Part shown: one piece after another, positions 1-64,000 of the stretch
Numbering within the stretch: the first letter of the stretch is position 1
How the letters are laid out: each line of letters opens with the position of its first letter
NCBI GenBank assembly: GCA_965112735.1
Contig: OZ218952.1
Location: 5,332,001 to 5,396,000, forward strand
Source: Phaeosaccion multiseriatum
Lineage: Eukaryota > Protista > Ochrophyta, other classes
Direction: 5' to 3'
Length of the DNA stretch: 64,000 bases
Program-made: the position numbers and the translations under genes
Notes under the pieces: generated by a model
Database searches by the model: none
What the model was told of the DNA's origin: nothing
Seen by the model: the letters and a program-made list of their open reading frames with translations, nothing else

Positions 1-121
1 TACGCCGCGGGCTCCATCTGCTCTACTGTGATGCCTCCTTCATCCTGTGGCCGGGTGGTACCTGTTTTGCCCCCTTCAATGTCCTTCGCCACTCACACCG
101 CGTGTCCTCCTCGCTTCAAAG

Positions 122-3100
122 GATAAGACGTTTGAGGTGAGGAACCAAGTGCTTGCATCATCTTTCTTGTGGTCGGCCTGGCTGCTGCCATTTTGTTTAC
201 CCACTGCTCTTTGTAATTATTTGCTCATCTCTGTCATCGTATGCCGCTGCTCGCTTTCACCCCGTCGACCCACGTCGCCTCTGGTCACCCGTCATGAAGG
301 TTTGCATGGTGGAGTGCACGGATCCTGATAGCTGCATAGTGAGTAAGGAGGTCTCTTGGTGCAGGCAGGTGTTGCCCGTTCCCCTGTCCCCTGCGCGCCC
401 CCTCCACCCAATCGTGGAACCCCCTCATCGATGTCATCGATGTCATGATCTTGGCTGGCCTGACACTCCTCCTCCTGGCAATGCCTAGCAATGCCTACAT
501 ACAGGCTGCTGCTGCTCCCCTCGTTCGCGCCTGCATGTGCCGGACCTCCTGCAAGCAGGCCTTGCACCCTCTAGACTCGCCCCTTTGCCTCTCTGCTTCC
601 TGGTCTCTTCTCTCGTCAACGCCCATCCTGCTCCCCTCAAACCATAGGGCGCCACCTTCAAGGACGCTTCGACCGTTACCTGCTCTGATGAGTTCTCATG
701 TCTGGTGAGTTGTCACTCAACCCAACTTGGCTCTCGATGCCTGGCGCCTGGCCGATTCTGTTCGTGCATTCATCCTCCGCCCTCTGCTTGCCAAGCAACG
801 GACCTTGCATTTCCTGACCTCTCCCCTCTTTGCCCCTCTGCTGCTTCCTGCCCTTTTGTTCTCTCGTCCACACACACCCATCCTGCTCCCCTCGAACCAC
901 AGGGGGCCACGTTCAAATGCCAATCGACCGCAACCTGCTCTGGGGAACTCTCATGTATGGTGAGTGATCAGCCAACCCATATCCGCTCTCCTGGCCTGGC
1001 CGGTTCTTTACCTTACTCGTGCCTTCGGCTGCACGCATGACGGCCCACACCTTAGCAACCCTTCCCCCTCTCCTGACTGTCCTATCTCTTCTCTCGTCCA
1101 CACACCCACCCTGCTCCCCTCGAACCACAGGGGGCCACGTTCGAATGCGAATCGACCGCAGCATGCTCTGGGGTAGAGTCCTGTCGTGTGAGTGATCAGT
1201 CAACCCATAGCTATCCGCTTTCCTTGCCTGGCAGGTTCTTGCCCTTGCCTTCCTCGTGACTTTCCGGTGCACGCATGACGGCGCGCACCTCAAGCCTTCC
1301 CCCTCCTCTCCTGACCTCTCCTCTGTGCCCTTCTGCTGCCTCCTGCCCTCTTCTCTCGTCCACACCCGCCCTACTCCCCTCAAACCATAGGGGACCACGT
1401 TCCAAGGCTCATCGACCGCAGCCTGCTCTGAATTAGATTCATGTCGTGTGAGTGACCAGCCAACCTATATCCGCTCTCCTTGCCTGGACTTTGGTTCCTT
1501 GAGCCTTGTCTTATTCATGACTTTCCGCTGCAAACATGACGGCGGACACCTCAAGCCTCAACCCCCTCCTGACCTCCCCTCTGTGCCCCTCTGCTGCTTC
1601 CTGCCTTCTTCTCTCGTCCACACCCACCCTGCTCCCGCCCCTCAAACCATAGGACGCCACGTTCGGAGGCCAATCGACCGCAGACTGCTCTGGGGTCCGC
1701 TCCTGTCTCGTGAGTGATCAGCCAACCCATATCCGCTCTCCTTGCCTGGCCGGTTCCTTGAGCCTGGCCTTGCTCATGACTTTCCACTGCACGCATGACG
1801 GCGCACACCTCAAGCCTCCCCCCTCTCCTGACCTCCCCTCTGTGCCCGTCTGCTGGTTCCTGCCCTCTTCTCTCGTCCACACCCACCCTGCTCCCGCCCC
1901 TCAAACCATAGTCGGCCACGTTCGAAGGCCAATCGACCGCAGCCTGCTCTGGGATAGGCTCCTGTGATGTGAGTGATCAGCCAACCCATATCCGCTCTCC
2001 TTGCCGGGCTGGTTCCTTGAGCCCAGCCTTCCTCGTGACTCTCCGCTGCACGCATGACGGCGCACACCTCAAGCTTTCCCCCTCTTCTGACCTCCCCTCT
2101 TGCCCTTCTGCTGTTCCCTGTCCTCTTCTCTCGTCCACACCCACCCTGCTCCCCTCAAACCATAGGAGGCCACGTTCGATGGCCAATCGACCGCAGCCTG
2201 CTCTGCGTTAATCTCCTGTGATGTGAGTACCCTGCCTGTCACACACCAGCCAAATCCGCGGTGCACGGCTGAATGTGTGGCTTAGCTACTTCTCGTACCG
2301 CACCGCTGCACGGCCCATACCTCGAGCTTGGCTCCTCGGCTTACCTCCCCTCTGTGCCTCTGGCCTCCTCTGCTTGTCCTCCTGCTCTCTCTATCCCAAA
2401 CACAGACTAGCCTTTTCATCGATTCGTCCATCGCTACGTGCGCCACCACGGAGTACTCCTGCCGTAATCTCCAGGTGTGTGTGTGTCTGACGAGTGGCCA
2501 GTAAAGGCACTGGGACTGGGCCAGCCCATGCAAGGGGACGGTAGAGGAGACAGTCCGTTTGCGAGAGATGTGATACATGCGGTGAGATGACGAATGACCA
2601 CCCGCACTTCTCTCGCTCGCACGCTCTCTCACTGTGGCCAACAGACAGCAGCTATATCACCAGGCACTGCATGCTGCATAGGCGAGTTTTGGTAAGTAGT
2701 AGTCGCAGGCAAACCGCCGCACTTTGTCCCCGGCCCATACGAGAGTTGTCCAAGAGGTCGAGGAGCGCTGTGTATGGCATGCCTCTTTTCGGGCAAACCC
2801 TTGCCCCCTGCGCTCACATATTTCCCCCATGCCCATCTCTTTGTGCGTGTTGCTGTACCGTAAACTCCCCTTTCCCGTGAACCCCGCCCGTGCGACTTTA
2901 CAACGCAAATACGATAGCTCTGACTTCGCCAATCTGTGTCCAGGTGAGAACGAGTGGAATAGTGAGGCAGACCTCGTCGCTCCCCCACTGGGCTGCTTTG
3001 GCATCTGCTGCTTCTCAAGGAGCGCGGATTGTTTACTCGTCATCCACTGCCCACCAACCTGACGAAAGCTTTTCTTGTCCCCTTTGTCATCGCTCCCCAC

Positions 3101-3504
3101 CCCCCTCTTGCCGCGGCGTCTCGCTCGTGCGGCGGTGCGGCCCTCCTGATGCAGACGAGGACGGGGACGGCGTTGCGGACCGTGTCGACAAGTGAGTGAC
3201 TTAGAGAATGGACCGACTGGGTGTGTAGGCCTAGGTGAAGTGAACGTTGCTTGTTCATGTGGGTGAGCTTTGCGTGGTCCGGGTGTGACCCCCCCAATGC
3301 ATCTCTCCAATACTGCGTGACCTGCGTGCCCCACCCCGCTCGCCTCTTTGCAGAGATTCCACACTGACTACATCCCTCCCTCCCTCCCTCCCTCCCTCCC
3401 TCCCCCCCTTGCTTTTGCTTGCGCCTCGCAGCTGCCCGGACACACCCAACGCCCTCCAGGAGGACTCCGACGAAGACGGAATAGGAGATGTCTGTGACAC
3501 GTAA
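122..3504 (+). CDS. 5'-partial 14-exon gene encoding a Cys-rich 19-aa tandem-repeat protein with C-terminal thrombospondin type-3 (Ca-binding) repeats
   Basis: Manually spliced AG/GT-bounded exons 122-136, 300-338, 648-704, 903-959, 1131-1187, 1391-1447, 1653-1709, 1912-1968, 2166-2222, 2406-2474, 2645-2691, 2918-2943, 3155-3191 and 3432-3504 sum to 705 nt with compatible phases and no internal stop. Translation: DKTFE-VCMVECTDPDSCI-[GATFKDASTVTCSDEFSCL-type x7][83 protein letters not shown]. The C-terminus fits the TSP3 consensus DxDxDGxxDxxDNCP...DxDxDGIGDxCD. The start is presumably upstream of the window. Confidence 0.88.
580..2230 (+). repeat. Tandem array of 7 intron+exon cassettes (period about 228-262 bp)
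   Basis: The blocks 'gtgagtgatcagccaacccatatccgctctcc' (donor side) and 'ctctcgtccacacc..ccctgctcccctcaaaccatag' (acceptor side) recur, with donors at 705, 960, 1188, 1448, 1710, 1969 and 2223. Confidence 0.95.
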
Positions 3505-4870
3505 CCAGGAGCGAGGCTCAAAAACGTGTGCGTGAGGGTGTATCCCCCAGCGCGCCTCTCTCTCTTTAGACTTTGTTTCGTTGTGTTGGCCTTTCCGTAC
3601 CGCCTTAGTTTAGGTTGGGTTGTTTCTTTGCTTTCATATACACGACCGTCAGTCGGACATGTTTGATTTTCATATATTTTGTAGGTTACAGTAGTGGAGC
3701 GTATTGAGCCTATGACTGGTTTCCTCCACAACGTAACAATTACGTAAGGTAAAATAAGGGCGGGTGACGGATCTGAGGGACCGGCCGGCTGGCCCCCTTC
3801 CTCACTCCTGAAACCGTGTAGACCAATTGGAAGGCTTCCTTTACACAAGGAAGTTTCCTGGGTCTCTGGGTAAGGACAGCGCCCTTGCTCTCCAAAAGCA
3901 TTTCATTATTATCACTTCTCGCATCTCTCCTCCTTGACGGCAACTCGGTAGTGCTCAGCCTGGAGGTTATCGTCCTTCTCTCCATGAAGAGGATGCCCGT
4001 TCTCCGCCGCTGGATGTAGATGATGCGAAGGAGAGGTACGCAGATAGAAATAGCGTGTGTATGCGTCAGTCGGCAGTCGTACAAGACTGGCAAGGACTGG
4101 GGCAATACGAAGCGGCAGCGGTCAGTTGACAGCGTGCGGTAAAGGGGAGACTGAGGCTCGTGAGACGTCAGTGGCCGTGGCGAATGACAAACAGAGAGTA
4201 AGCAATGGAGCCGGAGAGGGAAGGGCGACACTCGATAGTGCAACCTTACCTCGAGTCCATAGTAGTCGTGGCTTGCGGCAGAGGCTTGCGGCAGAGGATT
4301 TTTGCGAGCACTACGTGGCTGTGCCCCTAGTCTTTGACTGAGGTGTAGGGTCATTCTGTCGGAACCCTGTAGTTCACAGTTGTCTTGGTACTTCCAACAC
4401 TCCAGCAGAGGGAGGTAGCTGTACCACACATACAGCGGTGTCAGAGGGCCAGCCACCCCCCTTGTGCGTGTTCTTCCCTGTGTGTCTGCGGGGCCAATGA
4501 AGCGCGAGCTTCTACCAGAATCAGAATCAACAGCAGGAGGTCGACAAAAGCGCATCAGCAGTGGTCGACAATAAGTCAATTATTTTTTTTTTTCTTTATT
4601 CCTAACGACTACGAAGCTACAAGAACAGTAACACCCAAAAGAATGTTGATGCTGAGCGAGATGAGGAAATGAGTGTGTGAGGCCGCCCGTTAGGCATCTG
4701 CCTCACCACCCCCTCCACCACCGCCCTCATGAATTGCCTTCTACCCCCCCCCCCCAACTCCCCTACCACAAAGTAGAAGAGCTAGTCAAGCTAGGGAGAG
4801 GGGAGAGTCATGCACGTACCCCCAGCCCCCCTTGAACTTTTTTGCGCCGACCCACAACCACAGAAAGCTC

Positions 4871-5900
4871 TCACAACACCGGTGTGAGACCTGTGAGAGA
4901 AACATACGTAATTCTTAGATTGATTCCTTGCTTGAAGTATTCAATAAAGCTAACCCTGGTTGTGCCACCGTAAGATTGCTGCCTGGGCAAAGCCCCGGTT
5001 GGAGCACGAAGTTGGGCCCCCAGCAGGCGAACTTGGCACCCCACTTCGCAATAAGTATCTTCATCTCGGCCTGAGTGAAGCGTGAAGCAGTCGCCCTCGA
5101 TAGCCCACGCATGCAAGAACGGGCAGACTTTACTGTGGCAGCGCTTGTTGTCTAGAAAAGTGTTGCAGTACTTATTGGTCCCGAAGCTCGCTCGCAGGAG
5201 ATAGAACTTCCCCTGCTCGTCCTGTGCAGGCTGTGCATGTCCACGGCCTGGATACTGAGCATGCGCACCACACATTCACAGATGGCCACAGACAGAGACA
5301 GACAGACAGACAGACAGACAGATGGACAGAGAGAGAGAGAGAGAAGAATGCATGAAGAAGAAAGAAGAAAGGGAGAGAGAGGAGACAAAGACGCCGCAAA
5401 CAAGGACAAAACAAAAAGACCAAACGAGAGCAGCAAAAGAGCAACGCCCTCCCTCCTCACTGCTTGCCTTGACCCCCTCCCCTTACGCTTACCACACAAC
5501 ACACCCCTGCCTTCTGCACCTCCACCCTCCCTCCCGCCTTCTCTCTCTCCCTCTCTGCCCCCCCTTTTATTTCGTACCAAGTGAATGCCTGTTCTGGGCT
5601 GTCGAAAGGGAGGTGTGCGCGCCCTGCTGTCTGATCGTCGAAGGCCTGTTTTTTTTTCCGAATCTTTCCGTACTGACCAAAATACTCGGGCCTCTTCAGC
5701 ATATCCTCTGAAAGGAGGTGGGGGGGGGATGCCATGGACGTACGCGATACATCGATCGGCGATGCGCTCCTGCTTCTTCCTCTCCAGCCAGTCGTTGCCG
5801 TTCACCGCCTTCTGCTGACGGAGTGGTAACTGGCGATGCTGCTGGAAAGCCAACTGCTGCTGCCGCTGCTCGCCCTCCTGGTCAGTCACAAACTTCTTCT

Positions 5901-5941
<41 letters not shown>

Positions 5942-6221
5942 TGTCCGGGTTGCTGATGCTGCTGCTGCTGCTGCTTTTGTCCGGGTTGGTGGTGCTGCTG
6001 CTGCTGCTTTGTCCGGGTTGGTGGTGTTGGTTACTGTCCAACGGACTCGCGGCTGATGCCGCGGCAGTGCCTGTGGCCGACACGTTCCTCCTCTCTCCTC
6101 CTGAGTCTTGATGGACGGTGGAGGAGGAGTCGGAAGCTGCGGCGGTGTCCTCCGTTCCATGGGAGTCGCTCCTTCTCTTGTCCTTCTTGCGCTTGTTTCT
6201 CTTCTTTCCCTTGCGGGGCAT
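4871..6221 (-). pseudogene. NOT4: NOT4/CNOT4-like RRM + CCCH zinc-finger gene, frameshifted and lacking a visible RING domain
   Basis: Fragments in different frames: 'RCIAYVHGI', 'SEDMLKRPEYFGQYGKIRK', 'SIQAVD' and 'LRASFGTNKYCNTFLDNKRCHSKVCPFLH' match the NOT4 RRM and C3H1 motifs. At least three frame switches are needed, some at homopolymers, so assembly error is possible. Confidence 0.6.
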
Positions 6222-7190
6222 GATGTCGTTTTCAGTTTTACTCCGTCTGGCTGGCTCTGCTCTGAAGCGCAGTGCCAAGTTGAACGGCCCCTGCAGGGAA
6301 GGAAGGAGTGCAAGCAACAAGGAAGGGAGCGAGGAACAATATCACCAGTAGCAGCATCAGCGACAGCACAGCGCGTTTGGGGAAAGGTCAGAGGACTTGG
6401 AAAGACCAACAAACACAACACCACGCACGCCTTCCACCTCAACAAGTGCCGCTCCCCCAAAGCTCATTCTCTCCGCCTCTGCCTGCCTCTTTCAACTAGA
6501 AACTTAAAGCTCAACTTCTCTCTCCCTCTCCCACCCCGCTCACCGTAGATACAGAGCGGTCTCTCCGTTACTTCCACTGGCTCCGCCTGCACCCCCCCCC
6601 CTCACGGAGGCGTTCAGCTATCGTCTCCGTCTCCTCGACCTTGTGTTCAATCCAAGGTTTACCGTTTAGTGTCCGCCTCGTCGAGCAGCTGTCCCCCCTG
6701 CTCCATCTGAAGAAGCCTTCTCCTTCTCGCCCCTTGAGTTTGAACAAGGTCTGCCCTCTTGCACTTGAGGTCTACCGTCTGAGATATTTGACACTCCCAA
6801 AGACGCTTGCAGGTGTAGATTCGTCCGCTCCCAACAGTGGTATGATTCGCAGCCAAAGAGGTCCTTGGCAAGGCCCCCATCGCACGCTCTATTGGCAGAG
6901 CCACGCAGTTGTGAGCAACGTGTTGCGGACCTTTGGCGATCGGCCACTTGAGATAATCGTACCCGTTGATTTCTATGCGTTGAATGGCTTTGAGACGATG
7001 GAAGCGGCGCTGGCACTCTCCACCGTCTCTTCATTGCAATATAAATATTCATATTAAATCCGGATCCGCGACTGACTGCAGCACGGTTGTGCCAAAAAAA
7101 AAAAATGTAACGGCTAGATCCATCTGAAACTCGAACTCCCCTCATTCCATCAATCATCAATGTCTCACAGAGAGGATTCCAGAGAGGAAG

Positions 7191-8365
7191 ATGGTGCGAG
7201 ACGATAGCCGAGATTCGGAGGAGGGCCTCCCTCACTCGGCTCCGTCGGCTATGGGCGAGAGCTCTACCGAGGCCCAGCCTCCTCCCCCGCCATCAGCAGC
7301 AGGAAGAGAGACAATACGAGAGGCAGGAAGAGAGGGCGGAGGAGCAGGGGCAGGAGGAGCAGGGGGGGGACTGAGTAAGCAGGAGAGCACCGCGGCAGAG
7401 GAGGCGAGGGTCAGGGTAGATCGTATGGTCAAGGTGAGTGGGAAAGAGAATCTCTTCAGCTGAGGAAGAGAGAGGTTTTTAAAGCCAAGTGGGAGAACAT
7501 GTCTGAGGGGGGAAGGTCGGCGGCTGCCGCCTTGCTGAGACCCGCAGTCTGTTTTTCTTCCCGCCGTGTGTCATATGTAGGTGGAAGCGCTGGTCGAGAA
7601 GAGAAAAAAGGACTTTGCATACCTAAAGAAGATGCACGAAGGAGACAGCTTCTGGCTCAACTGCGTGCGCTTCAAGAAGGGAGCCGAGCTGGGCCAATAC
7701 GCGCGGGCCCAGACCAAGCAGAGGGCCTTGCAGCTCTTCTACCTGGGGGTCAGTCTGGCCAAGCTCTTGCAGGTGCCGTACAGAGGCTGTCGTGTTGGTG
7801 ATACTGTGCCCTTCAGAACACACAGTGCATTAACTGTGCATTAACTCTCTCTCTCTCTCTCTCTCTCTTGTCTGTTTCTCTCCCGGCGCCTCTTGGCCCC
7901 TTGCAGAGTCCGCCCAGCGGCTATCTGCTGCTCAAGTCCGTGCTGCAGCTGCTGGAGGAGTGGCAGTTCACATGCGCAGGTGCTACCAACCAAGCCATGA
8001 AGGTGCTCCTCGCCAAGGCCGTGGAGAAGCCCTTTGCCGACTCCAACATTGACAATGAGGGCACACGGGGCGCTGTGCTGTTCAAGTACAACTCAGAAAT
8101 CGTGTACGAGTTCCTAGTGACGCCGCCCATGAGCTTCCAAGAAGTAGACTTCTTTCAAGTCATGTTTTCGCTGTGCGATGTCATTACTCTCATGTACAAC
8201 CGCTTCATGGACGAGCAGATCTACGCCTCCGAGCTGGCCTTTGATGCGCTGCTCAAGGTTGACAGTAAGGTCAAGCATCAGGTCCTCAACGTCACCACCA
8301 AGAGCTTCTCGGAGATTAGCATTGGCATTGTCAAGTCAGAGCTCGCGGCCTTCCGCGGGCCGTGA
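7191..8365 (+). CDS. Conserved-looking hypothetical protein (3 exons)
   Basis: Exons 7191-7433, 7581-7772 and 7907-8365 have GT/AG ends and are in frame. Globular sequence 'EKRKKDFAYLKKMHEGDSFWLNCVRF...DFFQVMFSLCDVITLMYNRF' resembles an uncharacterised family I recall from fungi and protists; this recognition is unverified. Confidence 0.8.
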
Positions 8366-9529
8366 AGAAGGGCGTTGCTGACCATGACGCACGGACGACC
8401 CGGTGGTTCCATGTAACGTAATGTATGTATAGACCTAACTTTAATGCCACATATGCACGTGCGTAGGCTCCACCCTCTCCTCCCCTGTGAGGCTCTGCCC
8501 TCTATCCTCCTCTGTCTCGTTCTTCGCAACGTGCGGATTCTGTGCGGTGCTTGCTCGCTCTGCGTAGCTTGCCTTTTGCCCGTGGTCTTGGACCGTCCCT
8601 CTTCGCTGCGGTGTATATCCGATGTCGACCTCTGCCTTCGATATCCCATCCCATCCCATTCCATAGGGAAGGGCCCCGACGACGCTGTTGCTGCCCTCCC
8701 CGGCCAACAAGCAGAGGCCCCTCCCTCCTCATCATCTCGATTGGTGCGGGGCGCCGTGTCGAGGCATCTACCCAACCAGACTACCCACCCAACACCCTCG
8801 GGGTGGTCTTACACAACGCCAAGCGACGAAGCAGCCCCTGTCTGAGCGAGAGAGAGTACTGAGAGACGCAGAGAGTCCCCACGAGAGTAGTCCGAGAGCA
8901 GTGGCCCATCCTCTGCCTGCTTTGCTTTGGCGCAGCAACAGCAGCAATAACAGTAACAGGGCCCAAATACCTCTACATGGACATGTACATCCTTCGTCCT
9001 TCGCTGCACTCCGCAGCGGGCGATTGTGCGCGTGAGTAAGGCCCCGCCTCGCCTTCCGAGTACCCCACATCCGACCGACAGACTCACCCGGAAAGACAAA
9101 ACAAGAGAAGACTGAGGGAGGGAAGGGGAGAGGGGCAGCAGCAGTGGCCGCTGTGGCGCAACACCGCCCCACCCGTGGGCACAATAAGTCCTCAGGTCTT
9201 ATGGGGCGGCGTGATCTGAGGCGGTTGGTGATCTGAGGCGGTTGGAGCAAGACGTGACTGACTCCTCCGACAACACCGCGGTGCCCTCCTCCTCGAGCTG
9301 GAGGAGGGGAAGTCCTTTGTGTGCTTGTGCTCGTGCTTGTGCCTGTACTTGGTGGCCATCATGCCACATCCACCAGCACGCACTCCTCCCAGCGGCTGCC
9401 CGAGCTCCGCTCTGTTGATGCTCCTCCTTGCCCCTGACCATGCCCCACATCTGCGCGGGGATGCTGCTCCCTTCCCCCTCATCATACGCCACAGCTACCC
9501 GAACTCTGCTCTATATAGCACTTCCCCAC

Positions 9530-10606
9530 TCACGAGGATGTCGCTCCCTTCCCCCTGATCATCCGCCACAGCTGCCCCGGCTCCGTCTCCCACCTGGAGA
9601 GGTGCTGGAAGATACTCCCGTCGTCATCATACACAAAGTCATCAACGCCGCTTATTCGCAGCTCGGCCCCCCTGTGGGCGGGTGTGGGTACGTCAGTTGG
9701 AGCACGGAGTGATGTGGTGACGTCAGTTGGAGCAAGACGAAAGGGTGCATGTGCGGCGGGGACCTGACGACCTGTGTTGGCCTGTCTTCTCAACACACTT
9801 GATTGACTTGAATAGACTTGGGGCTGGCCGTGCTCTGTGTGCCAAAGGTGCATGGCGTGGCCACCCGTCTCACCATTTCGTGGTTGCCTCTGTGTTCCAC
9901 TCCGTTCGGATAAGGCTTTCCGAGTCAACCCTTTCGATCTTCTGCAAGTCGAAGAAGGGGGCCGGGTTGGCCTTGCACGCAACCTTGAGGAAACCGCAGA
10001 TCTGGGGCCAAGTCGGGTGGGGGACGGTGAAAGGCAGTAGCTGGCAGGAGTAAGTCAGGCAGGAGGACGAGGTGAGTCTGGGAAGAATCGATTCGAACCG
10101 CCCATTTGTGTCTTGTTTCTCCCTCCCTCTTCTCTTCTTCTCGCTCGAGTGTCAACGTCTTTGGGACCCGATATAAGCACGGGGCCACGGCCAAGCTCCT
10201 CTTACCGTCGTTATCATGCCTACATACAGCAGCTTGCCTTTGAGTTTTGTCACGGGGTCCTCTGAGCAAAGCATGGGCACGCGCATCACCAGCGAGAAAG
10301 AGAAGTTCAGAAACGGAGTTCATGGAGCCACGAGTTGAAAGCGGGTGACTTACCGAAGAGGATGTCATTTCTGTATATCCCATAGTCCATGAGCGGCTGC
10401 TGGTATTGCCGTGGCAAGTCAGCCGACAGAGCTTTCATAGCCTCGTCGACCCTGACCTCGAGAGAGGGGTCCAATTCTCTTCCCCCAGCTTTCAATGCCA
10501 GTGGGCTTCGACATGCAGACACGGAGCCGGTGGCAAGGAAGGCGGAGACGTAGGGAAAGCGGGTGCAGAGGAGCAAAAGGGAGAGCCAGAGGAGGAAGCG
10601 AGACAT
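9530..10606 (-). CDS. Plastid-targeted DUF2358 / SnoaL(NTF2)-like protein (4 exons)
   Basis: Signal peptide MSRFLLWLSLLLLCTRFPYVSA-F. Spliced product DLPRQYQQPLMDYGIYRNDILF|EDPVTKLKGKLLYVGMITT|ICGFLK..FDLQKIE..IRTEW..W|GAELRISGVDDFVYDDDGSIFQHLSRW..* follows the DUF2358 pattern. Confidence 0.8.
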
Positions 10607-10811
10607 GCTGGGTGAGTTGGGGAGTTGATCCCGATTCGATCTGGTGCCCGTGTCTCCTTCCTGATTTGGTTGTCCAGCCCATTTGTGAAATTGTTTACGG
10701 CTACGCCCCGGCCCCTTACCACCCAAGCCCCTGTCTGCTACCGTATGAGTCCGAGTACTGTCTCCTGCTGAGAGCCTTATCAGTAGTTTAGGCGAGGGGT
10801 CGACGAAAAAG

Positions 10812-13800
10812 ATGGGTGGCAGACGGAGAAGAAGACCCGAGAAGGCGGTGGTGGAGGAGGCTCCAATCGCGGCTGAGGATAGCAGCAGCAGCGAGGAGGG
10901 GGAGGAGGACAACAATGAAGGGAAAGTGATTGCGAAGGGAGGAGGGGAGGAAGAGGAGGGGGGAGGAGAGCAGAGGGACGATAGTGAGGACAAGAGTGGA
11001 GACGATGAAGAGGAGGAGGAGGAGGAGGAGGAGGAGGAGGAGGAGGAGGAGGAGGAGGAGGAGGAGGAGGAGGAGGCGGAACCGAAGAGGAAAGGTAAGA
11101 AGCGCGCAGCCGCAGGAGACGAAGAGGAAGCAGGCGACAAGAAGAAGAAGGCGAAGACGAAGAAAATGTCGGGCTCAGAAGGAGGAGAGAGCGGGCCTGT
11201 CCCTGGTACCAAGGGAAGCTTCTTCTCCACGGAGACCTTTGACTCTTTGCCCCTCTCATCCAACACGGCCGAGTCCCTCAAGGCCCTGGGCTTTGTCAAC
11301 ATGACGAAGATCCAGGCAGGCGCCATCCCATCGCTGCTCTCGGGAAAGGACCTCCTTGGGGCAGCCAAGACCGGGTCGGGAAAGACGCTGGCCTTCCTCG
11401 TCCCTGTGCTTGAGCTGCTGCACAAGGTTAAGTGGGGCAACCGAAACGGCACAGGCGCCATCCTCATCTCCCCCACGCGAGAGCTGGCGCTACAAACGTA
11501 CGGTGTGCTGCGGGATCTGTGCGAGGCGGGCAAGCACTCACAGACGCATGGCCTGCTCATCGGCGGGGCCAACAGGAGAACAGAGGCAGAGAAGCTGGCC
11601 AAGGGAGTCAACATCCTGGTAAGTGAGGCACCACAGTCCTACCGGTGGGGGGCGGGGGTGTGCGTGCATACCTCGTAGCTGCTGCTGTATCACCAACTGC
11701 TGCTGCGGCTGCTGCTGCTGCTGCTGCTGCTGCGGCTGCTGAGCGGGGCGGCGTATCCCTCGGATGGGTCACATCAAACGAATTGGGGACTGCCTCCTTG
11801 CTGTGAGCCCGGCTGTCTTGCCCTGGGCATGGAGATGGGGCAAGACAGAGACATAGACACTGCGGGTCTGAATAAAGAAGACAGAGTCATGCGTCCCCTC
11901 TACCGCGAGATGGTGCTGTACTCGTCGCGGTCTGTGTATCTGTCTGTCTGTCTGTCTGCTAGCTCACATTACATAACCTCTGTCGCTCACTCACTGACTC
12001 ACTCACTCACTCACTCTCTTACAGGTGGTGACACCCGGCCGCCTGCTCGACCACCTTCAAAACACAAAGGGCTTTCGCTTCAACAACCTGCAGATGCTGG
12101 TCATCGACGAGGCCGACCGCATCCTGGAGGCCGGGTTTGAAGAGGAGATGCACCAAATCGTCAAGATGCTCCCCAGCGAGCGCCAGACCATGCTCTTCAG
12201 CGCCACGCAGACACGCAAGGTGAGTGAGTAAGTCAGTGGGTCGGTCGAGTTTGAGTATGTCAATGGGTCAGTCGAGTTTGGGTCAGTCGAGTGTGCGATG
12301 CGTGCGGTGTGCGCGAAGGGAAGGCCGGCGGTGGGGGACACTTCCTTCCTTCCTTCCTTCCTTCCTTCCCGGCTCCTGGCCCTTGCTCAGTTGCTCGTGG
12401 GTGAGAGAGGGAGAGAGCAAGTAGTGCCGCTGCTCAGCCGCTCATGCGTGGTGTCGATGGGGCGCTGATGATAGATAGGCTTTCCCCTCTTCTGTTTTTG
12501 AGTTATCTGTCCCGTATGCTTGGGGTTCGCTTGGCAGGGCAGAGCAGGAGCGTGACGATGAGTATGGAGGAAGGGATCTGGGGTATTGAGCGGGACAAGA
12601 CTGGACCCAAATCTGCTCCCTTGACTGACTCTCTCTCTCTCTCTCTTCTCGCGCGTCTGCTTTCCTCCTTTCTCTCTTCCTCCTGTTCTGCCTCTTCGTC
12701 TTGCCTGCCAATTTGCCTGCCGGCTGTACTCGAACTCGCACTCGCACCCTCACTCACCGCCCGCCCGCCCCTAAGGTGGAGGATCTGGCGCGTCTGTCAA
12801 TCAAGCAGCGGCCTGTGTATGTGGGGGTCGACGACGAAGAGCAAAACAGCACCGTGGAGGGCCTGGAGCAAGGCTATGTGGTGTGCCCAAGTCAGAAGCG
12901 CTTCCTGCTGCTCTTTACATTCCTCAAGAAGAACCGCAACAAGAAGTGAGTGGAGGGAAGGAGTGAGTGAGGGAGTGAGTGAGTGGGTTGAGGGTGGGTG
13001 GGTAAAGTGGAGGGAGTAAGTGAGTGAGTGGAGTGGGTGTATCGCCCCGCCCCAACGACCTCTAACGGCCTCCCTCCCTCCCTCCCTCTCTTGACCCCCC
13101 CGTCGACCTACTTTTGACCCCACCTCTCCTTGTGACACACACTCACTCGCATACACACACGCTCACTCACACACATGCATTCACACGCTACAGGATCATG
13201 GTGTTCTTCAGCTCGTGCAACAGCGTCAAGTTCCACTCGGAACTGCTCAATTACATTGACATCCCCGTCATGGACATTCACGGCCGGCAGAAGCAGCAGA
13301 AGCGCACCACCTCCTTCTTCGAGTTCTGCAGGAGGGAGAGCGGCATCTTGTGCTGCACTGACGTGGCCGCGAGAGGGCTGGACATTCCCGATGTGGATTG
13401 GATTATTCAGTACGACCCGCCTGATCAGACCGCCGAGTACATTCATCGAGTGGGGCGGACGGCCCGAGGCTCCAGTGGGAGCGGTCGTGCGCTTCTCTTT
13501 TTGCTGCCAGAGGAGATTGGGTGAGTGCGTGTGTGTGTGTGTGTGTGTGTGTGTTCGTGTCTGTGTGTGTGCGTGCGTGCGTACATGTGTGTGCGTGCAT
13601 GTGTGTGCGTGCGTACATGTGTGTGCGTGCATGTGTGTGCGTGCGTGTGTGTGGATGTTGGTGTGTGTTCTGTGTCATAACCTCAACTACCACTTCTACA
13701 ACGTATCCTGACTTTACTCCACTGCTGCTGCTTCTGCATGCATTGCGTTGTGTCAGGTTTCTGCGCCACCTCCGCGCCGCCAAGGTCACTCTAAATGAGT

Positions 13801-14631
13801 ACGAGTTCCCGGACAAGAAGGTCGCCAACGTGCAGTCGCAGCTCAGCAGGCTCATTGAGAAGGTAAGGGGGGATGGCAGTGGACGGGTGCAAGCGCATCA
13901 GCGAGGCAGCGGCGCTTGCTTGGCTCGGGGGACAAGAGAGCAGAGCAGAGAGAGCGCGAGGGGAGGGGAGGGGTGGGGTAGGGTGGGGTAGGGTAGAGTA
14001 GGGCAGGGTAGGGTAGGGCCAGGCTGGAGTAGCTGGGCGGGCGATTGACTTTGCTGCTCAAGTGCTTCCTCCGTCGAGGCGGGCTTGGGAAGAAGCGGGG
14101 GAGCGGAGACTACTCCTGCCTGCGAACGCCTCTCTGCAACGGCAATGGAGATATGACTCTCTCGCCGTCCTGCTGACCTCTCAGTTCTGTGCTCTGTCGC
14201 TCCTCTCTGTCTCTCCACCTCTTTCTCTCCCTCTCTCCCCCTCCCTCCCTCCTCACCCCCCCCCCTCTCCCCCTCCCTCCCTCTCTCGCTATCTCCCTTC
14301 CCCTCTCTCTCTCTCTCTCTCTCCCGTCCCCCAGAACTACTACCTCAACAAGTCGGCACGGGACGCCTACCGCTCTTACCTCCTCGCCTACGCCAGCCAC
14401 GGCATGAAGGCCGTGTACAATGTGCACGAGTTGGATCTCCAGGCAGTCGCCACGGCCTTCGGTTTCACCGTCCCCCCCCGGGTGGACTTGAGCCTCTCCG
14501 CCAAGGGGGGGGGCAAACAGGGGCGAGGCAAGGTGTCCGAGAAGGGAAAGAAGGGCACGGGTCATGCCTTCAGCGCCAGCAACCCGTACGGGAAGAAGGC
14601 CAGCGGTGACAAGCGACAATTCAATCGGTAG
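10812..14631 (+). CDS. HAS1: ATP-dependent DEAD-box RNA helicase HAS1/DDX18 (6 exons)
   Basis: Motifs [42 protein letters not shown] and the HAS1 C-terminal '[22 protein letters not shown]'. Exons about 10812-11618, 12025-12219, 12776-12945, 13194-13520, 13757-13862 and 14335-14631. Confidence 0.96.
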
Positions 14632-15291
14632 TGCTTAGGTCAAGGCTAAGTGGATGCTGGGGCTCCCTTGGTGTTTGTGGGTGTGGTTGGGTTGAGGTGG
14701 GAGTGTGAGCGCGAGTGTGAGTGCATCCATCGACAGCAGGGAGGTGCAGAGCGAAGATTCGGCTGCGAGGAGGCGGGACAGGGCGCATAGGAACGGGGCG
14801 ATGGACAGTCAGTAGGCAAGGGGGAGGACGGGATGGAGGGAACGAAACTGTTTTCCTCTCGACCGCTCTGCTCTGGCTAAGCCCAAGCGGCTTGTTGCCA
14901 GATATGGCCCTCCCTCCTTGGGCAACAGTCGGACTGGGGCTCGCCTCGAAGTGGGGCTCTTGGCACGGACTCGTGATAACACATTTTTTATATTTCAGTT
15001 TCAGTGTCATGACCATCGTCATTGTGGTCCCAACTTGGACCTTGGGGCTCTATCCACTTAACTATCCATACCAGGCCGACCGCATGCCCCTTGAAAGCGG
15101 GCGCCGCTTAGGGGGAAGCTGAGAGCTTACCAAAGAGAGGAGGAGGTTCTAAATGGGGGGGGGGCTATCTGAAACTCAAACTGCATCTGTAACGTTTCGA
15201 GAATCTGTATTTTTTTTCTTTTTTCCCATCAAAGACCTTCGGTTCGCTTGCTTGACCTCAGTCAAGTAGCAATGTAAGGACCAATACCAAG

Positions 15292-17699
15292 ATGAGGCGT
15301 GGGTTCGGGTTCGGGGTGAGGCTGGTACTGGGGTTGCTTCTTGTGTTTCGTGCCTTCCAGAGTCTGGTGATCGACCAGAGGACCAACGGCGGAGGTCGCA
15401 CGGGCAGCACCACCAGCAGTGTGCGTCTTTCCCCCCAGCACCGATGGGGGCCTTCAACAGAGAAGGACGCCGTGGCATACTCAGCAGAGGCAGAAGGGGC
15501 TGACGCTGAGAGGAGGATGGCTCGGCAAACAGAAGGGATTGCCGCAGCAGGAAAAAAGAGGGTGGCAGAAGCGGCGACGACGCGGCGTGAGGCTGACTTG
15601 ATGCTGGAGGCTAAAGACTACGAAGGTCTGCTCAAGTCGCCGTATATCGAGGGGCTTTGTGCTAAGAACAAGTGGGAGCTGAAGGCGTCGGCGGAAGAGG
15701 CGAGGAAGACTGGGATTATCGAGGCCATCCTCTTCGACAAGGAGTACGATTTGCTGGAGATGCGTCTCAGGGAGGGACAGGGCATCGTCACAGCGGTGGT
15801 TGTGGTGGAGTCCAACATCACAACGAACGGAAATGACCGTCCAATGAGCCGTTTGTTGCACGCTGCACACCTCACCACCCGCTTCACTCGCTACGACACC
15901 AACATCGAGCATGTGAAGGTAAGTCCTACGATACTTCTTCGGCCTTGGAATCCTCTTCGGACTTGTGGAGACGTGTACCCGTGTCACATTATTCTCTTGC
16001 AGAAGAAGTACTTGCGCATGTGGTCCGGCCTCCTCACTTCACTACTCGAAAGACTTTTCTCTCCCGCTGCTCTTGTGCTGACTGCTGCTGATGCATCCAT
16101 GCCTCCCCCCCCCCCTCTCTCCTCAGGTACTTTGGGGGGCCGAGGAGGAAGCCGCCGCTCATCTCGGTACGGCGAGAGACGAGCTCCTACACAAGGGATT
16201 TCGGAGCCCTCCCCTTATACGAGAGACGTACCTGCGCGATCGATGGGTGCCTGCGGCGGTCAAGGCGGGCCTCCAGCCAACGGATGTGCTCATTGTTGGA
16301 GACGTGGATGAGATGCTCGACAGAGACACACTCTACGCGTTTAAATTCTGTAGCAACCCCGCCATGCAGCAGTGCGACCCCAAACTCAACGACTTGGGAG
16401 GCCCAAAAGTGCTCTGCAGGGGCCGCTTTTGGGAGTCGCACTTCGACTGCCCTGTGCAGCAGAAACACCACCACCCCGATGCCATCTCGGCGCGCTGTGT
16501 GTTTGAGTTGCCTGACATGTGGACCGGGTCGCGCATCCGTCACTTGGCAGGGGGAAGGATGACAGCAGAGGTGTCCGGGTGGCACCTGCGGAATTTCTTG
16601 ACGGTTTCAGAAGTGGCGTGGAAGTACAAGACGTACGGGCACCCGCACCACAAATCGTTACCGAGCCTCGAGGCGAGCATTCAGAAGGAGCGAGAGGCGC
16701 TGTGTCCAAAGAGGGGGGGGCAGCAGCATGGCAGCCGGCGGAGCGGGGAGGAGGAGGGGGAGACTGAGGAGACTGAGGGGGGGGATGGCAGTGGATGGGT
16801 CTTCCCCGAGTTTGAGCGTCTGCCCCGCCTCGTACAGGAGGACCCGCGGCGCTTCTCCAACTTCTTTTGGAGGGATTACAGTTTCAGTCAAGCAGAGGCG
16901 GATGAAGAGGAGGAGGAAGAGGAAGAGGAAGAGGAGGAGGAGGTGGAGGGGGAGGAGGAAGAGGAAGGGGAAGGGGAAGGGGAGGAGGAGGAGGAGGAGG
17001 AGGAGGAGGAGGAGGAGGAGGAGGAGGAGGAGGAGGAGGAGGAGGAGGAGGAGGAGGAGGAGGAGGAGGAGGAGGAGGAGGAGGAGGAAGAGGAAGGAGG
17101 AGGAGGAGGAGGAGGAGGAGGAGGAGGAGGAGGAGGAGGAGGAGGAGGAGGAGGAGGAGGAGGAGGAGGAGGAGGAGGAGGAGGAGGAGGAGGAGGAGGA
17201 GGAGGAGGAGGAGGAGGAGGAGGAGGAGCAGGAGGAGGAGGAGGAGGAGGAGGAGGAGGAGGAGGAGGAGGAGGAGGAGGAGGAGGAGGAGGAGGAGGAG
17301 GAGGAGGAGGAGGAGGAGGAGGAGGAGGAGGAGGAGGAGGAGGAGGAGGAGGAGGAGGAGGAGGAGGAGGAGGAGGAGGAGAAAAAGGAGGAGGAGGAGA
17401 AGGAGGAGGCGGAGAAGGAGAAGGAGGAGGAGGAGGAGGAGGAGCAGGAGGAGGAGAAAAAGGAGGAGGAGGAGGAGGAGGAGGAGGAGGAGGAGGAGGA
17501 GGAGGAGAAAAAGGAGGAGGAGCAGGAGGAGGATGAGGAGGAGGAGGATGAGGAGGAGGAGCAGGAGGAGGAGGAGCAGGAGGAGGAGGATGAGGAGGAG
17601 CAGCAGCAGCAGCAGCAGGAGGAGGAGGAGGAGGAAAAGGAGGAGAACGAAGAGGATGGGCACACGGCAGACACGGGACCGGTCTTGATGAGTCAATAG
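15292..17699 (+). CDS. GT17 family glycosyltransferase (MGAT3/GnT-III-like), type II membrane protein with an acidic low-complexity tail
   Basis: N-terminal TM segment and GT17 motifs 'ILFDKEYDLLEMRLRE..VVVVESNIT', 'RETYLRD', 'LIVGDVDE' and 'GWHLRNF'. Exon 1 is 15292-15918 and exon 2 starts at 16127. The 3' end is ambiguous: stop at 17536 as assembled, or at 17699 if a 1-nt slip near 17095 is corrected. Confidence 0.82.
16905..17640 (+). repeat. About 730-bp (GAG)n trinucleotide expansion inside a CDS
   Basis: Directly visible, near-pure GAG/GGA run. Confidence 0.95.
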
Positions 17700-18599
17700 C
17701 CCCCCTCACATACTCTATAGAGGGATATTGTGCTCCATCTTCAGTCTCGTTCGAAACTCGAAGCCTTCTCCTCCTCTTGTTGGGGCCATCCATGCGGAGG
17801 GGAAGATTGTCTCTCCTCTCTTCGTCTTGGTGTCAGAAGTGGTGCAGCGCTTCAATGGTAGCGCGTTTGTAAGAGTAAACTTAATGGAGGGAGCAGACAG
17901 GCATCCTTAACCCTTTCACCCTTGCTTCACACCTCCAACATCTTCACGAGGCTCCTTTCGCAGTTTTATGTACGGAGCCTCGCAACTCTTCCATAGGACC
18001 TTAGGATCCCATAGGACTCTACCATAGGACCATAGACCTCTCTAAGGACCATGGGACCATCCAAGTGCTCCTCGATGAACACAGTCGGCGCGGGGCCAAA
18101 TCTGCTGTGAGGGAAGACGAAAGAAGAGTGTGACGCCTCAAGCACCACCACGGAACTTTTCACACTCACTGTCTTCCGCCTCCACGCGTCTTGCATGATT
18201 GCCCCAAGAGGAATGTGCATCAAAGAGAGAGCTAGCAGAGCCGAGAGCAGGCAAAAAACAAATCAATTAACTACCTAATTTATCGTTCCGGCGCTGTTCT
18301 CAGTCGGGGCCCCACCCCCTACAGAGAGCGACAAGAGAGCGCTCCAAACTCTGTTATGCTCTCTCCGCCGGGCCGTATCCCGCACACATGCAGCTCGGTG
18401 AACCAACTGGTGAACCAAGCCCCGCTATGTACCTCTAACAGTGGGCCCTTACGCTTATGCCTTACCCTCGCTGCTGCCATGTCGTCAAGCGTGCCCCTCC
18501 TCCCCCCCCCCCCGCCGTATCTCGTACTTTGTCGTCGACAAGGTGTGCATGCGGGAGCCGCCGCTGCTATTGCTGCTGCTGCCGCTTCTGTATCACCAA

Positions 18600-18639
<40 letters not shown>

Positions 18640-18955
18640 CGCAGCGGTCGATCCACTCCACCCAAACTGGGCCTTGAGCCACGCCTTTGCTCGCTCACTC
18701 CCTCGCCTCAGGCGTCCAACGGTTCTGCCCTTTCAACAACCACAACCAAGATACCCATCTACGATCACTTAACTTCCACCTGCGGCTCCACCATCCTGCC
18801 GATCCGCCCCTCTTTACCGCCTTCCATCGTTCCTGTGTTCCACCCTCTCCCTCCTCTCCTCTACCCCTCCTCCTTCCCTCTCCACCCTCTCCTCACATCT
18901 CCTCCTTCCCTCTCCTCCTTCCGTCTCCACTCCCTATCTCCTCCTCCCTGTCGCC

Positions 18956-21875
18956 CTAGGAGGCTGTTTTGGCTCCTCCTTCCCTCTTGCTTCGCACCAC
19001 CGCTGCCTTCCTCTCCAGTACCTCCCACTTGCGTGCGGCCTCATCTGCCTTGGCCTTCCTCGCCTCCTCCATCTTGATGTATTCAGAGAGCACGCGGTCG
19101 TACCTGAGAATGGGGCATATGGGGCGAGGGGGTTTGAGGATGGGGGCGGGCTTATTAAGTATAGTTGGCACACACCAAACAAAAGGAGGAAAAAGAGGGG
19201 GGGGGAGGAAGAGAGAGGGAGAGAGAGAGGGGAGAGAGAGATTCACGGCCCACAAGCACGGCTGTATTGAAGATGGATGTGCAACGCTTGCCAGGGATTA
19301 GGCAGGACGTCAACTACGGAAAACAACAAACTGCCAACTATCCCCCCCAACCACCCAACTGAATGATCAACGCACCAAGCAAGCAACTAACCATCCAAGT
19401 GTATCACCAACACGCCAACCAACCAAACTCACATGTGAACGTCAAACTCCATGTACATCTTGAGCACATTCTGCGCCAACCCCTCCACCGTCCCGTTCCA
19501 GTGCCCTAGTGAGTGCTTGTAGAGAGGTCCGTAGATGACGGGGAGGATGTTGTGTGTGTGCGTCCTATTGAAGCAGCCCTTGTTGAGTAAGTGGTCGTTG
19601 TTCCACAGGAAGAGCGTCCGTTCGGCCACTTGGAAGTGGTGCGAGGAGAGGCAGGAGGCGAGGAGGCGGAAGAGGTTGTCCTGAAGGGTGACGAGTTGCT
19701 CGTCCATCAGCAGCTCCAGAATGTCCTCGAGCTCGTTCAGGAAGAGCACCTAGAGCAGTTGGTGATACAGAGGCGGTAAGGGTGTGTGATTCAGCAGCAG
19801 TTGGTGATACGGTAGGAAGTAGCAGATGGGCAATGAGTCAGTAAGCGACACGCGCATGGAAAAGAATATGGAAAGAAGAGGGGGAGGGGGGGAGGGAGGG
19901 AGGGAGGGAGAGAGTCGATAGACAGGAAGGACGATAACACGAAGGCGAGAGAGAGATAGGTGGAGAGACACCAAGAAAAGACGGGGGATGGGAAGAAGGG
20001 TGGATACGTGGGAAGGTAGACAGACAGACAGATGGGAAGGAGACAGATAGACAGATAGATACATGGGCAGATGGTCGGATGGGAAGGTAGAGAGATGGAC
20101 GGATAGATAGAGAGATAGAAAGATAGATAGATAGACAGACAGATAGATGGGAAGGCAGACACATAGACATATGGATAGATCAGACGGAGCAGACAGATAG
20201 ACGGGTAGATTGAAAGATGTCCCGTCTCACCTGCTTGCTGCTGCAGCTCCACGGCCAATACTTGATGAGACCATTGAGCACGGGCACCACGGTCACCGGG
20301 TCCTTCTCCACGTACTGCACGATGCAGTAGGAGAGCTGTTGGTGATACATGGGCACACACTTGGGCTTATGTAAGGGGATCAGCGCCCGTGAGAGGAAGT
20401 TGAGGTGCTCCTTCTTTAGAGGGATGGCGAAGCCTGCGTGGTTCGGAAGGGGGGGGGGGGGGTGGGGGGGGGGTTGGATTAGCAAAGGAGGGGGGTGGGC
20501 TGTAAGGGCAACAAATGTCGGAGGAGGAGGCAGGGAGGTGATAAGATGATGGAGGACAAGAGAGAGAAGAGAGACAACAACAATGCCCATCTTGGAGAGA
20601 CCAAAGCAAGGCCCATCTTAAAAGAGACCCAACAATGCAGCCGCCTGTCCGCCGCCTTCGCCCTCCCACCCCATCCCCTGCCATCCCCCCTCCCCATCCA
20701 CTGCCATCCTCCCTGGCGCACCGTTGATGATGCTGCCCAAGATCTCCAGCAGCTCCCCCACCCCGTTGTGATGCTCCGTTTCGTACACGAAGCGATAGAA
20801 CACATTGCCGATGGTCTTGCGGATGAAGGACCGGTGGTTCATGAACTTGCCTGGATGGATGGCACCGGATGGCATTGCAGTGGGTGGGGGCGTGGGATGA
20901 GGTTCAGTGTGTTGTGCGTGTGTGTGTGTGTGTGGAGCGGACGGATTGCGCATTCACGGCAGAGCAGAGGAGAGCAGGGTGCAGCAGGGTGCAGCAGCGT
21001 GGGGCATGCGGAACGGGAGAGGGGAAAGGTCATGCTCCTCCTCCTCCTCCTCCTCCTCCTCCTCTTCAGCGAGAGCCACATGCCCAACCCAACCATAAAA
21101 GGCAGATCCTCCACCCCTAATGCCCAATTTCAATTTCTGCTCATGATCCGCTCCCTCACTCACCTCACCCACTCACCCACCTCACCCATCCACTCAATCC
21201 ATTCCCCGACTCACCAACCCCACTCACACCCACCCACCCCCCACTTGCTTGACTCACTCACTCACTCACTCACTCACTCACTCACTCACCGTAGATGCGA
21301 TGCAGGATGGTTTTGAGGTAGTCCCTCTCCCTGGGGTCCTCGCTATCGAACAGCTCAATGAGCTGGAAGCAGAAGAACTGATTGATGTACTTCTTGGCCA
21401 CCTTGGCATTCACCTCTGTGCTCACCACAAAGCGTAGGAAGAACTCATACACCAGCTGCAAGTGCGGCCACGATAGCTCCAGCACAGGCTCGTCCTCGTC
21501 GGGGTCAAAGTCGTCGGTTTGGGGCGGGAGGGCACGACACACATTGGCAGAGACCATAGACATGACGTCTGGGTACATGGCTTCCGAGAACATCTTCTCT
21601 CCGGCCTGCGTATTGACAAAGTCCAACAGCTCCATGAGCGTCTGTCGCTTGATGGTCTTGCCCCGCGCGTCGGAGGCGGGGTCGTCAAAGGAGAAGATGA
21701 CGCTGCAGAGCTGCAGCTTTTGCTGGAAGAGCGCCTCCCTCTTTTGCGGCCCTGCGTCCTTGAGCATTGGGAGCTCCTTGACGAGGTTGGCGTTGCTCGG
21801 GGTGAGCGCGTTGCTGTTGGGGTTGGCCGCGCCGCCGCCCGCGCCCCCCCCTGCCCCCCCTGCATTGCTTTGCAT
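18956..21875 (-). CDS. PPP2R5: Protein phosphatase 2A regulatory subunit B' (B56 family), multi-exon
   Basis: B56 signatures '[14 protein letters not shown]', '[23 protein letters not shown]', '[17 protein letters not shown]', 'FAIPLKKEH', '[10 protein letters not shown]' and '[14 protein letters not shown]'. Confidence 0.96.
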
Positions 21876-22961
21876 CCCGACGCCGCCTAACCCCACTCGC
21901 TATCCACAGAGAAACGCCCGCCCTCCTATCGCTTGCGATGTGCCGCTGCTACTCTGCTGCCTGCTGGTGCTGAGTCAAGAGTTTAGTGTACCCTCCTCGA
22001 CGCCGGAGGAGGCTCCCAGCGCATCGGCCACTCTCGTGCAAGAGCGCAGTTTCTATGATAGTACCACTGTGGGAGAGAAGGGGGTGGCGGGCGGGAGGGG
22101 GGCAGCGAGACAGTGAGACAGCAACGGCCAAGAAACGAAACCGGAAATCACCGGAGAGAGTGGAGAACCACGCGGAGAGCACTCGCGGGGAGGGAAAGGC
22201 AGCAATGCCACGGAGTGCTTCGGTGGGCGACTCCCGGAACAGGTGGGTGGGTGGAAAGATGGAAGGGAGGTAGAGCACGAGATCCATCAAAACACAGAAG
22301 GGGGAAGGGATAGTAGGACGGATGGGGGCGGGGGGAAAGGGCGGACGCGCGAGAAAGTACGCAAAGAGCGCCATCTCTCTGGGCCAAGACTCTAAACGCT
22401 AGATTCGCTGAGGGAACTCGTCCCTCCCCTTCTCTTTCCTTCTCGCTGGTCGCCCAGCCTTCGCGGGCAAACAGAAACCAAGCGCTTCAAAGGGCAAAGA
22501 CAAGCAGCAGCGGCAGCAAGATCACAGCAGGAGCGTGGAACCTCTGCACTTACCCTCCAAGGAGCTGCCCTGCCAAGCTCGAAGCCCGGCTCCCCCCCCC
22601 TGAAAGCTGAGTACGTCTCGGCAGGCCCAAGGTCTTGGGGGGCCCTTCCCCACCGCTCCCTCCCTTTCCTTTCGTACGCGGCGAAGAGAGAAAAAGCCTT
22701 GCACACAAGATAGACGGGTACACTCTCTGCTTCTACCGTACTCTGTCTATACTAGAGGGCCCTCGACAATGCGAGAGGGACAAAACACTCTGATGCGTGC
22801 ACCGCTCGCGTGGGTACAGATGGGTGGAGGCGTACGGGCTGAAACCAGCTTTTTTACATGTACCCAAATCTGACTCTATAGAAGGGGAATCAGACGAATC
22901 AAAAAGGCAGCGAGACGACTCTGGCTTGAGCGGAGCTACTGAAATCGAAGAGAGTCGTAGG

Positions 22962-25734
22962 ATGGTTAGAGCGGCAGTCTTAGGAGCGGCGGCGGCGGTC
23001 GTGGCGGTGTCGACGAGCAGCGTGCTTGGCTTCAGTGGCCTGGCTCCTCTCCGGCCGAGCCAGAATGTTTATAGCGGTAGCAGCAGTAGTAGAAGAAGTA
23101 GTAGCAATAGTAGCATCCGGAGGAGAAGATTGGACGAAGCCGGAAGCTACTCATATAGATCCTCGCCTGAACCAGTCCTGTGTGAAGCTTCTTCCTCGTC
23201 CACCTCTTCATCCTCCTCCTCCTCGTGGTCAGCGTCTAATAGTGGCACGCCTGGGTGCCAAGTGAACTCAAGAAAAGGTGAGTGGAGGTTCGAGATGATA
23301 CATGCATCGCCACGGCAACTCGGTTTGCGCTGGGTGGCTCGCTCGAGACAGCGAGAGACAAGGACTGCCCGCCAAATTACCCAACTCAGATGTCCTGTAG
23401 AGTACCATGTTTGCCCTGCTGTGCCTGACGCCCTCTCCCCCAACCATTGTGCTCCCACTACCACTGTGATGGCGTTTGCGCAGCTGGGCGTCGATCGTCT
23501 CGACATACACTACAGGCCGCCAAAGGCAAGGGAACGGCGGAGGCGGAGGCGGCGGCGGCGGCGGAGGAAGACCCCGACCGCTATTCCAAAGCCCTCACAT
23601 ACACATCGCTCTCCGTGGCCGCCGCCTTCCTCTTCGGCAGCGGCATCAGCATGGTCGAGGGCACAGACGCAGCTCTACAGGTGCAGGCCGACGCGAGAGA
23701 GGAAGGGGGGACGGGATAGATCATAGCCGCTTCGATAGCGAGAGAGGAGGGGGAGGGGGGGCTAAGCTGGCCTGGGTTAGCCTTGGCGGAGTCGTGGAGT
23801 TGTGGGGCGGGGAGCTTATGAACTGCTGCGGACTGAATTGAAGCGGTCATGATGCGTGCATGCACCTTGCACGGCGAAGAGAAGGGCCTCGCGGCTGAGG
23901 CGCCTAAGGGGGGGGGGGGGCAGCAGAGCGTGCAGCGGTCAGATCAAGAAGCCAGTGCCGCTTTTGGTCTCTCTCTCTCTCTCACACACACACACACTCT
24001 CTTCCTCTCTTTCGCTCCGTCCCTCTCGCTCTCCCTCCCTCTCTCGTTCCCTCTGCCTTTCCATCCTTCTCTCTCACTCCATCTCTGGCTCGAAACACTG
24101 CTGCAGCTCTTCCCTCTCATCTCATCTCACGACCCCCCTTCCGTTCCCCTGTCGCCTTTCCCCTTTCCCCTCTCGCTCGCCTCGCCGCCCCGTCCCATCC
24201 CACCTCCCTGTATGTCTCTCTCTCTCTGTGTGTGCGCGTGCGTGTGTGTGCACACCACTTTTTCGACACTTTTCCCTGCTGAACCCCCCCCCCCCCCAAA
24301 AAAAACACAGTTTTTCGCCGGCTACGTTGTGGAGCAGAGCCTCTCTATAGATAACCTCTTTGTATTCCTCCTCCTCTTTGAGTACTTCAAAGTGCCCATG
24401 GCCTACCAACCCCGCGTTCTCTCGTACGGTGTGCTGGGAGCAGTGGTGTTTCGAGGCATCTTCATTCTGCTGGGTGAGGCCGCCATCGCACAGTTTCAAC
24501 CCGTGCTGCTGGGGTTTGCGGGTATTCTGCTGTGGTCCTCCTTCATGATGATGAAGGAGGCGGATGAGGAGGAGGACTTGTCGGAAAACGCTGTGGTCAA
24601 GTTCGCTGAGAAGGTAAGTTGAGTGGAGGGACGTGAGGGAGGGAGGATGAAAGGAGGGAAGGAAGAGAGGGAAGAAGGAAGGAAGGAAGGGAGGGAGGGA
24701 GGCAGGGAAGGAGGGAAGGAGGGAGGGAGGAAAGGAGAGAGGGGGGGGGGCGTTTCGGGACGAGATGGTGGGAACAGAGATGATAAGATAGAAAAGAAAG
24801 ATGGATAGAAGCCCCCTCATCGCTCACCCCGGACCATCCACTGCCATCCCCTCACTCCCAGTTCATGGAGACGACTGAGGAGTACGACGGTGACCGCTTC
24901 TTCACACTCGTGGAGGGTGTCAAGAAGGCCACGCCCCTGCTGCTCGTGCTGGCCTGTGTGGAGCTCAGTGACCTTGTGTTTGCGGTGGACAGCATTCCCG
25001 CCGTCTTCGGGGTCACCACGGTGCGTCCCTTCCGTCCTGCTTGTCTTCCTCGGGATGGCACCGGATGGGGGGGGGAGGATGGCAGTGGATGGGCGGGCCT
25101 TGGCAGAGCAGAAGGAGAGGAGAGGACAGCAGTGGATGGAGGGGGGGGGGGGGGGCTCTGAAGAGCAGAGGACACAGGAGAGGACGGCAGAAGACGGCAG
25201 AGGATGGCCTGGGGCGAAGGAGAGGAGAGTGCCTAGAGAAGGTGGATGGGAGGAGAGGAAAGCAGTACCCACATGCATCGCATTTCATTTATTCGCCCCT
25301 CTGATTCATGAATCTCTCCCTTCTTCCCTCCCACTTCCTCCCCTCTCCCTCTTTCCGTCCCTTCCTGCCTCCCCCCTTCCCTCCCCCCCTCCCTCCTTTT
25401 CTCCCTCCCTCCCTCCCTCCCTCCTTCCCTCTCGCTCACCCATATGCCTACATATCCCTACCGCTATACCCCACAGGACCCCTTCATCGTGTACACGTCC
25501 AATATTTTCGCCATTTTGAATTTGCGCTCGCTGTACACCATCCTGGCAACCGCCATGAGCGACCTTGCCTACCTCAAGCCGGCCGTCGCTGTGGTGCTCG
25601 CGTTTGTGGGGGTCAAGCTTGGGGTTGAGTTCTTCGGCTATCCCGTGGGTACGGGCCTGTCGCTGGGCATCATCGCAAGCTGCCTTGGAGGGGGGGTGGG
25701 GCTCAGTCTCGTGGAGAATGCCCGGGCCGAGTGA
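22962..25734 (+). CDS. terC: Plastid-targeted TerC family membrane protein (about 5 exons)
   Basis: Signal peptide MVRAAVLGAAAAVVAVSTSSVLG-F and TerC motifs 'FFAGYVVEQSLSIDNLFVF', 'VELSDLVFAVDSIPAVFGVT' and 'DPFIVYTSNIFAILNLRSLY'. Confidence 0.93.
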
Positions 25735-27547
25735 GAGAGAGAGAGGGACAGGAAGGCCGCGGCGGGGACGAGGTGGGGACGTCACCACCGCGTGAGGGGG
25801 ATGTGAATCGATGCTCCGGGTCAGACGGTCTCCGATTCGGCACATTGTCCCAGTTACAGGATGAGACTGGAGAGGGCCGGCAGCATGAGGGCATGAGGTA
25901 CAGCAGTGAGGGCATGCGGTAGAGCAGAGAGAGGAGTGGAGCAGGCGGGGGCTGGGGGCTCGAGCCTGTTCTCTTGCTAGAGCGAGGAGGCGAGGAAGGC
26001 GAGAAGGCAGAGGTCTCGCCTTCCTCTCCCTCCCCCTGCCCGCGGTATAGACTGACCTCATCGCATCTTTGGCGCACACACACACATACACACACACGTA
26101 CACATACACGCATAGAGAGAGAGAGAAGGCAGCGGACGGACAAGGCGAGGAGGAGGAAGCCACTCACTCCCTTAGGACGAAGGGAGAGAACGAAGCATGG
26201 TATGCCTCCTCAAAGATCAGAGAGGAGGCCTCAGCATGCACGAGAGCCGTGTTGCGTTGCTTACTACTCTTGGGTCAAGTAGGACCCAAGTAGGACCCCA
26301 GTAGGATCCAAGTCCCTCCCCTCTTTTCGGGCGCGCTGTGTCGTCTTGTGCTCTGTGCTCTGTCCGCCCAACCCCGGCCGCTGTGTGGATGCAGCGTCGC
26401 ACCGAGATAGAGACTGGGTTGATTGATCGGTGGATGGATAGAGACTGGGTTGATTGATCGGTGGATGGATAGAGCCGCGCACTGTCGTGCTGATTATAAA
26501 TATGCAGTAGAAGTGCTAGAAGAGAAAATGGAGAAAAGACTTCCGTATCGAATCGAGCGTTCGTGCCGGGCTCTCTGGAGCGCCACTGCCAATCGCCTCT
26601 GTGACTCCGTATGACGCAAACAGCCCTCTTGTCCATGTGTTGGTGCCCCCCAGCCGTGTGGGTGGCGAGTGTTTTCATGATAAACACCTGTGCTGACGGA
26701 CCAAATGCCCCTTGCTGACCCATCCCCCCCCCCGAAGGTACCAGAGGGTACCTTATGGGGTTATAGTGGATGTCTCCACCCTGTCCTTCCATGCCTTCCC
26801 TTGGCACCCCATACTCGGTTCGCTTCGTGGCTTCCGCCTTCTTGCATGAATTTCTTATATACATTACTGTGCACCATCTTCTCGCTACTGCCTGATTTTC
26901 TCAACAGGCCCCATGCCAGCCGCCTTGCTTCCTCTTCGACGTTCCAAGCAAACGCTGACCTCGCCATGGTCCTCCCAACTCCTCCTGCTGCTGCTGCTGC
27001 TGTATCACCAACTGCTGCTGTATCACCAACTGCTGCTGCTGCTGCTGCTGCTGCTGTATCACCAACTGCTGCTGCTGCTGCTGCTGCTGCGCTTCAAGGT
27101 TCGGTAGGGGGGCAGGCCGACTGCTCGGGAGGGAGGGAGGGAGGGAGGGAGGTACAAAAGGTCGGACCGCATGAATCACCAACGCGTGGTGCTGTGCCTC
27201 TCGACCTCTTGCCCAAAGGGGGATGGGGCTACTCAGTATTATACATAAACGTCGCCGTGAGGGCCTCCACCCCCCCACCCATCCATCCACCCATCCATCC
27301 ACCCACCCATCCACCCATCCATCCATCCATCCATCCATCCATCCATCCGCCGCACCGCCCCCACCCCCCCCCCCCCCAGTTTCTCTGTAACTGACTCTGT
27401 ACAGCTAAATAGTTACTCTTGCTTGTCGCCTTACACTTCCCTCCCACCACCACCACCACCACCACCACCACCACCACCACCACCACCGGTCGGTCAGCCT
27501 CCCACCCGCCCTCGCGCTCCTCTCCTCCTCCTCGTCGCTCTCCCTCA

Positions 27548-32034
<4,487 letters not shown>

Positions 32035-32259
32035 CGTAGGTCCTCTTTGTCGTCCGCTCGAGAACTAAAACTCTGGAAGCAACACTCGCAGGATGCGTGC
32101 GTCGCCAAGCCGTCTGGGCTGTATCACCAGGCCTGGTAGGAAGTTTCGCATTTAGCCCACCTGATTATTAAATTCCCGACCGATACGATAACCCGTGGAA
32201 AGGGTCGGCTTTCCCCCTCCTAAGGCCGCCAGTAGAGCGTACACCCGGTCGCTATCACC

Positions 32260-32960
32260 ATGCTATCCCTTTACCATGAGAAGGACGAGAAGCTGGCCTC
32301 GGTGCAGAAGGTACATGCGCTGAAGATGAAGCGGCTCGCTTTGGAGATCGAGCTGCTCAAGGTGATAGAAAAAGGGAAGAAAGTCCAGGTAAGTGGTCCT
32401 CTGTCTCACACCTGACTTACACCCCTAATGCGAATGACAATTGCAGCAAACTTCTCTTCACCTCTCTTGCATCGTGGCTGCTCCTTTCCCCTTCCTCTCT
32501 CTTTCTACCCTCTGACCTCTGTTGCCTTTTTGATTGCCAACCTCTCTTGCAGCGTAAAATCAGCGACCGACGGGATGGAAGGGCGAGCAAGTACAGCGAG
32601 GCGCAAATTGCAGAGAAGCTTGGGGCTATGACTACCCCATACCTCCAAGCTCAGGGTGGGGCAGGTGGTGACACCACCAGCAATGGCGCTGCTGATGCCA
32701 AAGTCTCCCTCGACATGGTGCGCTGCCTGCATTTCCGAACCAGCAAGCAAGCAGACGAAGCCCATGTCAAGGCCCACATTAGAAAGCTAGAAGGGGGTGA
32801 CCCTCGGACGGCCTTTTACCCCAACCCAAAGACCGAGTTCAGCGACTTCTCCAAGGCTAACCCCGGTGCAAAGCTCTTCACGTCCTCCAAAGCCACTGCC
32901 ACCGCCACCGCCGTGAGGAGGAGCGCTGGCAGCAAGAAGGCGAGAGGGAAGGCGGGGTGA
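32260..32960 (+). CDS. Hypothetical basic protein (2 exons)
   Basis: Exon 32260-32388 (MLSLYHEKDEKLASVQKVHALKMKRLALEIELLKVIEKGKKVQ) splices GT/AG in frame to 32553-32960. No family recognised. Confidence 0.6.
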
Positions 32961-34147
32961 GATGGAGCCTTACTTGCTTCCTCATTCCTCTCATATATGC
33001 TACCGCTTACAATGGGTATTGAACCATCGGGACCACTACTGAGGAGGAGCTTCCGGAGTGCATAGGAGGGGCATGCCCCAGCACCTGTCCGCACACACGC
33101 GAAAGGGAGTCTATTCAGCGACCCCTCAATGACTGAGTAGCCCCCCACCCCTGGAAGTCGGGGGCCGCATACCTGTGCCGATTCCTTCGGAGGTGGGGAG
33201 GGCGCCGGCCTGCTGAGCGAGAGTCGAGCCTGGGGGGGGGGGGCGGGGGAAGGAAGGAGGGGCCAGCCAAAGGGCCAGACGAGCAGCATACGATACAGCC
33301 CGACCCGCGGGTACTCGAGACCAGCGAGAGGACAACCGCAGGGCAGCCGGACAGACTTGAGAGCAACCCCCCGAGACGTCGGAAGGGGCACCATCGCTCT
33401 TCCCAGGAGAGTTGTACAGCCGAGGCTCCGAGGCACCTCACAGAAGCCCCCCGGGAGAGGGGAGGAGTCCCCCGGGAGAAGGGAGGGGTGATTCAGCACG
33501 GTGCCTCCTCCGCCACCCCTCCACCGACTCGACCGAAGAGAGAGAGAGAAGATATATATATAGCGAGAGAGAGAGCGCGCGCGAGAGAGAGAGAAGACAC
33601 ACACAGAGAGAGAAGACAGAGAGTGAGCCAAGTGGAAAGGAAGGAGTGTGACAGGGTGCCGCGATGAGTTCAGAATCGTCCACCACGGACACATCTCGGA
33701 GAGCACCATTGATTGCCATCCGGCGAGGCCTTCATAGAGGGCCACACCCATGCCAGGGCCTTGCGGGCAGTCTGGAAGAAGGAGAGGAGAGGGGAGGACA
33801 GGAGAGAGGAGGGAAGAGGAGAGGGGAGGAGAGGGCAGAGCCGCCCTCAAGCTGCCCTCTCCTCCCTCCCTCCCTCCCTCCCTTGCTTGCTTGTTGCTCA
33901 CGAGAGGTGAGAGCCTTACTCCGATCAAGGCTTTTCCGGAACGATTGAAAATATGCACATCGACATTTTTTGTCGGATCCATCCATCTCTTTGTCCGATG
34001 AGAGGGGATTGTGCGACCACCACTCAGCGCACATATTAACACACTTCGAAACGTTAACTTCGACACGTTAATGTGCCCAGCTGCTTCAACCCAAGGAGCC
34101 GTGGTAGCAGTAGTAGTGCCACCAGCGTGTCCGAGCGAAGGCATCAA
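32816..34147 (-). CDS. Probable downstream exons of a hypothetical gene, possibly continuing the 34307-37294 gene
   Basis: Coding-like blocks are separated by GT..AG pyrimidine-rich intron-like stretches. No family recognised and the exon structure is unresolved. Confidence 0.35.
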   Translation of the reverse strand: MMPSLGHAGGTTTATTAPWVEAAGHINVSKLTFRSVLICALSGGRTIPSHRTKRWMDPTKNVDVHIFNRSGKALIGVRLSPLVSNKQAREGGREGGEGSLRAALPSPPLSSSLLSPVLPSPLLLPDCPQGPGMGVALYEGLAGWQSMVLSEMCPWWTILNSSRHPVTLLPFHLAHSLSSLSVCVFSLSRARSLSRYIYIFSLSLRSSRWRGGGGGTVLNHPSLLPGDSSPLPGGFCEVPRSLGCTTLLGRAMVPLPTSRGVALKSVRLPCGCPLAGLEYPRVGLYRMLLVWPFGWPLLPSPAPPPQARLSLSRPAPSPPPKESAQVCGPRLPGVGGYSVIEGSLNRLPFACVRTGAGACPSYALRKLLLSSGPDGSIPIVSGSIYERNEEASKAPSHPAFPLAFLLPALLLTAVAVAVALEDVKSFAPGLALEKSLNSVFGLG

Positions 34148-34306
34148 AAGGCGTTAAAGACATGAAAGACTTGTCCATCACTCCGTACTCTGCTACTTGG
34201 TGCCAGGTCGTCAGTCAGTAAGTCAGTAAGTCATTCAGTCAAGCAGTCAAGCAGTCAGTCAGTCAGTCAGACAGACAGACAAACAATCAGTCAGTCAGTC
34301 AGTCAG

Positions 34307-34972
34307 TCACCCGACCAGCGTGACTGACGGTGTGACCAAAGAGACCTCGCTGCTGGCCCCTGAGGATAAAGGGCCGCTACCCCTCTCCTGTTGCTTGTTG
34401 CATCCCCTCTCTTGCTTGACCTCTGGACCTCTGTCCGTCTCTTGCTTGACCTCTGGACCTCTCTCTCTCTCTTGCTTGACCTCTGGACCTCTGTCCGTCT
34501 CTTGCTTGACCTCTTGATTTCTGTCCGCCTCTTGCTTGACCTCTGGACCGCTGTCCCTCTCCTGTTGCTTGCTCTTTGGTAGTAGGCCTCCTCTGCTCCT
34601 TTCTTGCGTCTTGTTTCTTGGGACGCCTCCACCACCCCTCTGCTGCTGCTTGCTTTTTGGCTTGACCTCTCGTCCTCTGCCCCCCCTCTCCTGCTGCTGC
34701 TTGCGTCTTCCCCGACCTCCTCCGCCTCCTCCGTGAGCGGCCTCCGCCTCTGCGGCACTTCGTCTCCTGACACCAGCTACTGCACTCCTGACACTCCCAA
34801 CAACCCCCACAGCTGTTGGTGCTACACCAGCAGTCCTCTCCGTGCTGCTGCCCCTCCCTGCTGCACAGTCGAGCGGACCCCCTCCTTCTTTCCCTTCCTC
34901 TTCCCCTTGGTCATCTCGCGTTCTTGCTCTCTCTGTGTTGGTGCTGGTACTGTTACTGTTGCTGTTGCTGTC

Positions 34973-35020
<48 letters not shown>

Positions 35021-37294
35021 ACTGTTGCTGTTACTGTTGGTGCTGGTCTGGAGCATCTGTTGGACGCCTCGCACCATCGATTGCAGCCGCTCCGCGTAGC
35101 TCGAGCTTCCTTCCTCATGCTGCTGTATGACCTGCTGCTGTATGACCAACTCCTGCTCATGATGCTCAGCCGTACACCCGGCGCGGTAGAGACCGCACGC
35201 CGCTTCGAGCAGCGAGGCCGGAGTCGGCACCGCTACAGCCATTGGTGATTCGCCCCTAGCCGTAGCAGTGCGCGGCCTTGCCCTTCTCCTTCGCCGCCCC
35301 TTAACTTGTTGTGTTAAGGGAGCCGTCCCTACCTTGCCTCCCTTGTCCGGCAGTGGCCTCCTCTGAGCCGTGCGAGTGATGGGGCCCGCGTGCTGCCGTC
35401 GCTGCTGCTGCTGCTGTTGCTGCTGATGATGCTGCTGATGATGCCGATGCTGCTGTATCACCACACGTCGCGGCTGAGTCCTGTCCACATCTGGGTTGGC
35501 GCCGGCCATGGGGCTGCTGCTGCTGGTCTGTCTCTGACGGGCGAGGGGCGCTGACTTTGGTCGGGCACGGGGCTGCTGTAAGGTGGATCGCGCTGACCTC
35601 GCTGCGGCAGCTGCTCCCACCACACGACGCGGGTACGAAGCAGCAGAAGAAGAAGAGCAGGAAGATGCAGAGCTACTTGCCCCACTGGCGGCGTACGGAC
35701 TGCCTCGAATGGCATTGATCGCCGGAGAGAAGGAGCCCCGACGGGAAGCCGCTGCTGCCGCCGCCGCTGCCGCCGCCGCCGCAACCGCTGCCTCCAGGGA
35801 AGCAGGGACGCTCACCACCGCCGCTGCCCCCCTCGCAGTGACGCTCGCCGCCCCCAGCCGGCCTGCCGTCGCGTTACTCACCGCCCTCCGAAGGTCTGCA
35901 TCGGAGTAGGAGCGGGCCCAAGGCGCTGAGGAAGAAAGCACGGGAGCTGGGCCCAGGTCCAGCCCTCTTCTGGTGCATCCACCCACAGAGTCGTGGTGAG
36001 GGAAGGGGAAAGAGCCCCCCCCTCCCCCACCCTCGCGTCCGGAGCCCCCACCTTCTTCCCCTCCTCCTCCTCCTCCTCCTCCTGCGATGGCGATGACGTC
36101 TTCAAGCCGCTCCATGGCAGGAGGGCCCCAGCGCCGCACGTTCGGGTCCAAGGGGAAGTCCGCGACGGCGATAGTCACTCGGTCCATCAGGTCCGTCCCT
36201 CTCAGCCTGCCAGCTAAGGTGGATGATGCATGTGCTGCCAGACAGAGCACAAGGGCTGTTGTTTGCCGGCGGAGGGAGGGGTTGGCTTCGGCTCGGAGCA
36301 GGCACGAGAGCGCACGGCGGACTCCGAAGGCCGCCGCTGCGCTCTGCCCCGCCGCCTTGGCTTCACAGGCCGGAGCGTTGCTGATTAGGGTCTGTGCCAA
36401 GGCTATCGCAATGGACGCCACCGGTTCTTCCCGGGAAGCTGCTGCTGTATTACCGCCACCTGCTGATGCTGCTGGGGCGGCGGCGGCGGGAGGAAGCTCG
36501 TCCTCCTGCTTCGCTACTTGCTGTTGATAATGGGAGAGCGAGCAGAGAACCGCGAAGCAGATTTGGAGACCGCCTGCCTGCACTGCTTGGGCCGAGGTTC
36601 TCGTGGCATGCGGCCCGCTGGCGAGGTCAAGGAGGAGGGCAAAGCTGCTAACTGTCACGGCGTCTCCCCCCAACTTCGTCGTCACCCGAAGCGCCCTTCC
36701 CACTACACCGCCATCGATCAGGTCGCCACCTGCTCCTTCCATGCCCCGTCCCTTGAGCAGAAGCGCCATGGCACGCAGAATCTGAGCAGCAATACCCTTC
36801 TCCGTACTCCCAAAGCGCGCAAACAAGGTCAACAGTAGTCGTGCCCCCCCCCCCGATGATGGGCCCACCGCATACTTGGCCGCGAGAGCCGGGCTGGAGG
36901 TCCACTCCTCAATCAAAATCTTCAGGCATTGTACACAGCAAGACGCCTCAGGACTCAACTCACTCTCTTCCTGGGTCTGCCCCGCTCCGTCCCAAGACAA
37001 AGCTCCGGCCTCCAGGTACTCGAGCAGCTCGCCATCCGTGGCTCTGCGGTCCTTCGCCAACTCCCTCAAGATCTTAATTGCCTGCGGCAGCTCTTGCGTC
37101 GGGAGCTTGTGGCATAGGGGGGGGTGCAAAGAAGGAGCTTCCGGCTGCTGCAACCGAGACAAGGTCTTGCTGTTAGGACGTGGGCGCACTCGTCCAATCC
37201 TGGCCTGTGGAACGGGCGAAAAGTTGTAAACATCCCGCAGCATCAGCTCCCTGGGCCCATTTATACCGCTGCTGCTCTTGAAGAGAGCCACCAT
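34307..37294 (-). CDS. Large hypothetical protein with an N-terminal helical (ARM/HEAT-like) region and a low-complexity C-terminus
   Basis: About 1000-codon open frame with amphipathic Leu/Ala-rich helices in the first ~400 aa. A possible donor followed by (GACT)n near 34310 suggests further exons. Confidence 0.7.
34400..34570 (-). repeat. 30-bp coding minisatellite encoding GPEVKQE(T/R)(D/E)R, about 5 copies
   Basis: Repeated 'ctcttgcttgacctctggacctctgtccgt' on the + strand. Confidence 0.85.
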
Positions 37295-37446
37295 CGTGGG
37301 TGGGGAGTTGAGCTGTAAAGACACACACACATCCTCCCCCCTTCCTCTCTGCGTCTCCGACGGCGGCGTAACGGCAGATCGATCAAGACTCTCCCCTCTT
37401 CCCTCTTGGTAGTCTCGCCTGCAGCAGGAGCAGCTGCAGGGGGACG

Positions 37447-39149
37447 ATGAAGCGCTCCGTGCGAGAGCAGCAGCAGCCGCTAAGCCCCCCCAAGCTGCTG
37501 GACAGGAGAGGAGCGAGGCCGCGTGAGGCCGCCCAGGAGAGGATCCACTTCGACTCTCCGGAACAGAAGCCGGGGCATGGGGTGGACAATGGCACCAGTG
37601 GAGGCGGGGCTAGCAGCAGCAGCTCCGAATGGCTCGTACAGGGTGGGGCTAGGAGGCCAGAGCTGGACTGGATGGCGGATCAGAGTAAGTCACGTGAATG
37701 AGATTTTCGAAGCCACCATCACGCCACAGTTCACTAACCACCCACTAACCACCCATTATCTACCCCAGTCGGGCCGGAGGAGTGTGACAATGGAGGCGAC
37801 TTCTCAGGGATTCGGGTGCCCAGCGGCTGCCCCGACGACCTCGTCTGCGAGGAGTGCGAGACGCGACCAGCCACACTTCGTTGCGAGGTACAGATGTGTA
37901 GTGGGCATAGCCAACAGGGAGGGGGGGGGAGAGAAACAAGTTTAGGAAGTAGTAGGCTCGTCTACCGACTCTCAACGAAGAGTGCTCACCGCCACCGCCC
38001 CTCTTCTGGGTGTGGTGTGCCTCCCCCCGCTGCTGCTACTTCTCTTCTCTACGAACTGTCGCCTACTTCCTGCCTGCCCTCCATGCCATCATCCATCCCG
38101 CGCAGGACTGCGAAGAGACACTGTGCGGTCACTGCTGCTCCATCCTGCACCTCAAGGCAAGCACAGGCAGACCGCATGATCACGTGAGGTACGGGGCCGT
38201 GCGTCGCCTTCGAGCGACGGACTTCTCCACTGTCGTGAAGGTGAGAGTGAGAGGGTGTGCTGCGAGCGGAGCCTTCATGCACAGCCGTCAGGCCAGTCGT
38301 CTGAAGTACGAAGAAGTAACCACCCTCTAGTGTAGTGCCCACCGTATACTGCCGTCAGAGCACGTCAGGCCAGTCGTCTGAAGTACGAAGAAGTAACCAC
38401 CCTCTAGTGTAGTGCCCACCGTATACTGCCGTCAGAGCACGAGGGCCTGAGGGCTTCACTTTGACTTGACTGTGTTCGATGCGAGGAGGCAAGAGCAAAA
38501 GAGCCGTGCCTGTCCCTTTGCTACAGCGTCCTTAGTCTTGAAGATTCCCCTCTCATACACCACCCCCGCCTTCCGTCCTCCTTCACTCCCTCCCTCCATC
38601 CATCCATCTATCCTCAGGCCGACGACGACATCATCCCGGATACCCCAGTGCGAGAAGATGACTTGGAAGCTCGACACGTGGACCTCTCCCAGCCCACCGC
38701 TTTGGAGGCGCCTGTCATCAACCTTGCTGCTTCAGTGGCGCCCTTCAACTCCAGCAGCGCCAAGCAGAGGGTGAGTGAGTGAGTGAGTGAGGGAGGGAGG
38801 GAGGGAGAGCTGCCCATGCTCAGGCCTAAGGAATGGATGGATGGATGGATGGATGGATGCACGTCGGTCCTTCCGTCGGTGGGTGGATCACCTGTGGCGT
38901 ACTGACCCATATACCTCTACCGCAGCCTGCTGTGGCGTGGTGAGGTGTGGCCTCTGCCTCCGTCCTTCCCCCCATTCACGAAAAGCAATGGTTTGTCCAT
39001 CAAACATGACTGACTGAGGAGCTCCTCTGCTGCACCCCCCCCCCCCCCCCACACACACGCACACACGCACACACACACGCACACACACACGCACACACGC
39101 ACACACACACGCACACACGCACACACACACACGCACACACACACACGCA

Positions 39150-39182
<33 letters not shown>

Positions 39183-40051
39183 GCACACACACACGCAAAC
39201 ACACACTCACTCCCCACTCAACGTGTTGGTTCTTCATTTGGCCCCTGACGGGAGCACAGAGAGGTGACCTCATTGTGTTTCCCGCCTCTGTAGCAGACGA
39301 GTTGCCGGACTGGCTCACTCCGATTCAGCAGGAGGAGGGGCTTTGCCTCCCTCGAACAAGGGCAGGGGGGAGATCGAGGAAGGGGTCTCGCCACAGACGG
39401 AGGAGAGGAAGGGGGGGGGGTGGGGTGGGAAGGTCGACAGCTGCAACGGCAGGGACTACAGCGGGAGAGACGGATGGCAGTGGATGTGGCGGGGAGGGGC
39501 AGGGTGAGGATAGAGGAGGGAGTAGGAGGAGGAGTAGGAATAGAGGCAAGAGGAGGAGGAGGACGGAGACGAGGAGGAGTGGGAGCAGCCTGGAGGGCGT
39601 TTGGGAGGACGGGTCTGAGCCATCTGGGCAGTCGGGACAGTCGGCCACAGATGGGGAGCAGCAGCAGCCTTGCATAGGGCAGGGGCAGGGGCAGGAGGAG
39701 GGAGAGGAGGGGAAGGAGGGGTGGGCCGCGGTAGGGAGGGGGGGAGAGGAGAGAGGAGAGAGAGGAGAGAGTGGAGCCCAGGGACAGGAACGAGATGGGG
39801 AGGAAGGGCAGGAGGGGGAGGAGGGAGGGCAGCAACAAGAACAAGAAGAAGAGGGGGGACACGAGGGGTGCGAAGGGGGGCAAGAGAGACAAGAAGAGGA
39901 AGAGGAGGAGGAGGTGGTGGAGGAGGAGGAGGAGGAAGAGGAAGGGGAAGGGGAAGGGGAGGAGGAGGACGAGGAGGAGGAGGAGGAGGAGGAGGAGGAG
40001 GAGGAGGAGGAGGAGGAGGAGGAGGAGGAGGAGGAGGAGGAGGAGGAGGAG

Positions 40052-40083
<32 letters not shown>

Positions 40084-40389
40084 TGATGATGATGATGAGG
40101 AGGAGGAGGAGGAGGAGGAAGGAGGAGGAGGATGGAGGCGGGTGCGACCGGCGTGCAGGGAACCGGAGCTGTACGGGTGGGTGCTGGCCCTTGCCATGGA
40201 TCGACACGCAGAGTACGGACAAGCGGCCAGAAGGGGAGACAAGGTGGCTGTGGGCATAGTATGTCACTGGGTGGGTTGGGTGGGTGCGGGGGTGGGTGCG
40301 GGGGTGGGTGGGTGGATGAGAATTTGCTTTACTTGTCTTCGCTGTTGCTGCTGGTGGTGGTGGTTGTGGTAGTGGTGTTGGTGTTGTCG

Positions 40390-40421
<32 letters not shown>

Positions 40422-41754
40422 GATTCACCATCTGTGATTGATATTGATGGAGAGAGTTGATCCTGCAGCTCCTGTTGCTTGTCTCGCGCTCCTCAAGTAT
40501 AGAGCTCCCTCTCAGCTCAGTGTACTCACCCACCCTTCCAATCATTCAGCTCATCTCTCCCTCCCTCCCATCCTCTGCTATCCATCACTCCTCTCTCCTC
40601 CCCTCCCCTCCACCCACACGTATTCCCTCCTGCTCACGCTCACTCAGTACGAACGCATGTATCGCGTGTTGGTGCTCGGATACGCCAACGGTGACTACAG
40701 CGAGCCCCTTGTGCAGCACTGGATTAACGCTAAGCAGGCCCTTAACGGGGAGGGGGAGGGGGGCGCCAACAGGCACGGGGGGGTGCACATTGTCGGGGGA
40801 GGGGGGGGGCGCGGGGGGCGGGGGGCCGGGATGCAGGTGAGTGTGTGAGGGGGTGGAGGGGGAGGATAGGGATGGCAGTGGATGGGAGGTTGGGGATGGC
40901 AGTGGATGGGAGGTTGGGGATGACAATGGATGGGAGGAGAGGGATGGCAGTGGATGGGAGGTTGGGGATGGCAGTGGATGGAAGGTTGGGGATGGCAGTG
41001 GATGGGAGGTTGGGGATGACAATAGATGGGAGGAGAGGGATGGCAGTGGATGGGGGATGTAGGAGCCACGTGTGTCCTGCTCAGGGTGGGAGGAGCCCTG
41101 TGCAGACGCGACGGGTCGAACGTACCGAACCATCCGTCCACTGCCATCCCCCCTCACACAATCCTGCCACGCCCACACCCCCCCCTCCTCCCTTCCTTTC
41201 CCCTCCATCCTCCTCTCTGTACGTGTATCACCAACTTGCTTAGCTGTCTTTGGTGAAGGAGCGCAACGCGGCTGCCAAGAGAGATAGGGAAATCAAGCAC
41301 CTCAGGGGGGGGCTGGAGATACCCAAGGTGAGGCAGGAGAGAGGGGGGACGGGGTGGAGGGGGAGGAGGGGAGGGAGAGGGGAGGGGAGGGAGAAGAGGG
41401 GCAGTGGAAGACGGGAAGAGGAGCCGTCGCGTGGCTTCTGGTACTCGGCTGTGTGAGTCAAAACTCAAACGCAAACTTCTTCGCTCTGAAACTAAAACTC
41501 ATACTGCACAGGGCGAGCTGCGAGAGCACGTCCGCCGAGAGCTTGTCCCTCTCAGAGACCTCCTCGATAGGGAGGCACAGCAGTTGGTGATACAAGACGG
41601 GGAGGAGCCACAGCAGTTGGTGATACAAGAGGGGGACGAGGGAGGGGAGGGGGGGGAGGGCAAGGAGCACCGCTACGATGACGAGGATGGGGATACGAGG
41701 GAGAGGAGGAGGATGTGGAGAGAGGATAGGATGCCGCCGTTGAAGGGAGGCAGA

Positions 41755-41785
<31 letters not shown>

Positions 41786-41987
41786 GAGGGGCATCAGCCT
41801 GGGGAGGAGGATATGCTGTCTGGGGAGGAGGTGGAGGAGGTGGTGGTATGCGTGGCGATGCCAGCTGTTGTGGGAGCAGCGTGGCGTGGAGCCTGGACTC
41901 TAACCACAGCTCCAGCAAGGCCCTCGAGCTTCTGCAGCACGACTATGGCAGACCTTCGGGCGGAGAGGAAGAAGGAGTGGTGCCCAG

Positions 41988-42018
<31 letters not shown>

Positions 42019-42151
42019 ACAACCAAGACTGCACAGCCCCACTCCCCCAACCCACCCATTCACCCACCCACCCACCCACCCACCCACCCATGCCCCTACC
42101 TACCTCCCTGGGTCGGGTCCCAATCACTACTGATGGTGATGATGGTCATGA

Positions 42152-42191
<40 letters not shown>

Positions 42192-45100
42192 TCTCGTGGT
42201 GCTTGTACCGGAGAGCGTCGTGTGGAGTCCCGAGCAGCGTAGACAGCACCTCTTGGAGCAGCAGCTCAAGTGCCTACAGACGTGTCAGGCCGCCCTCGTA
42301 CGGAGACATCGCAACTCGGACATCCGATCGGCCTTTGACGGATGGAAGATACAGGCCGTGCTGCTCAGGGTACGTACGGGCGTTGGTTGTACATGAGGGC
42401 GAGTGAGATGAGCATGTGTGTGTGTGCGTGGGTATGGGTGTGTGTGCACGTGTGCGTGTGTGTGTGTGTGCGTGTGTGTGTGCGTGCGTGTGTTCGTGTG
42501 TGTGTGCGTGTGCGTGTGCGTGTGTGTGCGTGCGCTACAGTGTGTGCAGTGAGTGCACTTCTCTTTCCACCTTTCTTCTCTGTATCCACAACAGAGCGAA
42601 ACGAAGCGGCCGAGTGGGGACGGGCGCCGCTCACCCTTCCCCTCCCCTCCCTTCCCCTCCCCTATCCCAATCACAGGAGTCAGAGCTGCAGTGGGCCCTC
42701 GGAGTGATCCAAAGACACAGCAGAGGCTTCGTCACCCGACAGCGCTACAAGAGACGCATCAGAGCCAGAGACAAGGCCTTGTATCTCAGCCGCCGCCGGA
42801 TTCACCAGCAGTTTAACTATCTGGACACGCCCGAGAAGCGTATGGCTGTGTCCGGCGGCGGCTGGACCACCAACGGCAAGTTGTTTTTTGCAACGAGGGC
42901 GGAGCTGCAGAAGTATGAAGCGCTGTATGCGTTTATGGCCAAGCGGGTAAGGGTGAAGCGAAAGGGTCAAGTGTAAGGGCCAAGCGTAAGGGCCAAGCGC
43001 AAGGGTCAAGCGTAAGGGCCAAGCGAAAGGGTCAAGCGTAAGGGCCAAGCGCAAGGGTCAAGCGTAAGGGTCAAGCGTAAGGGTCAAGCGTAAGGGCCAA
43101 GCGCAAGGGTCAAGCGTAAGGGTCAAGCGTAAGGGTCAAGCGTAAGGGTCAAGCGTAAGGGTCAAGCGTAAGGGTCAAGCGTAAGGGTCAAGCGTAAGGA
43201 TCAAGCGTAAGGGTCAAGCGCAAGGGTTTGATGGGCACGGGGAGGGGACGGAGGGAAGGGAAAGGAAAGGGGAAGGGGAAGGGGAAGGGGAAGGGGAAGG
43301 GGAAGGGGAAGGGGAAGGGGAAGGGACCACTCCTCCTCCTCCTCCTCCTCCTCCTCCTCCTCCTGTCCCTTTTAACACTCCTCCTCCTCTCACCCTCTCG
43401 CTTTGAAAACTCCTCCTCCTCCTCCTCCTCCTCGTCGTCCTCCTCCTTCCTCCTCCTCCTCCCTCTCTCCTTCAAACAGGCCTTCAGCCACTTACTCAAG
43501 AGCATTTCTGAGGCTCAGCGCGGCTTCTTCCTGCACTGGGCAGAACTCAACCGCCGAGCCAAGGCAGAGGAGGAGGAGTACGTATTTGACGCCACAAGGG
43601 ATGAGTCAGCAGCGGGGCCCAGCCTGGTGAGGGAGGAGGGTGGGGATGGCAGTGGATGGGGAAGGGGATGGCAGTGGATGGGGTACAGGATCGAGCCTAG
43701 GAGGGAGGACCAACGGATCTTTGCTCGTTGGCGCCCTGCTGTGCGCCGCCTGCTGACAGACAGCACCTGTATCTCACTCTGTCTGTGTCCACCTATCTCC
43801 TTCGCTGTCTCTCTTTCACTGTCCCTCTGCCCCTCCTCCCTCTCTCTCTCTTTCTCTCATACACACACATGACATACACTCACACACTCTTTCTCTGTCC
43901 CTCTCTCCCCCTCTCTCCCCCCCTCTCCCTCCTTCGACCCCCCTCCCCCCCCCCTTCTTCCTCTCCCCCCCCCCTTAGGAGGGGGCCAATGGAGATGATG
44001 CTCTTACTCTCACAGAGTACGAACACCCCTCCTTTGGGGTGACCATGCCCAAGCTTCCCTCCTTGCAGTGCACGAGGAATGCTCAGGGCGACCTCGTTAT
44101 ACCGGTGAGTGAGGGAGTGAGGGAGTGAGTGAGTGAGGGAGTGAGTGAGTGAGTGAGTGAGTGAGGGAGTGAGTGAGTGAGTGAGTGAGTGAGTGAGTGA
44201 GTGAGTGAGTGAGGGAGTGAGTGAGTGAGTGAGTGAGTGAGTGAGTGAGTGAGTGAGTGAGTGAGTGAGTGAGTGAGTGAGTGGGTGGGTGAGTGAGTGA
44301 GTGAGTGAGTGAGTGAGTGGGTGGGTGAGTCAGTGAGTGAGGGAGAGAAAGGGATGGAGTGAGTGAGGGAGAGAAAGGGATGGAGTGAGTGAGGGAGGGA
44401 GGGAGCGAGAGAGGGTGCGAGAGAGTGAGTGAGTGAGTGAGTGAGTGAGTGAGTGAGTGAGTGAGTGAGTGAGTGAGTGAGTGAGTGAGTGAGTGAGTGA
44501 GGGAGGGAGGGAGGGAGGGAGGGAGAGAGTGAGTGAGTGAGTGAGTCAGTGAGTGAGTGAGTGAGTGAGTGAGTGAGTGAGTGAGTGAGTGAGTGAGTGA
44601 GTGAGTGAGGGAGGGAGGGAGCGAGAGAGGGAGCGAGGGAGTGAGTAAGGAAGTGAGGGAGTGAGATCAAGCAGACACTGAGAGAGAGATAAGACGAGAG
44701 AGAGGCAGAGAGGCAGAGAGACAGAGAGAGATAAAGAAAGAGGGGAAGAAGAGAGCGGAGAGAGATCCACTGCCACTCCTCCTTTACCCTCCCTTCCCCC
44801 TCCTTTACCCTCCCCTCCCCCTCCCCCTCCCCCTCCCCTCCCCTCCTGCTTCTCAGAACGCCCCCCGCTTCAACAGCTTCCGAGCCCGCTTCGAGGGCCC
44901 CACGTCCTTTTGTAACTGGCTGGTGGAGGGCCTGGTGATGCAGGGAAGCTACCCCTACCCCACACGCCTCGCTGACCCGCGCAAGTTCAAGCAGCCGCCG
45001 TTCCCTCACGTGAGTAGGGCTTGGTCACATACTTTTGAGGTTTTGGAGATTGGAAGATGGATAGACTGGTCGATGCGTAGATGGATAGATTGATAGATGG

Positions 45101-45249
45101 GTAGAGAAGGGCGATAGGGAGATTGGGAGACATATCAATCGATAGATACATGGATAGGTAGGTAGATAGATAGATAGAATAGATAGATAGATGGATAGAT
45201 AGGTAGATAGATAGATAGATAGATCGATCGATAGATAGATAGATAGATC

Positions 45250-45322
<73 letters not shown>

Positions 45323-45718
45323 GTATAGATAGATAGGTATAGATAGATAGAGAAAAAACGGAGAGATAGATAGATAGGTAGATAGATAGACAGATAGCTA
45401 GAAAGGAACAAAAAGATGCATTGCGTACGCACAACGCAGCGTGACACCGGCCTCACTCAGAGAAACGCCCCACCTTCCCTCCCTCCCACCCTTCCCTCCC
45501 TCCGTGCATGCTTATCCTACCAGGCGGGCGAACAACTGCTCCTCTGTGGTGTGGGGCAGCTCATCGGGCTGTGTACGCACGAGGAGGTGCGGCGCTTCGA
45601 AGCCAAGAATCACCTCCTGCCCTTCGAGAGGGCCCTGCAGACACAGCACAGCAATATGCATGTGAGTGCGTGCGTGAATGAGACCCGGGGGGGAGGGGGA
45701 GGGGCACCCATGGGGGCT

Positions 45719-45752
<34 letters not shown>

Positions 45753-45760
45753 CGTGTGTG

Positions 45761-45799
<39 letters not shown>

Positions 45800-48700
45800 C
45801 CTTGCTCTGACCGTGTCGAGTGTCGAATGTCGAATGTCGGTTCCCCTCTACATTCCTTTCACTGACGTCCTTCACTCTGAATCATTGACTTGCGCTGCAC
45901 CGTTCATTGACGTACTCCACAGGCCGTGCTGACCAACAACCTGATGGACGCGCAGCACGACATGCGCATTGTCGACCAGGTAATAGGGTAATGGGGAAAT
46001 TGGGTAACGGCATAATGGCGTAACGGGGTAATGGGGTAACGGCATAACGGCGTAACGGGGTAACGGGGTATCGGGGCAATGGGGTAGCGGGGCGGTGACG
46101 GGGTAGTGGGGTAATGGGTAACAGGGCAATATGGCAATGGGGAACTGGGGTAATGGGATTATGGGGTAATGAGGAAATGGGGTAACGGGGCAATGGGGGT
46201 ATTGGGGTATTGGGGTAACGGGGTAACGAATGTCAGGACCGAAACAGGGTGTCAGGACAGAAACAGGGTGTCAGGACACAGATGATTTCCTGTAACTAAA
46301 GGCACAGTCTCGCCCCTCCCTCCTTAACAGGAGTTGCGAAGCCTGGAGATGTTGCGTCAGATGGACGACTGTGACGTCATTGCGTGGGAGGCAAGCAAAG
46401 CTGAGGTCCTCCCTCGCCACCGCCGCTGTCAGGCCAAGCTGCTCAGCGCACAAAAGGCCCTCAAGCTTTTCCCCAAGGTCAGGGGTGTGTGTGTGTGTGT
46501 GTGTGCGTGTGTGTGTGTGTGTGCGTGTGTCTGTCCGTGTGTGTCTGTCCGTGTGAGTCTGTCCGTGTGTGCGTGCGTGTGTGTTTGTGTGTGTGCGTAT
46601 GTGTGTCTGTCCATGTGTGTGTGTCCGTGTGAGTCCGTCCGTGCGTGTGTGCGTGTGTGCGTGTGTGTACGCGTGCGTGTGTGTGTGTGTGTGCGCGCGT
46701 GTGCCTTCCCCCCCAAAGCCCCCTCCTTGCACTCCCGTCTGACCCTCTCCCCCTTCCCTGCGCCCCTCCCTACCCCCAAGGGCCTGCGGCAAGAGTGGTG
46801 GCCTCTGCACCAGACCGAAGCCCCCTCCGTTGAAGCACTGCTCGATCTGTCCATTGCCCTCGAAAAGAAGCTCAAAGCCGGTATGTATGTATGCGTACAT
46901 GTATGTATGTGTGCGTGTTGGTGATTCAGCAGTCGTACGGGCAGGCCTCCTCTGCTCTCCCTCCTCCCTTCCTGACTCCTCTCACCTCTCTCCCTCCCTC
47001 CCTCCCTCCCTCCCTCCCTCCTTCCCCCAAGGCGAGCGCTTCTGCCTCTGGTCTCTGGAAGGACACGGCCGTGTGGGCATGGTGGCGGCGGTGCTGCTGG
47101 GCAGGCTGTACGGGTGCAGCACGGACGAGGCGTTGCTCAGGGCGCAGATGTATCACGACTGCAGGTACAGCAGTGGGTGGTACAGTACTGGGCAGTTGTG
47201 TGAATGGGTGGGTGCGTGTGGGTGGGTGTGTGGGTGGGTGAGGGAGTTAAGTGGTGCTTCTGCCGCGGTAGGTGTATATCGTGTGCCTTTGCGTGCTTAC
47301 TGTCTTCCCGTCCCTGCCCGTCTGCCTGGCCATATGCCTGTCCTGACTCTCAACTTACTCCACTCACTGCGCCCACTCCACTCACTCCATCCAACTCTAC
47401 TCAATTCACCCATTCACTGACTTATTCCACTCACCCCACTCACCCCATCCAACTCTACTCACTTCACTCATTCACTGACTTAATCCACTCAATCCCTCCA
47501 CTCCACTCACGCCATCTATCTCCTCTCACGCAGACTCTGCCTGAGAGACAAGCCTAAGATGAGCTCTCCGCAGTCCTTTGATCAGGTGGGTGTGTGGGTG
47601 CTGAGGGAAGAGGGGGTGAGCCGAGGGGAGGTGGTTGTGTGGTGAAGGAGCGGTGATGGACCAAACAGATCGACACAATCTCACCCCTCCCCTTCCCTCC
47701 CCTCCCCTCCCCCTAAGGTGCGGCAAGTGCGAAACGCCCTCCAAGTCAATGAGCCCATGTACTCCACGTTGCAGAGCCGCGGCAACAAGCCTGCCAGCAA
47801 GAAGGCACTCCACGTCCGTAAGATTGTGAGGGGCGTAGGCAGGCCCGTCCCCTCCGCCACAGAGAAGGTGAGAACAATTGGGTTGTCAGTTTCAGTGCAG
47901 TGTTTGCAGTTACAGCAGTTTCATATGTACATCCTACGCAACGCCAGCCCCCACTCTGTCTCTGTCTCTCTCCTCCCTTGCCCATATTCCACTCTCCTCT
48001 CTTACTTCCTTACTCTTAAGGTTGATTCCTGTGTAAGTCCATAAAACTCCCAACACCCATGTGCCTCTCTCCTGTCCCTGCCGATGTGCCCATATATACC
48101 GATATATTTCTCTCTTTGAATTGTAACAACACTATATATAAACGGGAGAGTGATTAAACCATAGCTAGAAGCGGTATCAGTCTACCTCCTACTCCAAACT
48201 CGTGTGTGAAGACTATACCAAGCCGCATGCCTCTCTCCCTCCCTCCCCTTCCCTCTCTGTACCACCAACCCTCGCAGGTGCCCGAGGACCGTTCCGCACT
48301 GAGCCGAGAACGCGCTCGATACAGAGCCGTGCTTGGAGACGATCTGCCCCTTCCCGAGGGGGGCGCCGGACCCGAGGGGGGCGCCGGAGGAGCCGTGAGG
48401 TGGGTGGGTGGATAGATGGATGGATGGGTGAGGTGGATGGGTGGATAGATGGATGGGTGAGGTGGGTGGGTGGGTGGATAGAGGGATGGATGGGTGAGGT
48501 GGATGGGTGGATAGATGGATGGATGGGTGAGGTGGGTGGGTGGGTGGATAGATGGATGGATGGGTGAGGTGGATGGGTGGAAAGATAGATGGATGGATGG
48601 GTGAGGTGGGTGGGTGGGTGGATAGATGGATAGATGGATGGATGGATGGATGGATGGGTGAGGTGGGTGGGTGGTGTAGGTGGGGGGGTGTATGGGTGGG

Positions 48701-49160
48701 TGAGGTGGGTGGGTGGGTGGATGGGTGGGTAGGGGTGGGTGCTAGCCCAGTGTCCGAGGAATGCAGGGGGTAGAGGCGGCTGGGGAGTGCGCCGTACGTC
48801 AGTAGGGGGAGAGACACGCGACCACGCGACCACGAGACCACGCCAACACGCTAACAAGCTAACAAGCTAACGCGCTCCTCCGACCCCCTACCCCCCCAAC
48901 TGTGTGTCTCTCTCTCTGCCTCTCTCTGTCTGCCTGTCTCCATCTCTCTGCCTCTCTCTGTCTCTCTCTCTCTCTTTCTGCCTCTCTCTCTGTCTCTCTC
49001 GGCCTCTCTCTGTCTCTCTTGTCTCTCTCTTTCTCTCCCTGTCCCTTCTACCCCCCCCCCGCCCCGGCCTTGCAGCCTGCCCCTCCTTTCCGCTGCCCGA
49101 GTCCGCGCCACCCCGCCCGTGCAGGAGCCCACTCTGCGAGACCTCCGACTGTCCGTGTGA
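37447..49160 (+). CDS. Large multi-exon protein: B-box zinc finger, acidic tract, IQ-like motif and C-terminal PTP/DSP-fold domain (Cys->Ser)
   Basis: Spliced B-box '[14 protein letters not shown]|[15 protein letters not shown]...H', IQ-like '[15 protein letters not shown]', and phosphatase-like blocks '[20 protein letters not shown]', '[41 protein letters not shown]' and '[11 protein letters not shown]'. It could be two adjacent genes. The last exon 49076-49160 is inferred from phase. Confidence 0.65.
38286..38441. repeat. Perfect 77-bp tandem duplication within an intron
   Basis: 'cgtcaggccagtcgtctgaagtacg...gccgtcagagca' starts at 38286 and again at 38363. Confidence 0.9.
40868..41056 (+). 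repeat. Intronic minisatellite of about 24-bp GGGATGGCAGTGGATGGGAGGTTG units
   Basis: About 8 directly visible copies with variants. Confidence 0.9.
42938..43228 (+). repeat. 13-bp minisatellite (CAAGCGTAAGGGT) x about 21 starting at an exon/intron junction
   Basis: Directly visible; begins at 'gccaagcgg|gtaaggg'. Confidence 0.92.
44105..44660 (+). repeat. (GTGA)n/(GGGA)n intronic microsatellite
   Basis: Directly visible. Similar tracts occur at 30295-30645 (ACTC)n, 31140-31290 (GGAA)n, 45050-45400 (GATA)n and 48400-48730 (GGAT/GGGT)n. Confidence 0.92.
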
Positions 49161-50448
49161 TCCATCCGTGTCCACCAATCAGTCCATCAATCACCTAAGT
49201 CGATTAGTCCTCTCCGACTGTCCGTGTCCACCAATCAGTCCATCAATCACCTAAGTCGATTAGTCCTCTCCGACTGTCCGTGTCCACCAATCAGTCCATC
49301 AATCACCTAAGTCGATTCGTCATCTCCTACTGTCCGTGTCCACCAATCAGTCCATCAATCACCTAAGTCGATTCGTCATCTCCTACTGTCCGTGTCCACC
49401 AATCAGTCCATCAATCACCTAAGTCGATTAGTCATCTCCGACTGTCCGTGTCCACCAATCAGTCAATCAATCACCTAAGTCGATTAGTCATCTCCTACTG
49501 TCCGTGTCCACCAATCAGTCCATCAATCACCTAAGTCGATTAGTCATCTCCTACTGTCCGTGTCCACCAATCAGTCCATCAATCACCTAAGTCGATTAGT
49601 CATCTCCGACTGTCCGTTTCCACCAATCAGTCCATCAATCACCTAAGTCGATTAGTCATCTCCTACTGTCCGTGTCCACCAATCAGTCCATCAATCACCT
49701 AAGTCGATTAGTCCTCTCCTACTGTCCGTGTCCACCAATCAGTCCATCAATCACCTAAGTCGATTAGTCCTCTCCGACTGTCCGTGTCCACCAATCAGTC
49801 CATCAATGACCTACGTCGATTAGTCATCTTCGACTGTCCGTGTCCACCAATCAGTCCATCAATCACCTAAGTCGATTAGTCATCTCCTACTGTCCGTGTC
49901 CACCAATCAGTCAATCAATCACTTAAGTTGAGTCCTCTCCGACTGTCCGTGTCCACCAATCAGTCAATCAATCACTTCAGTCGATTAGTCCTCTCCGACT
50001 GTCCGTGTCCACCAATCAGTCCATCAATCACTTAAGTTGATTAGTCCTCTCCGACTGTCCGTGTCCACCAATCAGTCAATCAATCACCTAAGTCGATTAG
50101 TCCTCTCCGACTGTCCGTGTCCACCAATCAGTCAATCATTCACTTAAGTTGATTAGTCCTCTCCGACTGTCCGTGTCTACCAATCAGTCAATCAATCACT
50201 TCAGTCGATTAGTCCTCTCCGACTGTCCGTGTCCACCAATCAGTCAATCAATCACTTAAGTCGATTAGTCCTCTCCGACTGTCCGTGTCCACCAATCAGT
50301 CAATCAATCACTTAAGTCGATTAGTCATCTCCTACTGTCCGTGTCCACCAATCAGTCCATCAATCACTTAAGTCGACTAGTCATCTCCGACTGTCCGTGT
50401 CCACCAATCAGTCAATCAATCACTAAGTCGATTAGTCGTCTTCGACTG
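49143..50448. repeat. 56-bp minisatellite, about 23 copies
   Basis: Unit ctccgactgtccgtgtccaccaatcagtccatcaatcacctaagtcgattagtcct; the period is 56 (tccgtgtccacc at 49165, 49221, 49277...). There are no unique spacers. Confidence 0.97.
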
Positions 50449-50776
50449 TTGAGACTATCCACCAGTGGGGGGTTCATTGACTAAAAGGAATCAACCAAAT
50501 AGGGGGCCTCAGATGGCGACTTTTTAGCGCTTGCGTTTTAAACTTAATAGTCTCTTAGCGTTAGCAATTAGTCTCTGCGGGACTCCCCCAGTCGGTCAGT
50601 CGGTCAGTCGGTCGGTCGGTCGGTCAGAAAAAAAAAAAGACCGCTCCACGAAAACACACGAAATTGAAACGCAAACTGTACCTAACCCCCCCCCACCCCC
50701 CCCGTAATTTCCAACAGCAGAGAGGAGGAAGAAACGTGAAGAGAGAGGAAAAAGGGATACGAGAGGTTTGTGAAGA

Positions 50777-52426
50777 ATGCCGACCCAGGGTGGGTACACG
50801 ATGCGCGCGCAGCCGCGCCGGAGGAAGGAGGCCAACAAAGACGAGCCGATTTTCCTCCGCAAAACTTACGACATGCTCAAAGGGTGCGACGCTGCTTACG
50901 CCGCGTGGTCACCCGCGGGGGACACCTTCGTCATCAAGGACACTGACGCCTTCGCCAAGAAGGTCATCCCCAAGTTCTTCAAGCACTCCAAGTTCCCCAG
51001 CTTCGTGCGGCAGGTTAGTCGGGAGGTTGAGGGCGGGAACAGTTATGAGAGTTCTCGGCACGCGCAAAACGGTGTAGGAGGAGCAGGGGGGGTAGGGGGA
51101 GCAGCACAGGCGCGCAGGGGCTGGATTGGGGCTTGTGTGACTGGGATGTGCTTGCAGGCCATCCGTGACAGTGGCCTGCTCTGGTCATGTGGGCGTGATT
51201 CGTTCCCGCCGGCGCCCACGTGGTTTAGTTCCGGCACACTTGTCCTCTCCTTTTGACACAGTCTTTCCGCTAGTGCGCCGCTCTTTTCCCTTCCCCATGT
51301 TGGTGGGACACCGCAAGTGTCTTGTTTAGCTCCGGGAGGCTCTTTCTGTGCTCCACGTAGCCACCCTCGCCAAAGAAAGTGACTTGCAGCATCCGCATGG
51401 GGAAGGAAATGAAGCGGAGTGCGAGTCTGAAAGACTGTGGGAAGAGGGCAGGCGGGGGCTTTGTATCTGTTCCGGTGAAGGGAGCGCACCAGCAAAGCAT
51501 CTCCGCCCCCCCCCCCTCAAAGGATTTTTCCTGTTCCGTTCGTTTCGACCCCCCTCGCCTTTTACTAACGTGCCTGCTGCTTCGCCCCCCGCCTTGCCTC
51601 TCCTCTCCTGTCCACGCCCCTCCTCCTCCTCCACCCCCCCCCCCTCAGCTCAACTTCTACGGCTTCCGCAAGGTCAAGTCGACACCCACGCTGGCCGAGG
51701 AGAAGAGCGGGGGCGTGGAGAGCAGCAAGTGGTGGGAGTTCAAGCACGACAAGTTTCTCAGAGACCAGCCGCAGCTCCTTGTCGAGATCAAAAGGGCCAC
51801 ACACTACCACAACACCGCCCCGGAGAAGGAGGAGGTGGACGGTCTCAGGTGAGGGAAGGAGGGAGGGAGGGAGGGAGGAGAGGAGGGAGGGAGGGAGGGA
51901 GGGAAAGGGCGCGGTCTCTACTCTTGTTACTGCCCCTACTCACCGCGCATCCCCCTCTCCTCTTCCCTCCCCTCTTTAGGAGCGAGGTGTCCGATCTCAA
52001 GGCGCGCATCGTGAGCATGGACCAACGCCTCTCTCAGCTCGCCGGCATCGTGGAGAGCCTCATCGGGGAGAGAGGGGGCGGGATGGAGATGGAGCAGTCG
52101 ATGTCCTCTGCCGCCGCAGCCGCCGCTGCCGCCGCTGCCTCCTCTTTGGTGGGCTACAGCGGTTTGGGAGGAGGAGGAGGAGGAGGAGGAGGGAAGAAGC
52201 GAAAGTTCGACAACGGCCCCAGTGTCTCCCAGCAGTTCGCAGCCGCTCTCAGCACCACACCTCCGACGACCGCGCTGCCCCTTCAGCAGTTGGTGATACC
52301 GCCGGCCCCTACCACGCGCAGCAGAGGCCTGCGCTGCGTCAAGCCGGAGCCTGTGGAGGAGGCGACGCTGGTGGGTGACGTGGGCGTGGGCGTGACGGGA
52401 GACGGAAGAACGTTCCGAGAGTTTGT

Positions 52427-52457
<31 letters not shown>

Positions 52458-53603
52458 GAGGACGACGAGGATGAGGACGAGGAGGAGGACGAGGAGGAGG
52501 ACGGGGAGGAGGAGAAGCGGCGGGCTGGCTCGGAACGGGCCACAGGACCGCGGCCGATGTTGGAGGAAGAGGAGGCTGGAGGAGAGAGAAAACAGCAACA
52601 ACAGCAGCAGCTGGTGATACAGGAGCAGGGCGACGAAGAGAGCTTCCTGACGTTCGACAACATGTCCATCGCGGAGGAGGGGGAGGACGTGGGCGGGCCT
52701 CCCTTTTTGTTCCGTGGTCTGTCCGATGAGAGCCTGGGACTGTCTATGCTCACCGCAATGGACGAGGCGGGGAGTAGCAACGACAACAGCCCTTCGGCAG
52801 GCAGCAGCGCCACGGCGCTTCCCACTACCGACGCTCTCGCAGGAGGAGGAGGAGGAGGAGGTGGTGATGCCGTCTCGACTCCAGCAGGAGGGGCCAACAA
52901 CACCAACAACAAGAACAATCTGGCGCTTCCCTTCCCTCCACTGCCGTCCGGGGCTGGCCCGTCCGGTGCTGGTGCATCTCCACCGGGGCGCAAGAGAGGC
53001 GTCGAGGAGGCTCTCGTGGACGTTGTTGACTCCCTGCCGTGCGAAGATGCCTCCGCCAACGACGGGCCCCTGCGCCTGGCCAAGGGCTTGTTGCGCCTTA
53101 TCAAGGACCCTTCGGTCATCGCTAAGCTCATGGGCATTGAGGGCGGGGCGGGCTCCCCCGCTGCTGGGGCTGCTTCTCCTGCCTTCTCCTTCGCCGTTGG
53201 GGAAGACGGTGATACGCCAGATGGTGATGCAGCAGCAGCAGCAGCAGCAACAGAAGAACAAGAGCCGGCGACTTGTGCTTCTTCTTTGTCACCCTCCGCT
53301 CCCCTGACGACGCTCAGCAGCGCAGCCAATGCAGCAAGTGCAGCAGGAGCAGCCGCGGCGGCGGCGGCGGCGGCAGCAGCAGCAACAGCAGCAGCAGCAG
53401 CAGCAGCAGGAGGAGGAGGAGGAGTGGCGGCCCAAGGAGGGGCCCAAGTCGAGGAGGGACCGCCGGGCATTGCCATGCCTCTGGCCAGTGCGGCCCTCGG
53501 GGCCTTCATCACACGCTGCGCACAGGCACACGATGCAGCAGCGGCGACCCATGGCGCTGCCGCTGCCGCCGTACTACCAACTGCTGCAGCCGCGGCTCAC
53601 TGA
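50777..53603 (+). CDS. Heat shock factor (HSF-type DNA-binding domain) transcription factor (3 exons)
   Basis: 'PIFLRKTYDML..AWSPAGDTFVIKD..FAKKVIPKFFKHSKFPSFVRQ|LNFYGFRK..WWEFKHDKFLRDQPQLLVEIKR' followed by a coiled coil. Exons 50777-51013, 51649-51848 and 51980-53603. Confidence 0.94.
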
Positions 53604-54263
53604 GCATCCGGTGAAGTGATTTGCGAGAGGGAGGGGCAGAGCCTTTTACCTACTTCGGCCCAAGGGAGGGAGGCAGGTCGCGTCTCGTCTGTGTGTCTCT
53701 CCCCGTGCACGCACGCACACACATATGGCCACTACAGAATGGCCGATCGTTCTGTACGATGGCAAGCGAATGTACTCTATGCGCCGTTCGTTCCGTTTTG
53801 TATAACCAGTGAGTGTAAGAATGAGCAGGAAGAGGGACGAGACGACAAACAAATCAATGGAGGAAAGGGGAACCACCCGCGATACGTCTTGAAGGGGGGG
53901 GAGGGTAAGCGTACTATAGGAAGCGGTAGGTAAGAGAAGGCAGCAGGGAGCAGCACTGAGAGAGGCAAGGGGAGGTAGAGAGGGGCTCTCGTCCCTTGGG
54001 CAATGCGCCAAGCACGGGGAGAGGAGAGGAGAGGGGTGAAAGTATGAATCCGTGATATCTTTTTACAGCTAGTATCTCTATCGCCACTCAATACAGGCTA
54101 AAACCAAATGTAACATATCGTATCAAAAGCGTACTCCAGGAAAAATAATGTACTGCACGATAGGCATGAAAAACCGACAAAACAACAAAGGAGAGAAGGC
54201 GCCGAAAGAATGCGATGCTGCGAGTAGGGTGCTACTCAACTCGTTCACTCAGCATCACAGCGT

Positions 54264-54294
54264 TTAGTGCTGTTGCTGCGGCTGTTGTTGTAGT

Positions 54295-54328
<34 letters not shown>

Positions 54329-56300
54329 TTGGCGGGGCTTGTTGCGGTGGCTGCTGCTGAACCTGCTGCTGTGGTTGTGTTTGCGCCTGTTGCTGCTGCT
54401 GTGGCTGCAGTATCACCAACTGCTGCCCCTGCTGCTGCTGCGTTGGCTGCTGTGGCGGCTGCTGCTGCTGCGTTGGCTGTTGCAACTGCTTCTCCAGAAT
54501 CTTCTGCTGCTCCTCCGCCTGATGCCTTGCTGCTCGAAGCCTGACTTGTTCCGCGGTCCAGTCCTTCTCGAACTCCATCATGCGATTGTTCTGCTCCTGC
54601 TGCATCTTGGTCTCTCTCTTCTCAAACTCCTTCAACGCCTCGTCAAACTTCTCCACCATTCGCTTGTGCTCTTCGCGCTTCTCTCTCTCCGCCGTCTGCA
54701 AGTTCGTTAAGCGGGTGCGGAACGCCTTCTCAGCTTGGTTCTTCCTCCTCTCGTGCGCCTTCATCGCCTTGATGTACTCCTCATCCATGCCGTCGCCATC
54801 CTGATGCCCCTGCCCGTCTACTGCCACCCCATTGCCATTGGTCGCCCCCGCCCCACCCTCTTCCTCCGCAGACAGGGATCTTTGCAGTGGCGGAATCGAC
54901 ATCTGTGACTGCGCGTTGGACGCCCCCACCCCCCCTCCTCCTCCCCCTCCTCCTCCTCCATTACCAACAACGTCTCCATCCTGTCCTGGTCCCTCTTCTC
55001 CCCCTCCCCCTGTCCCCCCTGCCCCCCCTGTCTGGTTCAGACGGCCCGTACTTCCGGTACTAGGACTTCGTCGCATGGGACGCCCCTGCCCCTGCTGCTG
55101 TATCACCAACTGCTGCTGCTGCCCCTGCTGCTGTCCCTGCTGCCCCTGCCCCTGCCCCTGCTGCTGCTGCTGCAGCTGCTGCTGCAGCTGGCTGTTGCTC
55201 CTGTGCAGGTAGGACTGCTGCTGCTTGGTCTTGATCTGCAGCAGCTTCTGCATGGCCTGCCCAGCAAGCTTCTCGATGGAGTCCTTGACAGGACGGTACT
55301 CGTCTTCGGGGAGACGCAGTTCCTGAGGAGAGAGAGAAGCAGAGAGCGAGCAAGAGAGGAGTCAGCAATGGAAGCATTGTCGCTCCACAGCTGCGGGTGA
55401 CTACTAACTCACCCACCTATATATTGCTTTTCCCTCCCCTCCCCACCCCTGAATCCCATCCATCCGTGACATAGCCTCCCCCCTCTCCACCCCCCCAAAC
55501 CCACCCACCTGGATCATCTCCATGGCCACTCTCGAGGGCTTGTCCTGCTCGAGATTAAAGTCGAACTCGACCTCCTGCAGCCGCCCCTCCACGTGGGTGT
55601 GCATGACGAGGCGCATGTAGCCAGATTCGAGGCTCTGTTCTGGTGCCAGTCCAATCTGCGTGTCGCCTCCTCCTCCTGCTCCTCCTCCTCCGTTCCCAAC
55701 CCCACCCCCGCTGATTTGTAGCCGGGGCTGTTGGTTGTACAGCTGATTCATGTCCAGGACAGCGTCCACACTCATAGATGGCCTCCGGTTGGAGCCATCG
55801 GTAGCGACGGGTACCCAACCACCACCGACACCATTCGAAATCTCCATAGAGCTACTGAGGCTGGAACGGTTCCCTCCTCCTCCCCCTCCTCCACCTCCTC
55901 CTCCTCCTCCGCTACCGTTGCCAATGTCGGGCATGGAGGCGTGGTGCGAGAGCCCCCCCGGGGCGCTCAGGAAGACTTGCTGCCCGGAGAGGGAAGCCTG
56001 CCTGTGCTTGGACGTGTGCAAATGCTGTCTTTGTTGTTGTTGTTGTTGTTGTTGCTGCTGCGGCTGCTGCTGCTCCCCTCCTCCTCCTGCTGCAGCGCCG
56101 TTCCTGCTACTAGCACTGCCGTTGCCTCCTCCACTGCCATGACCATTGCCATGTCCATTCGTCTGCTGCTGTACCACCAACTGCTGCACCCCCGACTGGT
56201 CGGAGCCTGCATTCGCCTTGACCAACGCATCGGCGTACGACAAGGGTCTCCCCTGCGCCCCGACCACCCCCACTCCATTCCCTCCGTTGCCTGTCCCCGC

Positions 56301-56344
<44 letters not shown>

Positions 56345-58592
56345 TACCGCCTCCACCCCCCGCCGAGACGGGATTGCTCTTTCGCCGCAGGTTGGCCTCT
56401 GCTGCCGCCGCTGTACCACCAACACCTGCAGAACCCACGGCGGACATGGAGCTGCGCGCCTGCTGTTGCAGCCGAGTGGGGGACTGATCCCTCCCACTTC
56501 CTCCCCCTGCAGCCGCTGCCGCCACCGCTGCTGCCGCCGCCTCCCTTGTGGCATCTTCATCGGCTTCATACTCCTTCTTTACCCTTCCATCTGGCAGCAC
56601 AAAGGGCTTCATATTGGTCTCGTCACTGGGGAAGTGTTGGTAGTCTTCGTCTCCTTGCTCGTCGTCCTCTGACAAGTCCTCTCCTCCATCCACGATGGGC
56701 CCATTGGTGAACGGATCCACACGCTGCTCCTTTCCATCCGTACCCTCTGCTCCTCCTCCCTCACCCTCCTCGCTCCCCGTGCTTGCCTCCAGGGGGGACG
56801 AAGAAGTCGACGCGGTTTGAGTCCCGGACGGAGACGCCTGGCGACCATTCGCACCTCCTCCCGCATCCCCGCCTCCTCCTCCCTCTCCTCCTCCTCCTCC
56901 TCCTCCTCCTCCTCCTCCTCCTCCTCCTCCTCCTCCTCCTCCTCCTTCGCCTTCTCTTGCAGCCCCGGCATCCCCTCCACCCCCCATGGCCAGTGAAGGC
57001 GCAGCGGCAGCAGGCTGTATGGCAGGGGGTGCTCCGTTGTCGTCCCCCCCGGCACCATCGTCGCTGCTTCCTCCTCCCATACTCGTACCCGTCGTCGTCG
57101 TTGTCTTGGCTCCTCCTCCTCCTCCTCCTCCACCTCCTCCTCCGCCTCCTCCTCCTACTGCTGCTGCTGCTGTTGCTGCCTTGTCATCCCCGTCACCTGT
57201 GCTATCCTCGTCACTCAGGCCACTGTTCACGCGCTCCACCGTAATCTTGAGCGGTGCACTCAAACCCGCACCCACACCCACACCCACACTCGCAGCACTC
57301 GCATCAACAGCATCTCCAACCTCCACAATAGAAGGAAGAGCGGGCACCCCATGCGGCGAGCCGGGAGCGGCATCGAGCACCACGATATCGCTATCCTCGA
57401 CTTTGTTCTCGTCTGTGAGGAAGGCGTGCCTCAGCAACGCGGCTGCACTGGGCCGCTTGTCCGGGTCATAGTCTAAACACTCACGAATGAAGTTGCGCGC
57501 TCGCTCATTGTGGACGGACTGGACAGCCGCGGGAAGCACTTGGGAAGTCACCTAAATTGTGGGTGCGTGTAAGTGTGTATGTGGATGTATGTGGATGTAC
57601 GTACGTAAGTGTGTGCGAGTGTTTCACGTGTGTGTGTGTGTGTGTGGGAAGGAAAAAGACACGCAAGTACGCACCCCAAAAGGGCAAAGACGGTCAGCAC
57701 TCCGAGAATAGCCTCGTTTCGTCACTACCTCTCTCACTCCCTCCCTCCCCTCCCCCCTTCCCTCCCTTCCTCCCTTATTCCCCTCCCCCTTCACTCCACC
57801 TACCTTCTTGTAGATCTGCGCTGCGTTGCCGCACTCCGAATAGGGCCTCTCCTTTGTCATCATCTCCAGCATACACATACCGAAGGCGTAGATGTCCACC
57901 TTCTCATTGTAGCTCTCGTCGTAGAGCTCGGGTGCCATGAACTCCGGAGTGCCCAGCACTGACATGGTTTTGTTGGCTCGAGAGCTGCTTGTGCTAAGGC
58001 CGAGGTCACCGATACGAATGTCGCCCGTATCTCGCTGGGAAGGGAGGGAGGGTGGGGGGGGGGGGGGGGGGGCAGAGAGAGGGGGTGGGGGGCAGGGGGG
58101 GGTAAGCAGCAGGCTCCGAGCGGGGGGGGGTGGGGTGGGAGAAAGCGGCGAGGTGTGGGGATGGATGGAGTGACTGCTGTGGTGGCAGAGAGAGGAGGGA
58201 GGGAGAGAGAGGGAGGGAGGGAGGGAGAAATAGAGAAAAAGAGGATGGGTGGCAGACCAGGCGAGTCCTTCCCACCCGTGAGCAGTCCCCCCCCTTCCCT
58301 TCCCGTCTCCCTTGCTCCTTTGCCCCTCTTCTCCCTTGCCCCACCCTCTCCCTTCCCTTCCCTTTACTCCCCTACCTTGATGAAGACATTGTCGCATTTG
58401 AGGTCTCTGTGGATGATGGGCGGATCGTGCTCGTCGTGCAAGTACGTCAGGCCCTTCAGGATCTGACGAGCCCAGCGCTTCACCACCTGACCAGGGCAGG
58501 GGGGGGGGAGAGGGGGGGAAAGGAGGAGTGTGTCAGCTGGGTTAGAGCCGGGCGATTCTTTCGTACGTGCGGAGAGATATAAAAGAGAAAGA

Positions 58593-58629
<37 letters not shown>

Positions 58630-60573
58630 AGAGACCACACGCCCAATCCAATCTGCTAGGCCAATACATCGGAGGGGGTGTCGGAAGGAAAGGAGCGGAG
58701 GGGTCCTTCGTAGTCAATCGCCATATCCCTCCTTCCCCCTCCCTCCCCTCCACCATCCATTCCCCTTCCTCCCTCCCTACCCATCGTACCTTCCAGCGGA
58801 TGACCTCCACCTTTCGTATGAACTCGAGCAGCGAGCCCCCCGGGAGAATCTCCGTGATGAACACCACCTGATCCTTCTCTCTGTTGACCCACGACCCGTG
58901 GAACTGCACGAGGTTGGGATGCTCCAGTTCGTGCAAGAGGCGCACCTGTGTAAGTAGGAAGGAAGGTGGGTTGGAAGGTGGGTTCGTAGGGACGCAGACA
59001 GGCAGGTGGGTTGGTACGGACGAAGATAGGCAGGTGGATGGGCAGGCAGATGGGCAGGCAGATGGGCAGGCAGACACAGGCAGACACAGGCCAGCAGAAT
59101 GATGAGGAGGAGGGGAATGAGAAGGAGGAGGGGAAGGAGGAGGAGGAGGAGGGGGGACGGGGCCTGCACCAGCCCGGCCGAAAGGAGGGAAGACAGACAA
59201 GCCCCCCATCCCCGCCCAGCAGGGGCGCCACACACGCCACACACGCTACACAGAGGGAGGCAGCATCGCCACCACCGTCACGCACGCACCCACCCACTGA
59301 CATACTACACCCACCTCGTTGATGATGCGCTTCTTCTCCTCCTTGGGCAGTGCTCGGATGTGAACGGTATTCCACGCCACCTCGATGCCCTCACTCGTGT
59401 CATAGGCCCTGTAGACCTCCTTGTACTGCCCCTCCCCGATCTTGTCCGCGAACTGAGGAGCGAGATGAGGGGGTGGTGGAGTAAGGAGGGAGGGAGGGAA
59501 GGAGGGAGGGACCGGAGGGCGGGAGGAAAGGAGGGAAGGGGGGAGGAACCGGAGGGAAGGAGGGGTGCGAGGTAAGCGTGAGAGGTAAGGGGGCGGGGAG
59601 GGGGAAGAGAGTGGGGGAGGAAGTGAGTACAAAAAAGGAAAATAATGATGACACCAACCCCGGGTTGTAAAGAGGCGTTGTGGCGTGTTGGACTCACCCT
59701 CACATATCTCCCCTGAGGACTGCTCTCCACAACATCCGAGCCCTCCACGATGCCCTCGTCAGAGCTCTTGCGTTGTGGGGCCGTAGGGGCAGCGGGGGGG
59801 ACACCAGCAACATAAGTAGTAGCAGAGGGCGCAGCGGCCGGAGCAGCAGCAGCAGCAGCTGGCGCCGTGGGGGCAATCGCCGTAGCAACAGGGGCGACCG
59901 CAGCAGCCGCAGAAGCTGAAGCCGGCGCCGCCGCAGCCACCAGAGAGGAGGTACTCGTGGCGGCGCTGGCAAAGCCCGGCTTTTTGAAGAACCCGGGGGT
60001 TGTAGGTAGTGCCGACGCGGCGGCCGTTACCTGCAGCCCTCCTCCTCCTCCTCCTGTTGTTGTTGTTGCTGCTGCTACTGCTGCTCCTCCTCCTCCCTCC
60101 GCTGGTCCCGCCTCGGCCGATAAAGGGGCTCCTTGCTCTGCTTCCCCCAGGCCATCTGGAGAGACCGACGTGCTGACACTGGTTCCCGTCTCCAGCAATG
60201 CGGGGGGCGGTACGTCCGCTGGTGGGGGGGCTGGTGGCTGTGCTACCGTGGGGTACCTTCCAGCTCCGGGAGCGGGAGCTCCTCTTTCGTTGGAAGCACT
60301 CGCAGGAGCGGGAGGAGGACCTCCTGCTGCTTCTCCTTCCAGCGCTGTTGCTGAAGCGTCTGTTGCGTCTGCTTGTGCCGCCGCAGCCTGCGTCTCCTTC
60401 TCATCCTCCCCCCCACTCTTCTCCTGCCCTTCCTCTGCCGTCGCCCGAGAAGGGGCCTCTGCCTGCCCCTCCCCCTCCGCCTCTCCTCCGGCGTTGGGCT
60501 TCGTGTCCTTGGGGGGGCTGTCGGCAGAAGAGGGCACTTCCTCGTTGCCCGCGTCGGAGCCTTTGGCAGCCAT
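54264..60573 (-). CDS. WNK: WNK family Ser/Thr protein kinase (about 7 exons)
   Basis: '[24 protein letters not shown]' has the Lys in subdomain I rather than II. Also '[15 protein letters not shown]', 'IGDLGL', '[30 protein letters not shown]', a CCT-like '[21 protein letters not shown]' and a C-terminal coiled coil. Confidence 0.95.
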
Positions 60574-61673
60574 GGCTTGCCCTTGCCCCGTCCCTTGCCC
60601 CGCGTCTGAGCTACCGAGTTTGGTCTCGCCCTTCGCTCCGACACGCCCCTCTTTGCTCAAGAACGCCGCTCCCCTCCTCCAGTGGGTGGGGGGAAAGTGA
60701 TGACTCACTCCTGCCCACGCAGATGGTTAATTCTGTCTCTTCTCTATTCCTTCCTCGCCTCCCGCCCGCTGTCTACGATACCCCTGCTGGGCTGCTCCTC
60801 CTTCTTCCTGGTGCCCAAACCACCTCAACTTCTCACCGCCCTACTTCGTCCCCACTCCGTCAAGCGCGAAAGCGTCGTGTGTGACTAGAGCACCACATCT
60901 GTGCGCGGCACGTGAGCTCCTCCGTCGAATCTCAGTGCTGCAGCAGCAGTGCCGTTGGTCCCTCCCTCCCTCTCTGCCTCCCTTGTGGTGCTTCGACCCC
61001 TCAGCACTTGGCCTCTGTCTTCTCCCCTCTCTCCGCAGACGCTGCCCGCCGCAGTTCTCCCCAACCTCCCTCCCCAATCCCGCTTCCAGCCCCTCGCAAA
61101 CGGCTTGATGGCTTTTCCAGTTTCCCCATCAATCAAGAAGCGACCATGGCCTTAATCGCTGAACACAGCGAGCAATCGTTTGCATAGAGTCAGAGCCGTT
61201 GCCTGACAGTGTAGACGGCAAAGAGCAGCAGCAGCAGCACGTGCTCTGCGGCGCAAACCCCATCCACACTTAGTCCCTCCCCACTGGGGGGCGTATTTAG
61301 TTCAAGGGCCCCCAGAGAAAGGCTAACTCAGCAGATTCACCCCAGTTTTCACTACGACCCCCTTCTCTCCTTGCCGCTCCGCAGAGGTGAGTTGTCCACC
61401 CTTACGCACTCCCCTCTCTCTCTTGATTGCCTTGCGCTGTTCCCGGAAGCCCAAAAACGCGGAAGGATCCTGACACCAGAGATTTTGGACAGAAGTAGAG
61501 TATGTAGTTACGTAAGTAATTACGTACTCGGGTTTTCCTTCTTTTTTTATTCTCTCCTTCTTCTCCTTCCCCTCCTTCTTTACGCTTCCTACCGTCACTT
61601 CGATTCGCAGCTAGGGCTCTTCTCCCCTCCTCACCCTCGGCCCCATGGCCCCATGCCCCTTCTTTTTTTTTTT

Positions 61674-62511
61674 CGGTTGAGTGGCACTTTTGACGCCCCG
61701 TGAATTTTTTTTGACGCCAAATATGCTGTGCCCACAAGCTCTACAAGGGGTTTAGAGAATACTCCACAGGCTCTGTGCCAATGTGTGAAGCCTCCTATTT
61801 TATCTTGCAGCCTGCTCGTCGAGCGAGGTACCTTGTTGAATAAAAGAAAAGAAGTGGAAGTCAAAAGGAGTCTAGAAAAGAGGTCCTGACAATACATACT
61901 AGCCCTATTTTAACCCCGGGCAAGTATCGATATCGACCTTCGGCTCCAGGCGAGGTTTCTCGGGCTTTAGGCTTCTGGGCCGTAGCCCCCTCCAGGCTTC
62001 GGGCTTCTGGCCGCAGGCCAGCGCAGGCTTCTGGCCGCAGGCCAGTGGTCAGGCTTCAGGCTTCGCAGGCTGGGAGAAAAATGGGGGACTTGGCAGGCTT
62101 TTCGCTACTTTCTGCAGGCTTCTGGCCGCAGGCCGCCGCAGGCTTCTGCTTTATCGGGGGCCCGAGAAACCTCGCCTGGAGCCGACGACCTAGACCCAGA
62201 CAGCACACAAATGACGATTACTTTGACGACGTTTGACGACGTTTGACGACGCTTGAGCCCCCTGTTTGACGCTCTTTGACGCTTTTTGACGCCCTTTGAC
62301 GCCCTTTGACGCCCTTTGACGCCCTTTTCCGTGAGTTTTTTTTTACGTGATTTTTTTTAGACGAAATTAATAAGGCGAATTAAGATAAAAGGTGCGTCAA
62401 AGTGCGTCAAACAGGGCTTTAAAGTGGGTAAAAAGGGGGTTCAAAAGTCGTCAAACGTCGTCAAAGTAATCGTCATTTGGCGTCAAAAGCGTCAAAAGTG
62501 CCACTCAACCG
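61674..62511. mobile_element. Non-autonomous inverted-repeat element with 23-bp inverted ends and TTTGACG subterminal repeats
   Basis: cggttgagtggcacttttgacgc (61674-61696) is the exact reverse complement of 62489-62511. An internal inverted pair lies at about 62209-62240 / 62447-62478. No clear target-site duplication (TSD) and no transposase. Confidence 0.65.
61940..62185. mobile_element. 246-bp MITE with perfect 26-bp terminal inverted repeats (TIRs) and a 6-bp TSD, nested in the larger element
   Basis: TIR tcggctccaggcgaggtttctcgggc (61940-61965) is the reverse complement of 62160-62185. CGACCT flanks both sides (61934-61939 and 62186-62191). Internal 'caggcttc(tggccg)' repeats are present. 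Confidence 0.85.
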
Positions 62512-62806
62512 CGAAATCACAGTAGGCCTATTTTGGAAAATTGCCCGGCCTAGCGAGGGCCGTAGGCACTCGGTCTATTTATAGGCCGCCGCCTAGGCGC
62601 AGTCGCAGGTCCAGGGCGGGAATATGCTCATATGCCCCTTGGCTGGCCCGGAACCCGTCCAAGTGTCGTAGGTAGAGGAGAGATAATGAAAAAAGAAAAA
62701 AGAGTTTTTTTTTTTTAATTTTTTAACACTCGATTTGCGTAAGAATCGCCCAAATCGCCCGATTTCCGGCCCAATTTTTTTTTTGCACATATGCAGCAAA
62801 AGGACG

Positions 62807-64000
62807 CTACCCCAGCACCCCTCCCTCCACGTCCTTCAGCTCATTCGTGTATCTTCCTGGCAAGCCTTCTGCTCTGTCGCTCTCACGTCGTCGCCTCCTC
62901 CCGTTGGAAGGATTGCTGCATCCCACCTTGCTCTCCGCCTTGCTTTCCTCCTCCTCCTTCTCCTCTTCCTCCTCCTCCTCCTCCTCCTTCTCCTCCTCCT
63001 CCTCCTCCTCCTCGCCCTCGTCCTCCTCACTCGCTGCCTTGCCTTCTCCATCTCCACTCGACGCCCTGTCCTCCTGCCGCTGCCGCTGTCTGCTCTTGAC
63101 CACAGGCACCCTGAGCATCAGCACGGTTCCCTCCACACTCACCACCTCGCCTCTCCACTTTGGCGCGCCGTGCTCCCCCTGCTTCCTTCTTCTCACCCCC
63201 CTCTTTCTCGGCCTCGTCCTCTTCCCGTCGATCTTAACACTGCCAGCAGGACCCAGAGAGCCCCCACCGACCAAAGCCTCATTCGGACCACTGCGAGGGG
63301 CAATGGCAGAACGTACAGCATCGTCGCTGGCAGGGGGTGAGTCCCCCTCCCCCTCCCCTTCCCCTTTCCCTTTCCCAAGGTCTTCGCCTCCCTGGGACGG
63401 GACAGAGGTACCTACTGGGCTTGAACGCACCTCTTCCCCTCCGCCGTCCCCACTAACTCCGCTTGCCGCCTCCTCCTGCCCCTTCTCCGCTGTTCCCAAT
63501 CCGCCGCCTCCCTCCCCCTCCCCACCTCCCACCCTGGGCCCTGCTCGGTCCTCCTCGTCGCTTGGTGGCATCCTGTTTTGAGCCTCCTTGTCCCCACCTT
63601 TCCCATGCCCCTCCTCCGCCGCCTCCGCCGCCTTCTCCGCCTCCTCCGTCTCCTCCTTCTCTTTCTTCTTTTCCTCCTCCGCCTCCTCCACCTTTGCCTT
63701 CCCCTCCTCGTCGGCCTCAGCTCGAGCTCCGTCGCCGAGCTCTCCGGGGGTCTTGGTCCGACTGCCCCCTCCATCCTCCGCTCGCCCTACCAGCTCCGCC
63801 GCCCCTCTTTCCTCCTTGTTGCCTTCTTGTGGCGGTGTCTCCCCTGCCTGTGTCCCTTCGGAACTGTCTCCTGAACCATGTGTTTCACCAGCGGCTTGCG
63901 TGTCTTCCTGCTCACAGTTGCCGCCCTCCTCCCCCCCTTCTCTCTTCCCTCTCTTCATCCCTTCGCTGGGAACTTCAACACGAGTATCTTTCTCGCGCTC
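62807..64000 (-). CDS. 3' part of an acidic, low-complexity hypothetical protein
   Basis: A Glu/Gly-rich open frame of more than 380 codons apparently runs in from the window edge. No domain recognised. Confidence 0.55.
   Translation of the reverse strand, partial: EREKDTRVEVPSEGMKRGKREGGEEGGNCEQEDTQAAGETHGSGDSSEGTQAGETPPQEGNKEERGAAELVGRAEDGGGSRTKTPGELGDGARAEADEEGKAKVEEAEEEKKKEKEETEEAEKAAEAAEEGHGKGGDKEAQNRMPPSDEEDRAGPRVGGGEGEGGGGLGTAEKGQEEAASGVSGDGGGEEVRSSPVGTSVPSQGGEDLGKGKGEGEGEGDSPPASDDAVRSAIAPRSGPNEALVGGGSLGPAGSVKIDGKRTRPRKRGVRRRKQGEHGAPKWRGEVVSVEGTVLMLRVPVVKSRQRQRQEDRASSGDGEGKAASEEDEGEEEEEEEEKEEEEEEEEEKEEEESKAESKVGCSNPSNGRRRRRESDRAEGLPGRYTNELKDVEGGVLG

Follow-up and report, generated by a model that had tools for sequence, protein, structure and literature searches.

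The repeat exon array and the predicted gene around it

Close to the start of the window (the whole 64-kb stretch of DNA that was analysed), repeat searches revealed a tandem array of intron-plus-exon units of about 259 bp on the forward strand (552..2401). Tandem Repeats Finder gave a period of 259 with 85% matches, and the repeat search returned seven copies with a spacing of 228-262 nt. The array starts with a half copy of the repeated intron sequence (552-647, forward strand) and ends with a weak copy of it (2248-2401, forward strand). Seven exon segments were found at the places where they had been predicted, each of 57 nt, with TAG or CAG directly before it and GTGAGT directly after it, and free of stop codons in phase 0. 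All of them lie on the forward strand: exon 1 (648..704), which encodes 19 aa and is the most diverged of the seven, exon 2 (903..959) and exon 3 (1131..1187), both with an additional Cys, placed in register at position 6, exon 4 (1391..1447), exon 5 (1653..1709), exon 6 (1912..1968) and exon 7 (2166..2222). Translation reproduced exactly the seven peptides quoted in the original prediction, and the claim that the exons are symmetric was also confirmed, as all seven are in phase 0 at both ends. The consensus of the 19-residue repeat is x-A-T-F-x-G-Q-S-T-A-A-C-S-G-x-x-S-C-x; a codon-degenerate pattern of this scaffold matched five of the seven exons, against an expectation of 0.00 from shuffled sequences. 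The introns, which had been described as near-identical, are actually 60-92% identical, and values of 86-92% are reached only by those between exons 3-7.

Diverged repeats are predicted on both sides of the array. Positions 1..54 (forward strand, frame 0 open, followed by GTGGTA) contain the 3′ end of an upstream exon that the edge of the window truncates, and encode a diverged Cys...SC repeat. It is followed on the same strand by a split repeat, whose first five residues (DKTFE) are encoded by a 15-nt micro-exon with AG and GTGAGG borders (122..136, phase 0-0) and whose remaining 13 residues, including three Cys, are encoded by a 39-nt exon (300..338, phase 0-0). On the C-terminal side, a 69-nt exon (2406..2474, forward strand, phase 0-0) encodes a diverged repeat of 23 aa in which F, S, C and SC are kept. 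These flanking copies had been proposed to be capping versions of the repeat, and their AG/GT borders, their phase 0 and their alignment on F4, S8, C12, S17 and C18 agree with this proposal. Further downstream, on the forward strand, we predicted a 47-nt exon encoding a Cys-rich linker (2645..2691, phase 0 in, 2 out), a 26-nt micro-exon (2918..2943, phase 2 in, 1 out), a 37-nt exon encoding the first half of a thrombospondin type-3 (TSP3) repeat (DEDGDGVADRVD; 3155..3191), and a terminal exon encoding NCPDTPN..Q.DSDEDGIGDVCDT and the TAA stop codon (3432..3504). The GT/AG borders and phases of the 14 predicted exons are consistent, and together the exons form a frame of 705 nt closed by TAA; 13 of these exons are 15-69 nt long and ten are symmetric.

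Joining the array with the four small downstream exons produces one open frame with a canonical TSP3 motif at its end, a motif that arises only once three introns are spliced out. In the predicted spliced frame this motif reads D-x-D-x-D-G-x-x-D-x-x-D-N-C-P-x-x-x-N-x-x-Q-x-D-x-D-x-D-G-x-G-D-x-C-D, and to complete it the 26-, 37- and 73-nt exons must be spliced together at the predicted borders. By itself, the last exon (23 aa, part of the repeat) scored 19.7 bits against Pfam TSP_3 (cut-off 25, E = 6.8e-4). The full Asp-rich calcium-binding motif is common to TSP_3 (PF02412) proteins and to the predicted C-terminus. In contrast to those proteins, the predicted product has only about one and a half TSP3 repeats, located at the very C-terminus and split over three tiny exons; they are joined to an unrelated Cys repeat array, and no thrombospondin C-terminal domain follows.

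The locus was found in one sample only. The runs that contain it were recognized as genomic DNA, since the depth is flat (~50-104x), introns are included and GT-AG joints are absent. Genomic contigs with 90-95% similarity accumulate on the predicted C-terminal exons and not on the introns between them, a pattern that points to a possible small family of paralogues with conserved exons; the exon at 3155..3191 lies under one of these depth islands. Another island covers a candidate extra symmetric exon of 57 nt (2525..2581, forward strand, CAG before and GTGAGA after) that is unrelated to the repeat. It would encode 19 residues including GRGDSP, its inclusion would be frame-neutral, and it would require a 50-nt intron without a pyrimidine tract; only two segments like it occur in the other ~124 kb (both strands).

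From this organization, we consider it likely that positions 1-3504 (forward strand) represent the 3′ part of a large multi-exon eukaryotic (algal or protist) gene for an extracellular, Cys-rich modular protein with a germline tandem-duplicated array. The protein would contain about ten 19-residue repeats, each on one phase 0-0 exon (seven canonical ones of 57 nt, and diverged ones on both sides), followed by the short Cys-rich linker and a C-terminal TSP3 calcium-binding repeat, and its splicing is presumed to be constitutive. The 5′ part of the gene lies outside the window, and the protein may be secreted, as judged only from its Cys-rich and TSP3 content.

Constraint and change within the array

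To describe how the units have diverged, the exon and intron columns were compared. In units 3-7, none of the 57 exon columns is gapped, as compared with 47 of the 215 intron columns. For the scaffold codons, dN is 0.036 and dS is 0.090, and the intron distance is 0.117; by these sequence comparisons, the Phe/Ser/Thr/Cys scaffold is under purifying constraint. Diversity is 0.21-0.22 in exons and 0.11-0.14 in introns (permutation p 0.002-0.018), and the most variable 9 nt anywhere in the unit correspond to codons 14-16 (pi 0.50-0.54, p 0.003-0.005); these p-values are optimistic, because the seven sequences had already served to choose the hypervariable codons, and the units are related by descent. 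With unit 3 included, 40% of the exon columns and 32% of the intron columns are variable, an excess that is not significant (p = 0.26). We propose that the scaffold (ATF, STAACS, SC) may have remained under purifying selection after duplication, and that three blocks (codons 19/1, 5-7 and 14-16) may have changed faster than the neighbouring introns.

The same data bear on the possibility that the locus is a non-functional relic, that is, a decaying duplicated gene fragment or satellite that is not expressed and whose units look like exons by recent common descent. This would fit with the presence of the locus in genomic DNA runs only, with the lack of a homologue in any protein collection, gene predictions included, and with the fact that long chance open reading frames are common in sequence of 59% GC. 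However, the units are up to 40% diverged and no stop codon, frameshift or lost splice site is present in the 14 exons, indels are confined to introns, dN is below dS in the scaffold codons, and a perfect TSP3 motif can still be put together from the micro-exons downstream. We therefore regard a relic as unlikely. The earlier proposal that this is a gene cassette array and not a non-coding satellite is favoured by what can be read from the DNA: the frame through 14 exons, the splice-assembled TSP3 motif, the absence of indels in exons and the conserved Cys/Phe scaffold.

The original prediction had further suggested that the array would form a modular diversification system, which found no support. 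The introns of the youngest units are 8-14% diverged, which argues against ongoing homogenisation, very recent unequal crossover or recent duplication at the locus. Moreover, a six-frame protein HMM and nhmmer on both strands recovered the seven exons only; the 64 kb contain no exon copy that is orphan, inactivated or on the reverse strand, so that nothing in the window points to an active diversification system. In active cassette diversification, the symmetric exons would be skipped or combined by alternative splicing, or reshuffled by frequent unequal crossover or gene conversion among this array and its paralogues, and the outcome would be a repertoire of surface or recognition protein variants. 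In its favour, the exons are all of equal length and phase 0-0, so that any subset remains in frame, divergence at the variable codons exceeds that of the introns, the paralogous contigs in the genome reads have the same framework with different letters at the variable block, and exon shuffling has a precedent in algal LRR and TPR genes (PMC3341825). Nevertheless, given the divergence of the youngest introns and the lack of stray exon copies, we find this explanation quite improbable.

We assign a similarly small chance to the more specific idea that the repeat is a new extracellular recognition scaffold of a stramenopile-type alga, in which a small family of paralogous arrays would use gene conversion to swap or patch the three hypervariable turn blocks, or would vary the number of coils by exon skipping. 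If this were true, it would constitute a germline or transcript-level repertoire analogous to the LRR-based systems, with a calcium-associated solenoid stapled by disulfides as its basis. Most likely, the array arose by ordinary tandem duplication in the germline, with loop codons that change fast. The duplicated unit would extend from the 3′ part of one intron through the exon into the 5′ part of the intron that follows; since every exon is symmetric, each duplication adds one repeat and leaves the frame intact.

Kinship and possible fold of the repeat

It had also been suggested that the repeat is of a type not recognised from known families. This stands: the repeat profile has no Pfam match, no PDB match and no convincing relative. 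Against the PDB, the profile yielded 0 matches at E up to 10, and against 1.84 billion representative proteins it yielded two marginal matches only, neither of them convincing. The second of these is an unrelated tandem-repeat protein whose resemblance consists of S-I-A-A-C-S-D. Pfam gave no match for single exons or for the stop-free segment 648-959 (two exons and an in-frame intron), with queries too short or diluted to be decisive, and no family was detected in the opposite-strand and neighbouring open reading frames. For a zinc-finger open reading frame nearby, only generic CCCH clusters were matched. Rfam reported nothing on positions 1-6000. When the codon-degenerate DNA pattern was searched in metagenome contigs, both matches obtained were due to chance and corresponded to bacterial genes read in another frame; in viral contigs no match was found.

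The better of the two marginal matches is a Chlam_PMP/Beta_helix protein, which raised the possibility that the repeat is a divergent member of the PMP / right-handed parallel beta-helix superfamily and not a new repeat type. The matched repeat begins V-T-F-E-G-N-S-T-V-T, resembling A-T-F-E-G-Q-S-T-A-A here, and the T-F-E-G-x-S-T stretch and a likely stacked-coil architecture are in common with Chlamydia PMP repeats (PF02415, PF13229). However, the match spans 9-12 residues and its E value of 5e-5 is the sum over seven weak stretches. In addition, the PMP-defining GGA[ILV] half is present in no repeat here, the period is 19 instead of 29-30, and the two Cys have no counterpart. In hhalign, the alignment with the PMP repeat reached 17% probability over 12 columns, and on this basis kinship with PMP was rejected; of the alternatives considered, we regard it as the least probable, and a very unlikely one.

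The repeats of the predicted protein would pile up into a beta-solenoid stapled by disulfides, each coil of which would consist of three conserved strands and three variable turns. These turns could then provide a rapidly evolving surface for binding, in a protein that serves as matrix or in adhesion or recognition. This fold is purely conjectural; one hint is the extra Cys at the same position in the adjacent exons 2 and 3, which is expected if the coils stack in register. Insect Cys-stapled beta-solenoid antifreeze proteins have coils of 12-19 residues, strands rich in Thr, Ser and Ala, and a C-x5-C pair per coil, and the predicted coils of the repeat described here would be alike. The antifreeze proteins are not known to have a counterpart to the hypervariable turns and the TSP3 tail.

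Comparison with other exon-cassette systems

Arrays with one repeat per exon have been reported in brown algae for type I LRR exons (ROCO) and TPR exons (NB-ARC-TPR) (Zambounis et al. 2012, PMC3341825; PMC11378527), and in Ectocarpus the overwhelming majority of them is reported to lie at LRR and TPR loci. Like them, the array analysed here has one repeat per exon, phase 0 exons of one length that is a multiple of three, introns that resemble each other, and variation concentrated at few repeat positions. In contrast to the brown-algal arrays, the unit is a 19-aa Cys repeat (57 nt) and not a 24-aa LRR (72 nt) or a 34-aa TPR, and the partner within the window is an extracellular TSP3 and not ROC-COR or NB-ARC, the upstream part of the gene being outside the window. 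Moreover, inactivated or reverse-strand exon copies in introns are the hallmark of brown-algal shuffling, whereas none is present here within 64 kb.

The micro-exon genes (MEGs) of schistosomes resemble this locus in that most of the coding sequence is carried by very short symmetric exons, the products are presumed to be secreted and the coding positions are fast-evolving (10.1101/2023.06.21.545858, PMC4350168). The in-window exons are, as in MEGs, mainly symmetric micro-exons of ≤ 81 nt. In contrast, there is no sequence relationship between MEGs and the repeat (no related protein in 1.84 billion representatives), and MEGs do not consist of one structural repeat that was copied in tandem along with its introns. 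For MEGs, variation by exon skipping has been documented (10.1101/2023.06.21.545858, PMC4350168).

These comparisons indicate that the exon design was already known, and that the 19-residue Cys repeat appears to match no known family; thus the locus is probably a real gene, in which a known cassette design carries a new type of repeat. If it is expressed, the one-repeat-per-exon design would not be confined to the LRR and TPR of cytoplasmic candidate immune receptors in brown-alga-type genomes, and would also serve an orphan Cys-stapled extracellular repeat joined to a calcium-binding thrombospondin motif. Since a fixed scaffold with three fast blocks, lying between introns that change more slowly, is what would be expected of a binding surface under diversifying selection, the family is a candidate for algal cell-surface recognition or adhesion. 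For annotation, the locus provides a warning: no matches to it were obtained among 15 billion predicted proteins, genes of this kind are missed by standard gene callers and protein databases, and satellite-like arrays in such genomes may hide micro-exon genes.

Organization of the exon array and the predicted gene

Reading of positions 1-3600 together with a regular-expression scan confirmed the observation on which the original prediction was built: seven 57-nt segments are present on the forward strand (648-704, 903-959, 1131-1187, 1391-1447, 1653-1709, 1912-1968 and 2166-2222), each flanked by TAG or CAG on its 5′ side and by GTGAGT on its 3′ side, and without stops when read from its first base. 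Their translations are the seven peptides quoted previously. Tandem Repeats Finder gave a period of 259 bp for the array (552-2401), and a repeat search recovered seven copies with a spacing of 228-262 nt. The conserved residues, written as a codon-degenerate pattern, matched five of the seven exons (0.00 expected from shuffles), and searches of both strands of the 64-kb window with protein and DNA HMMs of the exon detected only these seven copies. The introns between the exons measure 198, 171, 203, 205, 202 and 197 nt; they had been described as near-identical, but their pairwise identity is only 60-92%. When an intron-plus-exon unit is duplicated, the reading frame gains exactly one 19-residue repeat and is preserved. 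The first of these introns (705-902, +; 198 nt) is in frame and stop-free, and its retention would add 66 residues leaving the frame intact; the remaining five are not all open.

The predicted gene model includes a diverged repeat split between micro-exon 122-136 and exon 300-338; the seven repeat exons; exon 2406-2474, a diverged repeat of 23 residues; and four small 3′ exons (2645-2691, 2918-2943, 3155-3191 and 3432-3504), the last three in phases 2, 1 and 2. When joined, the predicted exons produce a 705-nt frame that ends in TAA; their phases are consistent and all borders are GT/AG. After splicing at the predicted sites, the last three exons read as a textbook thrombospondin type-3 (TSP3) calcium-binding motif (D-E-D-G-D-G-V-A-D-R-V-D-N-C-P ... 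Q-E-D-S-D-E-D-G-I-G-D-V-C-D). This motif emerges only when three predicted introns are removed, which is strong internal evidence for a spliced gene; the predicted model is well supported by its internal logic. The last exon alone matched Pfam TSP_3 with E = 6.8e-4, a score under the gathering threshold because the query has only 23 residues. Given that the window starts inside an upstream exon (1-54), the gene runs past its 5′ edge. The predicted protein ends three residues after the TSP3 motif with no hydrophobic tail, and would therefore be devoid of a C-terminal anchor.

Identity and proposed structure of the repeat

A profile built from the seven repeats (19 positions) and compared with 1.84 billion representative proteins retrieved only two proteins at E < 0.001. 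One is a Chlam_PMP/Beta_helix protein with a repeat of ~30 residues that starts V-T-F-E-G-N-S-T-V-T; the second, also a repeat protein, is unrelated. Kinship with the Chlamydia PMP-type beta-helix repeat was rejected, as the profile-profile comparison covered 12 columns with a probability of 17%, and the Cys repeat lacks the GGA[ILV] half. The profile had no match in the PDB, and Pfam had none on the repeat pieces searched. The codon-degenerate pattern had no match among viral contigs, and its two matches to metagenome contigs were chance, bacterial ones. Individual canonical exons score 37-42 bits with their own model, and a 39-bit match was returned in the protein search; hence, any collected ORF with even one good copy would have surfaced. 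As far as these collections see, the Cys repeat is an orphan, new to databases that lack this genome's own products.

The conserved blocks A-T-F, S-T-A-A-C-S and S-C alternate with three variable blocks (codons 19/1, 5-7 and 14-16), a layout that may correspond to a 19-residue coil with three sides, in which the C-x5-C pair acts as a staple. About ten such coils would stack as a solenoid, with the diverged flanking repeats capping both ends. The sole two extra cysteines occupy the same position in the adjacent repeats 2 and 3; this fits coils predicted to stack in register, and could also reflect common descent of both exons. The predicted TSP3 tail would bind calcium. The protein is likely to have an extracellular matrix, adhesion or recognition role, with a fast-evolving surface.

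Constraint, probable paralogues and proposed diversification

Units 3-7 were aligned, each comprising an exon and its preceding intron. Gapped columns were 0 of 57 in the exon and 47 of 215 in the intron. In the scaffold codons (2-4, 8-13 and 17-18) of exons 3-7, dN was 0.036 and dS 0.090 (Nei-Gojobori), against a Jukes-Cantor distance of 0.117 for the adjacent introns, indicating that the scaffold is constrained. For codons 1, 5-7, 14-16 and 19, a hypervariable set picked post hoc, dN was 0.77 and differences were equally frequent at all three codon positions. Without any choice of sites, diversity was 0.21-0.22 in the exon versus 0.11-0.14 in the intron (column-permutation p 0.002-0.018), and diversity in 9-nt windows peaked, over the whole unit, at codons 14-16 (pi 0.50-0.54, p 0.003-0.005); these statistics rest on five to seven related sequences, and the variable-column count of exon versus intron was not significant with unit 3 included. 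There is moderately good evidence that three short blocks evolve fast on a fixed scaffold, probably as a result of diversifying selection.

Four sequencing runs from one sample contain 92-95% of the sampled words, introns included, with flat depth over exons and introns (about 104, 49, 64 and 51) and intron-spanning contigs identical to the window; a fifth run, labelled as the same species, contains none of these words. The four runs are genomic DNA and confirm the assembly; GT..AG-ended joints at the predicted junctions were absent from them, which as genomic data are silent on splicing. The same runs include additional contigs 90-95% alike. Depth in contigs, which here is not copy number, rises several-fold over the array, 2401-2760 and 3121-3240, and more weakly at 2881-3000 and 3361-3480. 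The raised stretches outside the array contain the predicted C-terminal exons, and the introns at 2761-2880, 3001-3120 and 3241-3360 stay at baseline. A small number of paralogues whose exons are conserved and whose introns have diverged would give such a pattern. In some genomic contigs, 2341 is joined to the upstream position 1835 or 1570 with a few letters added, and others swap an exon's variable block for 35 different letters; most likely they represent paralogous arrays elsewhere in the genome, although they may be an allelic structural variant of the array. Logan contigs break at a (TCCC)n microsatellite in the last intron (3373-3409), just 5′ of the terminal-exon acceptor.

The original prediction also proposed a modular diversification system, citing an algal precedent that is real. 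In Ectocarpus ROCO genes, one LRR corresponds to one 72-nt exon; exon copies that were intronic, inactivated or on the reverse strand led to the inference of exon shuffling, which was reported to be very largely confined to LRR and TPR loci (PMC3341825). The cassette design of our array is of a known kind, and it permits exon skipping and unequal crossover. However, in contrast to Ectocarpus, stray exon copies, inactivated or on the reverse strand, are absent from both strands of the 64-kb window, and the youngest array introns already differ by 8-14%. The present evidence does not support the proposal, and we regard an active exon diversification system as improbable.

Other features of the window

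An eighth 57-nt segment free of stops, with CAG and GTGAGA at its borders and no relation to the Cys repeat, lies at 2525-2581 (+), within a modelled single intron; just two comparable segments occur in the other ~124 kb (both strands). It would encode 19 unrelated residues including G-R-G-D-S-P (an RGD adhesion-type motif), and it sits beneath the strongest depth island of the paralogue contigs. The segment may be an optional symmetric exon, frame-neutral if included; against this, a 50-nt intron lacking a pyrimidine tract would be needed.

On the other strand, beyond the 3′ end of the repeat gene, ORF pieces at 4871-5889 (-) are reminiscent of a CNOT4-type gene in having one stretch like a CCCH zinc finger and another, 'YFGQYGKI', like an RRM; they had no Pfam match, and Atlas gave just generic zf-CCCH clusters. 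A (GAG)n tract at 16895-17656 (~254 copies, 89% matches), within long ORFs on both strands, could be poly-Glu or similar low-complexity coding sequence, or a plain microsatellite. A 56-bp minisatellite of 23 copies (95% matches) occupies 49165-50449.

Follow-up and report, generated by a model that had tools for sequence, protein, structure and literature searches.

The window, that is, the whole analyzed stretch of 64,000 nt from Phaeosaccion multiseriatum, contains seven exons of 57 nt within positions 648-2222, in which some codons are nearly frozen and others vary radically. The question raised by this locus is whether the variable codons drift or have diverged under selection for change. 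We consider it probable that these are repeat exons of a secreted algal lectin, which would have arisen by tandem duplication and then been subject to diversifying selection between repeats.

Structure of the Repeat Array

All seven exons have the form AG/57 nt/GTGAGT, are in phase 0, and are open in frame 1. Each symmetric exon encodes one repeat of 19 residues and two cysteines with the consensus xATFxxxSTxxCSxxxSCx. The features of the region are as follows.

300..338, + strand: probable 39-nt phase-0 exon just upstream of the array, 13 codons, three cysteines (AG acceptor, GTGAGT donor, array frame)
648..704, + strand: repeat exon 1, 57 nt, 19 aa; oldest and most diverged copy
903..959, + strand: repeat exon 2; additional cysteine at position 6
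1131..1187, + strand: repeat exon 3; additional cysteine at position 6, neighboring that of exon 2
1391..1447, + strand: repeat exon 4
1653..1709, + strand: repeat exon 5
1912..1968, + strand: repeat exon 6
2166..2222, + strand: repeat exon 7; with exon 6, the youngest pair
705..2165 (span), + strand: six inter-repeat introns of 171-205 nt, GTGAGT...CT-rich...CA[TC]AG, interleaved with repeat exons 2-6
2406..2474, + strand: degenerate terminal repeat exon, 69 nt, 23 aa, F...C...SC pattern kept
2645..2691, + strand: candidate 47-nt linker exon (AG/GTAAGT boundaries, frame kept to the stop)
2918..2943, + strand: candidate 26-nt exon (AG/GTGAGA boundaries, frame continuity)
3155..3191, + strand: candidate 37-nt exon with a DxDxDGxxDxxD calcium-binding-type motif (sequence reading, frame continuity)
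3432..3504, + strand: last exon, thrombospondin type-3-like repeat, stop TAA at 3502-3504 (Pfam TSP_3, frame continuity)

The initial annotation described T3, F4, S8, T9, C12, S13, S17, and C18 as invariant, and they are so in 7/7 window copies, as are the codons TTC, TCG, ACC, TGC, TCT, and TGT that it listed as identical. The threonine codon at position 3 is ACG in six copies and ACC in one, and the serine codon at position 17 is TCA in three and TCC in four. Positions 14-16 read, as had been claimed, DEF, GEL, GVE, ELD, GVR, GIG, and ALI across the seven copies. The 39-nt exon at 300..338 has a counterpart, 74% conserved, in a paralogue of the same contig. A Pfam search with the degenerate terminal repeat exon (2406..2474) gave no match.

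Gene Context and Domain Architecture

Judging by the reading frame and the upstream domains, this region forms the 3' half of a gene whose product is a secreted, multi-domain lectin in a photosynthetic alga. In order, the gene encodes a signal peptide, CxxCxxGxY cysteine modules, a pair of F-type-lectin-like domains, seven repeats (plus one degenerate), two thrombospondin type-3-like repeats of calcium-binding type, and the stop; a signal-peptide-like N-terminus and the cysteine modules lie upstream of the array. When the inferred exons are joined by a script, the frame stays open past the array through five more exons to the stop. The array exons are presumably spliced and expressed. The host is an alga: at least 30 genes for FCP-like light-harvesting proteins were found in the genome, which identifies a photosynthetic eukaryote with a fucoxanthin-chlorophyll-type antenna. 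Among the 14 long open frames of the window, the sole Pfam match above the curated cut-off is a GT17 glycosyltransferase, and a kinase and an OSR1_C fragment score under their cut-offs.

Two domains of 128 aa precede the array. The profile built from 19 genomic copies matches the fish F-lectin FBP32 (3cqo) with E 1e-4, and the structural model (pLDDT 87) matches fucose-binding modules and CBM32 with Z of 8.6-9.8, including 2j22 (Z 9.5), 3cqo (Z 8.7), and 1k12 (Z 8.6), at rmsd 1.9-2.3 over about 100 residues. The known F-type lectins (eel agglutinin 1k12, striped-bass FBP32 3cqo, and pneumococcal SpX-3 2j22) thus resemble the domains upstream of the repeats, not the repeats themselves. CBM32 and other galactose-binding-like domains score equally against these domains, and therefore membership in the F-type lectins is at the superfamily level only. 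By the model, the upstream domains have a galactose-binding-like jelly-roll fold. No Pfam model, the F-lectin model included, matched them, and a Foldseek search of the PDB with the domain model gave nothing at E 0.001 or better. The domain has 25 genomic copies, most of them next to such repeat arrays. In several paralogues there is an RxDCCxxR-like motif with a histidine upstream of it, candidates for the fucose-binding His and Arg triad, and their spacing is presumably unlike that of the eel lectin. The lectin domains make an extracellular binding role of the secreted protein no more than plausible.

At the other end of the gene, the DxDxDGxxDxxD motif can be read both at 3155-3191 and at 3432-3501. 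The last exon alone matches TSP_3 (PF02412), a profile of a 36-residue Asp-rich calcium-binding repeat, over profile positions 1-14 with 19.7 bits and E 6.8e-4; the cut-off is 25 bits, and the repeat is intron-split.

Divergence of Repeats within the Window

The later introns had been said to be more similar to each other than the variable codons are, and this is borne out: introns I3-I6 are 86-92% identical, while the codons originally listed as variable are 38-71% identical, scaffold codons 91-100%, and exons 3-7 as a whole 68-88%. In copies 4-7, the per-site difference is 0.465 for variable codons, 0.108 for whole introns, 0.154 for intron middles, and 0.045 for scaffold codons, so that divergence at the variable sites exceeds that of introns, as the proposal of positive selection demanded. 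For the hot codons defined from the family, codon positions 1+2 differ at 15/36 sites in three independent window pairs, compared with 173/941 in introns (Fisher p 0.0013); the contrast in the window exceeds chance. Whole exons are just about twofold more diverged than introns; the excess sits in some six to eight codons, and the frozen scaffold codons counterbalance it. By NG86, dN of the variable codons in copies 3-7 is 0.37-0.62 versus a scaffold dS of 0-0.12.

A site-wise codon model, implemented in our own script rather than PAML, was applied to these paralogous repeats of one genome, with no orthologues or polymorphism in the comparison. M2a is preferred over M1a (LRT 29.2, p 4.5e-7), with omega of about 12 at 33% of sites. 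The result holds on the star (p 2.3e-6), caterpillar (8.8e-4), and exon-ML (1.7e-3) trees, so that neutrality is rejected on four tree shapes with p from 4.5e-7 to 1.7e-3, although under the best-fitting tree the LRT is just 12.7, and such tests are prone to inflation by inter-repeat recombination and multi-nucleotide mutations. The sites picked in the window array are 1, 5, 7, 15, 16, and 19.

Introns are an imperfect neutral yardstick. Their divergence is 0.062 over the first 45 nt and 0.024 over the last 45 nt, which are nearly invariant in I3-I6; the latter value lies below the 0.045 of scaffold codons. Constrained or homogenized introns, not selection, account for part of the intron-exon contrast.

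Substitution Rates in the Repeat Family

The family sample comprises 83 exons from 12 loci, forming 38 independent pairs and filtered by an open frame and by the pattern of C12, C18, and position 4. Four-fold sites of exons (0.100) and intron flanks (0.077) are not different (p 0.16). At codons 1, 3, 13, 15, 16, and 19, codon positions 1+2 differ by 0.29-0.53 (Fisher 9e-5 to 2e-14), and non-degenerate positions evolve 2.9-5.2 times faster than the exons' own four-fold sites. At codons 2, 4, 8, 10, 12, 17, and 18, the same codon positions do not exceed 0.05. Cysteine codons are specific to the site: among 62 unique family exons, TGC encodes C12 in 61 and TGT encodes C18 in all 62. The suggested positive selection is supported for some of the codons by the intron baseline and, independently, by the synonymous sites of the exons themselves. 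These comparisons support diversifying selection between the repeats on that subset.

Proposed History and Alternative Explanations

We suggest that the array would have grown by tandem duplication of exon-intron units. After duplication, codons A2, F4, S8, T9, A10, C12, S17, and C18 remained frozen under strong purifying selection, and some six to eight codons gained amino-acid replacements at 3-5 times the rate of silent sites and introns; in this array the fast codons are 1, 5, 7, 15, 16, and 19, and family-wide they are 1, 3, 13, 15, 16, and 19. The varied rod surface may serve extracellular binding or recognition, and its specific role toward a ligand, a pathogen, or self is a guess.

Fast exons could also be an artifact of concerted evolution. 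Gene conversion or unequal crossing-over would homogenize introns and scaffold, variable codons would drift under relaxed constraint, and exons would seem fast merely since introns look young. Several observations agree with such a process: intron ends are better conserved than scaffold codons; the later window units resemble units of contig 9 (80-81%) more than they do window units 1-2 (70-77%), and therefore have mosaic histories; and the paralogous array L020 has two exon types, A and B, with linked synonymous differences and flanks only 0.03 apart, so that exon lineages can predate their introns. Neutral drift, however, is unable to outpace the silent rate, as the six family codons do in the intron-free test, and M2a beats M1a on four trees. 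Besides, codons 1 and 19, where variability is highest, adjoin introns, and conversion tracts must end exactly at splice sites unless selection purges the rest. We therefore regard this explanation as unlikely. Selection could instead be real but act for the difference between neighboring coils itself, against misregistered stacking, aggregation, or recombinational instability, and involve no ligand. Divergence was indeed measured between repeats of one protein, and conservation of the scaffold only would suit a structural rod. On the other hand, avoidance of recombination should diversify introns too, yet the introns are alike; divergence of hot codons climbs with age toward saturation, from 0.06 to 0.59, with no modest plateau; and the linked lectin domains suggest an extracellular binding protein, which makes this alternative rather improbable.

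A mutational origin of the variability, by local hypermutation or by templated copying of short cassettes from family members, might account for the many codons with two or three base differences, and the family offers well over 80 potential donor exons. There is, however, no sign of a mutation hot spot within family exons, four-fold sites having changed at 6/103 in non-scaffold codons versus 21/166 in scaffold codons, and no identical 9-nt donor block for codons 14-16 or 5-7 was found in the 76 other exons of the incompletely sampled family, so we think this origin very improbable. Least credible is a non-coding satellite or a set of dead pseudo-exons with an accidental reading frame. No host protein with these repeats occurs among 1.84 billion representatives, which fits such a reading, but the AG/GTGAGT boundaries and the exact 57-nt length are kept in 7/7 window copies and in all 83 exons that passed the family filter (open frame and the pattern of C12, C18, and position 4), and residues outside the filter are conserved (A2 78/83, S8 75/83, A10 78/83, and S17 80/83). 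Moreover, at eight codons non-synonymous change is far under the silent rate, and the frame continues to the stop.

Finally, diversifying selection could be part of a cassette system. Symmetric exons with near-invariant intron ends might be included or skipped in any combination, giving many rod variants, and a family of well over 80 coil exons that evolve fast, on fucose-type lectin domains, would then be Dscam- or micro-exon-like by analogy and driven by viruses, bacteria, or mates. We consider this a quite unlikely extension of the preferred history of duplication and diversifying selection.

Relatives and Possible Fold of the Repeat

By its sequence, the repeat appears close to an orphan. 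Its profile gave three matches among 1.84 billion proteins, of which one is credible (the metagenomic protein P0002, E 1.3e-6). By inspection, P0001, with a different long repeat, and P0003, with an RCC1-like-looking repeat, were judged unrelated. A word search with P0002 recovered P0002 itself alone. This protein carries a signal peptide and a membrane anchor and matches Pfam DUF7640 (PF24646) with 33.2 bits at a cut-off of 28.1. It shares the C-x5-C spacing with the window array, but its repeat (xFxNSTVSCxGxxSC) is 18 residues long, that is, one residue shorter, and intronless on its contigs. We found no paper mentioning the DUF7640 family. A six-frame genome search with its 121-position profile, whose cut-off of 28.1 split 19-aa exons cannot reach, gave a single match of 17.7 bits away from the arrays, and stop-free read-through frames of two to three repeats each matched neither DUF7640 nor any other Pfam model.

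The P0002 model (pLDDT 69) is beta-solenoid-like, with three short strands per 18-residue coil at medium confidence. A Foldseek search of the PDB with this model gave no significant match (best E 0.02), and the weak matches are all beta-solenoids; in the Atlas shape search, one row was a bactofilin-like cluster and the remaining rows were uninformative. Conserved and variable positions of the repeat alternate in and out, and the extra cysteines of exons 2 and 3 occupy the same position in adjacent repeats. The repeats may thus be coils of a cysteine-braced beta-solenoid rod, with fast codons facing outward or in turns. On P0002 as a proxy, the variable positions ring the perimeter and are hottest near one corner, with no single clean face. 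Like small beta-solenoids, such as the cysteine-braced antifreeze proteins of insects and bactofilin-type triangular beta-helices, the repeat would have one short unit per coil and small or hydrophobic conserved residues alternating with variable ones, a likeness drawn from the model of a distant relative (pLDDT 69, no significant match). We take the C-x5-C spacing to be reminiscent of the beetle antifreeze repeat.

Comparison with Known Systems

Exons rarely outrun the introns beside them, and where they do, this strongly indicates selection for change; the known cases come chiefly from venoms of animals, secretions of parasites, and immune receptors. For instance, conotoxin-type families are described as having hypervariable residues between invariant cysteines and a site-specific codon for each cysteine (PMC3823881), and as having conserved introns and a mature-peptide exon that holds most substitutions and positively selected sites (PMC3862624). 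The algal family likewise has site-specific cysteine codons and hypervariable residues between them. Conotoxins, however, are small separate animal venom peptides compared across genes and species, whereas the algal units are tandem repeats in one large lectin, one per exon, and there is no sequence relationship.

In the micro-exon genes (MEGs) of schistosomes, the coding region consists mostly of very small symmetrical exons, which permits frame-preserving exon skipping; their products are secreted and fast-evolving, and the genes are apparently restricted to flatworms (PMC4350168). The algal gene has the same layout, with exons of 39, 57 (seven times), and 69 nt, all from phase 0 to phase 0, and a signal-peptide-like start. 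The likeness is an analogy of layout only, not homology: MEG exons do not repeat a single structural unit in tandem, whereas the algal exons are duplicates of one unit of 19 residues, and alternative splicing of MEGs is documented.

Here the excess of exon over intron divergence is seen within one protein of a free-living photosynthetic alga, in a near-orphan cysteine repeat fused to sugar-binding domains, and the pattern recurs at a dozen loci at least. If confirmed by transcripts and a second genome, it would provide a handle on how algal surfaces recognize partners, bacteria, or viruses, and a natural scaffold with a surface that may be rewritten coil by coil.

Anatomy of the Array and Its Gene

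The window (contig 3 of the 67-Mb, 22-contig genome, 5332001-5396000, plus strand; 58.7% GC) carries a 259-nt period spanning 1086-2228 (85% match, Tandem Repeats Finder). Seven repeat exons, all in a single frame, encode the 19-residue unit xATFxxxSTxxCSxxxSCx. On re-reading, the invariant residues, their codons and the residue triplets at positions 14-16 listed in the initial annotation all proved right. The frame carries on through five further exons to a stop codon, with AG/GT boundaries and with phase checked by scripted joining of the predicted exons.

Predicted exons of the array gene
Starts 648, 903, 1131, 1391, 1653, 1912 and 2166, plus strand: seven repeat exons of exactly 57 nt, AG before and GTGAGT after
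2406-2474, plus strand: degenerate repeat exon
2645-2691, plus strand: small exon
2918-2943, plus strand: small exon
3155-3191, plus strand: small exon
3432-3504, plus strand: last exon, ending in TAA

In protein searches run exon by exon, the last exon resembled the thrombospondin type-3 repeat (19.7 bits, E 6.8e-4), under the Pfam cut-off. Upstream of the window, locus L016 contains a signal-peptide-like start, exons with CxxCxxGxY motifs and two copies of a 128-residue domain. Between the array gene and the next gene upstream of it lies a (GTGA)n microsatellite of roughly 1 kb (L016 921-1900), some 8.1-9.1 kb before the window start. Elsewhere in the window, an open frame at 15292-16308 is similar to glycosyltransferase family 17 (E 8.4e-9).

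The 128-residue domain has no match in Pfam and none in PDB by direct sequence search, and plain Foldseek with its model gave nothing clear. A profile built from 19 genomic copies matched the striped-bass F-type lectin FBP32 (3cqo) at E 1e-4, and the AlphaFold model (pLDDT 87) aligns with fucose-binding modules and CBM32 domains (Z 8.6-9.8). The majority of the 25 genomic matches to this domain adjoin arrays of the 19-residue repeat exons.

Fucoxanthin-chlorophyll-like antenna genes, of which the genome has at least 30, identify the host as a photosynthetic alga. Matches to this light-harvesting domain form large tandem arrays on contigs 9 (474910-521083) and 15 (1683723-1700707). Every match lies in a single unbroken open frame, and the scores are identical; on contig 9 the array falls into two inverted blocks.

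A Family of Repeat Exons

The exon-intron unit was found again on contigs 2, 3, 5, 7, 9, 11, 13, 14, and 16. We sampled 83 exons from 12 loci, 62 of them unique; all 83 agree in length, in splice sites and in the C12/C18 pattern, with the consensus [DGE]-A-x-F-x-[DGN]-x-S-T-A-x-C-x-G-x-x-S-C-x. The cysteine codons are site-specific across the window (648-2222) and the outside loci L017-L027, C12 being TGC in 61 of the 62 unique exons and C18 being TGT in all 62. Silent sites elsewhere flip freely (TTC:TTT 32:29 at F4, GCC:GCA 30:25 at A10). The site-specific cysteine codons could result from descent combined with constraint at the level of the residue, or from a splicing signal located 4-6 nt from the donor. 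At L023/L024 (contig 3, 5087001-5106000), five exon-intron units form a very young higher-order repeat with a period of about 1.2 kb, present in many copies with identical protein repeats.

Divergence of Exons and Introns

Rates in the window were compared for copies 4-7 and the later inter-repeat introns, I3-I6.

Differences per site in the window
Whole introns I3-I6: 0.108
First 45 nt of I3-I6: 0.062
Middle of I3-I6: 0.154
Last 45 nt of I3-I6 (1346-1390, 1608-1652, 1867-1911 and 2121-2165, plus strand): 0.024
Whole exons, copies 4-7: 0.222
Scaffold codons, copies 4-7: 0.045
Variable codons as initially defined, copies 4-7: 0.465

The variable codons thus diverge beyond the introns, as the initial annotation had stated, and three times faster than the fastest intron part. 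By the Nei-Gojobori method (copies 3-7), they reach a non-synonymous divergence of 0.37-0.62; the synonymous figure for scaffold codons is 0-0.12, one pair excepted (0.22). The same holds for the family: over all pairs taken together, exon divergence exceeds that of the flanking introns at every age (for instance, flanks 0.045 vs exons 0.177, and 0.080 vs 0.257). For 38 non-overlapping nearest pairs, 671 of 8768 flank sites differ (0.077) vs 390 of 2166 exon sites (0.180; Fisher p 6e-42).

Part of this contrast is explained by concerted evolution of the introns. Neutrality does not hold along their full length: the intron ends, the 3' 45 nt above all, are more conserved than the scaffold codons, which may reflect homogenisation or a strong constraint that splicing places on the definition of micro-exons. 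At L020 (contig 7, 1531001-1541000), exons at 7138, 7370, 7613, and 7845 alternate between two types, A-B-A-B, that differ at 21 of 57 nt, linked synonymous sites included, whereas the flanking introns differ by about 0.03; these exon lineages are older than the surrounding introns, and the genealogies are decoupled. Further, the later window units resemble contig-9 units more than they do units 1-2 of the window, indicating that the array predates the gene duplication and that its histories are mosaic. Drift alone, however, cannot raise replacement change above the silent rate, and codons 1 and 19 abut the splice sites, where a homogenising tract must end unless selection keeps the differences.

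Evidence for Selection at a Handful of Codons

A comparison internal to the exons is independent of intron history. In the 38 pairs, four-fold sites of the exons differ at 27 of 269 (0.100), a rate statistically indistinguishable from the flank value (p 0.16). Positions 1 and 2 of codons 1, 3, 13, 15, 16, and 19 differ at 0.29-0.53, exceeding the four-fold sites by a factor of 2.9-5.2 (Fisher 9e-5 to 2e-14); those of codons 2, 4, 8, 10, 12, 17, and 18 differ at 0.05 or less. Nothing points to a mutational hot spot in the variable codons (six of 103 four-fold sites of non-scaffold codons differ), nor were donor blocks for the variable segments found elsewhere in the sampled family. The hot codons from this family-wide test, used to avoid choosing sites post hoc, were then examined in window pairs 2-3, 4-5, and 6-7, which are independent of one another: 15 of 36 sites had changed there vs 173 of 941 in introns (p 0.0013).

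Codon models M0, M1a, and M2a (own-script maximum likelihood, F1x4, free branch lengths) were fitted to the seven window exons (19 codons) on four trees.

M1a vs M2a
Intron-flank tree: LRT 29.2, p 4.5e-7, omega2 12
Star tree: LRT 26.0, p 2.3e-6, omega2 10.8
Caterpillar-by-position tree: LRT 14.1, p 8.8e-4, omega2 6.6
Exon ML tree: LRT 12.7, p 1.7e-3, omega2 4.8

M2a is preferred on every tree. On the flank tree, omega under M0 is 1.07, 33% of sites fall in the omega2 class, and the posterior exceeds 0.95 at codons 1, 5, 7, 15, 16, and 19. These tests can be inflated by recombination and multi-nucleotide changes, and we take them as supportive rather than final. Together with the excess over the exons' own four-fold sites, they make a good case for positive selection, as initially proposed, favouring change in a handful of codons.

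Relatives and Predicted Fold

A 19-position profile of the 62 unique exons, run against 1.84 billion representative proteins, retrieved only three at E 0.001. Two looked unrelated on inspection. The third, P0002, is a metagenomic protein of 332 residues with a signal peptide, a membrane anchor and an 18-residue repeat, xFxNSTVSCxGxxSC; its coding sequence has no introns, it passes Pfam DUF7640, and a word search with it gave no further relatives. Its single-sequence AlphaFold model, of medium confidence (pLDDT 69), has three short strands per coil, and its weak PDB matches are beta-solenoids in every case (best E 0.02).

With this model as a proxy, A2, F4, A10, and C12 of the window repeat would face inward in short strands, and the hot codons would occupy turns and outward positions, with a concentration (15, 16, 19, 1, and 3) that begins at the second turn, takes in the third strand and reaches into the first. 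Only two position-6 cysteines occur among the 83 family exons, both in adjacent window repeats 2 (903-959) and 3 (1131-1187), which hints that the coils stack in register and that a disulfide may link one to the next.

The closest analogies are the conotoxin-type families, with hypervariable loops and site-specific cysteine codons (PMC3823881) and with conserved introns (PMC3862624), and the schistosome micro-exon genes, whose exons are small and symmetrical and whose secreted products evolve fast (PMC4350168). The algal exons share the site-specific cysteine codons of the former. Unlike both, the algal repeat is a near-orphan in an algal setting, each coil has its own exon, and the repeats are tandem coils within one large lectin; they would stack as a solenoid, whose fast-evolving residues would be exposed and may serve in recognition.
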